Of a stretch of DNA of 64,000 bases, positions 1 through 64,000 are shown piece after piece. Each line of letters opens with the position of its first letter. Positions within the stretch are counted from its first letter, which is position 1. The stretch comes from Hamiltosporidium tvaerminnensis FI-OER-3-3 (lineage: Eukaryota > Fungi > Microsporidia), in assembly GCA_022605425.2 (NCBI GenBank), contig CM061248.1:1302001-1366000 (forward strand). Reading direction: 5' to 3'. Under the pieces are notes generated by a model. It was not told the DNA's origin. It saw only the letters and a list, made by a program, of their open reading frames with translations, and ran no database searches. A program made the position numbers and the translations under genes.

Positions 1-558
1 TTTTTATCTCTTAGAAATATTTTGGGTCTTTAAATGAATATAACAGGTAAATATTTATTTTTATATAAGTTTATATAAATTAATATAAAACCTATGAAAT
101 ACTTTTAAAAAAAAAAAGCTTAAAAAGTTTATTATTTTTTTATATAAACTTATATTAAAATGTATTTGTTCATTAACTAGCTACAAATCAATATACATTT
201 ATAAGAAGATTAAAATTTATTAAATTAAATTCTAAATAGAAAAAATATTTTGAGATCAATGTAATCTAAGGAAACTAGATTGAGAACAAAAAAAGGAAAA
301 TATTTAAATATTTCTATTTCTTTAAATATATATAGAACCTCTTACTAGCAATTTAGTTGTAAAATATAACAATTCTAGTTTTTTATTTGACCAAACTTTT
401 TTATCTTCTGGTTTCTATTCGCGAAATTTATTTCTTCGAGAAATTAAATAAAATAACTGTTGATACTAAGATCTTTAAAATCCACTATTTCTGGAAATAG
501 ATATATAAACTCCCAAATATTTTTAACATCTATCAAATCTAGTATAGAACATTAGCTT

Positions 559-942
559 ATATATTCTCAATATGATTCGTATAAAATAATTACGAACTTC
601 AACTCTTTATATCTATAGTATTTGAAATTAAACTTATATTCTCAATATGATTCGTATAAAATAATTACGAACTTCAACTCTTTATATCTATAGTATTTAA
701 AATTAAACTTATATTCTCAATATGATTCTTATAAAATAATTACGAACTTCAACTCTTTATATCTATAGTATTTGAAATTAAACTTATATTCTCAATATGA
801 TTCTTATAAAATAATTACGAACTTCAACTCTTTATATCTATAGTATTTGAAATTAAACTTATATTCTCAATATGATTCGTATAAAATAATTACGAACTTC
901 AACTCTTTATATCTATAGTATTTGAAATTAAACTTATATTCT
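559..942. repeat. Tandem minisatellite, 75-bp unit, about 5 copies
   Basis: ATATTCTCAATATGATTC starts at 561, 636, 711, 786 and 861, with a partial copy at 936. The unit has a stop codon in all six frames. Confidence 0.95.
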
Positions 943-1904
943 ATATATATAATTGGTTTATGATTAGAATCATTGGTTTCTATAAAAATACATTTTTCTG
1001 AAAATTTTGATATGGAACAGAAGTATCCTGTTTCTTAAAGAAATATGTTCGTTTTGAAAAAAAATATACTTTAAAGAAATGAAGCCATTTTTTTTATATT
1101 CTTATATGAAATAAACCATTGTTCTGTAATATTATACATTCCAAACTTAATTACAAAATAAAAAATAGGCAATTAAGTGGTTGTTACAGTTTCTAAATAA
1201 CTGTTCTTCTCATTCAATAATATATTTTAATATCAGTTTACTAAATAAAATATGAAAATGTTTATTAAAGTACTTCAAACTATATTCGATCATTATATTG
1301 AATTGTATATCTTGATGAACATAAAACCGTATTTAAAGTGGGTGGCTTATGAAAGATATAGCCATCTAATTTTAGATATTAAGTTTATTTATGTTACTCT
1401 TAATACATGTAACCGATTGATATCTCAACTACAAAGTATATCCATCTTTGAAGCGAAGTCATTTCCTGTTACTGTTAATACATGTAACCAATTGATATCT
1501 CAACTACAAAGTATATCAATCTTTGAAGCAAAATCATTATATTTCCCCTTTAAAAATAGTATAAATATCAAATATGGTATCTCATATGAAGCCATTTTTG
1601 CCGTAATTTATTTACATGGCAAGAATCTTTGTTTCCCAAAAAATATTTCAGTGTCAGATCTATAGTACTTTATAAGACACAAAGAATATTTCCGTTTAAA
1701 AACTTTAACCGTTTAAAAGACAAATTTTTGTATTCTCATTTCAATTTTTGTTTATCGAAATAGAGTTAAAAATATAAGAATATCTATAATAGCGGTTTAT
1801 AATTTATCATATATGTAAAAATATATTCTAACGTATAATATACACTTAAATATCTAATTAATGATTTATTTAAACAGAATATCTTAATTTCAATGTAAAT
1901 TTAT

Positions 1905-2342
1905 AGATATCTAAAGAAATAAACTCTTATAAAATTATAAATCATAAAGAAATAAACTCTTATAAAATTATAAATCATAAAGAAATAAACTTTTATAAAT
2001 TTATAGATATCTAAAGAAATAAACTCTTATAAAATTATAAACTCTTATAAAATTATAAATCATAAAGAAATAAACTCTTATAAAATTATAAATCATAAAG
2101 AAATAAACTTTTATAAAATTATAAATCATAAAGAAATAAACTCTTATAAAGAAATATACTCTTATAAAATTATAAATGTATAAAGAGTAAATGTATAAAG
2201 AGTAAATGTATAAAGAAATAAACTCTTATAAATTTATAAATGTATAAAGAAATAAACTCTTATAAATTTATAAATGTATAATGAAATAAACTCTTATAAA
2301 TTTATAAATGTATAATGAAATAAACTCTTATAAAATTATAAA
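1905..2342. repeat. Degenerate AT-rich tandem repeat, about 33-bp unit
   Basis: Repeated AAAGAAATAAACTCTTATAAAATTATAAATCAT and variants. Confidence 0.9.
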
Positions 2343-2782
2343 GTATATTAGTATTCATTTTTATGATTTTATAAAAGTTTATTTCTGATAAATTAAATAC
2401 TACCTGGTTAATTTTACCATATCTGTCCTTATCATTAAGTATATCTTACCATAACTCTTAAGATACGGCATATATTCTTTAATAACAATACTGTTTCAGA
2501 ATAGAACATAAGGAATTATCTCAACACTAAATTAATATGAAAAAAAATAGTGTTTAGTTACTTAAATTAATAAAAAAAAAGAATTAAAATTAGTATTCTT
2601 ATTCAAAATCCAATAATTTGTTAATTCCTTTAAAATATTTCTGATTTTCTATTAAAAATTTTTATATTTGTTTTTTTCCCAATATATCAATAATCTCATT
2701 CCTAGTTACATAATTTTAAGATATTCTTGAAAAGTGTAACTTCTAATTTGTTTTTAAAGACTTAAATTTATATTTATTTAGA

Positions 2783-2864
2783 AAATAGTAAAAATACTAA
2801 AAATAGTAAAAATAGTAAAAACAGTAAAAATAGTAAAAATAGTAAAAATAGTAAAAACAGTAAA
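2783..2864. repeat. 9-bp tandem repeat (AAAATAGTA)n
   Basis: Seen directly in the sequence. Confidence 0.85.
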
Positions 2865-3397
2865 TTATTATTAAATAAATCCTTTTTTTATTAAATATTC
2901 ACCAAATACTTCAACAAAATTAAAAAAAAACGTAACACTTTCCTCATACATAATCAAAATAAAATCAATGTCCTTACAAAAACAAAAAATATTTCATTCT
3001 ACATTTTAATTATTTCTTTATTAAATCATTTATAAGATGTATTAAACATAAAAGATATTTCATTCTACATTTTAATTTTATGTTTAAAAGACATTAAGAG
3101 TCTTAGTTTAAAAGACATTAAAAGTCTTAGTTTAAAAGACATTAAAAGTTTTATTTATTAAAGTTTATTTTCAAAAACCTCTATTTCTTTATTTAAAAAT
3201 ATTTAAATATCAAAATATTTTATTTATTAAACTTTATCTTTGTTATATCTTTAAATTATAAATACTTTTTTAAAAAATTAATTTAATTAATCTTTGAGAA
3301 TATATTTTATTATCTATTTTTCATTGAAATACACAAATATACTTTTTATATTAAATAGATACTTAAATATTGTTACTATCTAAACAAAAATAAGGAA

Positions 3398-3558
3398 TAT
3401 TAATAGATTGTTTTAAGGAATAGGGAATAAGGAATAAAGAATTAATAGATTGTTTTTAAGGAATAAAGAATTAATAGATTGTTTTTAAGGAATAGGGAAT
3501 TAATAGATTGTTTTTAAGGAATAGGGAATTAATAGATTGTTTTTAAGGAATAAGGAAT
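3398..3558. repeat. Tandem repeat, about 29-bp unit
   Basis: TTAATAGATTGTTTTTAAGGAATAGGGAA repeated about 5 times. Confidence 0.85.
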
Positions 3559-4153
3559 ATGAATTGATAATTAATTCAAACTAACAGGTAAATAATTCTC
3601 TTTTAAAAGGCAGAAGTAAATCTTAAGATAATATAATGAAGATTGAGTATGACAATGGAATATCTTAAGATAATAGAATGAAAATAAGACCTTATTTACT
3701 TCATCGGTAAAATTATGACTCATTAAGAGCTATGACCTCATTTACTGTAAACTTCCACCTGTAACAACTAACCCATATCTCTTTTCATCTTTCTATACTA
3801 AGGTTAATGAGATCTTGTTTTTTAATATCATCTAGATATCTAGTTTTAAAGGGATTAGGAAGTCTTGGACATTCGGGATTTTAGATTTACACTCTTTTTT
3901 TTAGTCTACTTTCTGATATTCGGTTAAGATGATTAGATACTAAAGTCTAGTTTTTTAACTTAGTTTACTAATCATGTATTTATTTATAAAATTTTAAAAC
4001 TCTAATTTTTTAAGAATTCGTTACTTTTTTTGGTGGTTTCTTATTGGTTTGTAGATTCTGTTTAGAATATTTGGATATAACCTTTTTATAGTAAAAAAAA
4101 TTATATTCTTTGATTGAAAAATACTGTTAATGGTAAATGAAAATAGATTTAAT

Positions 4154-4452
4154 AAGAAAATAGATTTAAGAGAATAACTTGGAAGTAAAGAGGAAGGTTT
4201 TGTTTAAAGGCAAAGTAAAAGTTAAGAAGAAAATAGATTTAAGAGAATAACTTGGAAGTAAAGAGGAAGGTTTTGTTTAAAGGCAAAGTAAAAGTTAAGA
4301 AGAAAATAGATTTAAGAGAATAACTTGGAAGTAAAGAGGAAGGTTTGTTTAAAGGCAAAGTAAAATTTAAGAAGAAAATAGATTTAAGAGAATAACTTGG
4401 AAGTAAAGAGGAAGGTTTGTTTAAAGGCAAAGTAAAAGTTAAGAAGAAAATA
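4154..4452. repeat. Tandem repeat, 72-73-bp unit, 4 copies
   Basis: TAGATTTAAGAGAATAACTTGG at 4161, 4234, 4307 and 4379. Confidence 0.95.
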
Positions 4453-4502
4453 CAAAATATATTTAATTTTGAAAAATTACAATTAAAAATTTATTTTATA
4501 AA

Positions 4503-4752
4503 AAATTTACAATCCAATTACTAATTTAAGAAAAATTTACAAAAAAACATCTTTGATTTAAGAAGAAATTTACAATCCAATTACTAATTTAAGAAGAAAT
4601 TTACAAAAAAAACATCTTTGATTTAAGAAGAAATTTACAATCCAATTACTAATTTAAGAAAAATTACAAAAAAACATCTTTGATTTAAGAAGAAAAATTT
4701 ACAATCCAATTACTAATTTAAGAAAAATTTCAAAAAAAACATCTTTGATTTA
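4503..4752. repeat. Tandem repeat, 63-65-bp unit, 4 copies, abutting the stop codon of the Tim17-like gene
   Basis: AATCCAATTACTAATTTAAG at 4511, 4574, 4639 and 4703. Confidence 0.9.
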
Positions 4753-5121
4753 TTGTAAAGCATTTTTTATTTTTCTAGAAAATTTATCTATAAAAATTGC
4801 ATAAAAACTTCCATAAATACCTTTTTTCGTTGCATAAACAAAACCGTATTTGAGATTGAGAGCGGTATTAGCAAAAAAAGAACAAAAAAATACATTAAAA
4901 ATGGGATATCTAAGAGTTCCTATTTTATCTATAAAGATTCTAGAAACACCACTAATGAATGTGTAACTAGCAAAATCAAAACCATTATGTGTCCATCTGG
5001 TTGTTACGTATTTAATACTTCTATTTTTTATAATTTTTCGTTTTTTTACCATTTCTATCAAAAATCCAAAAACAAAAGAATTGGTCGATTCTTTTACCAG
5101 TTTCAGTATTTTTTTTACCAT
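4750..5121 (-). CDS. Tim17/Tim22/Tim23-family inner-membrane translocase-like protein (mitosomal import), highly divergent
   Basis: 123 aa. The pattern GFDFA...R...FN...F..L..KYG.....G..GSF follows the family spacing G.xFA...(R)..D..N...G...L..R.G. Divergently paired with the 5180 gene. Confidence 0.55.
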   Translation of the reverse strand: MVKKILKLVKESTNSFVFGFLIEMVKKRKIIKNRSIKYVTTRWTHNGFDFASYTFISGVSRIFIDKIGTLRYPIFNVFFCSFFANTALNLKYGFVYATKKGIYGSFYAIFIDKFSRKIKNALQ

Positions 5122-5179
5122 TTTTTTTTTAAATTTTTAGAATTTTTGTTTCATACTTTTATCCCATAAAAAATATAAT

Positions 5180-7012
5180 ATGACAAACAAAGACAGCATA
5201 AGAGAGTTACTTATTGCCGTTGAAGATTTGAAATCGATATATCCGTTACAAAAGGAAATAAACCATATGAATCCTAAGTATAACCAAGAAGAGATGAAAA
5301 TATTTGTATCTGGTGTTTTGGAAGTGGTAAGTGAGTTGGAAAAAGAAAATTTTACGTTTTTGTACCTTCATAATGTTTTTAAATTGCTGTGTGAAAATTT
5401 AATGAATTTGAAAGGAATTTTCAGTGAATATTTAAAAGTTGTAAATTTTTATTACAAATTTTGTGTTTCTGATTCTCAAAAAATGTTTGAACTTTACAAA
5501 AATTTAATTTTTGCTACTTTGGAAATTACAAAAAATACATTTTTACCAAAAGGATATCCAAAATTGTGTGTGGATGATGCAAATTCTCTTATAATTTTAT
5601 ACATTTCGATGGCGGAATATTTTTATAAATTGGAGTGTTTTGCTGATTCTTTCTATCTTTTGCAACGTGCAAGTGAACTGTTTTCTGTTGTTGGAAGTTT
5701 GCCGCCTAAAGAATTTACAGTGAAATATTTTATTTTACTTTTTAATATTTTTATGAAATCTGACTGTTTTTTCAATGCCTTAAATGCTTTACACAAGCTT
5801 TGTAGTTTTACTGGTGAAATTTATGTTTCTTCACTTAAATTTGATACATTTTATTCAGAATTTATAGATTTAGTTGAAATTACTCGTAAAAAAAACGAAG
5901 GAAATGTGTTTGGTTCTCTTTTTTATAATTTACAACCAGTGGATTTACAAAATATTGTTAAAGTTGTAGAAGAAAGTATGGCAGTCAAGGTTGAAGATGG
6001 AATTTATTGTGATTTTTCATTTGAAAAGGAAAAATGGAATTTTATTTTTGAAAATTTAGGAAAAAATATTCAATTAAATGAAGAAAATTTAGAAATTTTA
6101 AGTTTTTGTAGATTCAAAAACGTAATTCATAAAAAGGAAAAAAATTTACTTTTTTTAGAAAAAATTGGAGATTTTAAATCAGTTTCAAAAATAATTTATT
6201 CTGTGATAGAAGAATTAAAAGAAAAAAAAATAAAAAAAACCATTGAAATTGAAGAATCAGTAAAAGAAAAAATTACAAATGAAGAAATTTCAGATCACAA
6301 AGAAGAAGAATTAGAAGGTTTAGACATGGAAATAAAATTATTAGAAAATAAAATTAAAGAAGAAATTATTTTACAAAAAGAAAATATTCCACAAGAAAAA
6401 ACCGAAAAAAATGTTAAAAACCAGAAAATACGAACGAAAAGGAAACCGATTCGAACTTCAAATTTTATTAAATTTTATAAAATGTTTAGAATTTCAATTC
6501 ATCAGATATTTAAAGATATAAAATTAAATAATGAAGATAAAAATTATAAAATTAGAAATTTGATTAGAAAAAGAGAATTTGAAGAAAAAGAACATAAAAA
6601 TTTGGAATTTTATAAACAGATCGGGGAGATAAAAGAAATTGTGGAGATTTTAAAGAATAAATTAGACGAAAAACTTCGTAATGCGAAAGTACAAGAAGAT
6701 ATTACAGTTTCTGTCATGCAAAAAGAACAAGAAAAACCAAAAGAAAGGAGTTGGAGATCGAAAGAAGTTTCACCAAACCAAGATACTTCTACAAATTCTA
6801 AACCACCCATTTTTATTCCAAAAAAAACTTTATCTTCATCAATACCTATACATCGTGAATACCAACCAAAATCAGTAAATCGTAACATTCCTACATTTGA
6901 AGATTTCATTGCAACACAAAAATCAACTGAAAAATCAAGTGAAAAGGAAGTAATGCATACAGATAAACCTAATGTTTACGTTCCACCACATCTCAGAAAA
7001 AATAAGAAATAA
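5180..7012 (+). CDS. Divergent eIF3 subunit a (Tif32/Rpg1)-like protein
   Basis: 610 aa. KLECFADSFYLLQRASELFSVVGSLPPKEFTVKYFILLFNIFMKS...ALHKL resembles the eIF3a segment KLELW.EA...I..V..L....K..PKP...NYY..L..IF..S. It has a charged coiled-coil C-terminal half, a terminal YVPPHLR, and a CCC motif at 5163. Confidence 0.55.
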   Translation: MTNKDSIRELLIAVEDLKSIYPLQKEINHMNPKYNQEEMKIFVSGVLEVVSELEKENFTFLYLHNVFKLLCENLMNLKGIFSEYLKVVNFYYKFCVSDSQKMFELYKNLIFATLEITKNTFLPKGYPKLCVDDANSLIILYISMAEYFYKLECFADSFYLLQRASELFSVVGSLPPKEFTVKYFILLFNIFMKSDCFFNALNALHKLCSFTGEIYVSSLKFDTFYSEFIDLVEITRKKNEGNVFGSLFYNLQPVDLQNIVKVVEESMAVKVEDGIYCDFSFEKEKWNFIFENLGKNIQLNEENLEILSFCRFKNVIHKKEKNLLFLEKIGDFKSVSKIIYSVIEELKEKKIKKTIEIEESVKEKITNEEISDHKEEELEGLDMEIKLLENKIKEEIILQKENIPQEKTEKNVKNQKIRTKRKPIRTSNFIKFYKMFRISIHQIFKDIKLNNEDKNYKIRNLIRKREFEEKEHKNLEFYKQIGEIKEIVEILKNKLDEKLRNAKVQEDITVSVMQKEQEKPKERSWRSKEVSPNQDTSTNSKPPIFIPKKTLSSSIPIHREYQPKSVNRNIPTFEDFIATQKSTEKSSEKEVMHTDKPNVYVPPHLRKNKK

Positions 7013-7498
7013 ATTTTATATTTTACGCTTTAATAATTAAAATTTTACTAAATTTACTAACTATAGAATATTTATAATATTTATAATTAAAATATTTACA
7101 AAAATTATATATTTTTCTTAGATATTTTTAAAATCTAAACATAAATTATTTATTTTTCTCAGATATTTTTAAAATATTTACAAAAGTTAAATTATTTTTT
7201 TCAGTGTATTTTTAATATATTACAAAAATAATATTTTTCTCAGATATTTTTAAAATTTAAAAATAAATTTTCTTTTTATTTCTAACAATCAAATAAATAA
7301 AATTAAATTTTTATTTACGTGCAATAACTTATTTCTTCAGTCACTTTGAGTTTTTAAAAAATATTAAAATTATATTATTTTTCTTATTTTTTTACTATTT
7401 CTATTATTATATTTTAAGTAATTTACTTGTAAATATAAATTTTAAATAAAATCTCTATTTTCATAAATTACAGTTCTATTTCAATGTAGAATTACAGA

Positions 7499-7546
7499 CT
7501 TTTATTTAATAAAATTCTGTGTTAACAAAGTTTTCTCTTTTAAATC
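7499..7546 (-). mobile_element. 3'-terminal stub of the R4/Dong-like retrotransposon
   Basis: The minus strand reads TTAACACAGAATTTTATTAAATAAA. The 11-bp TSD AGAATTACAGA is at 7488-7498 and 7547-7557. Confidence 0.75.
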
Positions 7547-7601
7547 AGAATTACAGATAATTTTGAGTTTCTTTATTTTAAAAATTATATTTTAATTAGA
7601 A

Positions 7602-7689
7602 AGAATCAACAGTAGTGGTAAAAGAAGTAGAAGAAAATGCATATAAAACCGTAAAACTATTTTAACCCAGAATTTTATTAAATAAAATA
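7602..7689 (+). mobile_element. 3'-terminal stub of the R4/Dong-like retrotransposon
   Basis: Matches about 63318-63398 (GTGGT.AAAGA.GTAGAAGAAAA...TTTTAACCCAGAATTTTATTAAATAAA). TSD TAATTAGAA at 7593-7601 and 7690-7698. Confidence 0.8.
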
Positions 7690-7840
7690 TAATTAGAACC
7701 CTTAAAATTGGAAATGTTTCAAATGATTCTTTTTTTTGTTTAGAAGTATAAAATAAATAAAAATTTTCATTTTTTTAATATTTTTTTTAAGAATATTATG
7801 CATAAATAATATTTTAATATGAAACATTGTGTTTTCCTTT

Positions 7841-7965
7841 GGATTTCACTTCCCAAGATTCACTTCAAATAGTTGAAACTGAAAAACTAAGAACCTACAA
7901 CTTATTAAGTAATAAGTTAGGCTTTTCTTTATACATGTGTTGAGATAATCTCATATGTTATAATT
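7841..7965 (+). mobile_element. Decayed internal fragment (endonuclease region) of the R4/Dong-like element
   Basis: TCACTTCCCAAGATTCACTTCAAATAGTTGAAACTGAAAAACT is identical to about 62834-62877. Confidence 0.85.
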
Positions 7966-9022
7966 TATGAGCATATGCTACAAAATAATATATTTGTATT
8001 TTTTAAGCATCTATATACTTAATAAAGTCATATTAATATCAAGTATTTGAAAATGTTGATGAAAAATTTAGAAAAATACATTTCTGGATATCAAACAAGA
8101 AACAGAGAGGCACGTAAAACCTGTATATATTTTTTAAAAACATTTAATTAGGAATGAGATAATAATGAGTAAACAAAGATGCAAAATATGGAATTTTCAA
8201 TCTTTAATTTTACAATTAAAGGCACAAATTTACCAAATAAATTTAAAAATAAATCAGATTTTTGGGGAAATGGATTGATATAATTTTAAAAGATTTAAAT
8301 TAAATGATGGTGTATTAACACCTAACAAAGTATATAAAGATTCTGTTTTAAATTTTCTTTTTTAAGGTTTTAATTTAAACTTTTATAAAAGCACAAGAAT
8401 TTCACAAATTTATACTTTTAAGTTTAAATTGTAACTGAAAATGACAATCATTTAAAAAACTTATTAAAAATATTAAATTTAAATATCAGAAACAGTGTTT
8501 AATAGATAAAAAATGACTAAATAAATAATAATTGTTGTATTTAAAACAATTTACTGAAATTAAATTATCTTATTTGTAAAATATGTTCCATTTATAATCA
8601 TCAATATATTCATATAATATAATGTATATCATATTGTAATTTATGTATTTATTATACATAATTCATAATTCATATGAATGATTAATTATTGTATTTTTGT
8701 TATCAATTTGTTATATATTTTAAAGATTTTATATTTTTGGGATTAAAAACAGAATGAAATACTAAAAAAAGTAACATAAAAAAACATTTCTTGGTTAATT
8801 CATAGCTAATTTAATATTTTGAAGAAAAATAGAAAATGAATATTGCAATGATATATTCTTATATTTAATTTAAAGAATTGGAAATATAAAGAAATATTTA
8901 TTTTTGTATTTTTTAAAATTATAAGAGTTTTTTTTTTCGAAAGAAAATATAAAAATCAAACATAAATCTACAAAATATAATTCTATATAAATATTATACG
9001 GTTTTTATTTTTTTAAACGCCA

Positions 9023-9145
9023 TTACATTTTTTTGTTACATTCGCATATCTGCCCACATTCACCACAAAGTCCTTCTTTACATATTGAACAATCACATGT
9101 TATATCACCACATTTAGTACATTTACAATTGCATTCTAGTGTCAT
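9023..9145 (-). CDS. Metallothionein-like small Cys-rich protein (40 aa, 11 Cys); not in the ORF track
   Basis: Hand translation gives MTLECNCKCTKCGDITCDCSICKEGLCGECGQICECNKKM*. It has CxC/CxxC clusters and no aromatic residues. There is an in-frame TAG two codons upstream of the ATG and AATAAA at 9009-9004 just after the stop. Confidence 0.75.
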   Translation of the reverse strand: MTLECNCKCTKCGDITCDCSICKEGLCGECGQICECNKKM

Positions 9146-9552
9146 GATCTATTCTTTTTGAGAATATTTGTAGTTATTTTTTTATCAAATCACCAATCTT
9201 TTTTTCTGATCAGAAAAAACAAAAAATTGTTTCAGATAAGAATATTTTTATAATTTCTGAATTAAGTGGCTTAATAACGAAGTAAAAAGAAGTAAAAAAA
9301 AATATTTTTCTACTGATTTAAGAGATCTAGAAAATTTCCTAATATGGTATAATTTTAGTATAAATTCGTCTAACCAAAATAGAGAAAAGATTTCGAATTG
9401 TGATTACAATTTCAACGTTTTTAAAATATTTTAGTGATTTAATTAGACATTTAAGTAAAATTAGAAGAGAAAATTCAATAAAAATATATGATAAATTAAA
9501 GATTAAAATATTATATATTTTTACTTAAAGTTAACCATAATTTGATTTAATT

Positions 9553-10297
9553 TCATACCATTAATTTAGACTTCAAAGCGTAAATTGGATTCAAAATGTG
9601 CCGATCTTTTTCCAAAGCGATAACCAAAAAAGTACTTAACAGTAATATAAATATGATTGTAATAAAAAGAGAAAATATCTGTTTTTTGCTAAAAATAGGT
9701 ATCTTTTGGTTTTTCTTAAAATTAAAATTAACTGTAAGTGCATCTAATGGATCTTCTTTGTAGAAAAGCTTTGATCTAAAACAGTTACTTTCAAGAAAAT
9801 CAATATGGTTACCAACGTACTCTGCTCTTAATGGTGTGTCTGTTTCGTAACGAAGTCTAAAAAAATTAAGTTCGCTAATTGTTCTCTGCTGAATCGGATC
9901 TTTAAAATTTTTAATACGGATTCTTCGCCCATCTGCAGATATAACCATCTCAAAAACATATTTACACAGTTGTCTAGCATCATAACAGTAATAAACACCA
10001 CTTACATTAAAGCCTGCACCCTTCAGACTCTCCATTTTACTTAAACACCGCACTCTAGCTATATAATAATCACATTTTCTATTATGGCTATCTTTTATCA
10101 AATCTAAAAAAGTTTTTTGTGTAAAAGCCTCAATATTTGTTGCCTCCAAAGCACATCTCTTACTTCCTTCCTTTTCTAATATAACAACCATTCCTCTCAC
10201 AAATAAAATAGTTTTTATATTTCTATCTGTTACATTCTGTAACAGTATAAACCTATCAATACATTCTAATCAATCGAATTTGTTTGGTTGGTTTCAT
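9553..10297 (-). CDS. Conserved-looking hypothetical protein with a C-terminal TM anchor; 5' end interrupted by a 4-bp duplication (alternative ATG at 10191)
   Basis: The track ORF starts at GTG 10200, and the frame stays open to 10269. ATG 10297 joins in frame if one AATC copy at 10268-10275 is removed. Hydrophobic C-terminus IFSLFITIIFILLLSTFLVIAL. Confidence 0.75.
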
Positions 10298-11949
10298 AAA
10301 TAACGAATCAATATTTATTTATATTTATTTTTTGTATAGTTTATAGATAAGGAATATAGAAAAATAGATAAATGTAATTTAAATTCATCTTTATTTGTAA
10401 ATATCCAAATCTTTCATGAAATAAAAAATACCAATAAAATATAAAACCAAAAAACGATATAAAACCTAAACAAGATTACAAATCTAAATATTAGATGACC
10501 AAAATAGAAATTATTAAAATTTTCTCTAAAACATAACAAAAAATAGTTAGGTTTTCATTTGATTGAAAATTAAAAAATTTATATTCAAGTATTCAATAGT
10601 ATGATAGCATGAAAATTTAAATTTGATAAATATTATTTTAAAATATAACAATTACACACTTTTATTCTATCTTAGACTCAATTCGAAAATAGTATAAATT
10701 ACAATGTATTTTCATTTGACTATTTCTACAGAAATTACAAATTATTTAAATTTTTAACTTATTTAAGTAATATCAATATCAAACGAGTCAATAAAAAAAG
10801 TATTTTAGCTAATAAATATAGAATATTACAATATTTATAAACTTAATAATAGAATTATTTCGGTTTTGTTTGTAAATTATTTTGAAAATATTGTTTTGAA
10901 GAATATATTGTAATTGGATATATGCTTTACCACAACTCATTTATTTCATCAGAATTTCTTTTTAAAAAAATGTTCTTCTAAAACAAGCAGCTTAATCATA
11001 AAACGAATTATTAATCCCCATTAAAAATTCAGCAATTTTTAGATTAAAAACTGGTTTAAATTTTAAATTGAGATATTAATAGCTTAAACATATATAAAAT
11101 CTCTTGCTAATTTGAAGATAGACTTTTTCAACTTATTTAAAAAAAGTGAATTATAGATTTAAAATGATGAGTAAGAATTATTAGACTATAAGATAGTATT
11201 TCTAATTTATAAGGTGATTCAAAAGAATACAAGTCTATTCACATTTCAATTTTTATAGAAATAGATTTTCCTTAAAAGAAATCATAAAGAATACTAAACA
11301 TTAAATGTTAAAGAAAAACCTTAAAAATAATTTATTTAATACAAAAATACAATTTTATAATCATTTCTTAAAGAAATTTATCTAATAAAATTCATATTTC
11401 GTATTTTGAGTTAAGGATATAAATAAGACTGATGAAGTATCAATTGTACCTTTGTTTTATATATGAAAGATATAAATAAACTCGAAAATAAGAAATTCAA
11501 CCGCCAGAAATTAAAAACAGAAGAATATTAACAAAATATTTGTTTTTAAACTCAAAATATCCAAGATCTTCTGAATCACATTATTTTTGCAATATTAACA
11601 ATATAAATATGTTTTTTGGAAGTCTCAAACAAATGCAAATATTACAAATAATTTGTAATGTTTGAATAGTTTAAGCAAACAATAATAAATATACTCATAT
11701 TTGACGAAGAAAGACAAAGAATCAGGTGTTTCTATATACTTCTCTTAAATAAATATAGATTAAGGCTTTTTAAGAAGAATATGATTATAATACGAACTGC
11801 TTAAGAAAGATTTCCCCAATTCGATTTTATGTAGGAATAAACCCCTTGCCAAGATTTGTAATGACAGACAAGATATATCTGTTTAAACTGAAAATTTTAA
11901 ATAAACCGTACAATATTTATTACAGAAGATAATATACCGGGTATAACCT

Positions 11950-12605
11950 CATCGGAAACCATCTCATCGGTACTTACTACTTATAATTGAGATATGTGAG
12001 CATATTTTTAATTTTGAGAAAGTGAAAACTACACTAGATTTTCAATTGTTTCATTAGAATTGATATAAGGAAGAAAGAGAATGCAAAATTGGTAAACTGA
12101 TCTTTAAATCTTTAAATGTAGTGTTTTTATTTTACCAGAATGTAAATTATAGTTTAAATTGTAAGTAATGAAATGTAAAAACATGGAAACCTAGCCTTGC
12201 TCATTCAATTAGTAGTCTTAGCGCTAAAAAGATAAAAAAATTATATATTAATAAGAGCCAAGAATGCTAAAGAGCAGATTATAACTGTTGGTATGGTATT
12301 GAAATGTCTTGTTTGATCTCGTGTATACCTTTGAAATGTGTCTTACTTGGAAGTCTATTCTGTTTGTAAAGTCTACGATAATTAGGAATTAGCTGGTCTC
12401 GGAAGATCATAAAGGGATTCAGCCTGCGATCATACTCTGAGCAACCACCGCATTTATTAAATCAATCCCTATTACCGTTTAATTAAAAAATTATAATGTA
12501 GGTATTGTATGAATCACCGATTGTGTGTTAAAAGGCCTACGTTTAACATAGAAAAAGGTTAGTACCACGAAAACAATATAACACATGCCATCTTTTAAAA
12601 GAGAA
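11950..12605 (+). mobile_element. Old copy of the ~720-nt structured non-coding repeat family
   Basis: Collinear with 32444-33165 (ATGGAAACCTAGCCTTGCTCA, CTTAGCG...GCTAAAG, AGCAGATTATAACTGTTGGTATG, GAAAACAATATAACACATGCCA). Ends are approximate. Confidence 0.75.
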
Positions 12606-13594
12606 AGGGACAATTATTGAATAAAAAAAGACTTAATATAATATCTGAGTTGCTCTACTTTTTCCCCAAAAAAAATTCAAAGTAAGATCTTGTTAAAATA
12701 TCAATTTAATATTCAAAGATTGAATTATATTTAAGGTAATAGAAAGTATAATTATTAAACCAATATCCCATGTTATACCTAAAAACACCAGTCTAGTCAT
12801 AGGATAAGCATATACACGATCAATAGTATTTTGAAAAAGGAATAATTTTATGTAATTAGATCAAAGAAGATAGTTATCATACAGACTAAATCTCAACTCG
12901 AGAAACTAAAAATATCCAAATATATGAATAAAGAATGCTATGGATTATTAAGCAAAGAAGGAAATTAATAATACTGGGGATATGAAATTTTAAAAGTAAA
13001 ACAAACGTTACATTTAACAAAATTAATTAAGAAGAAAATCAAAATCAAATCTGATTCAATGTGAAGGTCAGAATATGAAATTTCATATATACAATATAAA
13101 TGTATTATCAAATAAATTATGAAACTATTGATAGTATAAGCGTTCACAATAATATCTTTTTTCTCGTTTTTCTTGATTAATCTATATATTTCTGAGTTGG
13201 ATTAGTTATTTCCTTTATATATGACATTTCTTATATATTTTAAACCAAAAAGCGAAATCTTACCCGAATATCTTAATATTCTCTAATTCTAATATAATTC
13301 ATATATTTTTTAATTTAGATTTGAATATAGAAAATGTAAAAATTCAAAGTAATTTACTTTGAGAATTTTCATTTGTTAAAACATAGAATTATACATAAAG
13401 ATTGTTTTTAAAAGCGACTTATTACATTTAAAAAAGTATTTTTAATGATTTTGAAATATTTTTTCTTTTGAAAAAAAAACAATTTAACAAAAATAGAAAT
13501 AAAAAAATCTATCAAATATCATTTTTTTAATCAAAAAACATTTTAAATATAAAAATAGAAATACAAAAAAAACTTTAAAAGGAATTAAACAAAC

Positions 13595-13775
13595 AAATTT
13601 TATAAAAGAAATACAAATTTATATAAAGAATCTCTCTAAAATAACAAAAATATTTTTAATTTTTTTTAAGTAAATTTTATAAAAGAAATACAAATTTATA
13701 TAAAGAATCTTCCTAAAATAACAAAAATATTTTAAATTTTTTTTTAAGTAATTTTATAAAAGAAATACAAATTTC
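13595..13775. repeat. Tandem duplication, about 78-bp unit
   Basis: AATTTTATAAAAGAAATACAAATTT occurs three times. Confidence 0.8.
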
Positions 13776-15472
13776 TTTTCAAAAAATAAAATCAAAAGAG
13801 AAACTCATTCCTTAATACTTAATTTTAGTTTAAATTATATTTTAAATATTGTTTTATGATTCTTTAATCCAATTTAATATTTCTTTTCAAAAAATAATTT
13901 ATCTTGAATAAAAAAAAGACATATTTCAAAAATAATATTCTAAAAAAGTAATTAATAATATTTTTTTTTAGTATTTCTATAAAAATAGAAATTAAATCAA
14001 TGAAACCTGACAAAATATTATAAAATACAGCTAGTGAATATACATTATACTAATATTATGTACAATGGTTTAGCAAACTATAAACTATTTTTTTAAAAAC
14101 CAATAGATTATATATTTCTAAAAAAAAATTTAAAAAATTACAAAATAGTAAATTGAAATTGGAAAAATATTCTAAATATGTATAATTTGTAAAAAATATG
14201 AATCAGTAATATTTGATAGATTGAATTTTTAGAAAAAAAAATTAAAGAAAATATTTAAAATAAAAATTATTTATATTTTTCAAAGCTCTTATATTTTATG
14301 ATTAATCAAAATTGGAAAGTTACAATTTCACTTTTCTTCTCATTGTATAAGTAAATTTTGTACAGAAAATATTTTTATTATAAATAAAATTCTATAAATT
14401 TAGTTATCAAATATATTTTATAGATATCAATTAGATTTATGAGAAATATAGAAGTAAAAAATACAAAGAATAAATATATTTCAAGTCAAATAAACTCATA
14501 TAGAATTTAAGAGCTAATTAAGGATTTTAATACTACTCCACTGCCATAATCCTATATACAAATACACAATCTTATGTAAATCAATGTAAAAATCATCGTA
14601 AAAAGATATCACATCAATTCGTTTATTAATATAACAACTATATAAAGAATTATTTAATTAAAAGTCATCTGTCAAATATATCGAACCTGAAATTTTTAAA
14701 AAAAGATTTTCATATGACAAAAAAATAGAATTCATAGTAAATTTCACATTAAAAAACCATAGAATACTAAAATTCCAAGAATATACACTTTAATAAAGCT
14801 TTAATTAAAATAATCACACTAAATCCCCATATCTGATCGATCATTCTATATTTCTTTCTAAATTTTCATTTAAATAAATTAAATACAACATTCAAACTAA
14901 AAAAAAGTAAAAAAATACGTAAATATGATGTAAGATTTCTAATTTTTATAATTCTTTAAATTTAATATTTGTTTACTAATTTAAAACTAATATAAACATT
15001 ACTTATTTGGTATTTTATTCATTACATTTAATATCGCAATATAAAATGATTGAAATAAAATATATTTTTAATTTAAAATACTAAATTTAAGACTTTTAGT
15101 ATTTAAGAAAGCGGTTCAATTAAATTGATACAAAACTCAGAATTGTTCCAAAATACTAAAATAAAGAGAAATAAATCTAAAATGTTTTAAAGATAATAAA
15201 GAATAAATTATAAAAATTGATTAAAAAAAAAAAATTTCTATTTTCTGTTCTAAGAAGAAATCACTTAGAAACATTTAAAAACCAAATTTAAATTACAATT
15301 TGGATGGTAAATGCTCTCAAATACAAGAATAATACATTTTTAAAATATGTAAATTAATAAACACCAATTTAGAATTTAATTCAAAAGTTTGTGCTATATT
15401 ACAAATTAATTTATCTATATATGGAGATCGAAATGGTATATAATCAGGTAAATACTATTCGAGTACAAGGGT

Positions 15473-16162
15473 ATGGACAATTCAAGAGAAAATTATTTCG
15501 ACTCATTTCATCAAACACCACACGGAGAGCTAAAAAACGCATATTACAATCCATTTGTAATAAAACACAGAAAAAGAACGAGTAAAGTACAATTGAGAGT
15601 ACTTGAAAAGACATTCGAAACAAATATTAGACCGGATGCAGCGCTTAGAAAGACACTTGGTGCACAATTAGGAATGACACCACGAGCAGTACAAGTTTGG
15701 TTTCAAAATCGTAGAGCAAAAATCAAAAGACTCAATCAAATAAAGAAAGGACAAAATATTTCAGATAGTACAACAAATAATGAGAACATTGATACTCTAA
15801 GACATAAACCAGAAAATGAAATCTTAAATGAAGAAAAAGAAAGGAATTTTAATAAAATGGATTGCTACTACGATTACAGAGACACAAGATACAATCCAAA
15901 CAATATGTTTACTCCAGTGACACCAGATGAAGTTCAATATTCTTATTATAGCGATAGTTATCCCGAATCACCTCTTTATGATCGTAATTTTACTAAACAG
16001 TATAATAACAACAGAATGAATCATCTAAACAATTATCTTGAACTTCCTAATACAGAAAACTTAGATACTGCATGGATGGATGCAGATAAAAATCGAGAGT
16101 ATCCAGGACATCATTACTTCGGAAATAACATGCCATTTGATCCAAGAAACTTTTTCAATTAA
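15473..16162 (+). CDS. Homeodomain transcription factor (microsporidian HD-type)
   Basis: KHRKRTS..QL..LE..F.....PD...R..L...LGMTPRAVQVWFQNRRAK. GGG lies immediately upstream of the ATG. Confidence 0.95.
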   Translation: MDNSRENYFDSFHQTPHGELKNAYYNPFVIKHRKRTSKVQLRVLEKTFETNIRPDAALRKTLGAQLGMTPRAVQVWFQNRRAKIKRLNQIKKGQNISDSTTNNENIDTLRHKPENEILNEEKERNFNKMDCYYDYRDTRYNPNNMFTPVTPDEVQYSYYSDSYPESPLYDRNFTKQYNNNRMNHLNNYLELPNTENLDTAWMDADKNREYPGHHYFGNNMPFDPRNFFN

Positions 16163-17664
16163 GTGGTAGTATTATTCTAATTAAAGTGTAGTTTTATAAT
16201 TTTTACAATATATTTTTAATTTAATTAATAGCATAAAACTTTTAATTTGAAAAAAAAAATGCTTTTTCTTTTTTTTCAAAGGTCAAACAGAAAGATAGAA
16301 ATAAGAAATTGATATATTAGATCAAATTTTTTTTAAAAAAAACAGCTCAGATTGATTTTATATTAGTAAAGAAAAAAAATACATTTAAATTTTAAAGAAT
16401 CTTTAAAGTAAAAGTTGATTTTATAAGTAAAAGTTGATTTTATAAGTAAAAAAAAACTATTTTTTTATAAAATCTTTAAACTAGAAAAAAATTCTAATAA
16501 AATATTGCAGTTTATAGAAACAACACTTTCTTTATTTAGTAAAATTTTAAAAATATTTTTTAAAACATTAGTTTCAAAATTTACTGATTTAAATCTTTGA
16601 AGATAAAAAAAAATGTCATTTTTTTTTAGTAGAAATCATAACTAATTTTACTTTTTAAGCAAATTTTAAATGAAAATTGTAAAAAAAGTGACAGAAATTT
16701 ATAAATTATGGTTTTTTTTATTTCAAAATAAATTTGATGATTAAAGCAAATAAAATCCACAAATTTGGTACTTTTGTATTTTTTAAAAAAATATTTTTTT
16801 TATAGAAATTTGAAAGAAAGAGATAATCATTGATTTAAAAAAAATTAAAATCAAAAAAAAATATTTTTTAAAAAATATACATAAATTTACCAAATAAAAC
16901 AATTAATTATATATTTTTTTGATCAATATTTCTTTCTTTTATTTCATTGCTATTCTTCTGATAAGAAATAATCTTATTATATTTCACAAATATTTAAAAC
17001 ATTTCATAAAAATTCATTCTTTAATGTCATTTATCAAATATTAAAATTATTTGAAAGAAAATATTAAACTGTTTGAGTAAATTATGAATAATTTTTTATT
17101 TCAAAACCAGTAAATGTTTTCATTTTTAAAAAAAAAAGAAAATTTTAAAATAAAAGTTTTACTAGTTTCGAAATAAAAAATCAAAATATAAAATCAAAAT
17201 ATAAAATCAAAGTATAAAATCAAAATATAAAATCAAAATATAAAATCAGAATATAAAAACTAAAAATACAAGTAAAGGTTATAAATATTAAATAACTGTC
17301 ACCAAAAATATTTTTCTCATCACCAATAAATCAAAAAAAAATTAATTTATCTTTTTTTAATTTTTGAATTAAATATAGATAGAAAAACACTTAAGATTAT
17401 ATGAAACAATCATAAAATAGTGTACTTTTTTAAATATAAATTATTTAACAAAATGTTTACCTTTAACAATCTTAAAATAGAAATTCAGATGTTTTTATTT
17501 CATGTATTTTTAATGATTAGTTATAATTTTGTAAATTAAATCAAAAAAATCAATCAAAATTTCTATAAAAGGCTTCTTCTAGTCTTAAAAAAATCAAATA
17601 TTTTTTATTATTATTATATTAGCCTTGAAAAAAAAATGATAAAAAAAGTTAAATTTAATGCATT

Positions 17665-18335
17665 TTATTTCATATTTTTAAAATCGGCATTATTTATATT
17701 TGTTCATTGCATTAAGGAATTTATAGGTTTAACATAGATAACTATACTTCAGCACATACCGGTATCCCTTGGATATAAAAATTTCCAAGGTTTGTTTTAA
17801 AAGAAGCGTAGAACTTATTTCATCGGCGTGAAGTTGCTCCGAGGTTATCGCTCAACAAACATTGCCCCGGTTTCTTCGAAACCAGCTGCATCTGCAAATA
17901 CTTTACCCTCTAGAACCAAATAAATTTTCAACCAAGATATATCTCTTTGACTTCATGGAGTTTACCTAGGCGGTACAATGTCATATCAACAGGTATAACC
18001 TGCTACTTAGCTTTCCTGGATTTTTAAAGACACGTTTTTTGTATATCACAAGCGCTACGTCTTCTAACCTGAGTAAGTAAGACTTGGTTTCAATCCTTTT
18101 AAATACTAATTATCTACAGATCCAATCTTGGTTTCAAATCTAGTTACATAAAAAACTACAAATCGACTTCTTAGAAGTTTTTCGTAATAATGTAGACCTA
18201 CTTCCATTTTATTGAATTACCATAGAACAGCAGAAAATTTAGTGAGTATTTTGCTTCCCTCTCAAATACAAAAATATTTTTACATCTTCATTGCCAAGCA
18301 GATAGTTTTTTAATATTGTTATTAAATCTTCACTT
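17665..18335 (-). mobile_element. Old copy of the ~720-nt structured non-coding repeat family
   Basis: CAACAGGTATAACCTGCTACTTAGCTTTCCTGG (17987-18019) is the exact reverse complement of the family core. CATTGCCAAGCAGATAGTTTTTT lies near the 5' end. Ends are approximate. Confidence 0.85.
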
Positions 18336-18687
18336 ATTTTTCCATATTTGCAATTATGACATTAATATAGATTACATAAGAACCTTATACTACTCATATA
18401 GTGGTAAGGATTTCGGAATTTACTTCCGAAATAGCCAGGTTTGCTCCCTGGGTGGTGAACTTCCTATCTTTGTACAAGAATATTTACATTCGACTGACAT
18501 ATAACCAATCAAAGTAAAATGTTTCTGGGACGCAAATAACCAGACGAAGCTTTTATTCACTCGTGGATTGTGTCCCATTCATAAAGAAAGGAACGAGCTA
18601 CCAATACAAAGACTTCATATATGCCCTTTTTTACTCAAGAATTAATAATATATGAAAAGCTTTTTTGATACAAATCTACCAAATAAT

Positions 18688-18917
18688 TTATTCATTCATC
18701 CTTGGTACTACAACTCTGTACAAGCCTTGGCCTCCCTTAGTAATACTACTCCAGTCTTTTTATAGTAGGTTTGTTTACTTTTTTGGATTTCGTAACAAGG
18801 TGGTATTGAAGGGTGGGTTGTTAGCCCTACGCTCAACATTGAGGATCAGTCTCTTTTAGCCGCCTCTTACGACAAGCAGAGAATACCGTAAACCAATTCT
18901 GCTCCCGGCATTGTAGG
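18688..18917 (-). mobile_element. ~230-bp non-autonomous RTE-like element (5' end + 3' end, internally deleted) with TGAA tail
   Basis: 18-bp TSD ACAAA(T/G)CTACCAAATAAT at 18670-18687 and 18918-18935. Homologous to 33601-33825. Confidence 0.8.
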
Positions 18918-20802
18918 ACAAAGCTACCAAATAATATTTATAATAAGTTAATAATTGAAAGAAATATAAACGTGAAACCATATAAATGTTCAAGACACAC
19001 TGGGATTAAATATGGTCAGATATTTCGAAAGCATAAAAAAATTACGCGATATTTACAAGTTTCTGTCAATGATATAAAACGAATTATTTTTTAAACATAG
19101 AAATATTAAGATATCGCTTTCAAAAATTTTTTTATAAATAAATATAAAAATAATCTGATGTTCTGCAAATATAATTTTTAATTGCAATACAAGTTTTCAG
19201 AATTTAAAAGTTTCACTGAAGGTTTATTCTTTATGAGTTTATAACTGCTTTTTAGTATGAATTAATGGCTAGTTAAATATTTGAGTTCAGAAAAAAACTA
19301 ATGATTGGAAATGTTTTTTAGTTAAAAATATACCACAGATTCTTAATTTATTTTTGTTGAGAAATATAATCAACAGCTTTTTAGGAATAAGATTTAAAAC
19401 CACATTAATTAAGGTTTTTCCATAAAAATAAATAACTTCTAAAAAGTATATTATAATAACAGCAAATAACTTTAGTATGAGTAATTAAACAATTGATGCA
19501 TGTAATTTTTGGACTCCTAAATAGAAAAATGATAACAAATATAATTATCTAGTTCATCAAAAGGTGGTAGGAGTATAACCCCATTAAAACTTTCTTCTTG
19601 GTAAGAATAGTAAAATTCTTGAGAAAGGCTTTTTTGTCATTTTCAAAAAATATAAACCTTATTGGATCTATAGGCTAATCCCATATACTCTCAGTTACAA
19701 CATTTAAAAGAAATAAATGGAAAACTTTCATTTGTTTATCCTTAATACTAAGAAGGTAAACGAGGAACACAATAAATTTTTAAGTAACTACATGTGATCT
19801 TTATTTAAATAGCTAATATTTATAAAACAAGTCGGGAATATTTACGCTTAAAATACCTTAACCACAATAAAAATGCATTTGAGTATGAAATGTTTTTTTA
19901 AAATTTAAATTTCATATACTTGACTGCAATTAAAATACATATTTTTCAACCCAATAGTCTTAAGAATACTACCATGATAAATATATAATAACAAAAATAA
20001 TTGTAAAATATTAAAAACGATTAAATCAATATTTTTATCAGAAAATTTAATTCAAATTCCGTATTTACAATACATCAAAATATATTTTAATTTTTAAATT
20101 CCTTAAAAATTTGATAAATTAAATTTATTATAAAAATACTACTTATTTAACTATAAATTTAATTCAGTTTAAGCCTGATCACTTCTAATAATAAATATAA
20201 TAATGTTTATAACCATCATCTTAAATTCTTAAGTAGTTAAAATATTTTTTAAATTTCATCTAAAATTTCTTAGTTTATTTATGAATACGATTCACTTAAA
20301 AATATAATTAAGATGTATAATTTTTACAAAATAATAAACTTTGTTAAAAATATTTCTTTATCTACAAAATAATACACTTTGTTAAAAATATTTCTTTATT
20401 TACAAAATAATAAACTCTGTTAAAAATATTCCTTAATTTACAAAAGACTTAGTAGAAATTATATAAACTAAATAATGAAATATTGAATGCGTCTATTAAG
20501 TATTTACAATCTGTAAAAAAAATACGAATATAAGATATTCAAAAGAAAAATTTATTTACTAAAAAAATTTTATTGAAGTATTATTTTTCAAAAAATAAAA
20601 TAAAGAAACAAAAAACATAAAAACGATTTGTATTAATTTTATTTACAGTTTTTATAATTAAAATTTGATAATTCTAACACCAAATATTTTTACTTTTTAC
20701 AATTTTAATAAAAAAGTTTGTTTTATTTTAAAAATTTTAGTTTAAATTTTTTTAATTCCAATTATTTTTAAAGAATTTAATTCCAAAAAAAATATTTACC
20801 GT

Positions 20803-21063
20803 ATGTCGAAAGAAGGACCGTTAAAACTACTTTATGAATCTACTGGTATGATTATAATGATAGAATTAGAAAATAATTCTACATTACGAGCTACAGTTAA
20901 ACACGTTGATGATTATATGAATGTAGTATTAAAAGATGTAATAATAACAGATCAATGTGGTAAAATTTCAAATGAGGAGGTTGTTTATGTCAAAGGAAAC
21001 ACCATTAAATTTGTAGTATTTCCACCAACTTTAGAATTTGCACCGTTTCTCTGTAAAAAATAG
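20803..21063 (+). CDS. SMD3: Small nuclear ribonucleoprotein Sm D3
   Basis: GPLKLLYES.G..I.IEL; Sm1 DDYMNVVL; Sm2 YVKGNTIKFV; C-terminal P..L..APFL typical of SmD3. No RG tail. Confidence 0.85.
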   Translation: MSKEGPLKLLYESTGMIIMIELENNSTLRATVKHVDDYMNVVLKDVIITDQCGKISNEEVVYVKGNTIKFVVFPPTLEFAPFLCKK

Positions 21064-21164
21064 AAAGTGATTTGTAAAATAACAATTATCTAAAAAATAT
21101 AAAAAAATCGAAAAAATAATTTTAAAATATAAAAAAATAATTTTAAAATATAAAAAAATAATTT

Positions 21165-21325
21165 AGAAATAGAAGAAGATAAAAGGAATTAGAAGAAGAT
21201 AAAAAGAATTAGAAGAAGATCAAAAGAATTAGAAGAAGATAAAAAGAATTAGAAGAAGATAAAAAGAATTAGAAGAAGATAAAAAGAATTAGAGAAGATA
21301 AAAAGAATTAGAAGAAGATACAAAA
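21165..21325. repeat. 20-bp tandem repeat (AAAAAGAATTAGAAGAAGAT)n between the convergent SmD3 and SAP genes
   Basis: About 8 copies, seen directly. Confidence 0.95.
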
Positions 21326-21513
21326 GGAATATAAAATATAGTAAATAATTTAAAAATAGAAAAAATAGAAAAGATATAAAAAATATAAGAATTATAAAAA
21401 AATATAAAAAACGAATAATAAATTATTTAAAAATCATTTTTTTAATTTTTTTTACCTTTACTTTCACTTTACTTCCTAAAAATAATTAAAAAATGATTTA
21501 AACAAAGTTTTTA

Positions 21514-22071
21514 TTAATTCGTCGCAAATCTTTTTTTTCTTTCCTCAATTTTTTTAATTTCTTCTTCACTAAACACAGGCGTATCTTTACTTTTTGTTTC
21601 ATCACTTTTTTTTATTTCTTCTTTTTTTACTACAGAAATACTTTTTTGTTTACTACCGGGTTTCTTTCTTTCAATATAAACAGAATTTGTATTCTCAGCA
21701 TCAACAGTACCGAACCTAAGCTTACGTAATCGTATTTTTTCTTCTTCACTTTCTGTCAAACTTTCTGTCATACTTTCTACTTTCTTAGAAGAATCGGTTT
21801 TACCTGTACTCTTTTCATTATCTTCTTCAATCACTGCTTTATTACCTTCTTTCTTCAATATTTTATTATCCAACATTCCTTCCTCCACTTCTTCCTCTAT
21901 TCCTTCTTCTACATCCTCATTATTTTTCAATTCACCCTCCACTCCTTTATTATCCTCATGATATTTTATAAGACACTCAACCATTTCATTCTTCTTTTTA
22001 CCCGATGCTTGTATTCCATACTTTTTACATTCTTGTCTTAACAAAGTAACACTCATTTTTTCGTAATCCAT
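21514..22071 (-). CDS. SAP-domain protein, Tho1/SARNP-like mRNA export factor
   Basis: N-terminal SAP domain (YEKMSVTLLRQECKKYGIQASGKKK..MVECL) and two C-terminal motifs EEEKIRLRKLRFG and EEIKKIEERKKRFA, characteristic of Tho1/SARNP. GGG motif upstream. Confidence 0.8.
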   Translation of the reverse strand: MDYEKMSVTLLRQECKKYGIQASGKKKNEMVECLIKYHEDNKGVEGELKNNEDVEEGIEEEVEEGMLDNKILKKEGNKAVIEEDNEKSTGKTDSSKKVESMTESLTESEEEKIRLRKLRFGTVDAENTNSVYIERKKPGSKQKSISVVKKEEIKKSDETKSKDTPVFSEEEIKKIEERKKRFATN

Positions 22072-22149
22072 ACAAATTTTTATTTTTTTTTATTTTTAAT
22101 ATAAAATTTTGTACCCCGACTTTGAGAATTGAGAATGTATTGAAAAAAA

Positions 22150-22235
22150 TTTTATTTAATAAAATTCTGGGTTAAAATGTTTGATTTTAATGCATTTTCT
22201 TATACCTCTTTTACCACTACCATTTCTTCTTTCAA
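22150..22235 (-). mobile_element. 3'-terminal stub of the R4/Dong-like retrotransposon
   Basis: The minus strand reads GTAGTGGTAAAAGAGGTATAAGAAAA...TTTTAACCCAGAATTTTATTAAATAAA. Confidence 0.8.
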
Positions 22236-22400
22236 TTGTATTTAAATATTTAAATACAAAAATAAATACAATTTTGTTAGAAATAATAAAAAATTTAAAG
22301 ATTTTTTTTTACCTGAAAATAATAAAGAATTTAAAGATTTTTTTTACCTGAAAATATAAAAACCAGAAAAATATTAAATAAATTAAAGAATATATATTTA

Positions 22401-22472
22401 TGCAAATAGAAGTGGTTCAAATGGTGGAAAGAATTATTTAAAAAAAGAGAAAATTTGTTAATCCAGAATTTT
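22401..22472 (+). mobile_element. 3'-terminal stub of the R4/Dong-like retrotransposon
   Basis: Ends in TTAATCCAGAATTTT. A 19-bp direct repeat ATTAAAGAATATATATTTA lies at 22382-22400 and 22473-22491, partly overlapping the tail. Confidence 0.75.
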
Positions 22473-23961
22473 ATTAAAGAATATATATTTAAGCAAGAAT
22501 ATTAGAAAAAAATAACAAGTGTCTCCATAAAAATAATATTTTTACGAAGTCTAATAAATAATTCAATTTAATTATAAAAAAAATTATAAGATTGTATTTA
22601 CAACTGAAATATCTAGAATCTACACATATATGAAACACAAATAAATATAATGATGTAATATATAGTTACTACATATAAATGACTAATTCTACTATTTCTT
22701 TAGTTATTGTTTTTATAATTATATTTTAAAACCAAATTACTGAATTTATCATTGGAATCTATAATAAAATAGTTAAATTTAATGAAATATATTTCTCAGA
22801 TAATATATTTGTAAAAGATTAGAAAAATATTTTTTCAAACATGAAAAAGGCTAATTAATAATTTATCTTTTGATATTTTATTTCTATAAATGTATTATTG
22901 ATATACAAATAAATAAAACTATAAACTTTGTGTAAATAATAGTTTTAAAGCAAAAATTATGTTCCTAAGAAATATTTAAGAATCAAAGATAGTTAGAAGA
23001 ATAACCTGTTGAACAAATTATTATATTTTTATTTAAACTAATATTTAAAAAAGCAATAATATAATGAAATTATAGAAGTAATAATAGAAGAATAAATTCT
23101 TAAAAAAAGAAAAAAGTAATCAACAAGGAATTTTAGAGTGAGATTTATAGTTCTAAATAAAGTATAAAGTACTAATAAAAAATTAATATTTATAAAAATG
23201 CATCATTTTTTAAGTGTAATTCGAAGTAGGTGTATGAAATAGATATTTATTTTAAATATTATGCTGTAAACTAAACGAAAGTAGAGAGGCAAACGAATTA
23301 TTGATTCAAAGTAGAGGTCGCAAAATTTTTTAACATACGAGTCACTTTGCTTTCTTTTAACAGTTTCTGAGGGAAAAAACCCATTATATTTTATCTCAAC
23401 GTACTAAAAAGTATTTCTTCAATGGTTATCATTAATATTTTTGAATCAAATTTTTAAAGTTATATACAGATATTTAAAAAAATAAAAATGTATCTTATCA
23501 ATATTTCTTGGTAGAGAAAAATATTCCAATTAATTAAAAGAATTTTATAAGAGTCTTCCGACTACATGATTCAATAACCTTCATAATTTTTTAGAAGGTT
23601 TATTTCCGTATTCAGTACTTCCATACTATTTGAATAAGCATTCGCAAAAAGAAATATACAAAAAATATTTACAGATATAAATTAACAGATAAGCACTTGA
23701 ATCCATTATTGATAATATCTATTAGTGAATTAGACCCACAATTTCAAGAAATTATTCTGGAAATCTCAGTTACATAAATTTTACTAAAAATTAATTATGC
23801 CTCGCCTTTTTTGTCATTTAATATGTTTTGATTAGATAAAATGAGAATATGTAAGATTTAAAGTGTAAAAAAAATGTTTAAAGCCAAATTCATTTTATTT
23901 GTATTACAAATTCCATAGAAATTATTTATAATTTTCTAGTATTATTCATACAAATGAATTT

Positions 23962-24508
23962 CAAGATTTACTTCAAATAGGCAAACTAAAAATTTAGGAA
24001 GAATAGCCTGCCGGCCAATGAGCTAGGTCTTATTTATAACACCAGCGTTTGGATAATCCCGTAGGTAATGACCAGGATGATATTGTGATAAAATACCATA
24101 AATCTCACCTTAAAAGGCCAAAAACCCCATGGATGCAAAGGCATACATCCAGTCGATAGGGAACAATTAGACAGTCGAAACAATTTTCTTCGAGCGACGA
24201 AGGGGACTTGAGTCGAGACTAAATGCCAAAGAGAGCCAGGAGAGAATGTCAATGTATGTTATTAAGAGAGCAGAGATACCCAACGAACCAACACCCTCTT
24301 TAAAACAAGCAAATAGAAATGAAGATAGGCGAAAATTTAAAAAGAAAAACATTACACCCTTTATTTCAGAACGAGGCACCACGTTTGGGGAACCAAGATT
24401 AAAATTAATCAGAGTCGGATTTAGAAGAAGAAACGATAGTGCATAAAGAGGTAGAAGGAAATTTATAACATTCATAAAGTGGTTTAACCCGTATTTTATT
24501 AAATAAAT
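23962..24508 (+). mobile_element. 5'-truncated, decayed copy of the R4/Dong-like retrotransposon
   Basis: Collinear with about 62842-63398. The track ORFs at 24034-24475 are its remnants or antisense frames. Ends in TTAACCCGTATTTTATTAAATAAA. Confidence 0.95.
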
Positions 24509-25860
24509 TCATATAAAGAAAACCTATAGTAACAAAAATCTCGGCAACCTAGATAAATATTTTTGCAGGTTTTAGTTTGAAAACTCCCCTGGTAAAAATG
24601 AATTAAGAAATACTGTTCTCACTTACTTGCTCCGGGGTGCTATAGCTCTTGAAAGGGCCCGGACCTTCTTAATGATTCTTCTGCATTCTTTTGAATTTTG
24701 CCAAACTCTTATATTGCAATACCTTGGATTTATTTACAGCTTCTTCGATAATTCATTTATCTTTATAGTAGTTTACACGACCTTCTCTTAGCTTAAGGTA
24801 TAGTATAGTTTCAAAAATTTTACTAACTGCTTTTTCTTAAGACAATCATTCTACGTGTCTAAGTGATCTAAGTCTTCTTTGTTTACTTGTAGTATTCAGA
24901 TTGAAATTAATGAAATTGAATCTTTTATTTTTCTATTTAAACACATTGGTAATAAGAAACAAGAATTTAAGGTTATGAAGCAATAAAGCATGTTTTTATG
25001 ATTATAAACTCCTCTTTATCATATTTTTTTGATGAAAAATAACGAAATAAAAGTATCTCTAAATTGTGATTTTCTAGGATAAAACAACTGAGCTTTAAAG
25101 TTGATATATGTTTCAATTGTGTGACGGGTAATAATTTTAAATTATGAAAACGAATATTTAGATTACTTTCTCAGACAAATAAATCAAACGAAAATTATTT
25201 AAAAATATGTTAAGAATTTTACAGTGGATTTGAAATGGCGCTTTAGTGATCATACAAGAGTTTGTTTTCTTCTATTCTGAATCATAAATACCTAAATGTG
25301 CTTTGGATAATAGATTTACCTCTAAGTAACAAAGAGGTCATTTCTTACTAATATATATTATTTAAATTAAGAAATCCAAGTTTGCCTATTTCAACAGCTA
25401 AATCAAGGTTTATCAGGCTTTTAAGAATATTTACAGTAAATTTAATGTTTCGCGATTAAAAAACACTATAATTCGTTAAAATTTTTCTCTGATAATCTCT
25501 AATAGTTCTGAAACCATAGTAAAATCCTATATTCGCAGACTATTGTACGATCTACGTTATTTTTTAATCATTAGTACTTTGTACTAAATGAAAAGTTAAA
25601 ACCAGAATAGATTGAATTCACATATTTTTGGTCTGCAGCTTATCAATTATTGCTAATTTCTTCTCTTTTATAAAATTTCACTTAATATACAACTTCGACT
25701 AATCTTTTCATGAAAAGATCGGAGATATATCTCGTCTCTTAAATCAAATATTTGGATTTTTTAAACTTTCATATATAGTGATACGTTTTTTTATCCTGCT
25801 TCTTAAAGAAAAAGAAAGAAAAAAACTAAATTTTTTTATAAATTTATATTTTATTAAAAA

Positions 25861-25906
25861 AGACGCCCGGTGCCTTCAAAAACTGTAGAGTAGCGGAGTA
25901 AGTAAG
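25861..25906 (+). mobile_element. 46-bp retroposon 3' stub with (AGTA)n tail
   Basis: Perfect 16-bp TSD TATATTTTATTAAAAA at 25845-25860 and 25907-25922. The insert is GC-rich relative to its flanks. Confidence 0.7.
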
Positions 25907-25926
25907 TATATTTTATTAAAAATTTA

Positions 25927-27453
25927 TTATTGATTAAACTCGTAGAAATGAACATTAGAATTGCATTTTTTCTTTATATATTCATTCAAAAAATCAACAA
26001 AAATTTTCTTTAGAAACACAAATTGGTGTATGTAAAATTCTTGATAAGCATCTTCATCTAACTTATATTTCTTTCTCTTCGAAAAAACATCTTTCATCAG
26101 GTGAAGTACATTAATTGGTGTAATATTTTTAATAAAAATATAAAGGTTTGGTTTCATATTTGGGAAATAAATAAAAAAGAGTTTCTTGACGAAACTTTCT
26201 TCAATTATTTGGGAAAGTGCATCTGTTTCTTGTTGAGAAAAAAATAACTTTGTAATTGATTTTATTCTTTCGGTGAATAATAATTTGACAAATTCATCAC
26301 TTATAATATATTTGCAAAGTCTAAATTCCAACACTTGTTTAGAGAATAAATAAAAAAGATCATCAAAATTGTAAGCAAAAATGAATTCTATTTTAGAATA
26401 TTTTTTATAAATTTCATTATTTAACAAAGAACTATAACATTCAGATATAATTGTTTGAGCTCTTTTGCTTTTAAAATATTGATTGGTAAATTCTAATTCG
26501 AATTTTTCAATTTTAGTACATATTTGACACAAAAAATAGCTCAGTAATCTCTCACGTATTGGTTGATCTTTTTTTCTCCAACTCATTTCACTATAAGCAG
26601 AATCAATGATATTCTTTAAACTATTTTCAGCTTCAAATTCAAATAGATAATTTATATTTAATGTCTCAAGATCCAAGTTTGCTTTATTAAGTTTCTTTAA
26701 AAGGTGATTCAAAAGTTTAAAATCTCGATTGTCTTTTTCATAATTCATAATATGGTTTTTAAAAATCACTTGTTCTGCAAACACAGGAAAACTCTTAAAA
26801 AAAACGAGTAAAGACTTAATATAATGTAAAATAAAAATATTAAAGCACGCAATTAATTCCATTTTAAAATCATTCTCGTAAAAAAAATCAAGCTCTAATT
26901 TAAGAGTGCCCAATTCCTTAAAATAGACATCCAAATTAGTTTCAATAAGTTTTTTATATGCTTTTGATTGGGATTTTGTATTTAACAATTCTTTCAATTC
27001 AAAAATTATATTCGAACACTTTTCCTGATAATCGACGCTCATACTTGAAATATCTTTTTTAAAAAGAATAAATATTTCATCATAAAATACTTTTATACAA
27101 ATAAAATAGATATTCACTCTTCTAACATGTTTATAATTTTCAAAAAATACAGAAATTTCAGTTAAACATTCATCATAGACCTTACTCATAAATCCATCTG
27201 TCAATATTTTTCTATAAAAAATCTTAATATAGTCTTTTAATAACAGTCTTGGCTTTGAAATAATCTTTTTTATTTCTTCATTTAGTATATAATCATTACT
27301 TTCAAAAATATATAAATTTTTAGATAAATCTTTATTTGTTACTGCATTTTTTTTATGAGAATGAAATTTATCCTTGATTATTAAATTTCTATTCAAAGTC
27401 GCAATAGAAAGTCTTGAATATAAAATAAAGCAATAAATAAATTTATATTTCAT
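25927..27453 (-). CDS. Hypothetical, probably secreted protein (508 aa from ATG 27453)
   Basis: Long ORF. The first ATG gives MKYKFIYCFILYSRLSIA, which is signal-peptide-like. No domain recognised. Confidence 0.75.
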   Translation of the reverse strand: MKYKFIYCFILYSRLSIATLNRNLIIKDKFHSHKKNAVTNKDLSKNLYIFESNDYILNEEIKKIISKPRLLLKDYIKIFYRKILTDGFMSKVYDECLTEISVFFENYKHVRRVNIYFICIKVFYDEIFILFKKDISSMSVDYQEKCSNIIFELKELLNTKSQSKAYKKLIETNLDVYFKELGTLKLELDFFYENDFKMELIACFNIFILHYIKSLLVFFKSFPVFAEQVIFKNHIMNYEKDNRDFKLLNHLLKKLNKANLDLETLNINYLFEFEAENSLKNIIDSAYSEMSWRKKDQPIRERLLSYFLCQICTKIEKFELEFTNQYFKSKRAQTIISECYSSLLNNEIYKKYSKIEFIFAYNFDDLFYLFSKQVLEFRLCKYIISDEFVKLLFTERIKSITKLFFSQQETDALSQIIEESFVKKLFFIYFPNMKPNLYIFIKNITPINVLHLMKDVFSKRKKYKLDEDAYQEFYIHQFVFLKKIFVDFLNEYIKKKCNSNVHFYEFNQ

Positions 27454-28109
27454 AAAAATAAAACTTTGATCGTATTTATAGATAAACGATTTAACTATAT
27501 TAGGAAATGTAATAAATATCAAATTAAAAAATTAATTAAATGAAAAAATTTAAATTCTTTTCATTTAATAATGAGAATTGATATAGAAAAATCTTACAAA
27601 AATAATTTAAGAAAAAGTTTGATGCATTAAATAATATATTTTTTTATTAACATGTTCATTTACTTACGAATAGCACACAATCTACAAATGAATTGAATGC
27701 TCGCTAAGGTGCAAGCGCTACAATGACATTTTTCTTTTGATTTCTAAAAGTTCTCAGTCCCTATTGAAATAATATTTATTAGATAAATTAAATTTTAATT
27801 AAGAAAATAATCTAAATGAAAATTTATTTTTTTTAGATTAAAGAAATGAAATTTTTGAAGTATGATAAACAGATTGTTAAAACAAACTAAAAAAAAGATT
27901 CTATGTTTTGAAAAAATTAAATAAATTTGTTAAATTTCTTAAATTTCTTAATTATTTCAAATTTCACCGATATTTATGACTTAAAATCTGATTATGGGAA
28001 AAAAAATATTGTATAAGCAAAATATTGAGAAATATCAGGTGCTAAAAAATTATATTTAAGACCGAATGAATCTAAATGTAGAAATATATTCGGTCTATAA
28101 GAGCTAAAC

Positions 28110-28800
28110 GGGAAGAGAAGACAAAAATGTTTTCAAAACATCTGCTTGAGAGAAAATATGCCAAATTAAAATAATTGTGTTTAAATTCTTGGTAAGGTAT
28201 AAATCTCTCTGATGTTTCCATTCTTCAAGAAAATTTGTTTATAAGAAAGAACTAAAAAATAGTAATTTTTTTTTCTACAAACATAGTTTGTATTTTTATG
28301 TACCTAGATAAGAAACCACAAGTGAACTTGTAGGAATCGACGTGTAAAATCATAGATGCTTTGCTTTGCTCATGCGATTTAAAGACTTTGCGACTAGCGG
28401 AGACAAACACAAAACCCTTAAAACAAAAGAGCTAAGTAGCTGGTTTACCTTTTGGCATGACATTGCAATGTCTAAGTGAACTCATATAAGTTTCGATCAT
28501 ATCTCATGTAGAAGTTTATTAATTTTGCAACGAAAATTAAGTAGGAATCTCGGAAAGTTCTGAGAATGAACATCGGGTTTGGCCTGGCCTACAAACACAG
28601 CCTATGAAACAGATAATTACCGAAATTCGGACAATTTCCTCCCAATTAAATAAGTTATAACACATTATAGGCAAAATATTATTTGATGTAGGTTAGTTTG
28701 CGATATAGATGCGGTTTTCGTAAGAAATTCTATTACCCTGTCTTTATTTACTTTAATATCAGAAAAACGTAACAATACATGCCGTTTTTAGTAAAAGTAA
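28110..28800 (+). mobile_element. Old copy of the ~720-nt structured non-coding repeat family
   Basis: Collinear motifs TCTGCTTG, GCTAAGTAGCTGGTTTACC, ATGACATTGCAATGTCTA, TAGAAGTTTATT, TAAGTAGGAAT, ACATGCCG. Ends are approximate. Confidence 0.75.
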
Positions 28801-30702
28801 GTAACCAGAATAATAAATTTATATTTGTTTACTTAATATAATTCATGTTGTTAGTTATAAAAATATTCATTAAAAATAAAGAATATATATTAAAAAATAC
28901 AACTATCTCAAGATTTTCTGCATTTAAAGAATCGGTTTCTAGTTTTTATATTTCATGCGAAAAACAATATTAAATTGTAATTTGAAAATTTAATTTTATA
29001 GAATATTATATTATGAATATTATTTCAAATTCTTTACATAAAATAATCTAAATTTAGCTTTTGAATACATATTTTCTATAAAAGCTATTTTTAGATTAAT
29101 ATGTGTTTATTACAGAGTAATAATATTTATTTGTTTATGAACTTACTATTCTATTCCAGTGCTTATTAATTTGTATAACTCAAATTTATAGGAGATCGGC
29201 TTATAGATCCATGTGGTTTATATCTTATCGAATTACAACAAGAAATTGCACTGATTCTACACAGTACTTGCTAAGCATTTTCTTTTCAAGATAGTTATCC
29301 TCTCTCGAACCGTATTTATATGCTTCTAACTATAATTAAAATTTTAATTTCAGTACTATTCATTTGTTATTATAATTTCTTTGAGAATTTGTTTCTAAGA
29401 AATAAATTTTATAATAAATTATTTTTTAATCTCTAAATAAATTAATCTAAATTAAAAACATACTTGATTTGTTATAATTATTGCTATACGATTCCCAATA
29501 TATTTTGGTACAAAAATCGAGAAAAGGTATTGTCTCCTTAGTAAAATATAAATAAATATTGATTATATTTATCATTATACATATTTTAAAGTGTATATTT
29601 TACATTCGTAAATTTCTTAAATTAAGAAAACTTAGAATCCGCACAACCTAATGATATTCCTGATAAATAAATAAATCTAGAAAATTTTATAAATATTTAT
29701 AAAAGCCAGGAAATATCGATTTAAATCTTGCGGGTTGTAATGTAGTTCTATATTTCTTATCTATTAGAACTTTAAATTTAGATTTCTTCCATCAACGTTT
29801 ATTTAATTATTTATTTTGAATTTATTTTAAATTTGCATTAAATCGAACATTATTTTTATGGTTTGTCTTTTTAGACTCAATGTATCACTATTTTTGTTAA
29901 AAATAGACTAAAAAATTAAGCTTTCGATAATTTAAAGGTTAAAGCTTATTAGTTTCTTGGATATCGGATTCATTAAATGCATCTAAGTTTCGTTAAATAC
30001 GTATGTAAGAACAGTGTTATAAAATAAAAACGTTAAATATTATTAAGCTAAAGGCCAATAAATGAATGTTTTCATTATTTTAAAAAAAAAATTTTAATAA
30101 ACTAATTTTTCTGAGAAACGGGATTCTGAAGTGAACTAAGAAATAAAAGACAATTTCTTTTTATTGTTTTTTGGTCACAGTCAGTTATAAGTTAAGTTTA
30201 TTTTTAATTGCGAGTTATAAATGTCAAAAAACCATATAAATATCATAATATAAAATTTAGAAGAATAGTTCGTTCAATTTAATGTATTTTGTGGTAAGAT
30301 TATAATTAATGGGGTAATAAAAATCTTAATTTGATTGCAGCAGCAGAGTTTGCTATTTATTTTTGATTTTAAAACGAAATGTGGACAAATAAAAGCCATA
30401 TCCACAAAATTCTGCACTAAACAAGCAGAACATACAAAACTAAGTAGAAATTAAATAAATATTATACAATGTTAATATTCGCTTTAAACAAAAAAATAAA
30501 TAGAGATATGCCAAAAACTATAAGTAATTTGCAAATAACAATATAAAAATACAGCAGATAATTTTAAAGAAATAAAAATTGAATATTTGTCACCTCAAAA
30601 AAAATTTGAAATGCTAAATTATATTGTAAGAACCAAATGGAAATAATACTTTTAATTCAAATTATATGAAATCTTTTTGATGAAAATACTTTAATCGAAG
30701 GC

Positions 30703-32010
30703 TTAATAATCTCTACGACAATCTAGAAATTCTAAAAGGTTTTTTAGGTACTCGAAATCTATCATCTCACGATCAAAATCTTCTTTTTGAATAAACTCAA
30801 TATTTTTTACCAAATGCATCAAACTTTCTAAAACGCAAAGACTTTTAAAATCTAACTGGGTAACACAATGTAATTGGCTAAGATTAAAACCAATAACAAA
30901 ACCAATATATTTTGAATAGTTAAAATTGGGAGCAAATATGTTGCAAAAATCCATATTTTTTAATGTATAATGTAACACCATCTTACGTAAAGCCGTATGT
31001 TGATATGTGTCGTTTAAATCCAACCGAATGACAAAGAAACTAAATTCTTCGGTTTTAAACATAATTACATTGTTTTTTTTGCATATTTTAAGAAAATTTT
31101 CAAGTTCGAAATCGAAATCACCAATATCACTAAAATCGTCTAAGCAGGTAAACATTTCATCAAGATAATTATTGAAAAACAAGAGATCAATTGTCGGTCT
31201 TATTGAGTAATTCTCTTGTAGAAGAAAAGATAAAAAATGCTTTGTTTCTAAATCCAATTGTAGAGAAGCGACGGAACCTTCAAAGTTTTCTTTTGTATGA
31301 ATAGACCATATTAAAGCGCCTAAGCTCCAAATATCTGCTTTTTTGTTATAATAAGATCTATCGCGTACTTCAGGCGCAATGTATGCAAATTTCATTTTTT
31401 CTTTTTCGCTAATATTACTACTAAATATTTTCAAGGGACCAAAGTTATATGAACACAAACCAAAGTCTAAAAATTTAATGGTAACACGATCGGTAAATAC
31501 AAGATTATTTAGTTTCAAATCATTATAAACATAATTATTATAATGGAGAAAATTCAATCCATCTAAAACTTGCTTTATAATGATTTGAATTTGAACCCGG
31601 GACAAATCCTTATTCATGATAAAATCATGAACTGTAAATAATCCCAATTCCAAAACAATAGCAACATACATCTTGTTATTAATGGTAGTTCGACCAAAAC
31701 CGTAGTATTTAATTATATACTCTGATGGATTCTGTTGATAGAAATATGCTTCATTTTTTAAATACATCGAATCTTGAATACTCGAAAACTTCAAGGCATA
31801 AAAATTTCCATCGGAAAGATCTCTGCACTTGAATACGTCAGAATATGATCCCTTTCCAATTTTTTGTATTGCAACAAATGTTTTTTTCATATTCAGGCCT
31901 TCCATATCGATATCAACTGCTTGATTGGCTTCGAGATACAATGTATTCTTATAAATTTCTTGACTTACACTGGATAAAATAACTTCAATCAAACAAAAAT
32001 ACCAAATCAT
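30703..32010 (-). CDS. Ser/Thr protein kinase with N-terminal signal peptide and a ~150-aa C-terminal domain
   Basis: GKGSYSDV, YALK, YNDLKLNN, DFG, YIAPE and DIWSLG. ATG 32010 gives MIWYFCLIEVILS. A CCC motif lies just upstream. Confidence 0.9.
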   Translation of the reverse strand: MIWYFCLIEVILSSVSQEIYKNTLYLEANQAVDIDMEGLNMKKTFVAIQKIGKGSYSDVFKCRDLSDGNFYALKFSSIQDSMYLKNEAYFYQQNPSEYIIKYYGFGRTTINNKMYVAIVLELGLFTVHDFIMNKDLSRVQIQIIIKQVLDGLNFLHYNNYVYNDLKLNNLVFTDRVTIKFLDFGLCSYNFGPLKIFSSNISEKEKMKFAYIAPEVRDRSYYNKKADIWSLGALIWSIHTKENFEGSVASLQLDLETKHFLSFLLQENYSIRPTIDLLFFNNYLDEMFTCLDDFSDIGDFDFELENFLKICKKNNVIMFKTEEFSFFVIRLDLNDTYQHTALRKMVLHYTLKNMDFCNIFAPNFNYSKYIGFVIGFNLSQLHCVTQLDFKSLCVLESLMHLVKNIEFIQKEDFDREMIDFEYLKNLLEFLDCRRDY

Positions 32011-32443
32011 TTTCAAGGGCTTAAAAAACCCGTTTTAATATTTTAATTGTATTTTAATTGTATTTTAATCAGAGATAAAAAGAGTTTTTTAATTTAAATA
32101 GTTACAATTCAAGTAAAAAAATAAAATTAGAATATATTTTAATCATTTTTTATGTTCCAAGAGAACAAAAAAGTGTCTATTTATAAAAATAGAGATTTTT
32201 GGCTATCTTTTTTTAATTAAAAATAAAATAAATGTTATCAGTTAAATTAAAAATATTTTTTTTTTGACTTTTACAACTCCAAAATTAAGAATGAACAATT
32301 GAAATTTACATCCAAATCTATAGATCATTACAATAGTTAAAAAATACGGGCGAACGACATTCATTTTCTTATTGATAGTTTAATAACAGAATCAGAAATA
32401 TTAAATTCAAATAAACACGAATAATATATATAGTCAGTATATT

Positions 32444-33165
32444 GTGGAGGGAGGATAACCACATAAAAAACTTTCTGCTTGGTAATGAGTGTGTGAAACT
32501 GGTGTGAGATCATTGTTTGGATTTTTGGTGGGAATAAAACCACACTATATCTTCTGTTGTTCCACGGGAGTTGTTATGAGGAGGAGAGGTCTAAGAAATG
32601 GTGAAACTTTTTCTACGAATTTATTTGTAGTTTTTTATGTAACCAGATTGCAGACCGCAGCTGAACATGTAGGTAATTGCCATGTAAAAGCAGTGAAACT
32701 TGGCCTTGCTCACTCGGGTTAGAAGACTTAGCGCCTGGGAGACATAAAACAAAAAACCATTTAAAGCCAGGAAAGCTAAGTAGCAGGTTATACCTGTTGG
32801 TATGATATTGCACTGTCTAGGTGGACCCCATGTAAGTCTCTGAAATATATCTTAGCTAGAAGTTTATTGGGTTCAGAAAGGGTAGAGTAAGTAGGAATGC
32901 TGCATAGTCTTGGGGGAGCCCAGGGGGGCTTCGGCCTTCGATCACACTCCATGCAACGGACATTAACGAAGTCCGGGTAACTACTTCGCCTATTAATTAG
33001 GTTCTACACACCTGGTAGATGAAAGGTTTTTTGACGTAGGTATCACAAGGAGTACTGATAAATAGTTAGATTAGCAGTTATTTATGTTAAACCTAGAACT
33101 GCGTTAATGTCATGAAAACAAATATAACACTTGCCACTGTTTTAAAAAAGATGTGATACTTTTAA
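32444..33165 (+). mobile_element. Full-length 722-bp structured non-coding SINE-like element
   Basis: Perfect 14-bp TSD ATAGTCAGTATATT at 32430-32443 and 33166-33179. Highly similar to 52724-53449. No conserved ORF. Confidence 0.9.
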
Positions 33166-33600
33166 ATAGTCAGTATATTTTTAATGTAGCCATAATTTCT
33201 GCGAGTCATTGGAATAAAACCTTTGTAAAAAAAATTATAGCAAGCACAGTTTTAGTTCGAAATAAAAACATCGAGAATTTATTCATATATGATCTGAAAG
33301 TTATTTCTATTTATTTAAAATTTCTGTATTTAATCTTCGCTCCGTTACCTAAACAAACCGATTTGCAATGTCTGAACAAACATGTTTGTTGCTATTCTCT
33401 CAGAATATAAATATTATTGTTTTATATATTAAAATACATTGTATTGAATCCAAAAATACCGTGGAACATTAAAAATTGGAATAATAATAGTTTAGAGGGA
33501 GTAAATATTCTGCAAATATAATCAAAGATTATTTTCGAATTTAAAAAAGATGAGACAATCTGCATTATATATAATTTATTAAAGTATTTTCATAATATAA

Positions 33601-33825
33601 CCTACCATACTGAGAACAGAATTGGCTCTAATTATTCCTTACTTGTCGTATAAGGCGAATAAAGGGACTGGTCCTCGGGTTTGAGCGTAGGGCTAACAAC
33701 CCACCTCTTAAACTACGTTGTTACAAAACCCAAAAAAGTAAACAAACCCCACTGGAAAAAGACTGGAAGGCGACATTACTGAGGGAGGCCAATGCTCGTG
33801 CAGGGTTAGTGCCTAGGATGAATGA
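33601..33825 (+). mobile_element. ~225-bp non-autonomous RTE-like element
   Basis: Homologous end to end with 18688-18917 (CCTAC..., TTGAGCGTAGGGCTAACAACCCACC, GGGAGGCCAA, GGATGAATGA tail). Confidence 0.8.
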
Positions 33826-35748
33826 TGTATTTCACGATTACGGCGAAAAACCAGCTCGAAATGTTTAAAGGCTTTATTTAAAACATCAGGAATAGAGTTT
33901 CAATTTTGAATATGAATTTTTTGATTTGTTATAAATCTTAACAAACAACAATGGTGAGTAAAACTAAACATGAAACACCTGAAAACATTAAATTGGTTCG
34001 AATAAATAGTTGCACCAACTGGTATAAAAATTCTTTTTGGATTGTATATGCATCCCAAAAATACTAAGATAATAAAAATATTTATATATCTTTAAAGAAA
34101 AATTGAACGGAATAATGTGTTACGAGTATCTTTAAGCCTTCTGCCTTTGTATAACCAGTGAGAACATAAATTTTCGGTTTAAAGCTTTTTTAAAAGAAGA
34201 TTGTTTATATCCCAAAAAAAAAATACCAACAATACTCATCAAAATATCCTGAAATTTGATACTTAAACAGATTAAAAGATTTTAATAAAATCTAACATGA
34301 GGTTTTACGACTAATTTATTGACTGTTACATCATGCTGCAATTAAAATTTATTTTTAAAAAATAAACGCTGGTATGAAGAAAAGCGAATGATATAAATAC
34401 GGAATAGACTAAAAAAAGATGCATAACCGAATTAAAAAGCAGGTACCGCCATACTAAAAGCCTCGAAAAAATTAAAATCAAGTAGATCAAAGTAGGAAGT
34501 ATATGCATGTTTTTTAAGATCTTGGATTTCTATAAGAAATTGCTGAAAAGTGCGTAAAAATTATAATTTGAAAGAACAAATAGATACAAGAAACAGATAA
34601 GATTTGGTTCTAAAATCTTTTCTGACAATATTTTAAAACTATGGCTCTTGTTATAAAGTATAACAAGGTAAGAATACATTGTTTTTAATATTTTCGTTGC
34701 ATTTTATAATTATTTGGTTCTAAGAAGTATAAGGCTAATAAAATAAAAACAATGCTAAAATATAAGATCGAATACCCATGAAATAGCCAGACAATCATTT
34801 TAAATATCTAGCAATCATATATTGTTAGGAATTGAAAAAATATTATTTACAAAAGTGCCTTACTATATCCTTTTGATTCGCTCTGTTGTGCTTCCATAAA
34901 GTTAGATTTATTCTTTCCTTTAAGATTAAATTCCGAATATATTTTGAAAATATGCTTGAGTTGTTTATGATTATTTATGCCTAGTTTGTTTTTAATAAAT
35001 TTGTATATATTTGCTTAAAAATTTCAAATCAATTAGAGTACATTCCAACAAAGATATGGTTTTTTAGTACGAATTTACAATTTTGTTTCAAAACCAGAAA
35101 TCTTTGGCAACCATCGTCGAAATTTTATCTTAACCATATGGTTTGCGTAAATTACAATAAATGACTTAAAGCGTCCTTCGAGTACTTTAGAATACACATA
35201 TGTTTCTATGATTTGATTTTTTTTATTATAATGTATGTAGTATGTTATGTTATAATAATACTATGAAAATCTAAGTCATGAAAAAAAATCCAAAACAAAG
35301 TTATAGATAAGACTAATTTTAAAAACAATAGGTCGTAAATAATTCGTTTTTTTGTCAAGTTGCAAATAGTTTTACAAATCAATTTCCAACCTAAATCGAC
35401 ATTTTCGTAATAAATTTCAAATTCGAAGCCAATATGTCTACTTTGAAATCCAGAATCTTTCATAAATTTTTATCTAGCTGTCTAATCGAAATTCTATTGT
35501 GTTCCTTGATATATTTTCAAAAAGAACGGTATCAAGTCGATTTTTACAACTTAAATTTGTGTTTTATAAAAAATTAAACGCAGTAAAATCAAACTCATTG
35601 TTTTGTCTAATATAATATTTCGAAAACATATACTTCAAATTAATAATCAACATCAAATAGAAGCAAAATATATACACTTAAAACGTTTATTTAAAGATTT
35701 CCGCCAGAAAAAAACAAATAGAATATGTATTTAGAACCAAATATCAAA

Positions 35749-37026
35749 TTAGGCAGGATAGTAATTTAGAAACATTTTTATATAGGTTAGATCAAAATCT
35801 TTAAGCATGAATATTTCACCGGCATACAAGTGAGACAAAATAATATTAACAATGTGTTCTAAAATTTTAATTGCAGTGAAATCAAGTTGTGTCACTGAGT
35901 ATAGACTGTCAAGATCAAATCCAACAAAAAAATATATATATCGAGAAAAATTATAGGATTTAGATAAACCTCTATAAAAATCAACGTTTTTACTATAATA
36001 ATATAGAAATAGTCTAATTAAGCCATCACAAGAGGATAATTTATCTGGAATAATTTCCAAAATAAAAAACTTGAATTCATTTTTTTCAACGGTTATCAGA
36101 TTATCTTTTTTTGATATTATAAGGAAGCTATTTATTTCCCAAGTGAAATCTTGTATTTTATTAAATATATCTAAAAATTTAAAAATTTCATCAAAATAAT
36201 TATTAAGGAACAAAAAGTCAATATTCGGGCGTGAACTTGGATCTTCTTTTAAAAAAAATGATATAAAATCGGTTGTCTCGTTATCCAAACTATTTGAATC
36301 GATGTATCCTAGGTAGCGTGTTTTAGTATAAATATAATATATCAAGGAACCCAAATACCAGATGTCAGTTTTACAGGTATAAGACGATCCATTTCGTATT
36401 TCAGGAGCCTTGTCTAAACCATCAGTACGTTCTTGTTCATTCTTTTTGCAATCATAATTTTTTACTGAATCTTTATTTAACAAATGTAAATCGTTGCCTA
36501 GAAATTTAACTTTATACGAATCAGTAAGTACAAACTTATGTAGGCTTAAGTTGCCATAAACATTATTCTTGAAATGACAAAATCTTAAACCATCCAAAAT
36601 TTGTTTTATAATGATCAAAATTTCAATTCGAATTAAACTTATTGTCATTATATAATTTTCCAATGTAAAAATACCCAATTCTAGTATATCAACCCAGTAT
36701 TTCTGGCTATTTATATAAATACAACCAAAACCATAGTATTTTACAATATATTCTGACGGATTTTGTAGATAGAAAGACGCCGTGCCTCTTACGAACCTAG
36801 AAAACTTTAAAACATAGCAGTTTCGCTCCATTATTTCCATACATTCATATACTTCAGAATTATTTCCGTCTGCTATCTTCTGAAAAATTACGAACTTTTT
36901 GAGTTCCTTGGAAGCCACCATACTTATCTCTATAACTTGATTAGCTTTTAAATATATTGCATCGCAATTTTCCTTATGATTTTTTGTCGATTTAATAATT
37001 TGAAGCCAGTAAAAGTACAAAATCAT
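35749..37026 (-). CDS. Pseudokinase paralog of the 30703 kinase, with signal-peptide-like N-terminus
   Basis: Collinear with the 30703 kinase (QNPSEYI.KYYGFG, LELG.FT, APE.R, DIW.LG, RP.ID.LF.NNY, VTQLDF). The catalytic loop is YGNLSLHK, there is no DFG (LGND instead), and the Gly loop is ADGNNS. Confidence 0.85.
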   Translation of the reverse strand: MILYFYWLQIIKSTKNHKENCDAIYLKANQVIEISMVASKELKKFVIFQKIADGNNSEVYECMEIMERNCYVLKFSRFVRGTASFYLQNPSEYIVKYYGFGCIYINSQKYWVDILELGIFTLENYIMTISLIRIEILIIIKQILDGLRFCHFKNNVYGNLSLHKFVLTDSYKVKFLGNDLHLLNKDSVKNYDCKKNEQERTDGLDKAPEIRNGSSYTCKTDIWYLGSLIYYIYTKTRYLGYIDSNSLDNETTDFISFFLKEDPSSRPNIDFLFLNNYFDEIFKFLDIFNKIQDFTWEINSFLIISKKDNLITVEKNEFKFFILEIIPDKLSSCDGLIRLFLYYYSKNVDFYRGLSKSYNFSRYIYFFVGFDLDSLYSVTQLDFTAIKILEHIVNIILSHLYAGEIFMLKDFDLTYIKMFLNYYPA

Positions 37027-38237
37027 TTTCTCTGAACGCTAAATTTTTTTACATAATAATATTTAAATTAAATATTAAAAAAATCCAGTTAATTAATTTA
37101 ATTTTAATATAAGATAATAAAAGAAGAATTAAAATTTTTTATCTAGAAGAACTACTTCTAGTTCAAAAAGAAGATTCACTATTTCTATAATTTTTTTTCT
37201 GTAATACTTCAAACAAAATGCTAAAACCTAATATGATTTTAGATACATAGATATTTAAATGTGTAAATAATGAATATTGATAAATACATGAGTCGAAAAA
37301 TTAAAACTATTCTAAGAAACTATCAATGACAAAATTTTTACATTTTATACATTTCTATTTTTATTATGAAAATTTAAATGCTCTACAAAACAAATTTAAT
37401 GAATATTAAATATTTGCTATAAAAGAACAAATTGAAATATTAATTAGTTCGAAAGAGCGCAATAATTTACATTAAAAAACATTTGTGCACTTAGTAATGA
37501 GATTTAGAAATGATGAAATTTCTATGGTGATTTACTAAGGAATGTATTAGATCTGTTCTATAAACAAATTACCTGGATATTGTTTTAATTAATTATATAT
37601 AGGAATTAATTTCTTTCGCAAATTAAGTTCTTGGATGGTTCTTCCGCCAATAAAAGAATACATTTTCGAAATTTTAAATTAAACCGATTCAATTAAATAA
37701 ATAGGTATAAAGCTCTACTCTCTGTATGATCATAAACCATTGAATATTAATAGATGCTTCTCTTTATCGCAGTCCAAAAAAAATTCCTATTTCCAAAATA
37801 CTAATGATACACCGAATATGCAAATAAAATTTTCTTCATATTTTATATTATTTTTGAATCAAATATTCAAATATTAGACATAAATCATGTCTTTTAATGA
37901 TAAGCTTAAGACCGAGCAAACAATACGTTTTCAATTGGTTTATCGATCTATGCTATAATTTAATTAAAAAAGTGAGGGTATTATATTAAACATGATTAGA
38001 ACAGTTTCAAAATGAATTAAGAGGCATTTTGAATAAGTACATTATCGATTTAATTTATTTATTCATTAATTCTCTTGAATATATAAATGAATCAGAAATG
38101 CGGCGACTTAATAAAAAAAAGTCTAGTTATCCAAGTTATAAAAATAAAAAGTGCAAATAAAATTTAAGTACATTTCTAATCGATATATTGGTTTATTTTG
38201 TTATGTGTGTTTATAAAATATTTATTAGATATAAAGA

Positions 38238-38895
38238 CAGGAGAGAAGATAAGTACATCGAAAACTATCTGCTCATACATGTTTATGTAAATGTGGCGCG
38301 AATTCCTTGTATAAAGTTTTACTGTGTTGAAAACACAGTAAATTTCCTGTTGTTCCGGGATAATATATAGATAAGAGAAAGGTTTTACAAAATAAGGATA
38401 TTTTTTTTCTACAGACATAGTTTATAGGTTTCTATAAACTAAATTAAGACCCTGTTTAAAATTTTAGGTAACTACCATGCAGATGCATGAAAAACTAGCC
38501 TTTCTCATCCTGGTTTGAAGTTTAGGCGATTGGGTATGCAAAAAACTATAAAGTTTGGTAGCACGTAATACTGGTTGATACGGCATTGCAGAGTCGAGGA
38601 GAAACTCATGTTTTCACCTGGGTTAATCTTAGCCGGAAGTATATAACGTTCAATGTGTAGAGAAAGTGCGAAATCTGCTAGTCTTTAGACGCTCATTGGG
38701 ATTTTCTTTGACTATAATCTTCTGGAAATTGCCCGTCGATCAAATAAGTGCCATCCTTTTGAAGCAAACCCTTGAGGTTTGATGTATATGGATACCGATA
38801 AGGTATTGAGAGTTTAGTTATCTATGTTGAATCCTAAACAGCATTAATTCCATAAAGAAATAATATATGCCGCATTTTTGAAATGATGTGTTTCT
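38238..38895 (+). mobile_element. Highly diverged copy of the ~720-nt structured non-coding repeat family
   Basis: GGAGAGAAGATAAGTACATCGAAAACTATCTGCT at the 5' end, TAGGTAACTACCATGCA...CTAGCCTTTCTCA in the core, and ATATGCCGCATTTTTGAAATGATGTG at the 3' end. Confidence 0.7.
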
Positions 38896-39170
38896 ATTTG
38901 ATAAATTTTTAAAGATTTTGATAAAAAAAAATATAATTATATTTAAAGTGTAGGAACTATTTAAATTAGATTTATACCTAAAATACTCTAAATATCGAAA
39001 AAAATCCATTCTATGTGATTCGTTTAATTCACAGTTTAAATATTTTATAAAAAATACTACCATGTTTCATTTTAAAACCGGAAAAGTTATTGTTTCAGAA
39101 TCATTATCTTCAAACATAGCTTTAATAAGTATATTCTTATTGAAATCCTCACAAACAAAAAAATTTAAAC

Positions 39171-41700
39171 TCAATTTAATATTATATAAAAAAAGTTTAA
39201 GAATATCAGGTGGCAATGAAAAGATGAGTCAGAATCGATCTGACATAATAAACAAAAAAAATCTAGTAGAAGTACAAAACAAACGTGAAAAGAAAAAAAA
39301 TTAGAAGATAATCGTACCAAAAAAACATTTAAAAGATTAAAATCAAAGAGTAAACACAGCAATAAATATTAAAATCTTTTACTTTGCAATTAACTTTAAC
39401 ATTCTAGAGATATTAAAGATTTTTTTCGATTGATTCACCTAGCAACATCTGAAAAATTGTAAGACGTTTGATTTCTTATTATATAAAAGTATTATAGCCT
39501 TTCGAAGTAGTTCAAAAATTGATTTTCAGTAAAATCTTCGTTATTGTTTGATGGCTCTATTTTTAACTCAACCAAGGTTACTTTTATAACTTCATTGCAC
39601 AAATTATGATATATTTCAGAAAGTGTGTTTTTGGTTTTGATTAATATCAATGCTTTAATTTTTAAACTAGAAATATATTTAATATCATCCTTCCTCATCG
39701 GAGAACTTTCGATATGAAGAGAAGCTATAACTCTAGCAGAAGGTAAAACACCAATAATTAAAGGCAAAAACGAATCAAATGTTGAAAAACGAATTTTTAA
39801 ATTTTTTAAATTAGGAATTCTTTCAAATATCTTATATTCTAAAGGAGTAAATTTATAATCTCGTATTTTCAAAGTCACAAGAGTTTTAGAAAGTTTATTT
39901 TCATACAGTTGTCCAAAAGAATTCAGATGAATTTTTACGTCACTAAAATTCATAATGTTAATATTTTCATATTTAAAAATATAATATAAACCAGCATTTG
40001 AAAAGGGGGAAATTGATATTTACTTAATTTCTTCAACTGTTTTGGTAATATTTGAGTTGCTCAATTCTAAAAAATTACTTATTGTATCACCGCAAACGCT
40101 AACTTTTAAAACTGTCAAAGCAGTAGAACAAGATAAATTCTTTAAAAACAAAGCAAAGATTGAGCTACCAGAGTTATCAATATGTACATATTCTAATGTT
40201 TCAAAGGAATTAATTTTATGATTAATAGCTGTCCATGGATTATCGAATTTTAAATCTTTAATTGAAATATATTCTAAACAAGAAAATTTGAATAAAAATA
40301 TCAAGAAACTTAAATCGTGATCAAAATTCTGCAAACAGAGGAACCTTTTGCATTCTTAAAAAACCTCATAATTAAAATTTTGATCCCAATTTAAATTTTT
40401 TATTTCACATCTTTCAAAGCAAAGACTTTTTAACTTTGAAAGTAGAATAAAATTTACATTCAAACGATTAATTTTCATGTCAGAAAATATCATTTCATTT
40501 AAATTCGGAAAATATATATCTAAATCCATGGACCTCGATTTACAGAACGTTCATATGAGATATTTAAACATTCTAAATTCTCAAATTTACTTAAATACGA
40601 AAGAATTTCACTTGTCATTGTATGCTTTCTAATATAAGTTTTTTAAAAATTTTTTTATAAATATTTTTTGTAAAAATTAAACAAAATTTCTTTAAGGTAT
40701 CAGTTTGATCAGAAATTCTACTAGCATGTTTATTACGCAAAATCATGGGATCTTGATTGGAAGCCAATTCCATAGAATCTTCACAGCTATCCTCCGGGGC
40801 CAACCCTATTGACGTTATATTTGAGAGATTTAACAATCGAACAAATATATTGTTTTTGTGATCCTTCTTCAAAAATTGAGTCCATATAATTACAGCTGTT
40901 TTATCGATTATTAAATTGTAGGAGTCGAAATATTCGAGATTGAGTTTATTTTGTGTATGATTGGGAGAATATTTACACGAAACTTTCATATTTCTTGTTT
41001 TCATACTCACAAAAAAATCATGACTTTCAAATAATTAACTATAAAACGCAAACAAAATGTCCTGTTGAAATAGGTTTGAAAAATTTAACATAAATTTATA
41101 TCTGTAATATCATCTGATATTCCATTCTTTATCAAAGAAAATACCACACCAGAGTAGTCAGTATCTCTTTTAGGAATTAAATATTTAAAAAATTCCAATA
41201 TAGCCATAAGTTGACCCATACTAAGTCCTTCGCTGCTATCGTTGATTTTTAGATTAGTTACTAAACTTAGAAATCTCAAGAGCAATTTCGGTGAAATGAT
41301 TTTTTCCAGATATATTGTACTTATTAAAAAATGATTATTTTCTAAATCGTTTTCGAAGTGCCCGAACCTAACCTTGAATGTTTTCTCACAATCAAAATGA
41401 AGGATAATAACATCTTTGATTACCCACGAAATGCTCTGAAGCGTAGAAACATCAATTTCTCGTTTATAATAAATACCAATAAATTTTTCATTTTGATCGA
41501 AAATACCTCTTTCATGGCTATATTCTATTTCTTCAAAACACTTTAACCAGGGACTAATATTTGTGAATTCAAGTCACCAAAATATTATTTTTACATTTTA
41601 TATTCAACAAATTCAACAGTATATTCCAACTAATTAGTACACTCAGCAAATTCGAATTATAAATTTTACAAAATTTATCTAATCGAAAAAAAACCATGGG
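39171..41700 (-). pseudogene. Fragmented leucine-rich-repeat family gene
   Basis: Consecutive same-strand ORF fragments (41085-41285, 40615-41010, 40020-40334, 39492-39953) with LxxLxI patterns (PNLKNLKI, TLVELKI, CLEYISI), separated by stops and frameshifts. Confidence 0.7.
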
Positions 41701-44076
41701 TAATATTTTACGATAAAACAATTTAATCATTCTCTAATATAATCATTTGTAATTTTCTTTTATTAGGCACTCTTTTTCATTAATTACATTTTTTCGAATA
41801 TTTTTAACGATTTTTGTTCTTTTTTTTTAAAAAAAAATATTTCATATGCTTTTTTGGGAAAAATAATTGATCTTAAAATATTCGTTTTTTGGTAGCTAAA
41901 AATATTTTTTTTAATGTACAACTTTCTACTAATAAATTCTAGGTATAAATAGATAGAAAGAAATGCATCAATAAAGTAGATCATACCACCAATTTAGATA
42001 TAAGAATATAGAATTGATTTTTATATAATATCATCTTAGTTTATATTTTGAATTTTTCATGGTCTTAAAGTGCATTTATATATTCTAGTTTATAAACCTC
42101 AAGAGATTTACTATTATACGTTTGAAATCAAGAGTACGCCTTAATGGTTAATGAATTGGGTCTTATTTGTAAATATAGAACCAGTTTAATTCTCTCTATG
42201 ATATACTAAAATAGAATAGTATTTTAACCAAATACAAAGATTTAATTTATCAAAACTAGAACTCTATTAAGAAGATATACATAGAAATAAATGGTTCATA
42301 AATACATTTGAGGCTATTTATTTTCATCGATAAAATGATCAAAACCAAATACCTATCTGTGCCAAAAGAATCTTAAGATCTATAAATAGAGCCGAAATAC
42401 ATAAAATTTAAATATCTTAATTACCAGGCAGGTCAAAAAAAACGAAGGTATTATTCAATTTAAATACATTAATTTTAAACTACTGTTTTTCATGATACAA
42501 TTGCAGACGAATATTCTTTAAGAAAACTAATATTAGAGCCAGATAAACGAACAGGGTGAAAAAGCGGCAAAGGAAGTTAATAATGAAAAAATACATTGAT
42601 AATACTTAACCTGGCATTTAGATGAAACTATATGTTTTTTTTTAACACATCACTCAATAGCGAATAAATCATAAAAAAGAGAATATTAAAAAGGAAATAA
42701 AAGTGCAATTTTCCGAGCTTCTACTTCGAAACTAAATTAAAAAAATTAAAAAATTAAAAAATATATTTATTTCCTTTAAAAGCATATAAAAAATATTTAT
42801 TTAAAAAAATGCAGAAATTTTATTATTTTAGAAACCAAAGAAAAAGATAAGATAATCAAAAAATTGATCAAGAACAGATTATATCTTGAAATCAATAAAT
42901 TTTTTTAAAATTATATTAATTTAGTTAATATAAGCACTAAGGAATAAGATATATCTATGAAAATAAATTTTAAATGAACAGTGATAGCAAACCAATAAAA
43001 ACCAAGCAACAAGTTTTTATAAGAACTGATTATTTTAGAAGAATTTCAAGGTACAAATAATTATTGTGGGTAACAGATTTGTAATAATCTTGAGAAACCA
43101 AACTTCTATATTGAATTTCTTTACTATCTCTTTTTTCAAGCACTTTAAAATTATAAAATATTAAATAGATGTCTTCTGAAAAATTGATACAAATGTGCAA
43201 AATTGTAATCAAGTATTTCCGTGGTTTCAATTTAGTAATATGAATTGTGAAAAAGTAAAGAAGATATGCGAAAATTTATTGGTGAAAAGATTATGTCGAG
43301 TTAAGCTGATTCCTATCTCATCTTTTAGAATAAATTGTTATTTTGTATCTTGGCTACAGTTTCAAACATTTTCCGTTCTTCTATTTTAATTTCCGAAATA
43401 TTTTGTCTATTTAGATGATTTAAATAATCGCACGTAAAAATATTTTTTTGAACCCAACAAATAAACCCTTTCGTTTTACTTTGCGATATCGTTTTTATAA
43501 AATTCATTTTCGAAATATATTGTAGAAAAAAAAATGTTCTTAGAACTTTAGATTCTTGTTTCAATCAGATAAAAAATTGCAATAAACACTCTAAGTTTTG
43601 TTTTTTATTAATTATTAGAATGGCTCTAGCGGACTGAATGATACTCATAATTAAAAAATCATGTTAAGAATAACTAAGTTAGAAATTTTTTAACCTCAAT
43701 TCATTCAAATAGCTTTAAAATTTACTGTTGTAAGAAAATATTCGATTTATATATTTTTGTAAGAAAATGAATATTTCAACCCACTTTGTATATACATACG
43801 GTCAAAAATCTAACAAATAATTCGTTAACTAAAATCATATAAAAATTATTTTTTTTATATATTCTGAATAGAGATTATCACTTTAAAAGCTCATAAAATA
43901 TTTAAAAAATTTATCATTAAAAAAAAACTTATAAAAAATCTTATAAAAATTTCAAATGACTTTATTTACAAGAAAAAAATATTCAAAATAACTCATAAAA
44001 AGTGACTACAAACATGAATTTCTTAATCTCATATTTGTAAAAAATCGTTTACATTATTAATTTGCGATAAAACAAT

Positions 44077-44823
44077 TTATATGATTCTTAAATTTTTCAA
44101 TATTAATGGTACAATCTGAATCAGAAAAGATATGGAAATTAGTATGCAAAAAATAACCATTTGTTTCTTTTCACAATGTGGAAGCGCGCCTTCTTTTATA
44201 CCATCAATAGTATTTGAGTATCCCCAATCTTGTTTTAGTGAAGTTTCTAAAGATGCAAGGAACAAAATAGATCCACATACACTAAAAATTCCTGCAAATA
44301 GAATATTACAAACATGAAATTTTATAAGCATAAATCCTATGATTCCTACACAAATAAATATTAAAACTTTGGTTATATTATTTTCAATTCCAAGTTTTTG
44401 AAAAATACGTTCGGGATATTTAGCACGATATACCAGTATGAGTATAATTGCATATAAAACCATTAATGCCATTGTCATAAAAAACAGAAGAATGATACTG
44501 AGTATAAATGAAAGCAACAACACAATTAACTCTATTATTTTTATATTTTCATAACAATAATCGACACTATCTTTAAAATAATATGGCGGTATTTTTATTA
44601 TATCACGATCTTCATCTATTGCACTCTTTAGAAATTCTAGTATTTCAAAAAACACACAAATTAGTATAATACTAAGTAAAAATGTAAACGAGATTTTTTC
44701 GTATTTTATTCCTATAAACATTATAAAGACCGAAAATATAAATAAAACAATCAGTTGTATTTTTTTATAATTTCCATCGTGTCTTTCGTCAATACCATTC
44801 ACTAATTTGTAAAAATATGCCAT
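44077..44823 (-). CDS. Multi-pass membrane protein, TMEM198/DUF4203-like; paralog A
   Basis: About 7 hydrophobic segments; FIMFIGIKYEKISFTF. Shares F..LGI.N, LFA..FS..GS, LET.LKQ.WGY with the neighbouring gene. First ATG at 44823. Confidence 0.7.
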   Translation of the reverse strand: MAYFYKLVNGIDERHDGNYKKIQLIVLFIFSVFIMFIGIKYEKISFTFLLSIILICVFFEILEFLKSAIDEDRDIIKIPPYYFKDSVDYCYENIKIIELIVLLLSFILSIILLFFMTMALMVLYAIILILVYRAKYPERIFQKLGIENNITKVLIFICVGIIGFMLIKFHVCNILFAGIFSVCGSILFLASLETSLKQDWGYSNTIDGIKEGALPHCEKKQMVIFCILISISFLIQIVPLILKNLRII

Positions 44824-45272
44824 CAATCTTTCATTTCATTAAAATATAAAGACTCCTTTTTTCGGAAAATCCAATAATTTACCAATTATATCGAATCTAG
44901 AATTTCAAGATTAATTAAACTGCTTATCTATTCTATCAATTCAATAAAATGCCAAATTAAAATCCGAAACTTATTCCAATAGGTTTTAGATATAAATTTG
45001 GAAGTTTTTCTGAGTTTAATTTTTAAGACTTGAAATATATTCGAAAATTAAATAAATATATATAAAACGCACAATCTAATGGTTTTGAAAATAATTGTTT
45101 GTAATTTTTTTAATAAAAGGTCTTTGAATCCGAAAATTGTCGAATTAATTAAATTAAAATCAAAAAAAACTACCAAATAAATTAAAGTAAAAGCTAAAAA
45201 ACTACTAAATTAATTAAATAAAAAAAATATGCCTTTAAACAACAAAACTTTACTCTTTAAGAACAAGGAAAT

Positions 45273-46040
45273 CTATGCAGAGAAAATGATAGAGCTTAGC
45301 TGTATACCAAATGATACCGCAACCATTATGCTCAAAATAAGAAGGGAATCAGAACGTAGTTCTGGCAAAATTCTGTTTTGTAAATTTCGAAAAGCACTTT
45401 CATATCCCCATTTTTGCTTTAAAAACGTTTCTAATGTTATTAGAAGCAATACCGATCCCAAGAAACTAAATAAAAGGGCAAACAATACCTCGTTAAGTTT
45501 TACAGCGATTATAAAAAAGCCAACGACTGCTACTGTAACAAATATAATCCCTCTCAATACTTCGTTTTGAATACCAAGTTCTGCAAATGCAGTTATATGA
45601 AAACCTTCTTTATAGACAAAAATAAGTAAAATGGCATAAAACAAGGCAAATATTCCTCTGAAAATAGAAAGTATAATTGTAGCTAGAACAACAGAAATCG
45701 CAATAATTAATAAATGCACAATATGAGGATTATTAAGGGCGTATGAAACATATTCTTTATACGTATTGGGAGACAAAAAAAGAAAATTCTGGCCATTCTT
45801 ATAAGCAAACTCAGCTTTTTTCAAGATGTCATAACATGTACACATTCCCAATAAACCAATTAACATTGCCAATGAAATTGTCATATATTGAATTCCTATT
45901 AGCATGAGAAATAGAGCAATAGAAAAAAGAATAAAAATCTGCAAATACTTTATTATTCCTTCATAATTTCTAGTTATATTATCTAAAAAGGTTGTAAAGT
46001 ATGAACATTTTGTATTCAGTAAAAAAAGAAAAAAAATCAT
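45273..46040 (-). CDS. Multi-pass membrane protein, TMEM198/DUF4203-like; paralog B
   Basis: Tandem paralog of 44077 with an extra signal-peptide-like start MIFFLFLLNTKCS; ends in SFGIQL. Confidence 0.7.
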   Translation of the reverse strand: MIFFLFLLNTKCSYFTTFLDNITRNYEGIIKYLQIFILFSIALFLMLIGIQYMTISLAMLIGLLGMCTCYDILKKAEFAYKNGQNFLFLSPNTYKEYVSYALNNPHIVHLLIIAISVVLATIILSIFRGIFALFYAILLIFVYKEGFHITAFAELGIQNEVLRGIIFVTVAVVGFFIIAVKLNEVLFALLFSFLGSVLLLITLETFLKQKWGYESAFRNLQNRILPELRSDSLLILSIMVAVSFGIQLSSIIFSA

Positions 46041-46899
46041 TAATCTTTTCCTTTTTTGGAAGATTTATAATATTTATTGTCCAATTAAATATTTACGAAG
46101 AAAATAATTAGTTGGATCTTTAAAGAGTAACAAATCAATGAAAAAATAGATAAATTGTAAATTAAAATAATTACGAATTTAGTTGAAAATAAACTTTTTA
46201 TACAAATATTGTATTTTTTTGTAAAATAAGATAAACCTGAGTTCAATTTAACATAGAAAAGTATTTTATTGAATTTTTGTTTGGAAAAATAATATAATTA
46301 TGATTTTGCCAATTTATAGGGTTTCTATTTTTTTTGAAATCAAAGGAAAATCATCTGTCACTGTAAATAAATCTAACTCTATGCTTGTCAAAAATACTGA
46401 ACTATTCTAAATATTTACACTGAAATATCGATTAAATATTTCATATTTATTTTAATTTTATATTTAACAGGTAAATTATTTTTAAAATATATTTTAAAAA
46501 ACTATATTCAAAAAAATACAACGACAAAAAATGCTCACACAAAGTTAAACTACTTAAAAATCTTGGATTTTGAAACCTTAATTTTGAATTTAAATATTTC
46601 TTTAACTAAATAGAAATTTATAAAAAAAAAGTATTGAACTAATTTTAGATTTATATCGGGCGTCTTCGTATTAACTTATTCAGTAAATACAATGAAATTG
46701 TTATAGATCATTAGATACTTTAAATATTTGATATTAATAAGAATCAATTCAATTCCTTAGAAAAAAAAGTTGCATTGATCGTTTTACAAGTACATCAAGA
46801 AAATATATATTTAAAATTAAAAATGATTGTAATCAATTTATTATTGAATTTGACGAATGTTTATATTAATTCAGAAGACCTAGGTAATAAGTAAATTGG

Positions 46900-48112
46900 C
46901 ATATGTATTGTTTTCGCGTCATTATATTACTTGTTCTATTCTCTAGAAATTATTCTTTATAATTTTTCGACTAACAATACGGTTTATAAATTAAATGTTA
47001 TGTTTCGGAATATTTTGAGTAGTGTTTACATTTAGAGGGCAGAAACATCATGAAGAGCTTATCTATATTTTATTGCATTGTATAAAACCAAGTTATGTCT
47101 TTTCAGTCTTCTGTTTATCATTTATTTTTTTTAAAACATATTCTATACTAGAAAGATTCGGATTATAATTAGGAATATAAAGATCTAAAATGAAGTGTAT
47201 ATCTTACAAGTGATATATTTATATAATACACCCTGTAATACTTTATTGAATAATTCTATATTCCTCCAGAAAGATTTTCTTAATATAAAGTGTAAAAATT
47301 TAATTAGCCCGAAAATAACATTTATAAATCTAATATCCTAAGAGCACTAATATTTTGAAATATTGAAAACTAATTCATAGTTAAATTTTACTCCAACAAA
47401 TTTTTTGTCTAAAATAAATCTATTATATCTTTTATTTCAAATTTTGACAATTGTTTTATTAATAATCCAATCACATCTTGCTATTTTTATATTTAAAGAG
47501 AAGTATCCAATATTTTATACGAAGCTCAATAATATTCTTTTATAGAGTTAAAATGTTTCATTTAAGGAATTTTTGCAACAACGTGTTTATTTGCTAGTTT
47601 AAATTTATTTTCCACAGTTGCAAAATCTATAAATTTTTTTTTGACCTGTATTTTTGTTGCTCTTGTATTCAATCCAAAAGGAAATTTTTCGTAGTATTTT
47701 AATCCAAGCTCCATATTATTGTCAAATATTTATATAAACAACCATGGAATTTCAAAAAACTGAAATTAAACTTTTTTTGATGTATGATTTCCAAGAGTAG
47801 TTCGTTAGCATTAATTCGATCAAATATCAGTGCCAGTATTTATCACATATTCTGATATATATAGGTTTAGGCCTATTTAATCATCCCAGACCGTTTTTTA
47901 AGTAAAAAAATCATTTGTTAACGTTTCAATTAAAGATTGTTTTTCGTAAAAGTGAATTTTGTTTATTGATCTCTTAATGATTCAATAGTCGAAACAACTT
48001 CTTTCTACGGATAATTTAGATCTTTAATCATTGGCAATATAAGGATACACGTATTTGCATAACATATCAAGAACCATAACGAACAATGTAAAAACGTAAA
48101 ACAAGGCATCAT
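46900..48112 (-). pseudogene. Probable decayed secreted-protein gene
   Basis: Hydrophobic 5' segment near 48110, followed by a coding-like frame with scattered stops (KYVYPYIAND*RSKLSVERSCFDY*IIKRS...). The 3' end is uncertain. Confidence 0.35.
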
Positions 48113-49449
48113 GGTATAAACTAACCATAATACATTCCCAATTCTGTTAATAAATCAAGCAGAAAACCAAACGTTTTCTTTTAAGAACCACATACTATAA
48201 AATTAATAAAAACCTATAAAATACGTAAATTAGCTATATTTTAAATACTATCGTTACTTAGTTTGGTCTGAAGTACCCGCGCACAATACCCAAATCAAAA
48301 ACTTATATAAATTTTATAGGTTCAAGAGTTTTGTAATGTTACTTACTTCGAAAGGTTTTATAGAAATATATCGCTCTTGAGTTGTGTTTTTTCTAAAAAT
48401 TACGAAGCTCTTGACAGTATTTAAGTAAATTCCAAATATTAAAGATTTCTATTAACGAATTTTTTTATAATTATAATTGATTGATAAGGAAATTTTAAAT
48501 TAAATTAAATAAATTAAACACACTTAATTGGAGACTTAAAATATCGTAATTGGTTTTAACGAAGCGAAGAATAGCTTTGAAAAGTTATAACAACAAAAAT
48601 TGTAAATATTAGAACATTTTTCCAACTTTAATGTATAAATTTTAAGTTGAGTAGAGTTATCTACGATAACCAAAGCATTTTTATTAATATTTGGATCAAA
48701 ACTGCATTTTTTTTAAAATTTATTGAATTTCCCAATTTTAGAATATTCAAAAAATCTAATATATGTCTAAAGTAATTCTAAAATTTTTTATTTTTTCTTT
48801 CAACTTTATATAAAGAGCACTATTAAAACGATCTAAAAATCCAACTTAAACGGCCATAAACGACATTATAATAACTTTAAAATACCATTTCCTCCACTTC
48901 AAGTTATACTAGCAAATTATTTTCTGTTTTAGATAACTCTTATATAAAAAGAGTCAAAATTGCTTTTTTCACTTTAAATTATGTTTAAACGAATATATAT
49001 TTCGATATTTAAATCGGTTAACATATATTTTAAAACCAATTTATAAATTTTTCTTGGTAAGTGTATCGAATTATACTGTTTAAGCATGCACCATTAGCCC
49101 CAGTAATATATATACGCAGATATAACATATATTTACATGAAATTATCATACACAGAGAAACCAGATTGTAAAAGCCCGAATATAATTTATGATAGTTGAT
49201 CAACGATATCGCATTTAAATTAATAAAAATACAACTTTTTTGCAGTTCGATTAATCTCAAATTTTTTTATCTTCAATAAAACCCTAGATTGTTTGTTTAA
49301 ATTCATCTCTTAATTTTAATCATCGATTCTTTTCTTCAACTTAAAAATAAACAAAAACCCAAAAGAAAACATTTAATTAACAAATACCAACCACATCACT
49401 AAATAATCACTTTAACACATTTTTTATAATAAACACAAAACCCATCCCT

Positions 49450-50823
49450 ATGAATAAGAAAACATTAGAAGATATACAATTAACCAATAAAAGAATATTT
49501 CTCCGAGTAGATTATAATATACCAACCACATATATCAACAATACACACCAAATCCAGGATACATATCGTATTATTTCTACTATTCCAACCATTAAATACA
49601 TTTTATGCCGAAATCCTAAATTACTTGTTATTGGCACACATTTTGGTAGGCCGAAGGGTAATTTTAAAAAAGAATTATCACTTAATTTTCTTCCACCTTT
49701 TCTTGAACAGCTTCTTCATCTACAAGTAGAATTTTCACAGTTAAGCGAATTAGAAAATAAACTCATGGATGAGAAATTAGACAAAAATATCACTGAAAAT
49801 AAAATAGATAATGAAGGTAAGAGTAATAATGCATTAGAAAGGAATGTAAATGATGATAATGAATCAGACAATGAGGACTTATATAAAACTAAATCATGTA
49901 GTAGCCGAGCAAATAATAATAGAATAATTCTCCTTGAAAATCTTCGTTTTTACATGTCAGAAGAAAACGAAGGTGAGAATTTAGAAGAATACAGAAAATA
50001 TTTCACCAAAAACTTTGATATAACCGTTGTTGACGCATTTGGTGTCCTACACAGAAAAGTAAATTCAATACAAACACCAACACGTGTATGTGGGTTACTC
50101 CTTAAAAAAGAGTTAGAAATGTTAGAATATTTAAAAAATTTTGATTTACTCATTATTGGTGGAAGCAAAGTAACCGACAAAGTGGTATTCTTAAAAAATA
50201 TTATGAAAAAATGTAAAAAAGTCTATGTTGTAGGGAAGATGTGTTATGTGTTTATCAAAGTATTATCAAGTAATATTATTAATACAAATACTAGTAGCGA
50301 AGAGGAAAAAGATATATTAAGTGCTAAAGAGGTATTACAAGTGGCAGATAAATTTAGTGTCAAAGTTTATTTACCAAAAGATTTCCTAGTAAAAGAAAAA
50401 AAATGTAGAGACAGTGAATGTAGCAGTAACTGTAAAGAAGGTATAGATAATAAAAAAGAATGTATTTCTTACCAATATGTTGAAAGAATAGAACCAGAAC
50501 AACAGGGTGTAGATATTGGAATGAAAAGTATAGATGAATTATGTGGCTTAATAAGAACAAGTAAGAGTGTATTTTGGAATGGACCTGTTGGTATTTACGA
50601 AGAGAAAAAAAGTAGTTTCGGAACAGAAAGGGTGGTAAAAGAAATGGAAAAAATAAAAGAAAGTGGAGGTGTTAGTATAGTGGGTGGTGGTGATACTGTA
50701 TGTGCAGTTGGTATGTTTGGGGATAAAGAAAATTTTAGTTACGTTTCTACTGGTGGAGGTGCTTTGTTAAAATGCTTAGAAGGAAGTGAAATGCCAGGAT
50801 TGAATTCTATTGAAGACAAATGA
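49450..50823 (+). CDS. PGK1: Phosphoglycerate kinase
   Basis: LRVDYNIP, THFGRP, LLENLRF, DAFG.LHR, GGSKVTDK, WNGPVG.YE, GGGDT, YVSTGGGA. CCC motifs directly before the ATG. Confidence 0.97.
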   Translation: MNKKTLEDIQLTNKRIFLRVDYNIPTTYINNTHQIQDTYRIISTIPTIKYILCRNPKLLVIGTHFGRPKGNFKKELSLNFLPPFLEQLLHLQVEFSQLSELENKLMDEKLDKNITENKIDNEGKSNNALERNVNDDNESDNEDLYKTKSCSSRANNNRIILLENLRFYMSEENEGENLEEYRKYFTKNFDITVVDAFGVLHRKVNSIQTPTRVCGLLLKKELEMLEYLKNFDLLIIGGSKVTDKVVFLKNIMKKCKKVYVVGKMCYVFIKVLSSNIINTNTSSEEEKDILSAKEVLQVADKFSVKVYLPKDFLVKEKKCRDSECSSNCKEGIDNKKECISYQYVERIEPEQQGVDIGMKSIDELCGLIRTSKSVFWNGPVGIYEEKKSSFGTERVVKEMEKIKESGGVSIVGGGDTVCAVGMFGDKENFSYVSTGGGALLKCLEGSEMPGLNSIEDK

Positions 50824-51004
50824 AATAAAAGATTTCATTGTAAATATTTGATAATTCTTTCATTCTTTAGTTAAAATATTGGTTTAGATTTGCATCAAAA
50901 TTAGCTTAATTCTTTACTTAAAGAAATTAAAGCTATAAATTTATTCCTAACGTTTTAATTTGATTTTAAATTCAAAATAATCTCAAAATAATTTATTTTT
51001 ATAA

Positions 51005-51705
51005 ATCAGATCTTTTTGAAAATATGGCAAGTGTTATATTGTTTTCATGACTTTGACGCAGTCCTAGATTTAACATAAAACATGGTACCTCAAACTCAAT
51101 AAATACTCCCTCGATATCTAAAACCCAATGCCCTTCATTAAAAGGATCTATAGAACGATATTAATAAACAAGGCACTTGCCCGGAATTCGTAGATATCTA
51201 TAGTATACGCAGAGAAGGTAGTCGAGGCCTACTGAGCTCCTCAAGACCATGCAGCATTCCCACTTACTCTACACTTTCCTAGCCTAATAAATTTTAAGCT
51301 AAGATATATCTCGGCAACTTACATGAGTTTTACTTAGACGATGAGATGTCATACCAACTGGTAGAACCTGCTAATCACTTTTCGCCTTTACATGGGTTTT
51401 ATTTTTAAACCTCACAAGGGCTAAGTCTTTTAAATAGAGTGAGAAAGGCTTGGTTTCCGTGCTTTTACATAGCGATTACCCACAGGTTTGGTCATAGCCT
51501 GCAATCTAGTTACTAAAAAAGTACAAAAATATTTTTAATGAAAGTTTCGCGTATTGTTGATTTCTCCTCTTCATATAAATCCCATAGCAACTGAAAATTT
51601 AGTGTGGTTTTATTTCCACTAAAATCCAAAGAAAAATTCACATATCAATTCACCTATTCATTACCAAGCAGATAGTGATATTTTTGTGGCAATACACCTT
51701 CTATC
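51005..51705 (-). mobile_element. Diverged full-length copy of the ~720-nt structured non-coding repeat family
   Basis: TGGCAAGTGTTATATTGTTTTCATGAC, ATGCAGCATTCCCACTTACTCTA, TAGTGTGGTTTTATT and CATTACCAAGCAGA are reverse complements of family motifs. Confidence 0.9.
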
Positions 51706-52469
51706 ACAGTGTAAAAAGAAATAAATATATATTTTGATGGTATTTTTAGTAAATTATGCCAAAATTAAATGTTTTCTGATGCAATATGATTAAATTTTCT
51801 AACGAAAAAAGAAAGCATATATATTTAAGAAAAAAATTATATTCCGAAAATTTATAAGCGCTCTATCTTTCTAAGAAAAATTTGAAATAATATGACGTCT
51901 TTATCTACCTTTTTTTGAAGTTAATTGAAAAATACGAAAATTTCATAATATTTATTGCATTTAACACATCCAAAACACCAAAGCAGACGGCTTTACGATG
52001 AAAGAGTGATATTCGTATGTAATATACCATTACAGTGGAATTTTTTAACAAAAAAATATAATATATAATTGAAAGTTCAGCTGCTATATATTTTTAATAT
52101 TCGGAAGTAAGCAAACTTCTAAGAAGGAAGAATTATAAGGCATTTTCATACTTTTTATTTGTCTTTGACTAAAGATTTTTATAACAACAAACGATGCAAT
52201 CTTCAGTTCAATAATACCGAAATGGGTTTTCTAAGCCTCGTACTTTCTTTATATAAGCGTTGATCTTTAAATAGAATATCAAATCACGTTCATTAAAACC
52301 CTCAAGTTATCTTTGAAAAGTTTTTTTATTAACACTGCTTTGTTGTATGTACTGTCAAAATAAAAAAAGTGAGTACAATTCAAAAATATAATTGCTTTTT
52401 CGGCATCATTTCTTTAAATTGTAGTCGAAAGATATTTCTTAATCTTTAAATACAATTTTATAGTAAATT

Positions 52470-55240
52470 TTGCAGTCAAAGAGACATTATATAAATTTCA
52501 AAGTTAAGCGAATTAATTATACCAAATACTCTTTCAATAAATTGATAAAAAGTTATTTCATGCTGATTTTGCTTTTCTCGTGCTTTTGTATTTTACCTGA
52601 AAATCAAAAAAACCAAGGGCTTGTAATATATCCCATAATAACCGAAAATGCATATATTGAGCATAAAATTGGCAAAGTAGATAATCCTATAATAGAAAAT
52701 AGAATATATAGTATTTACGATTGGTGGAAGGAGGATAACCACATAAAAAACTTTCTGCTTGGCAATGAGTGTGTGAAACGGGTGTGAGGCCATTGTTTGG
52801 ATTTTTGGTGGGAATAAAACCACACTACATCTTCGGTTGTTCCATGGGAGTTGTTATGAGGAGAAGATGTCTACAAAATAGCGAAACTTTTTCTACAAAT
52901 TTATTTGTAGTTTTTTATGTAACCAGATTACAGACCACGGTTGAACTTAGGTAATTGCCATATAAAAGCATGGAAACCTAGCTTTGCAAACTCTTGTTGG
53001 AAGACTTAGTGCCTATGAGATATAAAAATATAACCCGTTAAAAGCAGGGAGAGATAAGTAGCAGGTTATACCTGTTGGTATGCCATTGCACTGTTTAGGT
53101 GGACCCCATATAAATCTCTGAAATATATCTTAGCTAGAAGTTTATTGGGTTCGGAAAGTTTAGAGTAAGTGGGAATGCTGCATAGTCTTGGGAGAGCCCG
53201 GGGGGCTTCGGCCTTCGATCACACTTCATGCAACGGACATTGACGAACTTCGGGCAACTGCATCGCCTAGTAATTAGGTTCTACACACCTGGTAGATGAA
53301 AGGCTTTAGGATGTAGGTATCGCAGGGGTTACTGATGGAGTTTTTGGGTAGCAGTTATTTATGTTAAATCTAGAACTGCGTTAATGAATGAAAACAAATA
53401 TAAAACTTGCCACTATTTTAAAAAGATGTGATACTTTTAAATAAACTAATATTTACGATTGCACATAAGAATCCAAACGAAAAAAGACAACGTGGATTGT
53501 TAATTTTTATTCTGATCATATTAAAAATTACACAGATAAATATTTACATGAAGTTTTATTAGATTTAACTACCATAGTTTCTATAATACGTTGTGCAGTT
53601 GATCCGGAAAATAATATGAAGTTTAGGCTTGAATTTTCGGGTAACATTATTCTATTTTGAAGTTTCAACGAGATATATAGAGAGAATCTTGAATTTAAAT
53701 TAATTTTTAACAATCTTTTAAAAAAGTTTTTCGAGTATCAGGTAAGAAATTTTGCAGAGATAGAAGCAGTCAAGATATTAAAGCGCGTATCATGGAAAAT
53801 GTTTCCTCAACTATTCACAGTAAATCATTATTGTAAAAAAGATTCTTGTAAATTTAATTCTAATATATTTAAAAAGATTGGGTTAAATTTCGATTTTGCC
53901 CCGGAATAGTAGTTTGACCATAAAAATATTTTTACGAGGCCTCTTTTGAAAGTCTAGTTTCTTTTTTTATCGGTTAAATATTATAATACAGAGAAATACT
54001 TAAAGTGTACATACTTCACTTTTATAGTCGTGAAAAGCTTTTGATTGAATTAGATGAATTTTCATTGGTTTCATTCATGTGCGGAGAAGTTTTATTCACA
54101 AAAAGTTTTTATAATCAACTCGATTATGATTTGTGCAAAAAAATGATGGAATGCATTTCTGATCCAATAATTAAAAAAATTATAATCCGTGGAGATCAAT
54201 TTTAGGATATATTAGATTTTAAAATGTATGAATTAATGATATGGCGATTCCAAACAATCAGAATTATCCAAAAGAATTTATTGAACTATTTGTGGAAAAT
54301 CCTAGAAGAAATAAACTTATTTCAATTTATGAAATTTTAATTAATATAAGCAAAGTAGAATATCATAAATATATTTCAGATGTAATTTGTATAAAAGTTT
54401 TTTTTTTGAAGAAGAATTGACAGACAGAGAAATAATTTAGAGAATAATTATTGAATTTTTGTTTTTAACGTATATATATAATGAAATTAATAAGTGTAAA
54501 AATACAGAGAGATTGAAATCAAATGAGAATAAATTTCAATAATTTTAGCTTTCATCCTACTCATATCATGATACAATACATGATAATGCAAGGTAAATAC
54601 CTCACTTCAACATATATCGCTAAAGGCTGCGAATTTGATTGATATATTGATACAATTTGAAACTTTTTTTTGGATAAATTGAATGAAGCAATAATAACAG
54701 AATTCTTAAAAACATTAATTTCGACATCTGACGATGAAAATTAGGTAAATACTTTTTTTATTAAGTTTAAATAATCGCAAACCAATAGTGCTCCACTACT
54801 GAGCAACATTAAAAAAAAGTCAATAGTAAACCAATAATTATTCATGATGAATACACGACAAAATGGAGAAAGAAAAATGCTAAAATGTGTTAAAAAACCA
54901 CACCGGGAACATTCAGGCAAAATATTGGCAAAATAGATGGAACTTATGGCATTGGATATTTTACTAAATGAAATAGAATCTAGGGTACTTACTGATATCA
55001 GGAAGAGACAAATTACTTAAGAGCAAAGAAAATGGAAAATATTGTACGAGTGAAAATAAAAAATTATTTGAACAAAATCTTACAAGATGATAACTTGAAA
55101 ATCAAAATACTACGCATAATACAAGAATATCTGGCGAATAAACTGATTCAGAACATATTATTTCTGAATATGATTCACAAGAAAGTATGGGCGAAAGTAT
55201 GGGCAAAAGTATGTAAGAACAATGAAAAATATATTTAAAC
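52470..55240 (+). pseudogene. Secreted-protein-type pseudogene interrupted by the 52724 element
   Basis: MLILLFSCFC...IENRIYSIYD precedes the insertion. The same frame resumes after the second TSD (CT*ESKRKKTTWIVNFYSDHIKNYTDKYLHEVLLDL...). Later fragments at 54005 and 55032. The 3' extent is uncertain. Confidence 0.6.
52724..53449 (+). mobile_element. Full-length structured non-coding SINE-like element
   Basis: Same 5' start (GTGGA.GGAGGATAACC) as the 32444 copy. 12-bp TSD TATTTACGATTG at 52712-52723 and 53450-53461. TAAATAAACTAA tail. Confidence 0.9.
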
Positions 55241-55574
55241 ATAAAATTTTTGTTAAGTTTTTACATTCAAAAAATATGTTTTTTTATTCGTGGCATTCAT
55301 TTACTATTTTAGGGTATTTTTGTAAAAAAATAAAAGTTTGTTTTTTAGACCGTTTTATGTCTTTATTTTGATTCAATTCTTAACAAATAAAAACTTTATT
55401 CCCCTTTTAGGAAAATAGAATGATAAAATAAAATCTTAACTAATCAAAGCTTCTTTTTAATGCACGAAATGTAATTAAATTAAGAAATAAATGAATAGAG
55501 AATAGAGTGAAACTATAATTTATCTGCTCGATTATAAGCTTGTGAAAATATTGTTTGGATTTGTTTTTGTGGAT

Positions 55575-55710
55575 ATAAACAAACTGAATCCATAGGCCGA
55601 TCTCCTAAAATCCCAAGTTACATTGGATAAAAAGAAACATATGGAAAACCTCCATTTGTTAATCCTCGATCCCGAAAGCAATAAAGAAACGGAATAAGCA
55701 AATAAGTAAA
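55575..55710 (+). repeat. Short interspersed repeat, homologous to 58605-58745
   Basis: AAAAGAAACA(T/G)ATGGAAAACCTCCATTTG(T/C)T(A/T)ATCCTCGA is shared between the two copies. Confidence 0.7.
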
Positions 55711-56399
55711 ATAAAGCAAAAAAAATAAATAGAAAAGAAATGATAGGATATTAAAACAGATTTAATAATAACTAGATATATCTCAATAATATCTTTCGAA
55801 AAATCAAAGTGTATGCAATTAAAAACCTGCCATGTTGATTGTGAAATATAAATAGTTGAACATAAATAAGCTTATTCGTCAAAAGAATTCTCGATTTACA
55901 TGATTAAATGGTTAAAAAAATAAATTATGTGATTCAGATTTTAGAAAGAAAAAAATATCAAGTCCAAAGCGCTTATATAAACAATTCAAAAAAAACATTC
56001 ATTGCTATTATAAAGAACTCGAGTGGTTTAACATCCACATGATTATTTGAATTTGGCTATACCGGAATAGAATAACTAAAACATCTTTACAATAAAAACA
56101 TAATGTACTAATTTCAAAAGTATGAGTGTGTAAATATTCCTAATTATAGTCTTTCCCACCTATGTGTTTTCTTAGCGAAGCCAAGTCATAAATTTAATAC
56201 AAAAATTATATATATTTCCAAAAGGTACAATCATAGTAGAATTTAACTAATGCTGTTACATTTTAAAACTTACAGATTAACACAGCCCAAACAGCGAAGT
56301 AACTTTTTTTACACCAATTTGAATTTAAATTTTTTTTATAAAATTATTTTTGGTTATATATTCATCAAAATACAAATTTTAAACTGTAATTTTTGATTT

Positions 56400-58390
56400 T
56401 AGACCATTTAATATTGACATTATAATTATAGCAAAAATATTGATGTATAAAGGTTTTTTATTCAGTAAAGATATAACCAGGAAATTGAATTCGATTTGCA
56501 AAAGCATGTGCTCAATCCAAATATTAAAAATATTTTTTTTTCCTAAAATCGATATTGAAATTTATTATTACAAAAAAGTTAAATATAAAATCTTTAAACT
56601 AACTTTTTTTTGTAAATATACCAACACGCTCCTACAATACCCACTATAAAAGATAAGAACGGTATTATGAAGTAAAGTGACAACTCTATACTTCCAAAAT
56701 TTTTAGAATTATTCTCTTTCTTGGTTTTTGATTTTTTTGGTACAAGAGGTATAAATATATTTTTTTTTCTGCAAGATTAAGTGTTGAGCTTTCTTTATGA
56801 AAAACAAATAAAACAAACATTTTCTCAGTTTCATCAAGTTTATAACTGAGGTTTTCCTCGAAATTATTTTGCTTGTTATTTAGATTCTCTAATATCAGTT
56901 GGTTTAAGTGGTTTTTGTAATCAGCATTTGTAAAAAAACGTACAAAACATATATTTCAGATAAAGCCGAAGTTTGAGGCAAAACACGGCCGTTTAAAGTA
57001 TAAAAAGCAATATTTTTATCCGTATCTATATAGTCTTGATTAAGATATGTTTTTATTGCGTTTATAAAGGACATTCTATATTTTTTAGATCCTCATTCAC
57101 TTCTTTTTTTTCACATTCTGTTTTAGAAACATCAGAAAGAAATAAAATTTCATTAATAACTCTAAAAATTCATTCTTTGCTCAAATTTATTTCTTGATAG
57201 TAAAATGCTATATACTTAATACAGCGGAGATATATTTATGGTATTCCTTTTTGGTTAATTCCTTCAAAAATACATTTAAACCATTTATATATTTAAGCTT
57301 CGTCTCTTCAATAAATAATTTTACAAATTCGATCGAAATATCTTAATCTATCGGCTTGATATCAGAATGAATTTGATTTATATCTAATTCATAAATTTTA
57401 ATTACCCAGTCTTAATTTCTTAAAATTTTATTCAGAACCGAGTTAGAAACACATCCTATAACTTCTTTGTTTAATTTATAATTCAAATATTTATAAATCT
57501 CCTTTTTTAAATATTCCTCAGTAGTAGTTACTTCTGTTATAAAATATTCATCGATATTTATGATTAATCTATCATATTTTGTACTTATATAAAATTTTTC
57601 TGATCTATTGGCTCTAAAGAAAAGAGATTTGAGTGTCAGAAAAAAAGAAAAAAAACCTTCAAGTGTTGCATTAGATAGATATATACGCAGTTTTTCAAAT
57701 GCACACTGAGAATTTTCGTTGTATTTTATGTCTATAGTCTGTAATACAGTCTAATCTAATGAATCTAGCACATAGAAGCTGTTTGCCAGCGCCTGAAATA
57801 TTTCTGCGGCTTGATTCTGCATAATATTGTCTTCATTGTCAATCCAACTTCTCAAATAATTTGAATTATACTCCCAAACAATATTTTGCAGCTCAGCTCT
57901 AAAATCTCTAGGTATTTTGTACATTTCAAATTTTTTTTCCAAATGTTATCAGAATAAATAAAAGTTCTGGTCTATATTTTTTTAAATCTTCTGTACCATC
58001 AGCATATACAATCGAACAAATCAAAGTTGTAAAATATATAAGAAAGAATGAAGATTTGGCTCTGTATATATTTTTATTTTTTCATAATAAAAACATGCAA
58101 CATTAGTCATTTCTTCGTATCTTATGATATCAACACCGAGTTTCATCCTAGACAGACATTCTGTAATCTTTTTATTGCTTTTAATTTCATAAGAGAGTTC
58201 GAAATGTATGTTTTTTTTAGTTATTGTATCCTCCAAATATTGGTATATTCAAATTCCGGGTGAGATGCTGCTAAACATATAAATTTGAAAAAAAAAAAAC
58301 ATTTGGATAAATTTTATATTAAATTTTATCATATAAAATGTAATAAAAAAAGGAATTGTTTTTCCAATTATTTCTTTGATTGTTTCATGA
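56400..58390 (-). pseudogene. Probable fragmented secreted-protein gene
   Basis: Same-strand ORF fragments 58021-58236 and 57751-57942 with coding-like flanks. Boundaries are approximate. Confidence 0.45.
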
Positions 58391-58604
58391 TTAATCATTT
58401 CTATTGGTAGTTTTTAAAGGTTAAATCAAAATTTGTTTTTTTAGAAATCAAATTTCTGTAACAGTCATTGGTTCATTTAATCAATAATAAATTTTGTTTA
58501 CGTAAACAATATTTTTCTTAATTTTTAAAAAATATTAAATTCAATGAAAATAATTTATTTCTAGCCACTTAGAAAGAAACATTCATTCCAAACCAAATGT
58601 TTCA

Positions 58605-58745
58605 TACTTACTTATATATTTCAACCCTCTTTTACCTCTTGGTGTCGAGGATAAGCAAATGGAGGTTTTCCATCTGTTTCTTTTAATCTGCTGTAACTCG
58701 GGATTATAAGAAATTGGCCTGTAGATTCGGTGTGATTTAATTTCG
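58605..58745 (-). repeat. Short interspersed repeat with TAAGTAAGTA tail (non-LTR 3'-end-like)
   Basis: Homologous to 55575-55710. The minus strand reads ...RNRWKTSICLSSTPRGKRG, then TAAGTAAGTA. Confidence 0.65.
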
Positions 58746-59593
58746 AACACAATGGCAATAAAAATTTTCATACGATCTATGTACACATTTTAAACAGATG
58801 GTTTTTAATGTGGGTATTCACCCGCATCCTTCAAATTTTTATAATAAATTTTATTCTAAGTTTCATAATATACCAAAAATAATACGACATATTTTTTGAT
58901 AACTTGACAATAAATACACCATAAAATTTACATTTACACAAAAATTCAAAGTTTAAAACAATCGTTCAAAAATATTTCATCAACATTTTGCTACAAGCTT
59001 TTTTTAGGAACATCAAAAATAAAATTTGCAAAAATTATAAACCAACAAATCATCGCAGATAAAATAAAAACCAATTTTAATATTATTTTACATAATTGAA
59101 TCTAAAACTATACCACCTAGATTTTATAATTTCCTTGAATCTTTGTTATAGTAAAAATCAATTTTTTTTATTATTTTACCAAACTTTACTTAGTTGTTAA
59201 AAAAAATAATTTAAACTATACATTTCTTTTTAAATTGTTTTCTTCTTCAAAAACGTTTTTCAGTTGATCAAAAATCAATTTATTCATAAAAAAGATTTGA
59301 TTGGTTCCATATGAAATTATATATTTCGTCAGATAAAATTTCGAATTGATAAACTAAAAACTTTTATTTTTACGAAAATATTGCTTACAAATAATTTCTT
59401 ACAATTAATTGAACATAAAAAAGTGATAATTTAAATATTTTAGGTAAAAAAAAGAGTTATTGCACAGAATTTGTAAATCTCAAAAATTTTTATTTATAAA
59501 ATAGCTTATCCGCCACGCGTTTCAGTGATAATAAAAGAAAGTCAATTCAGGTATATAATAAAAAAAAATAAAACATTGTTTTATTAGTTTGAA

Positions 59594-62500
59594 ATATGGG
59601 TAGAAAGAAAAATGTTAGCAGCGAAATATCGAATAATACCAAAATAAAGGCTGCAAACGACGCTGATGAGGTGAAAAAGAGTGATAGTGAGATACAAAAA
59701 TGTAAGCTACACCCACCGGCGATTCCCCTACCTTCCTCCTCCTACACAACAATAACACCTCCACCACCAAGCCAAACATGCAGTAAAATGCAAAATAGTG
59801 GGCTTGACACCTTACCTTCGCCTAATGCACCAGTTCCCTCTTCGGTTGAAGTCTCTGCGTGCGAGCCATCGTACGACATGACAAGCCCCTGTACTCTAGC
59901 TATTCCAGAAGGTAACAGGCTAATGGCATTGCGGACGATATTCGATTCCGTAACAGCCGACCCGAAGGAATGGCCTCGAATTGTTTTTTTTGCAGTACAG
60001 ACAAGGTTTGAAAGAATGCCAAGAAATGGCTGGACAGAGCTTCACAGGTACTATAATGAGAAATTCGGCTGCACTGAAACTCTCGAAGTGTTAAAAAAAT
60101 TGGCACAAAGTGAGATGGGAAAGGATGTAAAATCAGAAGAGAATGGAGAGCGACGTAGAATCGCCACTTGTCTCGCTGATACATGCACCTTGACCGACAC
60201 CACGGAGTACATAAACCTGAGAGATAAATTCTTGAGTAAAATCAAAGAAATCTCTGAGAACGAAATTGGAAAAGTGGTGGTCCGAACTAGAAAACATCCA
60301 AATGAATTGGTTGATAGTAAAGTTCTGGATCTCATTAATCGAGTAGTCGGTGAATATGCAGGAGCTCATGTACCTGAGTCAATTACGGAAGCCGCGTATA
60401 TCATGCAAGCTGCGCAGGTATGCTATGACGAGGCAACACGCAAAGAAAAGCCTAGATCCGCTTGGAAGGAAAACATAGAAAGTAAAATTTCTAAGTTAGT
60501 ACTTTCCAAAGATCTTCTCGAGAAGGCGCGTAAGCAGGAAAAGCTCTCCACTTCGGAAACGAAGAGCCTTAAGAAAATCATGCGAGAGTTTAATTTAAAC
60601 TTGAGCAGCGTAACTGATCTTTCTGAGGCTTTAGTTAAGAAGAATGAGTCTTTGAATGTTTACGAGAAAAAAATTACGATGCATGAAAGTAGGAAGCAAT
60701 TCCGAAAAGAGAATCGTATGTTTGAGCTTTTCCGAGGTCGATTTTATCGTGGGTTATCTGAGCGTGTAGAAATTGAGCATGTGGTTAGCCGTGATGAAAT
60801 TGTGAGTTTTTGGTCTACAATGTGGAACAAAAATGATGACACAGTCACGTACGATGATTATTTGATTCCATTTGTATCAGATAATCATCCGACCACGTTT
60901 CCTTCACTTGATGAATTTGTAAATATCATTAATTGGCTTCCCAATTGGAAAGCTGCTGGAATTGATGGTATTTACAATTTTTTCATTAAGAAACTTACAA
61001 CTCTTCACAAATATCTTTATGATATTGTGAAAGTTATATGTTTAGAAGGAACACCTCAAGCTGATTGGTTTTACTGCGGGCTTACGTATTTGATACCGAA
61101 AGGAATTCCACGAAGAGGCTCTGACTACAGGCCAATCACTTGTATGTCCAACCTCTACAAGTTAACGACAAAGTGTGTAACAAAGGTCGTTCAACTTGAA
61201 GTGGAAAGGCGAGGGTTGCTTGCAGAGAACCAATTAGGGGCGGTAAGAGGTGTGCAGGGAGCGAAAGAGCAGGCTCTACTGAATATTGCCTTAAATAAAG
61301 AGTATGGAAATAATCTTAAGGCAACATGGATTGATGTTAAAAAAGCTTATGATTCAATAGATCATGCTTATTTAACTCAATGCATTGAAAACCTTAATTT
61401 ACCTGATTGGATCCTGAAATTTATTAAGGTAATTATATCAAAATGGAAAATTGATATATCAGTAGGGCCTGAAAAAATCATGAGCAAGAAGATTGATAGA
61501 GGGATTCTACAAGGAGATAGTCTGTCACCTTTGTTATTTGTGTTGTGTATGGATCCATTAAGCCGAAAGCTTAATGAAAAATACACAAAAGTGACAGTAC
61601 AAACAGATGCAGAATCCCATTCTACTAATCATCTCTTGTTTATTGATGATCTTAAGCTCCTTGCAAAAGACAGCTCCACATTGAGTGCTATGACAGGCGA
61701 GGCAAAGGAATTTTTAGAGGTGATTGGCTTAGAGATTAACAAAGAGAAGTCAGCCACAAATGATACGTGTTGTGAAGATACTGCTACTCTTCTAGAAGGT
61801 GTTAGTGTTTACAAATATTTAGGAATAATAGAAGACAGCAGAGGAATCCCAACACGTAGCTCATTTGAAGAAGTACAGAGCAAACTTATATCAAGAGTTG
61901 AAAGACTTTGTCACACTAGATTAAATGCAAAAAATTTATTTTCTGCAATCAATCAACATGCGATATCGTTAATCAACTACCACATAGGAGTACTTCGACT
62001 TGAACCGGCTGACTTCTCTAAGTTAGATGATGCAGTGCGTGCGGTGTTGGTTAAAAATAAGATACATCTCCGCCCAGGATGTAAAGAGCGGTTGTATCTT
62101 CCTAGAACAGAACTTGGAAGAGGCCTACATAGTGTTGAGTTGAGAAGCGAACATATGCTTCTGCAACTCTTGGATTGTCTGGAAAAAAGTAAAGAAATAT
62201 CAACTAGACGAGCAGCAATCCTCAAGGTGGAGAATAATAATAAAACCCATCTTGCACTAATAAAAGGCTTCTTAAAAGTAAAGTACAGGTTGGTAGAAGA
62301 AGTCACTAAGAAAAGTTTAGAAGAAGCTCAACTTGCAAAACTATATAACGAAATAGAAAAACGAAAACTCCATTCAAAGTTATATAATGCAAGAAAAAAT
62401 GAGCTTGTGAGTGTTAGTGACTCTTCCAGGTGGCTAAAGAGAGGAAATATTAGGCCACGAAATGAAGCTGTGTTCTGCTATATCCAGGATAGAAATGTAT

Positions 62501-63401
62501 TCTGGGGAGCAGATGGTGTGTGTCAACATTGCGGGAAGTCTGGTAAGACTGTGGATCATCTAGCAACTAGATGCGAAAAAATGCTAGGCCATGATTACAC
62601 TAGACGGCATAATGAAGTGGTCAGATGCCTACACCTTCTTCTTCTAAATAGATATAAGTTTAAGTCTTCAAAACGAATAAGGAGCCACTCAGTTCAAGAA
62701 ATTCTTGATAATGAGTATGCAGAGATAAGAGTGGACACCAGAATTAAAACTGATGTTAAAATTCGGAATAACAGACCGGACATATTTATTTTAGATAAGA
62801 AGAAGAATAAGATAACACTCATTGAAGTAGGAATCACTTCCCAAGATTCACTTCAAATAGTTGAAACTGAAAAACTTAGGAAGTATGACCTGCTAGCCAA
62901 TGAGTTGGGTCTTATTTATAAGTGTAGTGTTGAGATAATCCCTTATGTGATGACCTGGGACGGTATTGTGACAAAATACCATAAATCTCATCTTAAAAGA
63001 CTAGAAATACCCATGAATGTAGAGGCATACATTCAGTCTATAGTACTTAAGAAAACAGTCGAAACAATTTCCTTTGATCGACGAAGAGGACTTGAGTCAG
63101 GACTAAATGCCGAAGAGAGCTGGGAGAGAGCGTCAATGGGTGTTATTATGAGATCAGAGATGCATGAGGAACCAATACCCCCTTTAAAAGAAGCGAAAAG
63201 AGAGGAAGATGGTGTTAAAATTTTAAAACCAAAAAATAATACACCCCTTATTTCACAAGGAGGAACCACTCTGGAGGAACCGACCAATAACATAAATGAA
63301 GAGTCGGATTTGGAAGAAGAAACAATAGTGGTTAAAGAGGTAGAAGAAAACATATAAAAATGTTAAAAATATTTTAACCCAGAATTTTATTAAATAAATA
63401 A
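59594..63401 (+). mobile_element. Intact non-LTR retrotransposon, RLE-type (R4/Dong-like)
   Basis: Perfect 16-bp TSD GTTTTATTAGTTTGAA at 59578-59593 and 63402-63417. Single ORF. (TAAA)n tail. Confidence 0.95.
59596..63357 (+). CDS. Reverse transcriptase + CCHC zinc knuckle + restriction-like endonuclease (1253 aa)
   Basis: WKAAGIDG, YRPITC, WIDVKKAYDSI, GILQGDSLSP, LFIDDLKL, YKYLG, CQHC...TVDHLATRC, RHNEV, RPDIFILD...IEVGI, EKLRKY. Confidence 0.97.
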   Translation: MGRKKNVSSEISNNTKIKAANDADEVKKSDSEIQKCKLHPPAIPLPSSSYTTITPPPPSQTCSKMQNSGLDTLPSPNAPVPSSVEVSACEPSYDMTSPCTLAIPEGNRLMALRTIFDSVTADPKEWPRIVFFAVQTRFERMPRNGWTELHRYYNEKFGCTETLEVLKKLAQSEMGKDVKSEENGERRRIATCLADTCTLTDTTEYINLRDKFLSKIKEISENEIGKVVVRTRKHPNELVDSKVLDLINRVVGEYAGAHVPESITEAAYIMQAAQVCYDEATRKEKPRSAWKENIESKISKLVLSKDLLEKARKQEKLSTSETKSLKKIMREFNLNLSSVTDLSEALVKKNESLNVYEKKITMHESRKQFRKENRMFELFRGRFYRGLSERVEIEHVVSRDEIVSFWSTMWNKNDDTVTYDDYLIPFVSDNHPTTFPSLDEFVNIINWLPNWKAAGIDGIYNFFIKKLTTLHKYLYDIVKVICLEGTPQADWFYCGLTYLIPKGIPRRGSDYRPITCMSNLYKLTTKCVTKVVQLEVERRGLLAENQLGAVRGVQGAKEQALLNIALNKEYGNNLKATWIDVKKAYDSIDHAYLTQCIENLNLPDWILKFIKVIISKWKIDISVGPEKIMSKKIDRGILQGDSLSPLLFVLCMDPLSRKLNEKYTKVTVQTDAESHSTNHLLFIDDLKLLAKDSSTLSAMTGEAKEFLEVIGLEINKEKSATNDTCCEDTATLLEGVSVYKYLGIIEDSRGIPTRSSFEEVQSKLISRVERLCHTRLNAKNLFSAINQHAISLINYHIGVLRLEPADFSKLDDAVRAVLVKNKIHLRPGCKERLYLPRTELGRGLHSVELRSEHMLLQLLDCLEKSKEISTRRAAILKVENNNKTHLALIKGFLKVKYRLVEEVTKKSLEEAQLAKLYNEIEKRKLHSKLYNARKNELVSVSDSSRWLKRGNIRPRNEAVFCYIQDRNVFWGADGVCQHCGKSGKTVDHLATRCEKMLGHDYTRRHNEVVRCLHLLLLNRYKFKSSKRIRSHSVQEILDNEYAEIRVDTRIKTDVKIRNNRPDIFILDKKKNKITLIEVGITSQDSLQIVETEKLRKYDLLANELGLIYKCSVEIIPYVMTWDGIVTKYHKSHLKRLEIPMNVEAYIQSIVLKKTVETISFDRRRGLESGLNAEESWERASMGVIMRSEMHEEPIPPLKEAKREEDGVKILKPKNNTPLISQGGTTLEEPTNNINEESDLEEETIVVKEVEENI

Positions 63402-63769
63402 GTTTTATTAGTTTGAATAGTATTTATTTATTTTTTCGAAACTTTTGAACATTAATATCCTTTGTTTTTGTTCTGATGTCTAAACGAAAAAATCAGAAGA
63501 GATTTCAACGAAAGAACTGGTTACATAGAGTTGTCATGTGAAAAGCGTGTTTCTACCAAATATATTTTACATAAGGCAGCGTTTACTCTTGTGGGTTTTT
63601 TTGTCTTTCTAAGGGTGAATCGTAAAGAAACTTACACCTTTAAATGGCTTATCTGTTGGAACCGTTAATATTTTTGGTAACAGTAAATACCCTGTTAAAT
63701 AATACTTGTATATTATTATCACTCTTTACTCCATTACATATTCACATAAAATTTATCCTAATTCCCTTA

Positions 63770-63935
63770 TCACTAAACCCTTTAATATACTAAAATCTAA
63801 ATTAACAACCCGTTAACTTAATATAAATTTACAAACACCCTTTAATATACTACGCTATATATTAACACCCTTTAACCTAGTACGCTATATATTAACACAC
63901 TTTAACATACTACACTATATATTAACACTTTTTAA
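63770..63935. repeat. Degenerate ~30-bp tandem repeat (TTAACACCCTTTAA-type)
   Basis: CTATATATTAACAC(C/A/T)(C/T)TTTAA recurs at 30-bp spacing. Confidence 0.7.
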
Positions 63936-64000
63936 TAAAAATCACATAATTAACCATTTAGTTAATATACCTTTATAATTAAAACAATACCCCTATATTT

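Follow-up and report, generated by a model that had tools for sequence, protein, structure and literature searches.

Does an open reading frame of 40 codons, rich in cysteine and set between two longer genes of a microsporidian, encode a metallothionein, and is it a gene at all? The frame belongs to Hamiltosporidium tvaerminnensis FI-OER-3-3, a parasite of Daphnia magna with a near-chromosome assembly of 17 contigs and 21.64 Mb (PMC10542269). We analysed the surrounding stretch of 64,000 nucleotides (the window, whose positions are used below) together with the rest of the genome, other Hamiltosporidium assemblies and public sequence collections.

A short cysteine-rich reading frame

The frame runs on the minus strand (9023..9145) from an ATG at 9145-9143 to a TAA at 9025-9023, and its 40 codons translate exactly as an initial annotation of this DNA had quoted them. 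We list it as a Cys-rich, metallothionein-like coding frame with its stop on the grounds of its sequence, a chance test, a rise in G+C, single copy and conservation, each of which is taken up below. Two codons before the ATG there is an in-frame TAG (9149..9151, minus strand), so that a 5′ extension of the frame is impossible. The predicted peptide has a mass of 4.34 kDa (4343 Da) and a calculated pI of 5.05. As the initial annotation had counted, 11 of its 40 residues are cysteine (27.5%; positions 5, 7, 9, 12, 17, 19, 22, 27, 30, 34 and 36), and Phe, Trp, Tyr and His are absent, again as claimed; there are only five aliphatic residues. The cysteines form four CxC and three CxxC motifs and no CC doublet. 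The Cys-rich part reaches from codon 5 to codon 36, bounded by the ATG and the TAA, and no Cys-rich continuation was found in the flanks in any frame.

Within the peptide a weak internal repeat was observed, residues 9-15 (CTKCGDI) resembling residues 27-33 (CGECGQI), with 71% agreement over 21 nt at the DNA level. When the next CxC is included, the unit reads CxxCG-x-I-(x)-CxC (residues 9-19 and 27-36). Beyond this one 21-nt pair, the frame and its surroundings displayed no DNA repeat structure. The last codons of the frame, K38-K39-M40, contain a homopolymer of seven A (A7; 9028..9034, minus strand), which is identical in five assemblies.

No signal peptide was found: the N-terminus (MTLECNCKCT) is polar and without a hydrophobic stretch, and the mean Kyte-Doolittle value of the first 20 residues is 0.00. 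A secreted disulphide-rich peptide, such as a defensin or a knottin-like effector, would carry an N-terminal signal peptide, and the frame therefore does not fit that class.

On the opposite strand, positions 9033-9161 (+) hold a 42-aa ORF that starts with TTG and contains 8 His. We do not regard it as a gene, because it mirrors the TGT codons of the Cys ORF (read as ACA, CAT and CAC) and has no ATG start.

Chance or coding sequence

The Cys density of the frame had been called unlikely by chance in this AT-rich background, a claim borne out by both a composition null and a Markov null. For the former, we used the trinucleotide frequencies of the window (Cys codons 2.2%, stops 7.4%) and applied them to both strands of a 21.6-Mb genome. 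The expected number of open 40-codon windows with at least 11 Cys was 0.003 genome-wide, and that of exact 40-aa ATG-to-stop frames with at least 11 Cys was 3e-6. Third-order Markov simulation of 40 Mb gave a maximum of 7 Cys in any open window. The window contains 171 ATG ORFs of 30 aa or more; with its 11 Cys the 40-aa ORF is the extreme outlier, the runner-up having 5. Chance as the source of an 11-Cys frame is dismissed.

The base composition of the frame was also examined. Its G+C content is 0.28-0.33 against 0.12-0.20 in the flanks, and a similar rise occurs in a neighbouring real gene. Third-position G+C is 0.17, and the codons TGT, AAA, GAA and GAT are those favoured by the long ORFs of the window. 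Together with 700 bp of its surroundings, the frame is present in one copy in the genome and is not part of a repeat. When the genome was scanned for CxCxCxxC, 50 matches were obtained (vs 21 for a control), with 0 paralogues of the 40-aa ORF.

These data bear on a non-functional reading, in which the ORF would be silent or untranslated, the decayed remnant of a Cys-rich sequence or TGT-rich repeat that by chance is still open and, given how young the Hamiltosporidium lineages are, has not diverged. The genome does contain TGT-rich simple repeats, and the reading would also agree with the lack of an orthologue outside the genus and with the older annotations, three of four of which call no gene here. 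However, only 0.003 such windows are expected per genome under the composition null, the Cys part fills codons 5-36 between ATG and TAA with no Cys-rich continuation into the flanks, and the sequence is single-copy, free of DNA repeats other than the 21-nt pair and coding-like in its G+C and codon profile. We consider a non-functional ORF unlikely.

Other Cys-rich segments were observed elsewhere in the genome. Three nearby ORF copies at C7:300300-301200, 310050-310950 and 317000-317900 begin with a hydrophobic, signal-peptide-like N-terminus and end in a Gly/Cys/Tyr-rich tail closing with QCNCGCGGCGCC; their open segments of 101, 89 and 29 aa contain 13, 18 and 10 Cys, respectively. By sequence, this trio appears to form a family of secreted Gly/Cys-rich proteins that has no relation to the 40-aa ORF. 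A dispersed repeat at C4:476829, C13:380239 and C14:1241599 has open segments of 51-64 aa that share CECMCCKC. Its richness in aromatics and His speaks against a metallothionein gene, and it probably belongs to a repeat element.

Conservation within Hamiltosporidium

We compared the locus with the corresponding DNA of four other Hamiltosporidium assemblies, which between them represent both named species: GCA_004325065.1 (H. magnivora), GCA_004325075.1 (H. tvaerminnensis), GCA_004325035.1 and GCA_004325045.1. The exact ORF was present in all four (123/123 bases, including A7 and the stop), and the contig of GCA_004325045.1 equals the window base for base over 4.3 kb. Since the A7 run and the stop are the same in the four other assemblies, the ending of the 40-aa frame is not an assembly slip. 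A homopolymer error hiding a 12th Cys was likewise rejected, A7 and stop being identical in five assemblies.

Across the five sequences, no variable site fell within the frame, and the intergenic flanks showed 2.7 and 5.2 events per 100 bp. For comparison, the coding region of the neighbouring DUF5092 gene carries 1 event in 639 bp. In the 40-codon frame about 3-4 events would be expected, which gives a Poisson P of 0.015-0.05; in an empirical test, 9% of intergenic 123-bp windows were invariant. The frame sits in an invariant stretch of 222 bp (8938..9159, minus strand; five assemblies), which extends 14 nt into the leader and 85 nt into the trailer. In the 4.3-kb alignment only one invariant stretch is longer, that at the DUF5092 coding region (717 bp). 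The 222-bp stretch is only suggestive, because a non-coding invariant stretch of 213 bp comes close to it. The Hamiltosporidium assemblies differ by only ~2%, so that dN/dS is not measurable. We regard the invariance of the ORF as suggestive: it fits constraint without proving it (P about 0.02-0.09). For the reading of a silent ORF, it is a point in favour that the invariance is not significant empirically (the 9% above) and that the 213-bp invariant non-coding stretch lies nearby.

A public gene model extends the frame

The initial annotation had described the gene as unannotated, which holds in part. No gene is called at the locus in three of the four older annotations; in the other, residues 1-36 of the peptide form exon 1 of H. 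magnivora TBU09396.1, an 88-aa entry named ‘hypothetical protein CWI36_0034p0080, partial’, whose residues 1-36 are identical to those of the 40-aa ORF. In the H. magnivora DNA beneath this entry (PITI01000034.1), we found the same whole 40-codon frame with the same stop. The TBU09396.1 model spans 2.4 kb to the contig end, equivalent to window positions 9145-6809, by way of an implied intron of ~2.07 kb that skips the native stop. Its exon 2 (52 residues) maps to ~6966-6809 (-), antisense within the 3′ end of a 610-aa gene.

If TBU09396.1 were correct, the 40-codon frame would open a larger, spliced gene as its first exon; a related possibility would be a short intron close to where the frame ends. 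TBU09396.1 does join residues 1-36 to 52 more, and a GT is available within the Cys36 codon (T|GTAAC). However, exon 2 lies antisense to the 610-aa gene and runs to the contig end, and in five assemblies the 40-codon frame is whole and closes at a stop of its own. The ~2.07-kb intron also contrasts with the splicing of this species, for which H. tvaerminnensis Iso-Seq gave a mean intron of 28 bp and accepted only 98 introns vs 890 predicted in older annotations (PMC10542269). We find a spliced or intron-bearing gene scarcely credible. On this sequence comparison, TBU09396.1 beyond residue 36 is a gene-prediction artefact (mis-splicing). The initial annotation had itself raised the prospect that the ORF is an exon or a fragment of a larger protein; the frame has its own stop in five assemblies, and the one extension of it on record is artefactual.

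Flanking signals and neighbouring genes

The hexamer AATAAA, which the initial annotation had noted after the stop, is present at 9009-9004 (9004..9009, minus strand), 14-19 nt past the stop. Its position and the signal reported for the species make it a candidate cleavage/polyadenylation signal: in H. tvaerminnensis most 3′ ends are reported to be preceded, at a distance of ~20 nt, by A[A/U]UAAA (PMC10542269). A[AT]TAAA occurs in 32% of random AT-rich 40-nt windows here, so that the hexamer is weak evidence. On the other side of the frame, 54-76 nt upstream of the ATG, lies a perfect 20-21-nt palindrome, TTTTTTCTGATCAGAAAAAA(A) (9199..9219). The A-run length of one of its arms differs between species (event at 9206). 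The palindrome may be a regulatory site, or it may be without meaning. When the DNA preceding 11 long ORFs of the window was examined for promoter elements, no shared motif emerged with which the 40-aa ORF could be compared.

Upstream of the 40-aa ORF and in the same direction lies a DUF5092 gene (9553-10191, minus strand; Pfam match 4.8e-43). Its start is most likely the ATG at 10191, giving 212 aa as in its orthologues, and not the GTG at 10200. The DUF5092 protein is kept across Microsporidia, with 67% identity to that of Astathelohania contejeani and 57% to that of Encephalitozoon cuniculi. In five loci of other microsporidia the DUF5092 gene is followed by a convergent LSM gene, whereas here the 40-aa ORF takes that place in the same direction as DUF5092. 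An ATTAAA starts two bases past the DUF5092 stop codon, from which we infer that the small gene would have a transcript of its own. Its start would fall somewhere in the 408 bp that follow the DUF5092 gene, and its 3′ end would lie ~20 nt beyond the AATAAA at 9009-9004.

On the other side of the 40-aa ORF is the 610-aa gene (5180-7012, plus strand). Its product belongs to no Pfam family, and its only relative by word search was a 98%-identical Hamiltosporidium protein. With no relative of this neighbour outside Hamiltosporidium, the locus therefore offers no second synteny anchor.

Relatives beyond the genus

We then searched for relatives of the peptide at large. A word-based protein search gave no candidate. 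An exhaustive phmmer search of 1.84 billion representative proteins returned three matches, of which only H. magnivora TBU09396.1 was a true one. The two others, both long repeat proteins, were rejected as relatives because a weak match of the ‘ICKEG’ type was summed over 7-15 repeats. Scans of JGI metagenome contigs and prokaryote genomes for the peptide pattern revealed no relative; in the ESM Atlas no named cluster was matched, and unnamed clusters reached 0.84 at most.

Synteny was used in the same way. At the A. contejeani DUF5092 locus, 1 kb downstream and 9.6 kb upstream contained no Cys-rich ORF and no tblastn match with filters off, and the same result was obtained for six further microsporidian contigs with DUF5092, from public runs and a JGI metagenome (no Cys-rich ORF, no tblastn match). 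No Cys-conserving orthologue outside Hamiltosporidium was found in these protein, contig and synteny searches. As far as seen, the 40-aa gene appears restricted to the genus within the searched sets, the searches being blind to unannotated small ORFs of other eukaryote genomes. The suggestion that the gene was possibly acquired from a host found no support: the 1.84 billion representatives included no Daphnia or other arthropod match, and codon use is of the native AT-rich kind.

Family tests and structure model

Metallothioneins are defined as a class by a mass below about 10 kDa, a Cys content of roughly 15-35% arranged in CxC, CxxC or CC, few or no aromatics and His, and a high metal content in metal-thiolate clusters, and their genes typically respond to metals in expression. 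The claim that the peptide has the composition of a metallothionein agrees with its small size, its 27.5% Cys, its CxC and CxxC motifs and its lack of aromatics and His. Membership in a sequence family was a separate matter. An hmmscan of the 40-aa peptide against all of Pfam-A, a set that comprises every metallothionein model and the zinc ribbons, returned 0 families with E up to 10. In the own genome, neither the vertebrate nor the yeast metallothionein model (PF00131 and PF11403, respectively) found a match, and among PDB sequences there was no match to a solved metallothionein. Metallothioneins are polyphyletic; lack of sequence-family membership is usual among them, and small novel ones turn up regularly. 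The predicted peptide is a metallothionein by composition, in no known metallothionein sequence family.

The sole rows of the PDB sequence search were the zinc ribbons Rpo12 and eS27 (E about 0.4, not significant). The AlphaFold single-sequence model, of low confidence (pLDDT 65.6), displayed beta hairpins at residues 4-9/13-18 and a strand at 33-37. Foldseek against the PDB found nothing below E 2.8, its weak rows being mostly zinc-binding lids or ribbons. These rows and the modelled hairpins and strand are what might be expected if the gene were real and encoded a structural, zinc-ribbon-like microprotein with 1-3 fixed Zn sites, acting as a complex subunit or partner and not as a metal buffer. 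The knuckles C9-C12 and C27-C30, both CxxCG, add to this, their separation of 14 residues being classic zinc-ribbon spacing. Yet a zinc ribbon needs 4 Cys and the peptide has 11 in its 32-residue core, and it offers no aromatics and few basic residues for a binding surface. No Pfam zinc-ribbon family, PF03604 included, was matched at E up to 10, and a complex subunit would be expected in other microsporidia, where none was found. The RPABC4 of this genome lies elsewhere (C13:1475271-1475366, 44.3 bits), and the 40-aa frame is therefore not RPABC4. A structural zinc ribbon seems to us improbable.

Proposed function

We put at about an even chance the reading that the gene is real and expressed and that its product is a cytosolic metal-thiolate peptide, a metallothionein by composition that would belong to no known metallothionein sequence family. 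In this proposal, the Hamiltosporidium microgene would encode a cytosolic peptide of 4.3 kDa, and its 11 thiolates would hold a metal-thiolate cluster around which the chain folds. The chain has no hydrophobic core, so that presumably only metal coordination could order it. In the vertebrate alpha domain, eleven Cys build the cluster M(II)4-Cys11. As the peptide has the same number of Cys, it would be expected to bind ~4 Zn(II) or Cd(II), or ~6-8 Cu(I), per chain.

Such a peptide could buffer or store Zn and, as a secondary gain, could sequester Cd or Cu inside the parasite cell, working beside the metal transporters of the genome. Metal handling and protection from host metal poisoning, both put forward in the initial annotation, would be possible roles. 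Metal transport genes that we found comprise two ZIP importers, one CDF exporter and a 776-aa frame with an HMA domain (heavy-metal P-type-ATPase-like). Searches of the own genome for a Cu/Zn superoxide dismutase (Sod_Cu) and for a copper-fist factor gave no match, and because of this Zn would be the likelier native metal of the peptide.

The lack of a Cu/Zn superoxide dismutase match is also a point for another chemistry, in which a real cytosolic Cys-rich peptide would serve as a thiol redox buffer or oxidant sink, or would bind an iron-sulphur centre. High thiol density would suit a parasite with reduced antioxidant systems. Against this, the sequence has no Cys spacing of the ferredoxin or CIAPIN1 type and no family match, and the peptides of such composition that have been studied are, as established knowledge has it, metal-thiolate binders. 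We judge this chemistry very unlikely.

Returning to the metal-thiolate reading, a fuller version of it is possible, and we advance it only tentatively, at somewhat less than an even chance. It holds that the gene encodes a metallothionein of Hamiltosporidium’s own, unrelated in sequence to others and the first in Microsporidia. It would have evolved after the split from Astathelohania and the other sequenced microsporidia, either de novo or by duplication of the CxxCG-x-I-CxC unit, at the site where others carry the convergent LSM gene, and it would serve to hold Zn or to withstand the Cu, Cd and Zn loads and the metal defences of Daphnia. The initial annotation had known of no described microsporidian metallothionein, and our literature search agrees: within the collection searched no such paper was found, and the listed papers naming both terms treat host metallothioneins.

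Metal handling in microsporidia has barely been studied. If real, the gene would provide a handle on zinc buffering and metal-stress survival in an obligate intracellular parasite of Daphnia, the host being a standard ecotoxicology model. The gene would likewise offer a clear example of a microgene that is specific to one lineage and falls below usual annotation cut-offs, mis-modelled in one public annotation. The metallothionein-like microgene is a well-founded candidate and not a surprise.

Comparison with known systems

Zinc-ribbon microproteins (RPABC4/Rpo12, eS27) resemble the peptide in their length, in two CxxC(G) knuckles ~14 residues apart and in the modelled beta hairpins. The peptide differs from them by seven extra Cys and by having no aromatic or basic core.

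The fungal copper metallothioneins (~25 aa in Neurospora crassa and Agaricus; Cup1 of yeast, PF11403) are like the peptide in being short single domains made up largely of CxC and CxxC motifs. Fungi are related to microsporidia, and the genes of small fungal metallothioneins are very small and often missed by annotation pipelines. The Neurospora type has 7 Cys, whereas the 40-aa peptide has 11 and is rich in Glu, Asp and Lys rather than Gly and Ser, and it does not match PF11403.

With the vertebrate metallothionein alpha domain (PF00131) the peptide shows no sequence similarity, and the two would be unrelated in origin. CC doublets are typical of the alpha domain, in contrast to the peptide, which has none, and vertebrate metallothionein has two domains where the peptide has a single one. 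What the peptide and the alpha domain have in common is 11 Cys in a similar length (about 31-40 residues), CxC together with CxxC, the lack of aromatics and His, interspersed Lys, and order that would be expected from the metal cluster only.
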